Shown piece by piece: positions 1 to 64,000 of a stretch of 64,000 bases of DNA. A program made the position numbers and the translations under genes. Location: positions 372,001 through 436,000 of the forward strand of contig JAQGDQ010000140.1 of assembly GCA_030141605.1 (NCBI GenBank). Reading direction: 5' to 3'. The notes beneath the pieces are model-generated. The model was given only the letters and a program-made list of their open reading frames with translations, had not been told where the DNA came from and searched no databases. Position 1 is the stretch's first letter, and every line of letters starts with the position of its first letter. This DNA comes from Tubiluchus corallicola (Eukaryota > Animalia > Priapulida).

Positions 1-59
1 TCCTAAGAGCTTTTGAACCGACTGAAACAACAGTTGTTAAAAGCAGAGATGGAACTAAA

Positions 60-1395
60 AGACACAAATATATAAATTTTTATATAGATTTAAACATAAT
101 AATGCTTCCTAAAATTTTCCAAAATTACTATAAATCAGTAGCCCAGATGCACAAGTATCATACACGATTTGCTACTAACCGAACTTTCTATGTACAAAGA
201 TTTAATACTAACAAATGGCAAAAATCTCTAATTTATCAAAGCGCTTTGTTGTGGAACAGTCTGCTTAATAAACTAAAAAATGGCACCTTTACTATTTGAT
301 AATTAACTATAAATCCATTCTCATTTCTAATTATCATGTGTGACTTTCTCTGCTATGGTCTATTTCAAATAAATCATCTCTGTTAGTTTTAATGTATTCC
401 CCTAGTACTAATCTATTAAATATAATTATATTGTCATAGTACATCTTTTCATCAAAATGTATAATTATTATTATTCATTCCCAACTATGAAAAGGGAAGG
501 TAAGCACGCAAGACAATAGACCAAAGTATATTTGTGATAGGTCTTACGTAATCTTCGAGCAAATCCAGCAGCTACAACACTTTTTTTCATACAATTTTGT
601 TTATAATTTTGTCTGCTCCACTTGTGTTTTTTGCTTGCATATTATGCTTTTCTCACTACACATATTCACTTCATTATATTATTTTGCTCATTGTTTCACA
701 GTTATCATTAAGTTTTATTATATTTTTTGTTGAGTCATATTGTCTATTTAATCACATACTCATATTTCGTTACATATTTTGTTTACTCCATTCTCTGTAC
801 TAGTGCTTGTTTTCCATAGTCCTTCGACATTATGCTTAACATAATTTGATTAAACACTATTGCATATTTTCGTTTCATTATTAGCTTGATTTTATCATGC
901 ATATTTTGTTTCCTTCACTGATTTATTAAATATGTTTTAGTTTTTTTTCTTTTGGTTTGACTTATTTTTTTAGTTTGTTTATGTTTTAATCGGTTAGTTA
1001 AATGCTTTACATATTTGGTTGATCATCATTGCATATTTTTCATTTTAGCTTAATGCTTCCTTGTTGCATACACTATTCAGTAATTTCGCTTTCAAGTTTA
1101 GTTTCTTCCCCTATAAATTTATGTTAACAGTTGATTTTCTTAACCCACTTCATAATTATATTACACACTTTAATTAGCAGCGCTACAAATTTTTTACAAC
1201 TTACATTATCCTGAGAAGGGTAGCTGACTTGATGACCAATTGGTCTTTCACTACCTTTTCTCCTGCATCTCCCTAACTCTTTCCTTTATGCATAATTTAT
1301 CCTGTTTAATTAATAACTAAAGCAATAATAGTCTATTTGCATTCTGGTATAAATGAGGAGATAAATAAAATATCTATGTCTATGTCTATGTCTAT
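60..1395 (+). mobile_element. 3' fragment of a CR1/L2-type LINE (ORF2 C-terminal remnant plus probable 3' UTR)
   Basis: ORF 102-299 (LPKIFQNYY...HKYHTR...SLIYQSALLWNSL) matches the LP..F..Y....H.Y.TR...S..Y....LWN.L pattern at the end of CR1/L2 reverse transcriptases. A stem-loop at 1213-1262 (gagaagggtag...ctaccttttctc), AATAAA near 1365 and a (TATGTC)n tail to ~1395 fit a LINE 3' end. That the element is continuous from 330 to 1200 is inferred. Confidence 0.6.
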
Positions 1396-2220
1396 ATCAA
1401 TATATATACATACACATACATACATAAACATATGAAATGCAGGATTAAAAACAACAATTTTAGCTATAAATGTACTCTATTAATTTTAATAAGGATTTAC
1501 ACGTGGCACGTTTACATTCTTTGGTTTGCTTGCATTCCATTTATCTCAAACTAAGTGACCTGCAGAGCCTGAGCGTTTGTCCCAAGCAGTGATTACACGA
1601 GCATTATGAATTTGCAGGCATGCTTGGAAGAAACGGTGTCAGTTTTTTAAGTTTTCGATGTGACTATAAGTTTTGATCTTAGAACAACTGACAGAACCTG
1701 GTTACAATTAATTGATTTTTTGTTGAAATTCTCAAATATCGATTACTTTATCTAGGAAGTAACTGGTAAAAGAATTAACTTTTACTGCAAAAAATGTAGT
1801 TTGTAATTCCATTTTAAAAATATACACTGCACAACAATGTACATGAATAACGGAGTCGTGAAGAATAGCATCCTAGCGGTGTGTTTCAGTTTAAGAATAT
1901 TTTTACGTTACTGCACATTGTATTGACATTACATGTTACACGGTTGTCTGCTAGACGAAGCGAGCTAATTTATTGTGTGACAGATCGCGGCTTTATACTT
2001 ACAGTAAAATAAACGAATTACTTTTTGCTAGAAATTACCTCTCTTTTAAACACGTGTACTGTATAATTTAGACGCAGTTTACGATTTCCCCCGTTTCTTC
2101 GTGTACTACTGATATTGACATGTCAATCCCAAGAATTTGGCTATGAATATCTACAAAAACTCTTAGTAGTTTTTGCCCTTACGCTGTTGGATAGGAAATT
2201 TGCACCCTGAAAGGAAGAAG

Positions 2221-5200
2221 ATGACTGAGGGTAAGTTAAACTAACCCAGTGGTAGTTGACTAATCGTAACCTATGCAGATATTTTTTTATTTACACCTGT
2301 ATGTAGTACATTTTGCTGTTACTGTTAGTGTTAGCATATGTATACACTCTGAGAAAATATTAAACAAAAATGCTAGAGCAAAATATTGTTATCATAAGAG
2401 ACATGCAAGGAGCTAAGCGCACATGCTGAATGGCGATGTCACATTTATGATGCCACCAGCCCCACCACTTTTTGCTTTTTTTATATAGTGTAATGATCAT
2501 TCATTTTCAACTCCAAAACGGGTCTATATGCGATATGGAATATTTAATGTAGATCATTATAATTTTAATTTCTAGTTTCTATGTTTACATATATACAACA
2601 TTTTAAGCAAAAAGGAATGATGATAGTAAACAATGCAGATAAACCCCGACCTTTTAGTGATCCAAAACCAAAATTTAATTATTGTCTTTTCGAGTTTTAG
2701 TTTTGCTTGTGCGTGTGCAACTAAAGCATACTTACATACTGCATTGGCCTATAAACATAGCCAGAATTGTTCAGCAAAGCTGAGTACCAAGTTTGGGTGA
2801 GGGGTAGCCACCCCTCCTTTTAAAAAAATTATGGGGTCTACATAATGCCAATTCACAGCTTCCTATGCTTTCTTTTGTGGGCATGTTCGCATGGTCAGTT
2901 AGGCAGCCAAACTTTCAAAAGTAAAGTAAATTGAGTAGTGTAAGTTTATCATATCAGCATGTGAAAACCTTGACAGGTCAACATCATATCATACGCCAGT
3001 TAATCAAGTAGCTGGAAAAAGTTTCAACCTTCATCGACCAGTAATTTGTTCAGTAGGGCATAGTCAAAAGGCAGCTCAACTATTCTAATGATGTTTTTGG
3101 TATTGACTATCCATTATTTGGTAGTCATTTGGTATCCATCAAAATGTCACAGGATAACAACATGTTGTGTGAGTAGTATATGCTATTTTGGGCGATTTCA
3201 AAGCATCTTATGTCTCATTGAGCCTATTATCTTAGGAAGCCTTGTAGAAGCCATTTTTCTTGCTAAACACATTTTGCTTGCTTGCAGTTCATTCTGTGTT
3301 TTGAAAATGTATTATGAAACTTTCGAAATTTCTAACATTGTGTATTTACAGTTGATAAAGTAAAAGTGCTGTGGGTCCATCCTGAGTCTGACAGTGAAGA
3401 CTTCGGCAGTGGAGCGAAGAGTGTTCACATGAAAAAGGAGAAGATGGTTGATTATAGTCAACCTCGCAAAGAACAGCAGCTTATCTACAAGATAAGCGAC
3501 AAACTTCCGCTCTTCCTCTGTATATTCTTTGGTCTCCAGGTCAGTGAAATAAGGAAATCAGTAGATCTAGTGCATGATTATATATATTGCCATGTAGTGG
3601 AGTAGTGGAACATAAATATTAGCTTTTAAACATGCTAGTATGATAAGAAACCATATAATACTTTGTTAAAGTAACAGGCCATCCTGTGGGCATTAGAAAC
3701 CTATACGATACCTGCACAGGTTACTCTTGAACATAGTAATTTTTTCTGGCTTTTGTCTGAATCAAAAAGTTAGGTTTTCACAGGTTCTTTCATTTTCATA
3801 TCTATATGTATATATAATAATCAAAGCTGCTTTAACTAAGTTACTGCTTACATTGTATATATTGCCCTTTGTTCTTTCCAGTAAGGGCTGTATAATGTCA
3901 AGTATACTTAACATATTTAGCTTGCAGATTACAACATTGGTTTTGCTTTGGAAACAGTTCAACAGTCCAAATATTTTTCATTGTTCTTACAACACAGAGT
4001 TTATACGGCTATTTGTAATATTATACTTTTATGCAGTCATAATCTAATCAATGCTATTTATAATAATGTTATGTGTTTATGATAGCAACTTGTGTTAATT
4101 TTCACACATGGGAATTTTGTCCATAGACCTCTTTTAAATTTGCAGAAATTAAGTCCAGTGTTTTGGAAATATTTAAAAAGCTTATGAAGCATGGCGAATT
4201 GTACAATGCATAGTTCAACGTTTCAAGCTCTTTATAAAGTGCAAGGCTAATAAGGATTTGATTAAATGACAAGTGCAATTCCCACTTAGAAATAAGGTAT
4301 AATCACATTCAAATACTTTATAGCCAGTCTCAAGAAAAGTCCAGTTATCACTTGGAAATCATCCAAGCATTTTTGTCGTGATGTAAAAAGTTGCATGATT
4401 TATAAATATGGTACTTACATGATCAAGTGCAGTAATAGGCATGTACTATTGTGGATGTTGCAATCTTGATATTTCTTCTTGAAAAGATTTATTTTTATTA
4501 CATTATATCACTGTCTCTAATTTTTACTTTCATCATGATAATGTTATCATTATTCGACAGCGATCTGGATAAAACAACAGGACCAGGGTTTACTTCAACT
4601 TACTAGTCACAATAGCTATTATTTTGCACAGGGTATCTTTGTATACACTGTGACCATTCCGCTATTCATTTATTGGTTCAATTTCTACTTCAACTGCCTT
4701 GGAATCATACTGTTATGTTTTCACTATATATAACCAATTATGTCAGCAATAAACAGAAGAAATTGGCTCTCATAAGCATATTTTTTGTTTTTCTAGCAAG
4801 CTCTGCTATCAATAGCCCTTCAACTTACCGTATCTTTGTTAGTGGCTGAAGTTGTTTGTGCAGGTAAAGATGAGGAGATGAAAGCAAGATTGCTTAGCTC
4901 TACGCTCTTCATGACAGGTTTTACTACCGTAGTTCAGGTCATACTGGGAGTGAGGTAAGACCCTTACTCAATTTCCACTAGGAATTAGGTAACTTTCTTG
5001 CAAAAAATCAATTAGAATGAAGTTTTGCGCAAAGAATGAAGTTAAATTATTATTTCTGTTATACTAAAAGTGATGTGAGTCATTGTTTACACTGGTCAGT
5101 ATCTTAGGGGTATTTATAATGAAAAAATAAAGTTGCTGTTCAACCATGCACAGTGGAAAAGATTCTGGGTCATTAGTTGTTGCAGTTGCAAGTAAGAAGA

Positions 5201-8200
5201 AAACAAATGTGACTTATGGTATTTTGAAGATTGGGTAAGACGACTGAAGCTGATTGCAAATAGCAAACCATTTGCTGGTGCTATTTATTAGTTGCCTCAT
5301 CAACTAAAAGTTATCTAGCACTGTGAGGCACATCTAATTTTTGGAGTAAACGAAATAAATTGCTAAGGGATCATAGATGCTAAAATAGTGCAATCATTGG
5401 TTAATATTACGGTGTGCGTGAGATCTGTGTTTCTAGGATCATTGATCTTATTATGTTGTCATTTATAAACGTGTTCACTATTTTTTATGTGCTTTCTATG
5501 ATGTAAAACATTTATGTTGCATATGTGTATTTCATGAGTTAGGGCTGATGGCTCCACCTTTAGAAGAAACCCCAGTTACTTCCTAAAAATCATTTTGATT
5601 TTACTTAGATACCCTAGCTATGGTAATGTTTAAGTAAAAAACCTGTAATATGTACCACACATAGACAGCTTTCTTTTGAGTTTTGATCTCTTAGAGTTAA
5701 TTGAGTACTTTAAATTTTATTTTTTAATGAAATAAGGATGTGATTTGTATTAGTAATAAATATGGTTTAAATTGGAAAGCTTCCATATTTACTATTATGA
5801 AAGTACACAAAACTGTGTTTCGTGAATTTCACAAAGCGTGCCAGTGTTTTAGATTAGATTAGATTCCGAAATGGAAATTTCATACTTGTTCACTGAATTA
5901 ATTTACCAAAAAACACACATTTTACCTGTGCTGTTTAAATGACTTCAAAACTTGTTCTGTTTTTAAGTGTTTTTTGCATCTAATATTCCTTTGTCAATTG
6001 CTTTGATAGATAGGGTAAGTAAAGTATAAAAGTATTGTAAAAAGGCAGTCTTATCAATCCATCTTACCAATCACGTTTGTGTTGATTTGATTGTTTATGG
6101 TTAATGGTGTAACTCACAGGACACATTGTATTCAGAGAAAGGTGTTTTACTGTTTGCATTACTGATGCAGAAATACCAAGAACCATGCCCGTATTTTTCT
6201 TTTGATCTTTCAATTATTATATTTGTTTTGGTCATTGGTCAAAGTTTCTTTAGAGGGTTGCTAGGTAATATTTTTATTACACTCATGTCTTACAAGGTTA
6301 GAAACTTTTGGGTCGATTAAATTTTTCTTATTTTTTTCTTATAAGTTGATAGACATCATTGTACAGAACCCATTTATTAGTTGCTAGTGCATTGTGGTCG
6401 GCAAAGGTGGTGTAAATGACACTTAGATCAGTTTGTTTCTGTAGTGTCATAGTTGTTATTAATTGCAGTAAAAACTGGTTTACAAGGGTTTGCGACTTAA
6501 TGACCTGAGGGTGAACCCAGGCAATACGACAATATTGTATCAATGTTTGGACATTATTTTTGCAAATATTGGGACAATATAGAAATGTGGACTTGCCACA
6601 ACATAGAACGAATAATTTTTTAACAATGTGTGTAAACCACGTGTTTCCAATGTTAGGCGACAATATTGATTCAATTTTGTACCAACATTGGACAACAATA
6701 TTGGTGCAATGTTGTACCAATATTGGACAAAAATATCCATTATTGTACATACAATATTTTCTGGTGGCAATATTTTCTGAACATATATTTTGGCAAGATC
6801 CTGACAATCTTGTGACCATATGGTGACACTATTGTGTGCTGCCTGAGAAAGGGGAACCAGTATACCGCTAGCCATGTTTCATACATCAATATGCGATTAA
6901 ATTGCTGGTCTTCAACGTTAAAGCAAAGCCTTTTTGAGTTTGACGTTTGTTTTTTGTTCATGTTAAACTGTGACTTGTCACCTTTTTATTTGCAGGTTGC
7001 CTGTGCTTCAAGGTGCATGCATTGACTATCTTGCCCCTCTTCTTGCTGTGTCTTCTATTGATTCAACATTCTGCAGTGCAGACACTCCTACAAGTAACTT
7101 TCATTTCACTGTAAATCATTAAAAAACCCTACTTTAATTTCATTATAAAGTGCTTGTAAAATAATTGGCAGCTGGTTCACTGATTGATTCATTGACTGGA
7201 AGTGAGAATTATATTTTTCTATGCCTGTATTCATATTTTTGCTTTCTCTGGGGCTGAGGTGAGCATTCTTTATCAGAAAGGAAAGAGGTATTCAAATTCG
7301 AATTTAATTTTAAAGATTTTCGAACAATTTTTCGAACCATTGATAAAAGTCTGTCTCGCAAAAACATGCATATTTCTTGATTTTGTTCTGCAAGAAAAAC
7401 AGTAATAGCTGTTTATAAATTGTGTACTGAAATCATGTCTAAATTGTGCTGATGTCATGATGTTTCAAACGTTTTAATGATAAAGAACATATGTAATTGA
7501 AGTGGCAAATTATTCGAATCCACAATTAAAGTTTGAATCAAATTCGAATTAAAAAAACTTGTCCGAATTTGAATCTTTAAATTTCTCATCCGTACTAATA
7601 AATAACTAAAAGCTAAAGATTTCCCTAAAGAAATCATACATCAAGACGAAAAGGCTAGCTAACTGGCCCAGTTTTGTTGCAGTTTTGGATCAAGCATCTA
7701 ATGCAACTGACATTGAGGCTCAACGAGAAGTTATATTACATAGCCTCCAGTCAGTAAGTAGCAAATATCTACCCTTTATTGTATGTAAATGATACAACAA
7801 TAGGGGTTGTCTAGATCTATTCAGAATTGTTCGTCTTTGTGTTGTTTAGTATATACATTCTTTTGTATTCACCCAGGATAGGACTGTATCTGCAAGCTTT
7901 GCTTAACTAATACAAAACCAGTTTGTAATGCCAATGTCTTATTAGCTTTACATTGCAAGTTATTATTATTAGTTATCTTCAGCCTCGTCAAAGCCCCATT
8001 AATGGATACAATCCATTGTCTTTAATTTGTCTGAAAGAGTTTAAATGATTGAACTATGCATTACTCTCTTTTAACAGATTTTCATTTTTTCAATGTATTT
8101 TTAGGCACTCCTGTAAGACACTTTTCCCATCTAAGATCAGAATATACAAGTAAATGAACATACGATTGATTGAAAAGTGGAGGAGCCCCCCCCCCCCCCC

Positions 8201-11200
8201 GTATTTATAATAGGTGTCATAGCACAGTTATGGCAAAAATATTACAAGCTTTGTTTTCTTCATTTTAAAGATGACAAGCCAGTCTCAGTCCCAGTTCAAA
8301 GTCAAGTCAAGATTCTTTTCAAATACTTGAGATGTTTCTAGTCAGGCATTGCCAAGAGGCACATTGCAGTAAGTACCTATACAAATAATATCATCAGCAC
8401 AGATGTTAAGCTTAGGGAGTACAGAGTCCAGCAGGATGTTGTTGATAAATAGCAAAAACAAGCTAGGGGCTATTATAGATTCTCGAGGAACACGACTTCT
8501 GTTTTCATATACAAACAAAACTGCCCCTTCATAAACAACTTCTGTTTGTAATTGTTGAGATATGGTGATATGATAGACAGAGCATTGCCACTTTGCCTTA
8601 TGATTGAAGTTTAATTATGGAGTAGACATCTTTGCCAGACTTTATCATAAGCCTTGGCGGTGTCAAGAACTATTAGTCTAGCCTCGCCTTGGTGTAAATC
8701 TTTATTAGTTTGCTCAGTGATTAGAGACTGACATACATGTTGTTAGAACTGTGTATATTTGTGTGTATTTCTAAAGTAAAGGTCATTAGCCTTATGTTAA
8801 TGAAACAAAATATTGCATATATCCACAAGTTAACCTTTGAGTAAAATTAAAAGTGGCAGATATATCTTCTTTGGCTGGCTGATCACCAACAGCATCCAGT
8901 TACTGTGAATGAATGACAGTCTGGTACCTTTTTAGTGGCAGCAAAAATTGCCTGTCGCCAGTTTTGTGTGTTTACACATTAGAGTTGAAACTTGATATTA
9001 CATCACAGCTGTGTTATTTTCTGTATAGATGTATTATGTGCTTTATGTTAACCAAGTGGGTTTATGTTGCTTCAACATTTTGCAGTTAGAGTTTGTTCTT
9101 TGGCCTGCTATTTGTCCTCAATGATTTGGTTGTCTCAAGGAAATGAGAAAGGAAATAATATTTTTATTGAACCCGTCTTACTTTTTATGAGTTAATATTA
9201 ATAATTTAAAAATAATGATTTCAAACAGGAAAGAAAAAAAATTAATCTGCAACTAAAAAGCCATGTTAGAAGCCTAGCAATATGAATTCTCTATTTTGAA
9301 ATTGTAGATTTTTGTAGTTTCATAAAGTTAAACAGCTTTAGCTTAAATATAACTATAGCTCATTTAATGAAATTGGTGCTTTTAAGGCAGATGCCCTGAA
9401 AAAGGTTTTATATTTCTTTATCACTAGTATTTAACCATCATTTTATTACAGCTACAAGGGAGCCTCATAGCTGCAGGAGTGATTCACACTGTGATAGGAG
9501 CAACAGGATTTGCAGGGTTTCTCCTGCGCTTTATTGGACCAATCACAATTGTACCCGCTCTCATGCTCATTGGAATATACTTGATTCGGGCATCAGCCAA
9601 ATTTGTCTTTGTTCACTGGGGTATAGCAGCTTTGTAAGTTGAAGTTTGGTTGATCTGATTACCTTAACTGATTTGTGGATAGCTGAATGGTTGTTATGGA
9701 TGTTTAATAGCTGATATTAAAAGAAGCTGGGTCAGCTGGTGCTGATAACGACAGAAACATAGTGTTCATGAATTAGCACAAATAATGAGTAGAAAACCTA
9801 GCCAATTCCTTTTATTGCATCTTCCATGTCAGTGGAACAGATGCTAGGAGTGTGTAAAGCTCCTTAAGAACCATGGAAGTAACACATCGCATTGTAGTTA
9901 TAGCTGCTATTATGTAATAGCTTCGTAAAGGATGGAACCATCACAACGTACATGTGGGGGTGAAAAGAATTGGCATTTTTTAGTCGTATGCTGCCGTCCC
10001 CTACATATATATATATATAATCATCATATGTATATGTAAATACATAGTGTTGCAAATCAAATGCTACTACATTTTGTGTTGCAACTATTACTAGAAATTT
10101 TCTGGAATATGTTGTGAACAGTTTGTGTTTTGCAGGACCTGCATTACGGCTTTGATTTTTTCACTGTATTTGGGAGGGAAATCAATGCCCATCCCAATGT
10201 GGACACGTGAAAAAGGGTTCCATGTGGATCATTACCCTCTGCATCAAGTTTTCTCTGTAAGTTAATTTACTTAAAATAACCCAATATGTAGCAATAATTT
10301 GAAAAACATCATCTGGATAGTAGATTATCAATTAATGTTAATTTTTTCGTGGCTGTGTGAATTTGAACAGGTTTTGTGTAAAGAACTGCAGATGGCAAAT
10401 TCAGGTGAGTTGATGAGTATTTTTGAAAACATAAATTTAGATATTTTGTGTAAGTTTATATCATTTGATTTTTGGTGGTACTTGTGCCACAAAGCTATAT
10501 ATGCTCCGATTTGTGATAGCTATTTAAAAAAAACAGGACCCAATTTTAAATCATAGTGCAAAATGTGATACGTAAAATATTGAAAGGGAAAATGTTGTTT
10601 GTTTTGTCTTTCTTTTGGAAATCGTTCTCTTGAATATTGTTAACAACTTGCACTCATCAGGTAGTCTCGTTATCAGTTTTTGTTCATCACCTTGGTAACA
10701 GTCCTGCCTTCCTGTGTTGCTCGTAAATTGAGATAATTATGGCCTTTTAAATGTAACAGCGTTTAAGTATCATTTTATAATTTATGGAAGCATGAATGTA
10801 AAAAGTCGTTTTGTCTAAAATAGTGTAGAAAAGGTGAAATTTTAACTAATAGCATCTTATATTCGTGTCCATTTTTAGCAAAAAGAAATATAATTATTAT
10901 AAGAAATTACGTCATTGCAGTTGTTGATTGGGATTGTTATTGGGTGGCTATTTTCCCTCATTCTCACTGCAACGGATGTTCTGCCGGATGATTCCTCAAG
11001 TCCTCAATATCTTGCAAGAACGGATTCACGTTCATATATAATCAGCGACTCCAGCTGGTTTAGCTTTCCATACCCAGGTAAGTGTTCACATTTCCATATG
11101 TAAACAGATGATGGACATCCCTCAATACTTTGACTAAAATATGCAGGTAAAGCAGGAATCATTTAAACAATGTTTTCTCTTACACGCACGTTATCAGTTT

Positions 11201-14200
11201 GCTGTTTAGGCAGGGAATATTAGGCATAGAAGTTTAGAGCATGGTTACGTATTGGAATGTTTATCAGCATATGAGAGCTATGATTGATTTAAATGGCATA
11301 TGGCAGCCATGATTGACTTAGATGTTGAGATGCAACATGTTATGTTGTTGTGTCTGTTCAAACGCCCCCTGACGTACCCACGTAGTATTCTGACAGTTAA
11401 CTAAATGTTCTGGTTAGACATTTTATTCTGCATGTTTTTGTCTCATAATCCATTCACTGTTTCTGTTACTACTACTGCTGCTGCTGCTAATTACCAATCA
11501 TTCATTTAGTCAATGATGCTTTTGCTAATTATCAGTTTCATTGGCTTGTACAAAATTTACATTTTTCAGGTCAGTATGGGGCACCCTTATTTAATGTCAC
11601 TGCTTTTATTGCGTGTCTTATTGGAACAATCTTATCAATATTAGATTCAATCGCTGATTATTATGCTTGTGCAAAAATATGTCATGTGCCTCCGCCACCA
11701 TCTCACGCAGTAAATCGTGGTTTGACCATTGAGGGAGCATGCAGTGCTTTATCTGGTGCTGTAGGGTGTGGTCACGCTACAACAACCTATGCAGCCAACA
11801 TTGGGGCCATGGGTTTGACTAAGGTATGCATGTGATTCTTGCATATTCATTATTTCCTATTGATTTTGTACATGGAATAGGTTATATTATAATTCAAAGT
11901 AGCTTCAACAACTTTGACTGTCCATTTCGAACTGTGCATGCTGTTCACTTTGTATCTTACTGTCATTTTCCCATTATTGCTTATAACTGTATCTTTTGAA
12001 TAGAGTATATACCTTAGACATATTGTAAAATAGCATTTTGACCTGAAATGAAGTCGTGTGGTTCTTCTGGTGTTGATGAATAGAGCATCTTCATGACCAT
12101 TAAACATATTAAATTTATAACTGTTTTATTTATTTTCAAGTCGTGAAACAACACGTTCACAAGTGCTCCATTTTGTCAGGTTGCAAGTCGTCACGTGTTT
12201 GTGGCTGTCGGCATCATCTATATGCTCTTTGGTGTGATTGGTAAGTTTTCTGCAGTCTTCATCACGATTCCCCATCCGGTGCTAGGTGGCGCACTCATTA
12301 TCATTGTTGGAGCATTTATTGGAGTGACATTTTCAAATCTGGAGCATGTATCCTTGTCTTCCTCCCGCAGTCTCACGATCATCGGCACGTCGCTTGTTGT
12401 TGGCTGGATGGTGCCGTACTGGATAGAAACTGTGCCTGATGCTATCAATACGGGTAAAAGATGAATTTCTAGATACTATTTCATTTTTTAATAACTTGAA
12501 ATATGAAAGATTTAAGTGGATGCCCTATGTTGTTGCTTTTCTGTATTGCTGAGCCTAATTGCTCATAATTGAAACCTGCACTATATATAAAAAATGGGAG
12601 GAAACAGATAAAATTTGTCATTTTTAGAATTAGCCTTTTTTGCCTTTTTTGAAGTAGTAAATGGGAATGAAAATTGTTGATGACAGTAATATTCTGTACA
12701 AGTAATTCTGTAGGTAATGTTGATCTAATGGCAAAAATAGCGTATTTTGGAGCATTGATCTTTATAGCTTTTCACTGTGACGTATCTTTATTGTTCATAT
12801 CCTTAGATTTACTGTAATTTGCATTCATATTTTGATTATTCATCACTGTTCATTCGTCAATCACTGGTTAACTTCATTCATCAAGCGCCAAACAAGTTTG
12901 TTTAATTCGAATTTGATTTAAACATTCAAATTCGATTTGAACCTAAAATTATGAGTTTGAATAATTCAGCACTTCAACTACATACGTTCTTTATCTTTTA
13001 AAGTTTGAAACAGCATGCATAATTAACACATTTAGCTATGATTTCAGTACACAATTTTTATACAAATTATTAGTGTTTTGTTTCAGAACAAAATTGCGCA
13101 ATATGCATTATCCTTGGAAGACAGCATTTTATTATATAATTAGAAATTCTTTATCATTGAATTCTAATTCGATTCAGATTTGAAATCTTGTTTCATTTTG
13201 AATTCGAAAATTAAAAATTCGATTCCATTCAAATTCGCTTTCTGGTAGATAATGCTCATCATAACTGCTCAGTACATTGAACTCATTCTATTTAGGTAAT
13301 GCAGCAGCAGATAGTGTACTGAAGATGTGTTTGGGCAATGCCAATTTGGCTGGTGCCATCCTTGCTTGTATACTAGACAATACTGTACCAGGTATTATAC
13401 CAGCTTCTCCATTTTTTTTCATAAGTGAAGACAAGGGCTTGTTTTTTGTTTAAAATGACAAAAGAATGCTTACACTCTTTCCTTTTTTGTCAAAAAGAGG
13501 TGACACCACAAGTTTTCTGTATTATAGGATCATGTGACAGTGTTTACATTAGTTGTGACACCATGTACTAAATCTAGCATGGTTTTCATGCTAGTACCAA
13601 TAGCCTGACATTCCTTTTGAACTCCCACGAGCATGCAAAGTTGTTTCCCACTTTCACTGGGTTCCCTACTTTGAATTCACATTTAACCATTGCAGTTTTA
13701 TGCCTATTGTAATTGTTTAGGCTCAGCCATTTAATTCACCTTGTTCTTCAACCTAGGCAGGCTCCACGTCGCATAACTAATAGTATTTTCTATGGTAGCT
13801 GGTTCTGAGTCTTGTTGAATTTACATCATGTGGCTAATAATGTCTTGTTTTCTAACATTTATCTAATAATTTCACCTACAGTGGTTCCATTCTCATCTAG
13901 AATTTCAAATTGACATTTCATTCCGGCATTTCGTTCGTTGTGTGAAGTGTAGAGAGCAGTATTCATCTAGTCTCTTTTAAATGTGAAAGATATTTTTCCA
14001 CGTTTTTGTTTCTTTGATAGGTACAGATGAAGAAAGAGGAATTACAGCTTGGAGAACAGTGCATGTGGCATCCGACACAAAGCATTACGAGGAAGGGCTG
14101 GAAGTGTATGAGCCTCTTCTTCCCAAGTTCATCAAGAGAAGTCGTTGGCTCAAATATGTGCCATTTTTACCCGATCCAGCCCTTACTTCACACATTTATG

Positions 14201-14205
14201 GTTAA
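2221..14205 (+). CDS. SLC23A: SLC23/NAT (NCS2) family nucleobase-ascorbate transporter-like protein, copy 1 (12 coding exons, 597 aa)
   Basis: Exons 2221-2230, 3352-3539, 4797-4954, 6996-7093, 7683-7753, 9452-9633, 10136-10256, 10921-11077, 11570-11823, 12180-12453, 13296-13391, 14021-14205. All introns are GT-AG, phases are consistent and the total is 1794 nt. Family motifs: GVRLPVLQG, LQGSLIAAG, RFIGPITI, ARTD, SILDSIADYYACA...PPPPSHAVNRG, NIGAMGLTKVASR, IPHPVLGG, SSRSL, LDNTVPGTDEERG. Confidence 0.93.
6516..6847. mobile_element. Non-autonomous DNA transposon relic with CAATATTG-rich internal repeats
   Basis: Imperfect inverted termini cccaggcaatacgacaata / tattgtgtgctgcctgag and many internal caatattg/caacattg/gacaat subrepeats. 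This explains the cluster of spurious ORFs at 6328-6961. Confidence 0.5.
7260..7580 (+). repeat. TTCGAA-rich dispersed repeat (MITE-like), copy A in SLC23 copy 1 intron 4
   Basis: Aligns by eye in inverted orientation with 12890-13260 (aaattgtgtactgaaatcatgtctaaa vs tttagctatgatttcagtacacaattt; gagcattctttatcagaaag vs ctttctggtagataatgctc). Confidence 0.65.
12890..13260 (-). repeat. TTCGAA-rich dispersed repeat (MITE-like), copy B in SLC23 copy 1 intron 10
   Basis: Inverted homologue of 7260-7580. It is absent from the equivalent 98-bp intron of copy 2 (35384-35481) and accounts for part of the length difference (842 vs 98 bp). Confidence 0.65.
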
Positions 14206-17015
14206 AGTGGCATATGCATATGATGGTTGGAGATGCAGAACTCAGGAAAGCATTTTTTGCATTTTAAATTGTCAATGCAGGAAGCCTCAGGGTTTTATAT
14301 AAGTAGAGTTTCTGGAAAAAACTTCTCCATGGTAAGGCAGTGAAAATGCCACAGATGGTTTACTGACTTGCTGTAAATAAATTTACGAATTTTTCCAACA
14401 ACTTAAAAGCATGAGAAATCTGGTAAGTGCCAATATTGGCAAAATGCGGATGGTGCAGGTGTTTTAGTATATTACTCAAGTATATCGTTCTACAGCATCT
14501 CACAAGAGCTTTTGAATTGTGATTCTGATCTATGTTTTCCTTGATTCTATGTTAAACATTATCTTTGCTGTGCCAGACAGTTTCAGACTGATGTGTTTGA
14601 TCATATGCGTCTTATAGTATGTCTCAGGAGTAGAACTTTTGGTAGGTTCAGAGCATGTTTGGTGATATGTTTAGTTCTAACTTCATGGTAGTAAAACCAA
14701 CATTTCAGCTTATCTTCTCATAAATTTTGCCAAGTAATATATTGATGTAACTGCTGGAATGCTTTGTTTACATTAGTTTCAAACTCATGTCTCTTATTTA
14801 ATCTTGTGATATGTTTCTACATGCTCTTAAGTGCAAGTTCATATGTTAGAAGGACAAAAACAAGTTTTAAATTTCATTTATACTGAGTATTACTTGTCAG
14901 TACAGTATGTTTTCAGTTTTTCTGAATTTATTTTAACATTGCTTTTTCTACTAACAAGAATGTGTTGGAAACTAACTCACTTGTTTTATTATAGCCTGTA
15001 AGATTTTGAAAGGAATGTATTAACTTTATATCAGGGATGTGCATCTAAGATGCATTTAATTTCAAGCCATGTACAATCTGCTTTGTTGAGAACTTACAGT
15101 AACTTAGCAGAAATCATTTCAGCAAAAATGCTATTATTTATGGATTTTTGAGCCGTATAACAAAAGTGCTACTTAAAATGGCTGTTGTGATTAAAACTTT
15201 TAATGACACATGTTAAGTCGTTCAACTGTCATTGTAAATGGCTGCTTCAGTATTGTTTTTTACACACTCTAAATTTATACTAGTTAATAGCTATACATGT
15301 ATGTTTATGTATCAATATTCTTCAGTATAGGGTATTTGTCAATATTATAGAATGTAGTGAGTGTTATATAGCATTTTACCATCAGATAACTTCAACACTA
15401 CTAGTAAAATTTACAAGAGCATAGTTATAGCCAAACTGCAATATTGGTCAGCTTGTAAAATCATTTTCTTATCAATCATACCAAATGTTCTGTGTCACGA
15501 ATTCCCGTAAATAAGTTCAATTTTGCCTTCATTGGCCTATGAGACATTACAGTTATTGCTAACTGATTTATTCTGGTTCTTAATATAACCTGTGCAGGCC
15601 TACGTAGTCCTACATAGTGGTGCCCACACCCGTAATTTTGAATAGTGTTACCATTTGGCTGTTGTATTTGCTACATGTATAAGCAACATCATTAGTTACA
15701 ACTAACTTAGGTTTTCTTGTTTTTTCATAGTTAAATGACTATTGAGCTTATGCGACGATACAGCTCGTAACATTAAATGAATAGTGAATTAGTGCAGTAA
15801 GCTTAGTGATATGATAATCTGTAGTTTGATTATCTTAACTTGTCTACTTGTGATTGAATGAGATGTGGTCATTTTAGTTGTGATATAAATTAGTTTGATA
15901 TGATTATGCTACTTTACCTGTGATAACCTGCAAAGTAATAATGTATTTGTCTATTTGCTCCAGAACATACAAGTTATAAACAAACTTTTTGTGGTCACTT
16001 TTAACAAATAGTTGTGCTTTCATAGATATGTAACTAGAAATGAAACTAAATGGCATATCTTACTATTAGCAGTAAAATGCTTTGATGTATAACTTACAAG
16101 CTGTTGACATTATGCTGCTTATGTACTTCTTTCAATAAAATACAGAGTTAGACCATGTCAAAGTCACTGCAAAATACTGGAAAATTGAACATTTTACAGT
16201 CTAGGTAAATTTACAAGTTAACAGACTTTGCCTTTGCATGAACTTTCCATCAGTGATTGACAAACTATGATTTTTATGTAATGAATTAATTAGCAGCACA
16301 ATTGAAATGCCAACACTTATTGACATTGAATTAATAACATGAAAAAATAATTTTGTTCTTAATGTGTCTAGCTAAACAATTTTGTTATAGTTTACACATA
16401 AAGTCAGAAGTTGTTTTGCAGAAGCTGCCAGCAACTATTCTGACTCTCAGACAGTGTTACTTTATTATTATATCTTTCAACAAGTGGTTAAGTCTCTTCT
16501 GTAAAGTGAATGGCTTCTTGTTGAGTAGAGTCTAACAGACAAGTAATAATAGTAATAATAATTAATAATTTGCTTATTTTTTTAGCTTATTCAGCTGCTC
16601 TCGATTGCAGCGCTCGAGAAGAATAGTTTTCAAGCAGTGCGCTCTTTTCGAGATATTTCAACGAATTTGATACTGTATAGTGTACACAGCTCACTATAGT
16701 TGATTGATTTGAGTGCATCATCCGCGTGTACGTCGAAGAGCTCTACTAGTTTCGTATTAAGCGGTAGTGTAGTGTGTTGAATGTGGCGAGCAAGTCCAAA
16801 TTATTACGTAACAGCTTGTAGTGCTATACCCTATTTTAAATATTTTTTGTGAACATTTTTCTCCCCTATATACACGCATACTGTATGGCACCCGTCAGAT
16901 CTAGCCAGAATCTGCTGTATTCTTTAAATCTGATAAGCCGACTCTAGCCTGACCATGATTTTTCTGGAAACAAACGCATAACAGTTTTTCCAGTTAGTAT
17001 TAGGAGGGAAGAAGA

Positions 17016-36989
<19,974 letters not shown>

Positions 36990-39024
36990 TGGTAGTATGT
37001 GATTGTTTGAAATTAATGAGTTTAGGAAAACATTTTAAATTTCACAGCAAACAGCCTAAATGTGTTAGGTAATAGAGGTACTAGAAGAGAATTCACTGTG
37101 TTGTTGAAACGAAAAGATGGCAGACGGTGTACCTGTTTGCCGTAAGTATTTTTACATATTTTCCTAACAGGGTTAGAAGTAGAAAGAAGCAAAAGTTTCA
37201 AGGTGCAAATATCTTAGTGCATTACTAAAGTGCAAAATATTAACATAATTATGCAAACGTAATTGCTTGTGGTTCTTGCAAAATCAGTGGATTTTCTATA
37301 TCACCAATATTGCCTTTACGGATTTCCCGCTTCCTTTTGCTAAACTTTACCTTTGTTATACAAGACATTTCCGAGTTGTATGCTTGGGTTATTTGCATCT
37401 CATAGTATATCTTGGGGCATGATATGTTAGCAGTGTTGGAATGGATTCAATACAGTCAACCCGGAGTCATTAAACTCTGATTAAAATTAACCACAAAGTT
37501 GGGACTTAGGCCAGATTTTAACCAGCGACACGTGTAAATGTCCCCCGAATCAAATGGGACCTTTGTCGGGATTTTCAAATATTTCCTTTCTTTCAGTCAA
37601 ACTTAGTTCAAAAATTCATACCTAAACTTGAAGTTAAAATTCGTGAATTTGTGTGTTATGACAACTTGATTTGCATGACTTCCTATCAACGTGAATGCAA
37701 TGGTACTCTTGCGCATAAATCAGTAGACACTTCAAATGATTTTATGCGTTTAATGGTGTAGTTAAGCAGTACAAATATATCATGTTTTTTGGATATTTTT
37801 CATTATTGTTGTTGCAATTTACAGACACTGTATGTTGTGATTGTCCTAACAATTTTGTTGCATTTTGCTAGTCATAGACGCTACACATGTTCTGATATTA
37901 GAGTCAGCTGTTGGGTCACTTAGGTGTTTAAGTCACGTAGCATAGGGTGCTTTACATGAAACCCGGTAATATTAGAAATTGTAATTGCCATAGGTATTTT
38001 GGTATGTTTCTTCCAAGTAACCATTTTTTGCTTTTTTGTGAAAAGCATTGATGACTGAATTAGGGTTTCTTCTAATCATGTGGTTTAATCTGATTTCTGA
38101 TACATCAGCAAGTTTTAATTACTTTTCATCCACATCGAGTCTTCCCGTACAGAAATGTTATACAGTGTTGGTTATTTATCTAATATGTAATATATATTTG
38201 AGATAGATGGGTGTAAGGTGTAAGATTTTAGCCTGTGTCAGGGTAGACAGTAGCTTCACTGTACAATCAAAGTTATACGAGACAATCAGGAAGAGATTAA
38301 TTATTCCAAATTATTTTTTTACTTTTTGATTTTACTGTTTTTAATTGCTTTGCTTAAATTTTTATTTTTGAACTTGATCAGTTTTGGTACATTTATTTAA
38401 TGTTTTCGTAATAATTAGTTGAGTTCATTTGCCTATGTTCTAATCAAATGAAGGAAATAATTTCTTCTGCTTTATTACTTAATTCGTATTTTGTGAGTTT
38501 CAACAATCCTTTTATCCTTGATTCACACTCTGAAAGCATGACTTATCTGCTTTGAAAAAGTATGTCTCAGGAAGTCTTATCAAAGGACTATATTTTTTAC
38601 AAGTCTTTGAAGGGACCAGCTAATTTAATGTTAAAAATGATGCTATTATTGGTTTGACTTGTATTGTTAGAAATATGGCTAGCTTGTAATTTTGCGCACA
38701 TTATTGCTTTGCAATAGCAGCTGATTTTACTGTTTTATGCAGGTTAGCTTATGTGCTTTAAACTTTAAAAACTAGTATTTCTTTCAGAAGGTTTCCTTTT
38801 CGTAGTTTATGATTTGTTTTTGTCAGCTTTGTAATAATTACGAATAGATTATGCGATCCGTTGCCATTTTGCATACAGATTTTTGAAACCCGATTTTCAT
38901 TTCTGGATTTGTAGTTAGTTTTTAAGCTTATATGTTGCTACTGTAGCTAGATAAGTGTGTATTGCCTTTTAGGCTTTTTGATCATTTACAAAGGTTAGTG
39001 TTTTAAAGAAAGCTGCAGGGCTAA

Positions 39025-39220
39025 GTGGTGTTTACCCAGCATCCGGTTTTCCATCTTGCAGAATAGCCGCGGAGAAAAAATCAATAGGAAATAACTGCAG
39101 AAAAAGAGTAACGCAAATGCAGGCAGCTTAAACGGGTGCATTGAAAATATATATAAACCAATTTTATTTATTCCGCACCCCCAAAATGTATACGCATCCG
39201 GATGCTGGGTAAACTCCACC
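39025..39220. mobile_element. Short MITE (PIF/Harbinger Tourist-like)
   Basis: Inverted termini gtggtgtttacccagcatccgg / ccggatgctgggtaaactccacc, flanked by TAA and TTA. Confidence 0.7.
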
Positions 39221-39930
39221 TTAGGGTGTTTTCACACACATTGTACCGAGTAGGCGATACGTTGTCATCAGTTTGCCCTTATAAAAGTTACATTTTAAAT
39301 AAATAGCTGTTTTAGCTGATTCACAAAAGCACAACAACCATTTGGCAATAATGAGGTAACTTTCTGGGAAACTACAGCATGTAAGGAATTCCTTTATATT
39401 TCTTCAACTATTGTAAATTTGTAGGATTCGTGAACAATCCTTTGATTCTTGTAGTGGCGAATTGTTGTTAACTCTCGCCTCACATTACTGAAATGTGTTT
39501 GTAGAACAGAAGTACTTAGTTCCCTGCAATTGTGTACATTCTAAATGCTTAAATGTAGAGCTTAACTGCTATTGCAGAAAAATTGCATATCTGTCATGAT
39601 GATAAACTTATGTAGTTGTTGAAACCCATATCAGCCCATATAAATATTCAGTGTAATTGAGATTTGCTGTTTTATTTTCGTTGAATATTGTTCTCGTCGG
39701 CCAGTGTTCCGTGTATAAAATATTATTTAAGATGTTGTTTTAATGTACTGACTACAGTCTGATTGACAATGCTGTATTGCGTACATTGCTGCAAAGTGAC
39801 TGTGAACTTATGTAATTTCACTTAGCAAGTGTAAGATTTAGGAGTTTTTGCACTGCAGGATAGGTAGTGTCCGTGATCATGTATGCTGTAAAATTTTTAC
39901 TCTGCTTGTTTAGCAATTACTGTATCAAGG

Positions 39931-40540
39931 TGGTGGCGGCTCGTGCATAGGTACTGTGGTACTGCAGCACCCCCTGTTTTCACTCATTATTATCGATAAT
40001 ATTCAATATATGATCTTTTTTCTTTAGCTCTTTTTTATACTTGTGAGCAACTGGAGCATGTGAGGGAAGTACAATTTGCTTTCCTGCCCAAGCAACGCAG
40101 TGTTTGGCTGCTGTGCACATGTGGCCATGCGCACATGTCTGAACTAACACGCTGTACGATATCGTCTGCTGCTAGGTAGAAAAGCACTGTCTGTATCACA
40201 GTAACAATTGCCACGTGCTTACCGTCTACCGTCGTATTCTTGGATATGATAGTGTAAATTTAGCGTGTTTGCTTAAAACAAATTATTTAATAATGGACGC
40301 CTTACATCCCCAACAAATAAGTTTTGTGATTGTAAGTGAACTACAACAGCTTATTTTTTTGCAATTGTCTCCCCATGAAAAAGTTTCAGTGAAAAAAAGA
40401 GGCCGTTCAATACCTGATCTTCAAATATAGCTGCAACATTAAAATTACATATGTTTGTTACATTTTACACAGTAGTAAAACAATGGCTAAAAATTTTCTG
40501 AAGGAGCACCCCCACTAATTTTAGCTACGAGCCGCCACAG
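39931..40540. mobile_element. Non-autonomous DNA transposon (hAT-like termini)
   Basis: Inverted termini gtggcggctcgt (39933-39944) / acgagccgccac (40527-40538), with subterminal agcacccc motifs near both ends. Confidence 0.6.
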
Positions 40541-42148
40541 ACTAGCAGTGTGAGAACATAACAAAATTAGATATCCTTGCAATTTGATTTTATTGTTTCC
40601 TAACATTTTCTCATGTATTTAACTAATACATCAATGCTATTGTTGAAGTGCGTTTTTTATGCGAGACTTAAACTTAATATTATGACTCATTTTTTCCTAC
40701 ATGTTTTTAACATATATTTACATGTCAGAAGGCAAATATGTATTATAAAATTGCAAGTAGACTGTGTGATAAATCGGTTTTTCTGAATTTTTCTTTTCTA
40801 TTACTGGAACATTTTGCAGTTTAAACTACTTTCTACTTGTCTGTTGATCTCTAACTTACAGTGCCTCCTGTTTCTTGCCAATAGATGTTATCATGTTGTG
40901 TCTATTATAATATTATTGCCACTGTTTACAGTATAAGTCTCGCCATCTATTAAAATTTTATTAAACTAATAACTAGTGGAAATTTGTTTCCACATTAATT
41001 TTGAGCATTTTTATCTGTAAATAATTTATAACATGAAGCGTTTATTAACTTAGGAAAACTGAAAACTTATAAGGAGGCACGTTATAATGCTTCGCGTATT
41101 TCAAATTATTCTAACAATCTGTATCTCAGGCAATCTATATTTTTCTTAAATTCATGTTGCTGTATTTCTAAGATGTCGTTTTTCAGCCAAGATGATCATT
41201 CACTGTTATGATGTATTGTAAATACACTGTTGTACTTATGATGAAATTGAGAACTGTAGACTTTTTTCTTTAATTGACATTTGGTTTTTAATGGAAGACT
41301 TTGTATAAGTATCATGGGAATTCAGTCACCTTTTCTTTCTGTCAGTTTTTCCAGAGGCACGTGAATTCTGCTGTGCAGTTTACAAACTAATTCTGTACTA
41401 TTAGATTCAAAATAGTAGATGTGTAATGATCAAAGTAAGAATGCAAGAAAAAGGGCAAAGCGGGGAAAAAGAGAAGGGTAGCCTTTTGTAGACGAATCGA
41501 AACGATTTGAACTACCTCAGCTGGTCAGAGCTAAAACTGTGGAAGTGAGAGAAAGAATGAAATAATTCTGCTGTAACTTTCTTATCGGGCTACTGATAAT
41601 TGTATTCGGGGTTGGGAACTCCTGTCTTGAATTTTTGGTCCTGACCCGAATCCGGGTCACGTTCACTTCATGCTGAACCCGAAATATCTCGACCTTGAAC
41701 TCAGTTAGCGTTCTGAACCCCGACCTCGAGCAGCAGCAAATCCCTATCTGAACCTTGACCCCCCAATGAAGTCTAGAAATTTGAAGTCAGTATATTTTTT
41801 AAATTGTTTCTTTATACAAAGTCAAATTCTCAAATTTGACAAAATAGAAAGCCAACTGTCTTGGAACAGACAGAATTTTGAAAAGATTCAGTTTTTTGTA
41901 GAATTTCCTGCATGTTTGGTTCATCTGAAACTTTTGTGTGGCTTTTTTGTCAGACTAAAATTAATTAATGATTTTTAATCTCACTTTCGCAGTATAGTTG
42001 GTATCGTTAAGTTTTTATATTTATTTATCATTATTTTAAGTATGATAATTTTTATATTCTGAACTCGCGTTCACCCTGCTGTTTGTGTGTAAGTTTTGAG
42101 GCAGCTGATTCATTCAAAGCAGTGCTGGCAGTGAGCCAGCTACAACGT

Positions 42149-42190
42149 CTGATTGGCTATTGCGAGGTGGATCCCTGCCAGCTGATTGGC
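42149..42190 (+). promoter_or_regulatory. Paired inverted CCAAT (NF-Y) boxes; candidate hcp promoter
   Basis: CTGATTGGC occurs twice (ATTGG at 42152 and 42185, 33 bp apart) at the start of a locally GC-richer island. It is followed by donor-like sites at 42536 (gtgagt), 42665 (gtatgt) and 42962 (gtaagt), and by an acceptor at 45256-45257 just before the hcp ATG. Confidence 0.5.
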
Positions 42191-44019
42191 GTTTCCCGGA
42201 TCCCTCTATTGATCTGTCTGCAGTCGCTCAAATCGTAAAGCTGGATAGCTTGAAGCTGTTACGGAAGCAGAGATTTTGTTACTGTTTAGCCCTTGCGGAT
42301 TATGACCATGGCTTTACGTTGTCAGTGATACTGCAACATTGCATTTGGCTTGCAGTGATCACCATAGTGACAGAGTATTGTGAACAGTTAATTTCGTGCA
42401 AGGCGGATTTTTAATCAGATTAAAAACAGGCCCTACTTTACTGTATAGTGAACAGTCTGTTAGAGTGTATCAGAGTATTGTGAACAGTCTGATAGTGTAT
42501 CAGAGACGGTGTCTGAATAGCGATTACCCAATAAAGTGAGTAATATCACACATCTGTGAATTTGTGTATTTTTGCAGTAACGTAGTGTTTAGTAAATTAG
42601 TGTTTAAAGCACTATAGAAGTGTTTTACCTACAATAGCGTTTAGAGTAGTTTAAGCACCTAAAGGTATGTACACAGGTGTGTTTTTCTAGAAATGTGTTG
42701 TGTCGGATACTGCTGCATTCCTTTTTAACTAACTTGTCCATGTTTCCATGTAACATGACATTGTAATTTTCCGTTTATAATCATTACAATGTAAATGTAC
42801 TGTTGTCAGCTAGTGCACGTGTTATGTCACAAAATGTTGTAGTAGTCCCATAATCCCATTCTTAAATTACAAAGCATGAAATGTTTTGTAATCAAATCAG
42901 TAATGACATGGCTTCTGGATCAAATCGTGCAGTTGTCGGTTTTGGCTTTACGCTTCATCTGGTAAGTCTCAACAAGTATGGATTTGATGTACTCCAGCAC
43001 ATATGTTGTGTTTAGCTTAATATTATCACTGTCTGTTTTATGCAACATGTTTCATTGACATTATTATTAAACTGAACGTTTTTGACCAATTTTCAGTAGC
43101 CTTTCAAATGCTGAGTTTTTAAAGCACTTAGTCTAGATTGCAAGTCATTAAGTTATTCGCTTATTGAGTTTTTGCTTGCCAACTGCCAGGATATGTCTTT
43201 TAGAATGACATTTATTGTTGTCATGAATCTGACTCTTTGTGAACTTGCCATTTAGAACACCATTTATTGTTGCTGTGGTATCCCTTTTATCGTAAACTTT
43301 TAACACGGAGGAACTTTATTATGATGTCATAATAAAACAATGGCTAAAACTTATTACATGAACAAAATCGAGAACAAAATCATGGCGAAATAGACAGTTT
43401 TATAATATTCTGAAATTTGTTAGATACTCATAGATACACATTTGTTTTAAAAATCTTGAATTAGCTGACATTAGAATTGAAATTAAAATGACATAATTAT
43501 GTTAAATCTTTTGACAAAGTACATTATAGTGACTATAGATTTATATCAGCATGAAAATTGTTTAAAATTCACTGTAATTTTCATTTTATGTAGATTCACT
43601 GAACTTTATTGCCGGCACAGCAAAGAAGGCAAAAACTACATCGTCTCACATTATCTTGTCTATTTAACTTAAACACAGCCTTACAAAAATCAGCATGTAA
43701 TGCTCAATAATCGTGAAATTTGAACTTCTGAAGTTTAACGCATCTTTGAAAAAAATGCAAATCTCTCACCTCAAAAAATCTCCCGGCCACCATTAATAAT
43801 TTGCAGTAGAAAATCTTAGTTATTTGCATTAGAAACACGCTGTGCACCAGCTTCTAGCAGATTAGTCAAAAATTAAAGTTTTAGCGTTCCAGGAACTTGA
43901 CTGAAATGAATTTACGAGACCAGCGTCAGTATTTTTACTGTTATCATTACCATTGCACATGAAACATTGCGCAAGTTCAGTTCATGCATCACTACTGACC
44001 TCATTAAAAGTGCAATCTG

Positions 44020-44176
44020 CCCTCAGTAGCACAAGGTGCACTATATACATGTCATTACTAGGACAACATGCCCCATAATGTACGAGCATTAGAACAAGAT
44101 GCACCATTAACATTATTATCAGTGGAACAAGTTGCCCTGTGCGCTCAGATCATTAGAACAACGCGCCCTGCTGTGC
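44020..44176 (+). repeat. Degenerate ~32-bp tandem repeat, about 5 units
   Basis: A core resembling agaacaag..gc.c recurs at ~44028, 44060, 44091, 44124 and 44155. Confidence 0.55.
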
Positions 44177-45295
44177 AATATTGGATTTTACAACAAAATA
44201 TCTTTATTACCTTGTAACGTGCCATGTAGATTGCTATCAGGACAAGCTGTTCAACTGCGTTCACATACGCATGCACACACACGCGCACATACACATTAGG
44301 AAAGCCTAACATCTAATTAATTGAGGAAGGAAGCACTGAAAAATTGCAGACTGACCAGGATTTGAACCCAGCACCTCACTGCTTACATAGTAGATTGTTC
44401 ACACGCACATGAAGTACAGTGTGAACTGATTAAATATGTTTGTATAGATATATTGTAATTGGGTCAATATTACTATATAAAGCTGAACACAATGCATGCC
44501 CTAGAATAGATTAAATCTATACTTGTTGATGTTTACCAGATGAAGCACAGAAGCAAACGTTACCATGGCATTTCTTTTTAGCAGAACATCGTGATCATTG
44601 TGATACCTGCTTAAATAAGAACTTGTATGCTAGAAATAACAATAAATAGCAATAACATGTTTCTCAAGAAATAATTAGCTATGTTTACTATGTATTTCTC
44701 TGATGTTTTTCTCAAAATAAAGTAATGGCCATTCACCATTCTTAGTCTCTTGTCTGTAAACAGTGCAGTACGAAAAAGCTCTAAGACGAGCAGCCCTTAA
44801 TTTCCCATTTACATCTTATTTCCAGGGGTATATGCATGCGCATAGGTGTTGGCTAATTATAATAAATCACTTTATATTGTTCTATTAACATACCAGTCTT
44901 CAACATTTCTCTCTTGTCTAAACTAGACAAATTCAGGTCAACATAAAACTGTTATCTTCTTTCAGTGTTGGTGCAAGATGCTAAAATGAGGATAAACATT
45001 TTGTCTTGACATTTACACAAATAACAAAATAACAGTAACAATGACTTCATTTTTAATTGCTTGTTATTTTTGTGTGTTTACCAGCCACAACATGCTGTCA
45101 ATTCGCATTTTTGCGTAAGTTAATGAAAATTTTGCAAATTTTCTCTTTTATTAAATTGACCACATAAACACCTGCTATAGTTACTTTAAAGCAGTTGCTG
45201 ACAGAAACGTGGGAAATAAAGGTATAATTTTATAACCTTTTTGGTTGGTAATTGCAGATATTGTGCTAGCACAGATAAAATAACTTCCGAAGAAG

Positions 45296-48200
45296 ATGGC
45301 TTCCACATTGTTGAGAGCATTGTTACGTGCCACAACTGTGCGCTATCTAACAGCAGGGCGATGCAGTGTTTTAGAGAGACACGTGGCTCCCTTTAACAGG
45401 ACTATTTTGCGAAATCTTGGAGAGGTTAAGTTGAGAAGCTATACCACAAAAGCCAGAGCAGCGAATGCCGATACTGAAGGTATTATATGATTATTGTAGC
45501 GCAGCTTCTAGTGCTATTCAGATCTCATGTCTTTCAAATTTCTTAGTGAAATACTGAGAAGTTTTGTTAATTTTCACTTAATCTGTATGACATTATGAAT
45601 TTTCTATTATGTAAAGGTGAACTTATGATTGGCTTGCAAAAGAAATAGTAAAAAATGTTCTAAATCTGGATTTGAACCAGTGGCTTTCTAGCAGGTATTC
45701 TTGCCAACTCTATTGCATTTTTGGCAACTTCTAAGCGAGAGGCACAGGTTTCAGAATCTGGCAGTGGAATGATTTTTTTATTCATTTTTTCCATGCTAGT
45801 CATAAAATTTCTCCTTAGGATGGAAGACTTATATCATTAATAACTTGATAATCAATCTTGCTTTATTAATTAGTTAGTTAACTAATTATTTTCATTAATA
45901 TGAAAATAAGAGAGTTATATTATTACTATGAAAGTTAGTATGAAATGTAAGTTTAACAAAAGTTCTTGTTGCCATGTGAAAAGGCTAATAACTAGGCTCT
46001 AGTAAGTTGTGGCTAAGTGGTCGCAATGGTACTGACTGTCCATTTCTTTCTGTTATTCACTTGCAATTTACTTGACTGATATTGTACGTGTGCCACAGTC
46101 AGTTATGTCCGGTCTACTACAGCTGAAATCGTGCATATATCATATGTCTGATTTTCGAATGAATTAGCTTTCATGACTGTGGGTAGTGTAGAAAACAAAT
46201 TGTTGCCTCTATGTTATTTAGTGAGGTTATCTTATTTGTGCTACTGCAGCACAGCAGAGCACATAGCTCTAATTGGCTCACATATTTTTTCACTAGTTAA
46301 AACATTACGAATTGACCAATGTAATAAAACAGCTTTGTGCACAAGATTTTTTATGATTTTCATTACTTATTTTCAGACATGTTTTGTTTTCAATGTGAAC
46401 AAACCAAGAATCGGAAGGGGTGCACTACGATCGGAGTTTGCGGAAAAACTGCTGAGGTTTCGCACCTGCAAGATTTGTTGACGTACATCTTGCGTGGTCT
46501 GGCCTTGTACGGGCATCGTGTCAACAAGCTGGGCAGACATCTTAATAATGAAGTGTACGATTTTATGTACTCAGCATTGTTCAGGTGAGCAAGTACTTTA
46601 GAACTTCCATGATCCCTTTAATGAGTATTTTAAAGTTGCTTAGACCTGTTCTTTTAGAGTGAGCATTAAATTATAGATCATAGTTTTATATTACCCATTC
46701 ACGTTGTATGCCAACGTATAAGAGACTATCAGCGTATGTTTTACAATAATCCATTGTGTGCCAATGTATATGTTACACTGACTAATTCTGTTATTTGCAC
46801 ACCAATAATACATACCACAGTTTGCATATTCTTTGTGAATGATGATGAACTGCATGCATCACAGCAATGTAGCCATCAAATTACTGCAATAAATGCTAAT
46901 ATGAGTAGATATTGTAAGTTCATTTAATTAATTTAATTTGGTACAAATGTTCTCTGATTAAATTCATTGGAATTGTTTTGGTATGTAACTTGACATATTA
47001 GCAGCAACAGCTGTAGTAGTTTATGATTCAAGTAGTTCTGAAAATTTTATGAATTAGCATTCAGAAATTTTAATTAGTACAATATATAGTGTGATCAAAC
47101 ATGAGAATGTGGCAGTGACAATAAAGTTCGATGATCATAATTCAATTGGTGCTCTCTAAAATACTTATACATTCTGCTTAAAGTCTGTCTGGCACAATTA
47201 ATTATCCAAATTATTCTATATTGTTCCAAATTATTTAAATTATTCTAAATTATTCCAAATTATCTAAATTATTATTCTTATTTCAAACAATGGAATTAAG
47301 GAGGAACTAGATTTATTGACCATCACATTTATTGTCACGCATCATTCTACGCCGCTCGCTTGCTTGGACACAACTTCAATATCATGCTTCGTGAATTTTA
47401 AGAAATCTGTAGACGAAGTTTTCTGTTTTTTTGGATCTGGTTTAAATCTTTTAAAACTGCTCGAATTCTGTGGTAACATCTGTCCAAAATGTTCACTAGG
47501 CTTATTTTGGGTAACTATTTCCAAAAAGAAAACAGCGTTTTTGTTTGTTTATTGTTCTGCTTGTGTTAATTTTACTTTTGTTTCTTTTTGCAGCACACTA
47601 ACAAATGTGAACTTTGACCCAGATAGGTTTCTTGTCTACATTTCTGAGGCACTCAAACACAGGGATGCTGTAAAAGAACTATATTTTTCTACTTGCAAGG
47701 TCAGACTTAATATAATTATAATAAAAATACTTGACAATTACCTTTATCACATCAGTTTAATATATCACACTAGTAATTTACACTTCCATTCCTATTCACT
47801 GATGATTGGATCTGTCTCATTTTGATTTATCTTATAAAGAACAGACCTTAAAGTAAACAATGACAAGACATTATATTAAGAAATGCTCGTGTCATAAACA
47901 GACCATAACAGTTTCACCATAAAATGACTAACGCTGTCATTCTGCTTAACTGAATTTAGCTTATACATGTGTCATAAATCTGTGAGAGTATGAAATTCCT
48001 TTCACGTGCTTTTAAACACTAATTGTCTGAAAACGGTTTACCTCGTAGGAACAAGGAGCAAAACCTGAAGCATTTCCTGAAGGTCCAGCCACATATCGCC
48101 CTCCTGCGGAAGATGTACATACTCTTGCAGAAGAAGGTAAGTCACAGGAAGAGTTACTTATTGTGGATAATAAATGAACAATTTTACTTTTAAAAAAAGG

Positions 48201-51200
48201 AAAAGTACTGTGGATTCTATAACTGTAGAAAACTTTGTAGAAATGGAAGAGATAGCTTCTTCATTTGTTGAGCAATGATACCAGTTGGTCGCATATAAAA
48301 TGTTATAACAAATTCCTTGTAAGCCGAGTCATTTTTTTATACAGTTTGGCGTGTTGCAAACTGGGATCATGCACTTAATGACATGGTCTGCTCAGTGTTG
48401 CTGTTTGTGGCAGGACCAGAACTCATCAAGGAAAATCCGTTACGAGCAAACACTGAACTGACTTGATATATATTGTCCTCTAAACAAATTGAATATTTAT
48501 ATAGCGTGGCAGTTGAGACACCTCAAAACAGTACTGAACCCATCGGTCATGTGTCCATTCACTAGCCAGGTTCGCATTGATTAACTTCATACACTCGTAG
48601 TCATTTGGTTAAAAATATATGAATGTCTTTATTAAAAATATTAAAAGCGTTTTACTTTGAAAACGACATCAGGACTAGAAGTTAATAAGTATATTGCACT
48701 GGCAGTCGTTTTTAAATTGAAATGTAATCATGATTTTGTTTTAAATAATCAGTTTTAATACTCTAAATAAGGACGATTCACTAAAGTGGCTTTTACATCT
48801 TTGGCAGGTAAGAAATTTGGACTGCGCCTTGAAGAAGCCATTTACGGAGCAGATTTGCATGGAGTTCGGCAGATGATTATCTTTGGCTTGAAGGGAATGG
48901 CGACTTATGCCAGACATGCAGCTTTGCTGGGACAAGAGTCACGAGACATTTCTGCATTTGTATTTGAGGTAACTATTTGCAAAAGGTTGCATTTCATTTT
49001 ATGTGGGTGGTGTGCTATGGTGTGGGTGGCAATACATATATATATATATATATATATATGCAAGTAAAATCAATAATATAAATTAAATGAAAGATTGTGT
49101 AAAATATTAAAGATGATTTGCTTTGCCAATGTATGACTGTTTGACTATTTCCATATTAACACTTGTTTTCCATGTCTACACTGGTTTCAATATCAACACT
49201 AGTGTTGTTGTATGGCGTAGGAGGTGTGGTGCGGTGTGGATGGTGTGTTATGATTGGTGCAGTGGGTTAGTGTGGATGGTGTGTTGTGAGTGGGGCGTGG
49301 GTGGTTGTGTGTTGTGAGTTTATGCACAAAATTCTTTTTGCAGGTTGGCCAGTTATTAATTGATTACACACACTAATCACATCATCAGATCTCATAAAAG
49401 TAATCGTATTTGATCTGGTCATTTAGCTTCTTCCTTTGCTCTCACACAGAAATGGCTGTTTTGCTGAAAGATCTTTGTAAAAGTTCGTAAAATTTCAAGA
49501 CTACCAGCTGCTGATGATGTACGGTTAAACCAACTTGGTTCCGTGCCATTCAGTATCGATCAGCAGGATTAAAGATTTTCAGTTTAAGATTTTGTTCACA
49601 GCAGTTGCATCATTGCTATTGCTGTATTTAAGGAACTAAAGTTACAAAGCATAGTAGTACTGAATAACTGTGATTTAAATTGTAACTGATATTGCATGCA
49701 GAGGAAAATAATTACGTGGATATTTCAATATAAATATATCGAATAGATCAATATGTTGGTAAAACAGCCTGGCGTGTTTTTTCTGAAAAGTCATTTTATA
49801 AGTTTGATTCTCTGGCAGTATCGTACCAAAAAAAAACTTCAAAAATGTCAATCCTATTGAGCATAATCCATCTAAACTGCTACTGATCCTTCATATCAAT
49901 TCAGCACATCAGTAAAAGTAGTGTGAGTATAGAAACTGCCAGCAGTATATGATAACTATTCCGTAAGTTAACATTACGAATGAACATTTGTTTAGCTCAT
50001 GCTTTACGAACAGCTGTCAATAATCAGACAGGCAGCCATCTTTTCCATTCATGGTACTCCCCAGTGAAGAACTTTATAATGAGTTGAATGATTTCTACCG
50101 ATTTTTGTGAAAAACATTTAGGCAGTCGATTTCTTAGAAACTAGTGCAGAATCTGACAGGACCAATTTGGCCACGAACCTGGGATTGGCTTTGCGGGTTG
50201 GTGAAGTAAATTTGAAAGGCATGGAACTGCTGGACAAGGGTCATCGTGACCAGTTTGGAACTCCATCTCCCCACGAGGTCTCAACAGCTCCTGTGCCTGG
50301 AAAGGTATAATTTGAAATTTCTGTCATTGGTTCCTGATCTTTGTCTTTTACTTCTTGTTTTAATTGAAAACTTGATTGCATGATATAATAACTGCAAGAA
50401 TTAGTAAGGAGATCAATGGTTGGGGTAACTTCCTGCATTTCTGATGAAGATATGTGGTCTCAAGCTATTTTTATCAATATTTATGATTCAAAGTGAATTA
50501 AATTTTTGAAAATTTTACAAAATCCCGAAAATTTTACAAGATTTTTCAGAAGAATGGTATCTGCAAGCACACTGCAAACTAGAATCTAACACTCAATGGT
50601 AAGGTCTACGCAAAGCTGATATTTGTGGCAAAACAGGATCCTGGCTCAATATAAAGGCTAACATTCTAAGATGAGGCACTAAAATATGACATGAAAGACA
50701 TATTTCTATTCAACTAGGACTACAAAACTAATTTACATAGTGAGAGACTGGTGAATGACTGGTGAACACTAGTCTCTCACTACGTAAATTAGTTTTGTAG
50801 TCCTAGTTGAATAGAAATATGTCTTTTATGTCATATTTTAGTGCCTCATCTTAGAATGTTAGCCTTTATATTTAGCCAGGATCCTGTTTTGCCACAAATA
50901 TCAGCTTTGCGTAGACCTTACCATTGAGTGTTGGATTCTAGTTTGCAGTGTGCTTGCACTAAACTCCACAAAAAGGATTATTTTGTTTCTTTGAAGGAAG
51001 TTAACAGCCAAGCGTTAAACGTATTCATAGTACTATCACTACCTATTACTGTGCATTCAGATTAGTGAGTTTCTGATACGAGTTTCCTCCGTGACAGCAA
51101 TCTCACACGTGTGAACTGCTTTGTGAGTTACTGTTGGCAAGTTATTGCAAATTCTGTAACAGGTGCTGCGAGTTGATTTCCTACAAGCTAGTATGAATGC

Positions 51201-54200
51201 CTTGTCGAGTTAACTCTCGACACTTCGGAGATTAACTCGCAGCAAGATTTGTTCTCTAGTCTGATCACGCTTGGAAATTACTTGGCGAGTGACTGAGCAA
51301 GTTCACAAGACCTGAAAACTCGCTAATCTGAACGTGCCATTAGACATGAATGTGCTCATGAAAAGTGATGCATTTTGTATCATGCGATATCTTCGAGAGT
51401 CACTTTCCTAGGAGCTGTACGTTTTAATAATAGCTCGATTATAATTCTTCTTTTCCTTTATCGTTTAAGGCGATCCTTGTGTCTGGCCATGATCTTGTTG
51501 ATCTTTTGGCTGTACTGAAAGCTACTGAGAAAACTGGTATCAATGTTTATACACACGGAGAGATGCTGCCAGCTCACGGATATCCCAAATTGCGCAAATA
51601 TAAGGTAAATTCATTAAGGTTAGTCTAGGCTGATGTGGTCGCATGACCAAGATAGCAAAAGTTGTTGCCTTTTGTGATCTAGATATTGTAGTATGAAAAT
51701 CTGTCATCACGGTATTATGTTAGACATGTTATGGATTGACGGTGCTGTTATAGAAATTTCATTGCTTCTTACTTGAGAATGTCATATTTGTTACATTGTT
51801 AGAATACAATTGTTTTTTTTTATATATCATATTATTTTCAATAAAAGAAGCAAAAAACAAAATGGTTTATTCAAAAATTTGAATTGCATAGAATACAGTT
51901 TGTCTATACATTCAGAGCGCTGAGTTCAAATTAGCTCAAGTTTTTGCAAATTCCATTCCTTGAGTTTAATTTGGCTAAAGAATTTGATGATTTGTCGCTA
52001 ATCACTGCAATCTCTCAGAATCTGGTGGGACATTTTGGAGGAGCTTGGATGCTGCAGAAATTTGAGTTTCCGAGATTTCCCGGTCCGATCGTCGTGACAA
52101 CAAACTGCATCATTGAACCACATCACTCGTACAAGGACAGACTTTTCACCCTAAACGATGTCGGGTGGTCAGGTAATTTCATTAATTAAATTGTTCATGA
52201 CAAATATTTATCTTATAAATTGTGATTACCATCCTTTACAAAATGTCGGAGCTGTTAACTTCTCTTCATAAACATTTGGACAACACCTGCACGAGTAACA
52301 ACAGCAAAATGGAAAAAGTTGTGTACTGTAAAAGGTTCATTATCGTGACCTAAGAATTACACGCAAATTTTGTTGTTGTTTGCTGACATAATTTGTGTTA
52401 ATGTTACATAACCTTGTTTTGTTACATATCCATATAAAATTGAAATTGTCACTTGATGAGAATTCCCCATTTGTTAAAGGCTGTAAACACTTGGATTTAT
52501 CACGTGACGATCACATGGCAGACCTGCTGTCCTCTGCTATGAGCTGCGAAGGCTATACTCGGGAGTTTTGTGATTCCTACAAAGACAGAGACGGGAAGTT
52601 GACTGTAGGATTTGGGCACGACTTCCTGCTTGCTAATGCCGGAAAGGTATGCATGTCTCAAAATGTTGTTGATTGTAGACACTGTTTTTAAAAAGGAAAT
52701 TAGAAAATGAAGCATATCACTACAGTATTTTTACAACTTTTTACCTTCATGAGTTTATGCAAAAAAGGTAAATATCCACCATTGTGAATGCCTGCAGTCA
52801 ACTGGTCCAATTTCTGGTATTAAATTAGAGCGTGTTTTATAGATATTTGCTTATTTTGTGATTTTAATAAAGTTTGCTTTTAGAAATAATAGTGAAATGT
52901 GCTTCATATCATATCACTATTGCTGGGTACTCACACCCACTTGTTGTTTTGTTTTAATCCCAAGTAATTATATTGGTGAATTAATATAATTTTGACTGTA
53001 ATCTTACTCTTGAAGCAACAGGGACAGATTACATATTGTTTGTGCACACCCTTAAAGTAATTTTCGAGGAGGCCAAGCATTCAGGGTATTTTCATTTATG
53101 TTTTAAATCTCACATTTTGCTGTAACGGTTTGATCTGTAAAATAGATTATGTATTACACTTGCATCATTTTTTTGCTTTAATGTTCTAGTTTATTGTGTT
53201 TATTGTGACATGTCATAATTGTCGAAAACACTACACAGTTACGGCACATTCAGACTATCAAGTTTCCTCTAGCGAATTCTCTCTGAGAGTAAACACGCAA
53301 GTGTGAACGGCTTTGCAAGAACTGTCTTGAGTTTTGCTGAGTGTAAACTCATGCTTACTGTTGGAGAGAATTTGCAGCAACTCTTGGGAAAGTTCGCAAA
53401 AACTTACCGGCAGAACTTGCAAAACCGTTCACGCTTCTGAGTTTACTCTCAGAATTTACTCGTCTGTCAGAGTAAGATACCCAACTTGGAATCGATCCCA
53501 CAACTTCTCAGATAGGAAGTAGTTACTTATAAATTATTTACACACTGTAACAGTTTTACTGTATATAATGTACACAGGTTACAGCACAAATGTTTGTTCT
53601 TAAACTAAAAAGAATAGCAAAGAATGACTTGGATGCTATGCTAACACTGACATGTAGCTCATGTTTTTTCACTTTGTATACATTTCAGGTAATAGATGCA
53701 GTAAAAAGTGGAGGACTTAAAAGAATTTTTGTTGTGGGCGGATGCGATGGCTCAGAAAATCGTAGAAGTTATTACTCCACACTTGTAGAAAGTTTACCAC
53801 AAGATACAGTCGTATTGACCTTGGGCTGTGCCAAGTACAGGTGAATTTTTACTTTACATATATTATATTGTATTATATTGTAACTGTGGGAAATGTTTTT
53901 CTAGTTTTTGTGTATAAGTGTATTGCGTTTTATTGCTTTGAGTAATGCAGTTACTTCATTGTTTCCGACTTCAATGATCTTAACCCACTTAAGACTTGTT
54001 CAAAGTTGTATTGTTAGTATAGGTCAGATCAGATTTCAGTTCAATGCTGTAATTTCTTGCTTATCAAATATCTGTTGCAACACTAGCATCACAGTAATAA
54101 CTTCTATGAAAAGATGTTTGCTAATTTTGAACTATTTGCAGCCACCCATTGCTTATCTTACAAATGTTTTAGCTGCTGCTGTTTAATAAGAATTTAAAAG

Positions 54201-55074
54201 CACTGTATTTGATTGATGGTGAAAGGCTGTCAGAATTGTATATGAAGCTTTGCAATCCTGGTAGCATAAAGTCATTGAGCATTCTCGTCAACATCATTTT
54301 GAGGAAAATGTGTTGCCGAGTAGCAAGGTGCTCTGATTGGTGACTAGTCAATCGTAGTTAAGAACTGTTGTTCCAAGGCTTCTTGGGTGAACTGCTTCAA
54401 AAAATACTCGTTGTTGGTGGTTTTAGTAGCCATACTGTTTCTTGCTGTTTGCCTCATAGAGTGTGTGTGTGTGTATTCACCTCCGAATGATGCTAAGATG
54501 GTCAGTGACATCATCTTACAGACACCTTGGCAAAGAGTCATGTTTCATGAAAATCCAGTTAAGTAGGACTGTGTTGTTGCACACCAGTTTCTAGCTTGCT
54601 GCATGTCAGGTCGTATAAGGAAACACAACACAGTTGATTAAACTGCAAGCAGACGAAGATGTAGAGAAGTAATTGAAAAAGTTATTGTACAAATTGCTTT
54701 CATTCTACAGGTTTAATTACAAAGACCTGGGCATGTTAGGTGAGTCAGGAATCCCTCGCTTGCTGGACATGGGACAATGTAATGATGCATATGGAGCTGT
54801 GGTCGTCGCTTCGGCTTTAGCTGATGCTTTCAACACCGATGTCAACTCTCTGCCTATATCCCTTGCTATTTCCTGGTTTGAACAGAAAGCTGTTGCTGTC
54901 CTGTTGACTCTGCTTCATCTGGGAATCAAGAACATTCGACTGGGTCCCAAATTGCCGGCTTTCCTGACACCCAATGTGTTGAGAATTCTTGTAGACAAAT
55001 ACAACATTCAACCTACAGATAATCTACATCCACTTGATGACATGAAGTTGATGATGGAGCAGAAAGTTGGGTAA
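45296..55074 (+). CDS. hcp: Hybrid cluster protein (HCP / prismane / hydroxylamine reductase) with predicted mitochondrial presequence; 11 coding exons, 633 aa
   Basis: Exons 45296-45479, 46377-46584, 47594-47699, 48049-48136, 48808-48968, 50122-50304, 51470-51604, 52019-52172, 52480-52646, 53689-53840, 54711-55074. All introns are GT-AG and the total of 1902 nt is open. Motifs: [23 protein letters not shown] (Cx2Cx8Cx5C cubane), [112 protein letters not shown]. An in-frame TAA upstream of the ATG fixes the start. Confidence 0.96.
50562..50958. repeat. Long near-perfect inverted repeat (2 x ~192-bp arms, 13-nt spacer)
   Basis: 50562-50753 is the reverse complement of 50767-50958, with about five mismatches by manual comparison. 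It lies in hcp intron 6. Confidence 0.95.
51051..51338. mobile_element. MITE with ggcacgttcagattagcgagttt-type termini
   Basis: Left gtgcattcagattagtgagttt vs right aaactcgctaatctgaacgtgcc. A related copy starts at 53243. Confidence 0.65.
53243..53466. mobile_element. Related palindromic MITE relic in hcp intron 9
   Basis: Begins ggcacattcagactatcaagtttcc, similar to the 51051 element. Internal inverted arms ctctgagagtaaacacgcaagtgtgaacggctttgcaag / cttgcaaaaccgttcacgcttctgagtttactctcag. Confidence 0.6.
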
Positions 55075-58000
55075 CGTTTCTATGACGACTGCATTGTGCT
55101 TTGCATGTTATGTGCTTGTATATTAGTGCTGGACAGCATATTAAAAACTTAGAAATTGAACACAAATCAAATCATTACATTAGTTTTACCATTGATCAAA
55201 TTAGTCTGCTCAGGTTTTAGTACATTTGAATTTGTTCTACTGTATCATCCTTGTTGTTATATTTACATGTTATGTAAATATTGGTTAATCATAATGGGCT
55301 ACTGAATATGATGTTTCAACAAAGGTTTCATTGTTGTTAGCCCTGATTTCGTGGAATTTTAACAGTCTAGAAGAACTGCAGCTGAAAAATTGCAGGAAAA
55401 ATTGTATCGCATTCCTGTAATAAACACTTTACATTAAGTTTTACATTAAGTTTTCTGCCTCGTATGCAGTAGAAAATTTTTTGCGTAGTGCTGAAGCGAT
55501 ACCATTCAACTTTCAGGCATTCACCTCACAACTGCTGAAAAAGTAACTTTAGAGTTTGCAAATTGAAGTATTTTTGGAAGAAGCAATGGACTTACTAGGT
55601 GAAAACGAGAGATCAGTTTATAAATTAGATTTGCTAGTAGTTGTAAATTTGTAGCTCGTTGTTGCAGCATTGAAATTTTCTGTTAACTGTTAATTTTATT
55701 TTCTTATCATCAATTGAATTTCAACTGCAAATTTTGGAATATTTGTAGAACTTGTAAATACCTGTAATAAAATAGTTACTTGATTTTAATTTGTCATAGG
55801 TTTCGTCATTTCACACTGTTTATATGTAATCATCAATGGCTTCAGTAATTGCTGAAGCAAGAATTGTAAAATTTTGTAATTTTGCTTCAAATGATAATTT
55901 TGTGTCATTCTAGTGAAATCGTACATCTGTCCACGCCTGGCAGCGTTTGATTATTGAGATATCCTGGTCAGGTTCCTGCTGATCACATCAGGTGTGGTGT
56001 AGTAGTGTACGATCTGGATAGGGTGTGGCCTTAACGAATCTATGTTGCTGTGATTTAGGTTTTTTAGTCTGTTCCGCGTACTGACAGATGTTTTGGTGAG
56101 TATAATCTCTGTAGTCAGAATTTTAGAATGTGAGCTCAAGTTGTGTGTAAATACTTTTATATATACATGATTTTAGCACGTACTGCATAGGTGGCTCAGA
56201 TGTATTGCTCTTATAGATACATAGACATATGCCCTTTATGTATAAACTATTTGACAGCAGCCTTTTTGTAGTCCTCTATTATCATGGTTTTCTATTATAT
56301 TGGTTTTGCTGGTGTTTACATTTGTGACTCATTGCACTTATGTAGTGAAACAATTTACTGCCTTTGTAAATAGTGGTCTTTATATCTCATGTCTCTAGAC
56401 TTTTAATTTTTATTTCTTCTGAAGAGTTTTTTATACTGTTTCACACTTTGCAAGCTCTGACACTCATCGTTTATATTTTGGTGCCATTTGTACAGTGTTT
56501 GTTTTTTTACTTTTAATTGCATTTTTCTTGGGAATAATATCTCATTTTGTTTTTTCTAAGTAGAAAGTGAACAGTAGCTGTTTGTGTATGAAAACTCATT
56601 ATGTACTTACTTACGCACATCATAGCAGTGAGAATAGATTGAAAATTGTTTGTAAATAGAAGATCATAATTGGTTATTGATTTATTGATGATCATTTTTA
56701 TATTTGATTCACATGCTGTCCACGAATTGCAAAAAATAAGAAATCAAAATTACCATTGCCTTGAACACCTAATACACACGTTCCAGGTAAAACCATAATC
56801 TGCTCTATGCTGTATTGCCTATAATTTTTGCTGACAGTGAATGTTAACATATACTTGAGATGTCCTACACCATCACTGTAATCATCCTCACTGCATTTCC
56901 TGAAGGGAATTTTATCTGGTGGAGATGCAATATTTGAAAACGGTAGGTTTGACTCATGTGTAAAACATTACCAGTAGATCATTTTCTATTTTTATGCGTT
57001 ATTATTTTGCTATACATGTATGATGTTGTAATATTAGTGCAGATTCTAGTTATTGCTCTTAGCTATTTATCTAGTGATCTAATCTAATCTATAGGCCTAA
57101 CTAAATTCACACCAACAAGCAAATGCCTAATTGGCTTTTGACAATTAAATAACGTCATTATAAAACCATGTGCATTGTGTTTAGTGTATTTAACAGTACA
57201 TCCACACACAACAACGCTTTGGATAATTGGACGTTGAAATTCTCGGTTATTGGTTCAAATAACAATATCACCGTGTTCAGAATTCAATACAGTTCTCTGT
57301 TGTAAATACGTAATTGTTTAGTAGTTTGACCAATGTAATTACATTCACATCTGCTACACAACAACTCATAAACTGCATTATTGCACTAGAAATGTTTATT
57401 CAACAACTTCCAACGATCGTACGTTTTTTGAGTTCTTCCGTTATTATCGATGCTACAGTTAGGTTGGGCAAACAGTTAGACAGTTTTGTAGTCAAAGTAC
57501 TCTACAAAATTTATTTGTTTGCACGTTTTCAGTGGTGAGGCAGCGTTGATTGTCACCACTTTCAACTTGGTTATGTCCAAAGATCATTCGAGTTAAATTA
57601 TGTTGTTTCTCTGTTTGTTTAGTAGCTTTGTGTTAAACAAACGTGTTTTATAAAACTGATTGTATAGCTACAAATCTTCATTTTAATTTAATGAAATTTG
57701 TAGTCCATTACAATAAAGTTATTAAGGATTTGTAAATAGGCATATAATACTAATAAAATGTTAATGAATAATATTCCTACTAATAATAACTGCTGACGTT
57801 GTCTGAATGGAACAAACTATTCATAATAAATGTTTAACACAAAATAAGTCAGACGAAACTTTCGCCTATTTAATTATGTTAAATTTAAAAACTTTATTAT
57901 CTCATAAAAACATACAATGTTACCGAAATCCCTGCAAACAAAAAAAGAACAAAGAAAAAAGACGAACTATTATCAATATTCTGCGCATATACGGCACATT

Positions 58001-60856
58001 GTAGTTTCATCGCTTATTAGCACTAAAATATGCAAAGTAATTTAGAGCAAAACTACTACAGAGTTTTAAACATTTTGTCTGAACGCATTTCGCAAAAACG
58101 GCGCACACACTACATACAGTGAAAATAAACTTCCTGCTATATATACATTACATATACTACAACTATAGTTATTAAAACAAAGTCAGCGTCAGTAAACAAA
58201 CTCACCATTGAGATTCATAATGCTGCCATCTATACAAGGATAACCAAACTAATAGAATAGTTACAGTAGTTAATCATTTCTGTAATCACACATAATTGTT
58301 TTAATGCAAAACGCTGCCGCACTAGTGACCAACGTACATTAATAAGGTAGTTGCATTTTGAATAAAGCAAATCTTAGTCTGATACGCCTGCACAAAACTC
58401 AAATATTGAACAATTTACAGAATCTGTAGTCAGCTGAATATGACGACTGTAATGTCTCTCACAGTCAAATGAACAATATTAACATTTTTTTAAATGTATA
58501 TCATTAAATTAAATAACAACCTATGAACTAAAAACTATTACTTCTCTTGCAGCAACTGCACTACCTGTATACAAAAGTAAAGTCCTACAACAATGCAAGA
58601 GCAAGTGTAAGCAATGCAGACTTCTGTTATCTCCAAAACAGCAAGCGATTAGCTCTTATATATTTCATTTTTTTATATTGACTGAGGAACAAATACTATC
58701 ACACAAATTACAAATCCACTGTGCAGTTAAAAGAATAAAATACAACCGTTTTTTATTATAGTTACATTGGAACAGAGCAGGCTATTAAGAAACAGGCATA
58801 TGAAATAAAACTGTTGTCTTTAAATTACATTTTCTAGACAATATCAAGAAAGACAATATGATCAGCTTAATCAGAAGACAAGAAAGTGGATGATGATCAC
58901 AAATTCAGAATGTAATACAGTAGACTACGCATAATTTGGCTCTGCGTAAATCGGAATATTGTTCATCTCAGACACACTCGGCGGAATGGATTTGTTTCTA
59001 TATATCTGAATTCGCTTTATCGAGCAAGTCGGACAGTTTCGTTGGCCCCTAGCCATCCGAAAGTTTACTGTACTCTCCCTATCTCATAGCGCTATGAACA
59101 ATGAAACAAACAATGAAAGCTTATGCAGCTAGGCTAAAGCTATACATACTCGTCACACATCCAGCCTCCGCTTGGGTATTAGTTACTTACCTAAGTAAAA
59201 TTTATAAACATGGCAAGTTCATCTATATTCCTAACACATAAAAATAATTAGTGGAAATAAACAATGAATAAAAAACCCTGCACTAGAATTACATATCCAG
59301 TATACACTAGTAACAGTTACTTAATAATATAATATATACATAATATAACACTTTGTTTAGCCAAGAACTGAGGAATTCGATGTAAATGTTAGCATTGCAC
59401 GAAGTATTGTTCAACGCATTGCACATAATGCGAATAACATTATCCTTTCTTACAACACCACCGGTAAATGTCACAACAGCTAACTGTGGTTAATATATAC
59501 AGGCTTGTTCTAAACTGTGTTATCATTAACATACAACAAAAAGTTCAAAAAATAGAGAAAATAAATTTACATGAAACACAAACGCATCTCGTATAAAAAC
59601 AAAGCAAATGTTCAGTAAAAGGAATGTCTTTAATTGTTTCCGGGACAGTTAAGTAAGTGAACATGCTGCAGTTAAACAAGTGAACATGCTATCGTGAGTG
59701 AGACTGCATCACCATTATGCTTTCTGACAAAACAACGTATCTGAAATCGACTCCACTATTGAAAGTTCACTAGCAGAAGACACTCTTTACAACAGAGCGA
59801 AACACACGTGGACCTCAGACACAGTACTTGCATCAGCTTATTCTAAGGGTATCAGCAAATGTGATGCATACATAACCTAACCTATTGGCTGGAACGAAGC
59901 TGGATCAATTCCAAAACACTTTTGTACCATTTCTAACTTCCATATCGTTGCACATTTCTGCACTTTTACATAAATTGCACGATGCTCCATGCTGGTGTTA
60001 CTAACCCAAAGAAATTTGGCAGTGTTAGAAAACTGATCAATCAGATCGAATCTGCAGCATCTCGTTTAAACAAATAATTATTTTTAGAAAGACTATGCTC
60101 ACCAGGAAGCATTAAAAGAAAACAACTCGCTAGAAATCTGCGGTACTATTAGAGATTAACGTTTACATCTTCTACGCTAATGAATGCTTAAAAACAGGAT
60201 AATGATTTAACAACACAAATATATACATGTACAGCTTTATACCGTCAAGGCCACATGTCAACATCTGTTATTAGTTTTATCTACATTCACACATCGTTAT
60301 TCTAAATGACCACAGACATAGGCGAAGATCACATAACATGCAGAGATGAAAAGTTAGGGATGACCGAGGAAAATTAATTAAATAAACCCAACGTCGTAAT
60401 AGTATTTTACCATTACACTTGTAATTATTATTATTATAAACGATAATAAACTTTACACATTTATGTTTCCAGACTAAGCAAATATCACCTTACATGCAAT
60501 GAAAATGGATATAATGGACTAAGTGTTTAGAACTGTTTTTAAGAATTTTATAACATTGCTCACAAAGTGAATAAGCTATTAATCCAATAATAACACCTAA
60601 GTTATATAATTTTTTAAATTTCTATCGCGAATAAGAAATACTTAGATTCGAGAAGCTTATCATGTAAAGACATTTATATCGAATTACTGATAGCATGCAC
60701 TATACGTCACAGTAATAAAAGTTTTATTTTGAAACACTATGTAGGACTTAGCGTCCACGCAGTCTGACAGCAAAGAGAAACGCTTGCTCAATGGTCACAC
60801 ATCTGTCTAAGCCGGAAAAGTCTACCAATTTACCACAATTTGCAGTTCAGTTAGCC

Positions 60857-61051
60857 TCAGACAGGTGTGGCTGCCGAGGGTGCACTTGTCGTGGGCACGC
60901 TTTCGCCCGACGGACGAGAACCGTGCATAAGGGAGAGACGTTTTGCTTGCAGATGAGTCACAACGTTTTGCAAGGAAGGATTGTTTGCTAGTTGACTTGT
61001 TTCGTATCGGTTCGAATCTACTCCCATGCGAAATGCGTTAACAACGCGAAT
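60857..61051 (-). CDS. ATP2B: Terminal coding exon of a plasma-membrane Ca2+-ATPase (PMCA); most of the gene lies beyond the right edge
   Basis: A strong minus-strand acceptor (cttcttttctttctttcag) is followed in phase 0 by IRVVNAFRMGVDSNRYETSQLANNPSLQNVVTHLQAKRLSLMHGSRPSGESVPTTSAPSAATPV*. IRVVNAFR is the second half of the PMCA calmodulin-binding helix at splice site C. The terminal TPV is a class I PDZ-binding motif, as in PMCA b-type tails. Confidence 0.85.
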   Translation of the reverse strand: MRVVNAFRMGVDSNRYETSQLANNPSLQNVVTHLQAKRLSLMHGSRPSGESVPTTSAPSAATPV

Positions 61052-62812
61052 CTGAAAGAAAGAAAAGAAGCTGGAAATCAGGAAGTTTTTTTGTCAAAAA
61101 ATGTTCATCCTGAAATGTTTATTTTAAGCAAAAACGTGAAGAATCGTCAATTGTTTGCAAAGGTTAAAAGCAAAAACCAATCATGATTAACAATATTGCT
61201 AAGAATCAACACAATATTTTACTAAACTTAAAATTTAATTATTACAAACATGTTAAACCTCTTACTGAAATATCAAAAAATTAAAAATCACAACGAAGCT
61301 TTATAGACCCAAAAAATCTTTCTGAACAATGCTCGGCCATCTCTGATTGGCCCATTAGATCATTTTACAAAATGGTAGAAATTAACTAATGTTTAGACAC
61401 TAAATGTTAGAAAACATGGCATTTTGCAACAGTGGATGCACACACGGGTTAACAGTGAAAACTGAACGGTCTCAATAGACCTAGAATTCATTGCAAACAA
61501 TAGATTACAAAACAGTTACAGTGAATGAAGATGAATTAACGATGCACTGATTCCTATTGTAGATCAATTAATTTAAGTGCAAGACACAAGTGTGTACACT
61601 GGGACAAGGGTATCAGTTGGGACGAAAGATTAGTCAGACAGAGACTCAAACACCTGCCTGAACTGACCACACAAGTGCTCGTCGTAAAAGCAGAGTAACC
61701 AAATTAAAACTATTTAGCCATATTTGCAAATTATCAAACGGGAAATTTCTGTGACAGTTTATAACGTCATGAAGCGAAATTTAATACGTTAACATTCTTC
61801 CTGACTTTCATTTAGCAGTTTATTTAATGCATTTTACTTCATTTGCCAGCTGAATGAATGACTTACTTTTTTACACAGAGTAACGTTAGAATTCAAAATA
61901 CTCAAATAACTATTTTAAACAAAAAAAATTACCCTCATATACGATATGAAAATCATCCAAAACTAACTACACTATTAAAATGCTTCTTATATTAAGCAAA
62001 ACACTCTTACAGAGGTAAAGACTACTACTTCATAATGCCCATCTAATGCTCTTAATGCATCTCACTGCTCAAACTTGTAAAAATGCAGTATTGGTAAAAA
62101 TATTAGTCTTATTACATGCATATCATATTCAGGCATTTCTGAATAACTAGAAAAAGACTAGAAGAAATAAGTCAAGATATTTCAGTTGTTAAAAGACATT
62201 AAATACTGCTTAGGAAGTACTACTATATAGTTATATGTGTACTTCAAAATGCACGAAACCAAAACATTTCTACTAAGTAGAAGATAACATGTCATAGAAA
62301 ATGTATTTCAGTTACAGGCATGCTTAGGTCAAAGTTCAAGTACACCTTTGCCTTCCCTCATAAGACAAGCAGTATAAACATGACATATTTAAGATAAACA
62401 GTATATAAAAAATGCTAATAACTACTAGGGAACACAAAGAAACGATACAAAAGCAGATAAAAGAGGTATTGCCGCCATAGCAAGAGCTTAGCAAGCCAAG
62501 CTTCATAAATTTCTAATAGGTCACTGACAATAGGTTTACATACAAAGTGCTGACATGATGTTTCTGCCATTTTAAAATTTTAAACTCATGTAAAAGTTGC
62601 ATCGAAGAATATGAACTTTAAACATATAGTTCAAATTTGTGAACTCAAGTAAGTGAAAATGTTTATGATCAGCACATATTTTGCAGAAAAAGCAGTTGCT
62701 TAAGACAAACGCAGATCTTGAACGGCAGAAATGTCAACAAGAGATTTGGCTTATGCACATATATGGTAAAAAGAAAGTAAAACGGGGCGCATGCAATACC
62801 AGGGTTATGTAC

Positions 62813-62836
62813 CTGTGTCTGTATCATTGCAATCGC
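62813..62836 (-). CDS. ATP2B: Candidate 24-nt phase-0 microexon of PMCA (AIAMIQTQ)
   Basis: The minus strand reads ggttttcttacag|GCGATTGCAATGATACAGACACAG|gtacat. IQTQ is the sequence that directly precedes IRVVNAFR in PMCAs. A TGCATG lies in the downstream intron (62790-62795). Confidence 0.65.
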
Positions 62837-64000
62837 CTGTAAGAAAACCAGTTCACCTCAATAAAACAATGGAAAATAAAGGAACACAATGCACAAAAAA
62901 ACAATGGGTGCTTCATGTCAACCCGATTGTTATCAGTGTATTGTGCTGCAACCTGGTGCCACAAAAACTAAGCCAAATCTAGACGTAAAACAAATAAGGC
63001 TTGTTTTTTGTCTTAATTACCAAGGTAAAATACTTTGTTTCGAACAACGACAACTGGATTTTAACAGTGAAATAATTTGGCACATGCTATTAATTATAGA
63101 CTATGCTAAACCAGTATTCTTAATTAACTTTTTTAAGTTTACTTATAAAATCTACTACATTATGTTGAAGCGTATAAATTACTAAAGTGATATAAAACAC
63201 TAAGTAAAGACAACTACTAAGGACAGCAGACAAAGAATTTACATTAATGCAAAAAAAAATGACGTTTGATATTTCTCTTTGACATACAATACACAATGCA
63301 TGTAAATGAAAGACACTGCTTCATGAAAATAACAACAAAATGAAAAATAAATAAAATATAAAATAATATCACATTTACTGCAGCCCAGAATAGCAATAAA
63401 GTGATTAATCAATCATGATTTCTTAGCTCAGTTTTAGCTGATAAAAACCCCTAGATTACTCTAGAAACCTGCTGTTAAACAAGCACCATATTTAAGAAGA
63501 AAATGAGAAGTTTATTGGAATGACGTGCTTTCATGCTCACGTGTGTAATTTTAAAAGATACGCTTTTAAACAGAAATTAATGGGTGTGCCTTACTAGAGT
63601 AATCTCTCTTACGTAGTACTTATCAGACACGCAAAAATAAGGTTGGGATCAAAGGATTGAGCAGGAATAATAGTTAGTGCTGTGCTTGATCACGTGTGTT
63701 TTGAAAGTCACTAAAAAAAAAGAGCAAATATTTTAGCATTACTGCGCTAGATAAGTTAACAATAAGCATCGATTATTATCTATAATCATCGATTATCGTA
63801 TAGATATGAAAAATTTGTTTTTATCATTATTTACCCTGTACTGTATTTTTAGTGTCACTTTTCCAGTCATGTGCAGCTTGCATAGGTAATTATTTGTCTA
63901 TCGCTGCTTACATATTTAAGAATCACTATGACAAACAAAGTTGAGTTTCGTAACTAGCAGCCATTTAGGTATGAAGCACTGAATGCACTGAAACACTTAA

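What the first reader, a model, noticed from the sequence alone, without database searches (positions are those of the whole stretch)
45296..55074. Complete, intron-containing hybrid cluster protein (HCP) gene embedded in an animal genome
Seen: 11 frame-consistent GT-AG exons give a 633-aa HCP. It has the cubane motif Cx2Cx8Cx5C and every hybrid-cluster ligand motif (SGHD His, THGE Glu, TTNC Cys, GGCDG persulfide Cys, LGCAK Cys, GQCND Cys, WFEQK Glu/Lys). It lies between metazoan-type SLC23/GPCR genes and PMCA, and its introns carry host-type MITEs, which argues against bacterial contamination. Known: HCP is typical of anaerobic and facultative prokaryotes, where NO reductase, hydroxylamine reductase and S-nitrosylase activities are reported. 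It also occurs in some anaerobic protists and algae, and is absent from vertebrates and standard animal models. The Cys spacing is class I-like, not the Cx2Cx11Cx6C of E. coli class II, and no Hcr reductase partner is in the window. Inference: this animal may have an uncharacterised anaerobic nitrosative-stress or NO-handling pathway, from old horizontal transfer or patchy ancestral retention. I cannot verify how many invertebrates already have automated HCP annotations.
Basis: partly seen in the sequence, partly recalled or inferred. Interest (0 to 1): 0.9.

Follow-up and report, generated by a model that had tools for sequence, protein, structure and literature searches.

The report
Anaerobe nitric-oxide enzyme in animal mitochondria
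This animal carries an intact, intron-split gene for hybrid cluster protein, an iron-sulfur enzyme described so far in microbes; related genes occur in worms, lamp shells and clams, and the protein is predicted to enter mitochondria, where it likely removes nitric oxide when oxygen runs out.

Summary
Eleven GT-AG exons (45296-55074) give a 633-aa class I hybrid cluster protein (HCP) with all 12 cluster-binding residues. It is a host gene, not contamination. DNA runs from two studies cover it. A related, probably RNA, run joins exons 5 and 6 exactly, and its differences are mostly silent (20 of 26).

It is not unique to this animal. Databases already auto-annotate orthologues in 15 named annelid, brachiopod and bivalve species. 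These form one clade (100/100) and share 5 of the 10 intron positions, two of them with bivalve-clade genes. The gene therefore dates from the lophotrochozoan ancestor.

The animal clade sits among eukaryotic HCPs, away from 77 named prokaryotic ones. Vertical descent versus old transfer remains unresolved.

Best reading (inferred, untested): a mitochondrial NO-to-N2O reductase used in hypoxia. Ten literature searches found no study of animal HCP, only a one-line mention in a clam genome paper; two key HCP papers were not available. This scan had no earlier animal HCP report.

The parts
45296..45479 (+). Exon 1: ATG and about 61 aa of Arg-rich, acid-poor presequence (predicted mitochondrial targeting; R-S-Y-T cleavage-like motif)
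46377..46584 (+). Exon 2: cubane [4Fe-4S] motif Cx2Cx8Cx5C (C65, C68, C77, C83); introns 1 and 2 shared with other animals
47594..47699 (+). Exon 3 (STLTNVNFD, helical N-domain)
48049..48136 (+). Exon 4; intron 4 position shared with a bivalve-clade gene
48808..48968 (+). Exon 5; joined to exon 6 in a contig of run X6
50122..50304 (+). Exon 6
50562..50958 (.). Long inverted repeat in intron 6 (192-nt arms, 97% complementary)
51470..51604 (+). Exon 7: hybrid-cluster ligands H317 (SGHD) and E341 (THGE)
52019..52172 (+). Exon 8: ligand C385 (TTNC)
52480..52646 (+). Exon 9
53282..53453 (.). MITE-like element in intron 9 (43-nt arms), high copy in DNA runs
53689..53840 (+). Exon 10: persulfide-type C481 (GGCDG) and C509 (LGCAK)
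54711..55074 (+). Exon 11: C536 (GQCND), E570 and K572 (WFEQK), stop codon

Best explanation
This is an intact, intron-split class I hybrid cluster protein gene shared by annelids, brachiopods and bivalves, whose product is predicted to be imported into mitochondria and likely reduces nitric oxide to nitrous oxide when oxygen is scarce. Shown: gene structure, ligands, host integration, purifying selection and descent from the lophotrochozoan ancestor. Predicted: matrix import through a 55-72 aa presequence, with both Fe-S clusters built by the mitochondrial ISC system. Inferred from bacterial HCP: electrons pass from a general low-potential donor (likely matrix ferredoxin or an NAD(P)H flavoprotein; no dedicated partner found) through the cubane to the hybrid cluster, which turns 2 NO into N2O. 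This would clear or tune the NO that builds up in hypoxic tissue and blocks cytochrome c oxidase. Origin (inferred): more likely inherited from a eukaryotic mitochondrial HCP and lost in most animals than taken from bacteria.
For: Gene and ligands. All 8 motif groups are present in 26 of 26 animal-clade proteins checked. Four named orthologues pass the NCBIfam TIGR01703 and PRK05290 cut-offs (644-685 bits against 361 and 367). The AlphaFold model of the Owenia orthologue matches D. vulgaris HCP 1e2u (TM 0.91 by target). Splicing: a contig of run X6 skips intron 5 with the exact length count. Selection: 20 synonymous against 6 non-synonymous listed differences, pN/pS about 0.09, p 9e-9. Age: an animal clade at 100/100 and 5 of 10 intron positions shared. 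Targeting: 22 of 22 full-length animal copies have a 55-72 aa extension with net charge +3 to +8 in the first 40 aa; only 0.9% of 700 mature 40-mers reach +5. An R-x-[YFLM]-[STA] motif occurs in 7 of 22 extensions against 37 of 485 control windows. Eleven of 11 named protist and algal HCPs checked also have a positively charged extension. Acanthamoeba HCP is mitochondrial by microscopy and rises in anoxia (PMC13632651 passages). HCP is listed among anaerobe-enriched LECA mitochondrial proteins (PMC13777428 passages). NO reduction is the favoured physiological activity, with hydroxylamine and peroxide reduction as poor side reactions (PMC10210160 introduction). NO forms in a hypoxic clam and inhibits its cytochrome c oxidase (PMC7205294 passages; a different species, HCP not studied).
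Against: No animal HCP has been assayed or localised. HCP physiology is still debated, and one class I HCP is made constitutively without any NO source (PMC10210160). No electron donor was found. The X6 run is only guessed to be RNA and is about 90% identical, so it is a relative rather than this individual. For origin: animals plus all sampled holozoans as one clade is rejected (AU p=0.017); animals plus prokaryotes is not rejected (p=0.087); deep eukaryote branches are unsupported. Named eukaryotes Pygsuia and Guillardia fall outside the main eukaryote group. Vertical descent needs many losses, since no named cnidarian, ecdysozoan, deuterostome, gastropod or oyster sequence appeared among the best 120 hits of three searches.
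Confidence: 0.55

Rival explanations
1. The same mitochondrial HCP works mainly as an S-nitrosylase or NO-signalling enzyme that helps set metabolic depression, not as an NO sink.
For: A transnitrosylation role is reported for E. coli HCP and a dinitrosyl intermediate exists (PMC10210160; PMC7412212). NO mediates metabolic depression in a clam (PMC7205294). The sequence cannot separate this from NO reduction.
Against: The role is debated, and redox potentials are said not to fit NO oxidation.
Confidence: 0.15
2. It serves another redox job in anoxic or sulfidic mitochondria: peroxide or hydroxylamine reduction, or sulfur/persulfide handling.
For: Both side activities are measured in bacterial HCPs, and a class I HCP is constitutive without NO. 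Several named holders live in sulfidic sediment, vents or seeps (Solemya, Lamellibrachia, Ridgeia; habitats recalled).
Against: Reported kinetics are too poor for a physiological role (millimolar KM; peroxidase turnover 0.05-0.17 per s). Freshwater leech and mussel holders also exist.
Confidence: 0.2
3. Origin rival: the gene entered the lophotrochozoan stem by one old horizontal transfer, from a protist or alga (or an unsampled bacterium), rather than by descent from the eukaryote ancestor.
For: Named holders are confined to Lophotrochozoa. Holozoan monophyly including Pigoraptor is rejected. Animals plus prokaryotes is not rejected. A long stem (0.25-0.44) leads to the animal clade. The intron positions inferred for one amoebozoan-clade gene are not shared with animals. 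The prokaryote sample covers only 7 of 64 parts of the collection.
Against: Choanoflagellate and ichthyosporean HCPs are among the top named non-animal hits. Animals plus those two groups is not rejected (p=0.18; this group was named after seeing the trees). Amoebidium is sister to animals in two LG trees, with weak support (70/96 and 68/87). No named prokaryote lies within the nested groups of 31, 82 and 119 sequences around the animals.
Confidence: 0.35
4. Contamination, a symbiont gene or a pseudogene.
For: The protein family is typical of prokaryotes, and no single laid contig spans the whole locus.
Against: Ten spliceosomal introns, host repeats inside them, exon GC and GC3 like the neighbours (0.46/0.43), even depth across the stretch outside repeats in X1, orthologues on chromosome-scale contigs, shared introns and purifying selection.
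Confidence: 0.02

Closest known systems
Class I hybrid cluster proteins of Desulfovibrio vulgaris and D. desulfuricans (PDB 1e2u, 1gn9) and Methanothermococcus (8cnr)
   Same: Cx2Cx8Cx5C cubane motif, the same hybrid-cluster ligand set, a full N-terminal helical domain, fold TM 0.88-0.91 (Owenia model), and no adjacent Hcr.
   Different: Nuclear gene with 10 introns in an animal, with a 62-aa presequence; about 40-42% identity to these enzymes (Owenia model).
Mitochondrial HCP of Acanthamoeba castellanii (PMC13632651) and Chlamydomonas HCP1-4 (PMC7412212)
   Same: Eukaryotic, presequence-bearing HCP. The animal clade falls in the same broad eukaryote group as amoebozoan and green algal HCPs (the Acanthamoeba sequence itself was not in my trees).
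   Different: The host is a multicellular animal. No hydrogenase or PFOR context could be checked, as no genome is held.
E. coli class II Hcp-Hcr high-affinity NO reductase (PDB 7de4)
   Same: Same fold and active-site ligands; the source of the proposed activity.
   Different: Lacks the class II Cx2Cx11Cx6C spacing seen in 6 proteobacterial loci and has no Hcr gene nearby.
Auto-annotated lophotrochozoan 'hydroxylamine reductase-like' proteins (e.g. Owenia, Lingula XP_013419062, Mytilus XP_063395923, Lamellibrachia KAI0213147)
   Same: Orthologues at 53-65% identity, with the same clade, presequence and some shared introns.
   Different: None found studied; this window adds another species and two intron positions (8 and 10) that the siboglinid and P0006-cluster genes lack.

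Membership tests
Hybrid cluster protein (PF03063; TIGR01703/PRK05290) | Whole-protein score above the curated cut-off | tested here: met
   4 of 4 named orthologues score 644-685 bits against cut-offs of 361 and 367. The window protein was scanned only as single exons, which hit the same models collinearly; it is 65% identical to the Owenia protein.
Hybrid cluster protein | N-terminal four-Cys cubane motif | tested here: met
   C65, C68, C77, C83
Hybrid cluster protein | Hybrid-cluster ligands His, Glu, Cys, persulfide-Cys, Cys, Cys, Glu, plus Lys | tested here: met
   H317, E341, C385, C481, C509, C536, E570, K572. The motifs align to D. vulgaris 1e2u through the Owenia orthologue; ligand roles are recalled from the HCP structures.
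Hybrid cluster protein | HCP fold, not CODH | tested here: met
   Owenia model: HCP hits at E 1e-49 to 1e-36, CODH at about 1e-17 with TM near 0.5; TIGR01702 38-48 bits against a cut-off of 478. The model is of the orthologue, not of the window protein.
Class I HCP | Cubane spacing without the class II insertion, and a full N-terminal domain (not class III) | tested here: met
   Cx2Cx8Cx5C in 26 of 26 animal-clade proteins; full-length alignment to 1e2u.
Class II HCP-Hcr system | Cx2Cx11Cx6C and an adjacent Hcr reductase | tested here: not met
Hybrid cluster protein | Assembled [4Fe-4S] and hybrid clusters; NO-to-N2O activity | not testable with these tools
   Needs EPR and enzyme assay.
Mitochondrial matrix protein | Cleavable, positively charged, amphipathic presequence | tested here: met
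   Composition test only; no TargetP or MitoFates available; localisation not shown.

The most novel reading that the evidence does not exclude
Mitochondria of annelids, brachiopods and bivalves keep, by unbroken descent from the last eukaryotic common ancestor, an anaerobe-type NO reductase. These animals would then make N2O themselves and control NO inhibition of respiration during hypoxia with an enzyme that other animals lost.
Probability: 0.25. Interest if true: 0.85.

Novelty: new member of a known kind. Interest (0 to 1): 0.62.

Why it matters
HCP papers I read place the enzyme in prokaryotes and 'a few unicellular eukaryotes' (PMC10210160). An early survey predicted it would stay mostly in microbial eukaryotes (PMC1484493). 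A conserved, mitochondrion-targeted copy across three animal phyla would add an anaerobe-type Fe-S enzyme to animal mitochondria. It bears on the open question of whether anaerobic enzymes in eukaryotes are ancestral or transferred (PMC13777428), and it can be tested in easily kept animals such as Mytilus. It also offers a host enzyme for NO control in hypoxia-tolerant clams and worms, and a possible host share in invertebrate N2O emission, which is usually credited to gut and shell microbes (recalled).

Tried and rejected
No whole genome is held, so partner genes and paralogues elsewhere could not be searched. No RNA holder was listed for the window itself; that blank is not used as evidence. 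X6 left exons 1, 2, 3, 7 and 9 without listed cover; not used. No reductase partner was found in the window: 5 reductase-domain queries from HCP fusion proteins gave no tblastn hit, and a read-through of the ORF list for 36900-45200 suggested no gene, though I did not scan it against a library. The PMCA label was not confirmed by Pfam or PDB. The careful C20 mixture tree did not finish in two runs; only its quick version is used. Long-branch rows P0319, P0334 and P0313, and P0016, P0010 and P0302, were dropped between the 57-row and 51-row trees. Twelve of 80 prokaryote loci were first dropped by a motif filter; 9 were added back (split or partial) stayed out. Mesostigma fell out of the later trees. 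Literature: 10 searches found no study of animal HCP. [quoted passage not shown] Hagen 2022 and van Lis 2020 are not held. Figures cannot be seen: Fig. 6B of PMC13777428 includes Capitella and might show an animal HCP, and its wider species set includes Helobdella and Lingula. Fig. S2 of PMC7412212 gave only its legend. PMC13198582 passages added nothing on animals. No complex prediction was run, since there was no candidate partner.
Full report
Observation. A script that joined exons by coordinate confirmed 11 exons from 45296 to 55074, ten GT-AG introns of 307-1165 nt, a 1902-nt CDS and a 633-aa protein with no internal stop. Seven of 10 exon pieces scanned hit Pfam Prismane in order. The neighbours are two SLC23-type permease genes and a 7tm_1 GPCR. 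The PMCA call rests on a recalled motif only. Exon GC (0.46) and GC3 (0.43) match the neighbours. Introns 6 and 9 hold inverted repeats and high-copy host repeats.

Real and in use. DNA contigs from two studies (X1 and X3) cover the locus in pieces, though no single contig spans it. Run X6, guessed to be RNA and about 90% identical, covers exons 4, 5, 6, 8, 10 and 11 and otherwise only repeats. One 353-nt contig runs from exon 5 into exon 6 with the letter count expected for exact removal of intron 5. Of 26 listed exonic differences, 20 are synonymous and 6 are not, against 23% synonymous sites: pN/pS about 0.09, p 9e-9 (only differences away from contig ends are listed). Contamination and pseudogene readings are rejected.

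Distribution. Three protein searches (best 120 shown each) and cluster look-ups gave named orthologues in 15 species of three phyla. Annelids: Owenia, Helobdella, Lamellibrachia, Ridgeia. Brachiopod: Lingula. Bivalves: five Mytilus species, Sinanodonta, Dreissena, Mercenaria, Mactra, Solemya. Many are already labelled 'hydroxylamine reductase-like' by pipelines. In the 176-row tree these, the window protein and 15 unnamed proteins form one clade of 27 (support 1.0), recovered at 100/100 by IQ-TREE. The window protein is sister to Owenia (65% identity), and bivalves form their own subclade. No named animal outside Lophotrochozoa appeared, but the lists are truncated and two unnamed proteins (P0132, P0080) are sister to the rest, so absence elsewhere is not shown.

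Age. Cluster members that are exon-bounded ORFs called on genomic DNA reveal intron positions in other animals. Introns 1, 2, 4, 7 and 9 of the window gene are shared; introns 2 and 4 are shared with bivalve-clade genes. The Helobdella model has an insertion exactly at intron 2. Introns 8 and 10 are absent from the siboglinid and P0006-cluster genes. The gene, with introns, was therefore present before annelids and molluscs split.

Targeting. All 22 full-length, Met-starting animal copies have a 55-72 aa extension with net charge +3 to +8 in the first 40 aa; only 0.9% of 700 mature 40-mers reach +5 (four shorter or partial copies were set aside). Of 68 prokaryote loci, 65 could extend by fewer than 30 aa. 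A cleavage-like R-x-[YFLM]-[STA] motif occurs in 7 of 22 extensions against 37 of 485 control windows, and 11 of 11 named protist or algal HCPs checked have similar extensions. This is a composition test, not a localisation. It fits Acanthamoeba HCP, which was shown to be mitochondrial and to rise in anoxia (PMC13632651 passages).

Family. Four orthologues pass the HCP equivalog cut-offs and fail the CODH one. The Owenia orthologue aligns full-length to D. vulgaris HCP, and its predicted structure (pLDDT 80) matches 1e2u at TM 0.91. The nearest Atlas cluster is 79% eukaryotic. The cubane spacing is class I. The class II spacing was seen only in proteobacterial loci, and no Hcr or diflavin reductase lies in the window.

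Origin. In FastTree trees of 332 and 341 sequences, the animal clade sits in nested groups of 31, 82 and 119 sequences containing none of 77 named prokaryotic HCPs. IQ-TREE separates 38 eukaryotic or unnamed rows from 13 named prokaryotes at 94/94 and SH 96 under the quick C20 model. Salpingoeca and Amoebidium HCPs are the top named non-animal hits. Deep branches are unresolved. AU tests reject animals plus all holozoans (p=0.017). They do not reject animals plus Salpingoeca and Amoebidium groups (p=0.18; named after seeing trees) or animals plus prokaryotes (p=0.087). Pygsuia and Guillardia fall outside the main eukaryote group. The prokaryote sample came from 7 of 64 parts of the collection. 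I put about 0.6 on descent from a eukaryotic mitochondrial HCP with many losses, and 0.35 on one old transfer into the lophotrochozoan stem. The roots here are set by outgroup or midpoint and are not tested.

Mechanism. The introduction of PMC10210160 (read whole; other passages) favours high-affinity NO-to-N2O reduction. It treats hydroxylamine and peroxide reduction as side reactions, calls S-nitrosylation debated, and says the class I donor is unknown and probably general. In the clam Arctica, NO forms under hypoxia, inhibits cytochrome c oxidase and gill respiration, and nitrite rises about 8-fold in anoxic haemolymph (PMC7205294 passages). A matrix HCP would give such animals an oxygen-independent NO sink beside the enzyme that NO inhibits. 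Every step after the gene and its ligands is inferred; I give this reading 0.55.

Novelty. The enzyme is a known kind, and mitochondrial HCP is known in protists. The animal copies sit in databases but were not found studied in 10 searches. One clam genome paper names the family in a single sentence. PMC13777428 (passages and supplement search) treats HCP as an anaerobe-enriched LECA mitochondrial protein and has no text on molluscs or annelids; its figures could not be seen. Two key papers were unavailable. Look-ups of this scan's earlier notes found no animal HCP. Verdict: new member of a known kind, in an unexpected kingdom and directly testable; interest 0.62.

Noticed in passing
window:48047-48086 and 50213-50250 (loose ends in run X6): X6 holds contigs of a second, more diverged HCP-like transcript (depth about 400 against 29 at 50213-50250); one loose end reads like exon 3 joined to exon 4. 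This is a paralogue or another organism in the sample. Mytilus, Lingula and Lamellibrachia also show more than one record each.
   Followed up: no
P0308, P0309, P0311, P0315, P0317, P0332, P0341 (about 1200 aa); P0304; P0326, P0338: HCP fused to a P450-reductase-like diflavin module (7 proteins; one cluster includes the glaucophyte Cyanoptyche), to flavodoxin, or to cytochrome b5 with or without a reductase. These point to possible eukaryotic electron donors.
   Followed up: partly
window:11491-12464 and 33909-36989: Two tandem, highly similar SLC23-type permease genes on the + strand, with an intronless 329-aa 7tm_1 GPCR on the minus strand between them at 23454-24443.
   Followed up: partly
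window:60850-61051 (-) and about 62812-62836 (-): Last exon(s) of a gene converging on hcp, with a recalled PMCA-like calmodulin-binding motif; not confirmed by searches.
   Followed up: partly
window:50562-50958: A near-perfect 192-nt inverted repeat with a 13-nt spacer in intron 6, with a 72% partial copy in intron 4 (48355-48412); low copy in the DNA run compared with the neighbouring repeat.
   Followed up: no
window:45250-45260: An acceptor-like site about 37 nt upstream of the ATG suggests a 5' UTR intron or a trans-splice site.
   Followed up: no
P0239, P0241: The siboglinid tubeworm HCPs have WMEQK in place of WFEQK and a long branch; the ligands are kept.
   Followed up: no
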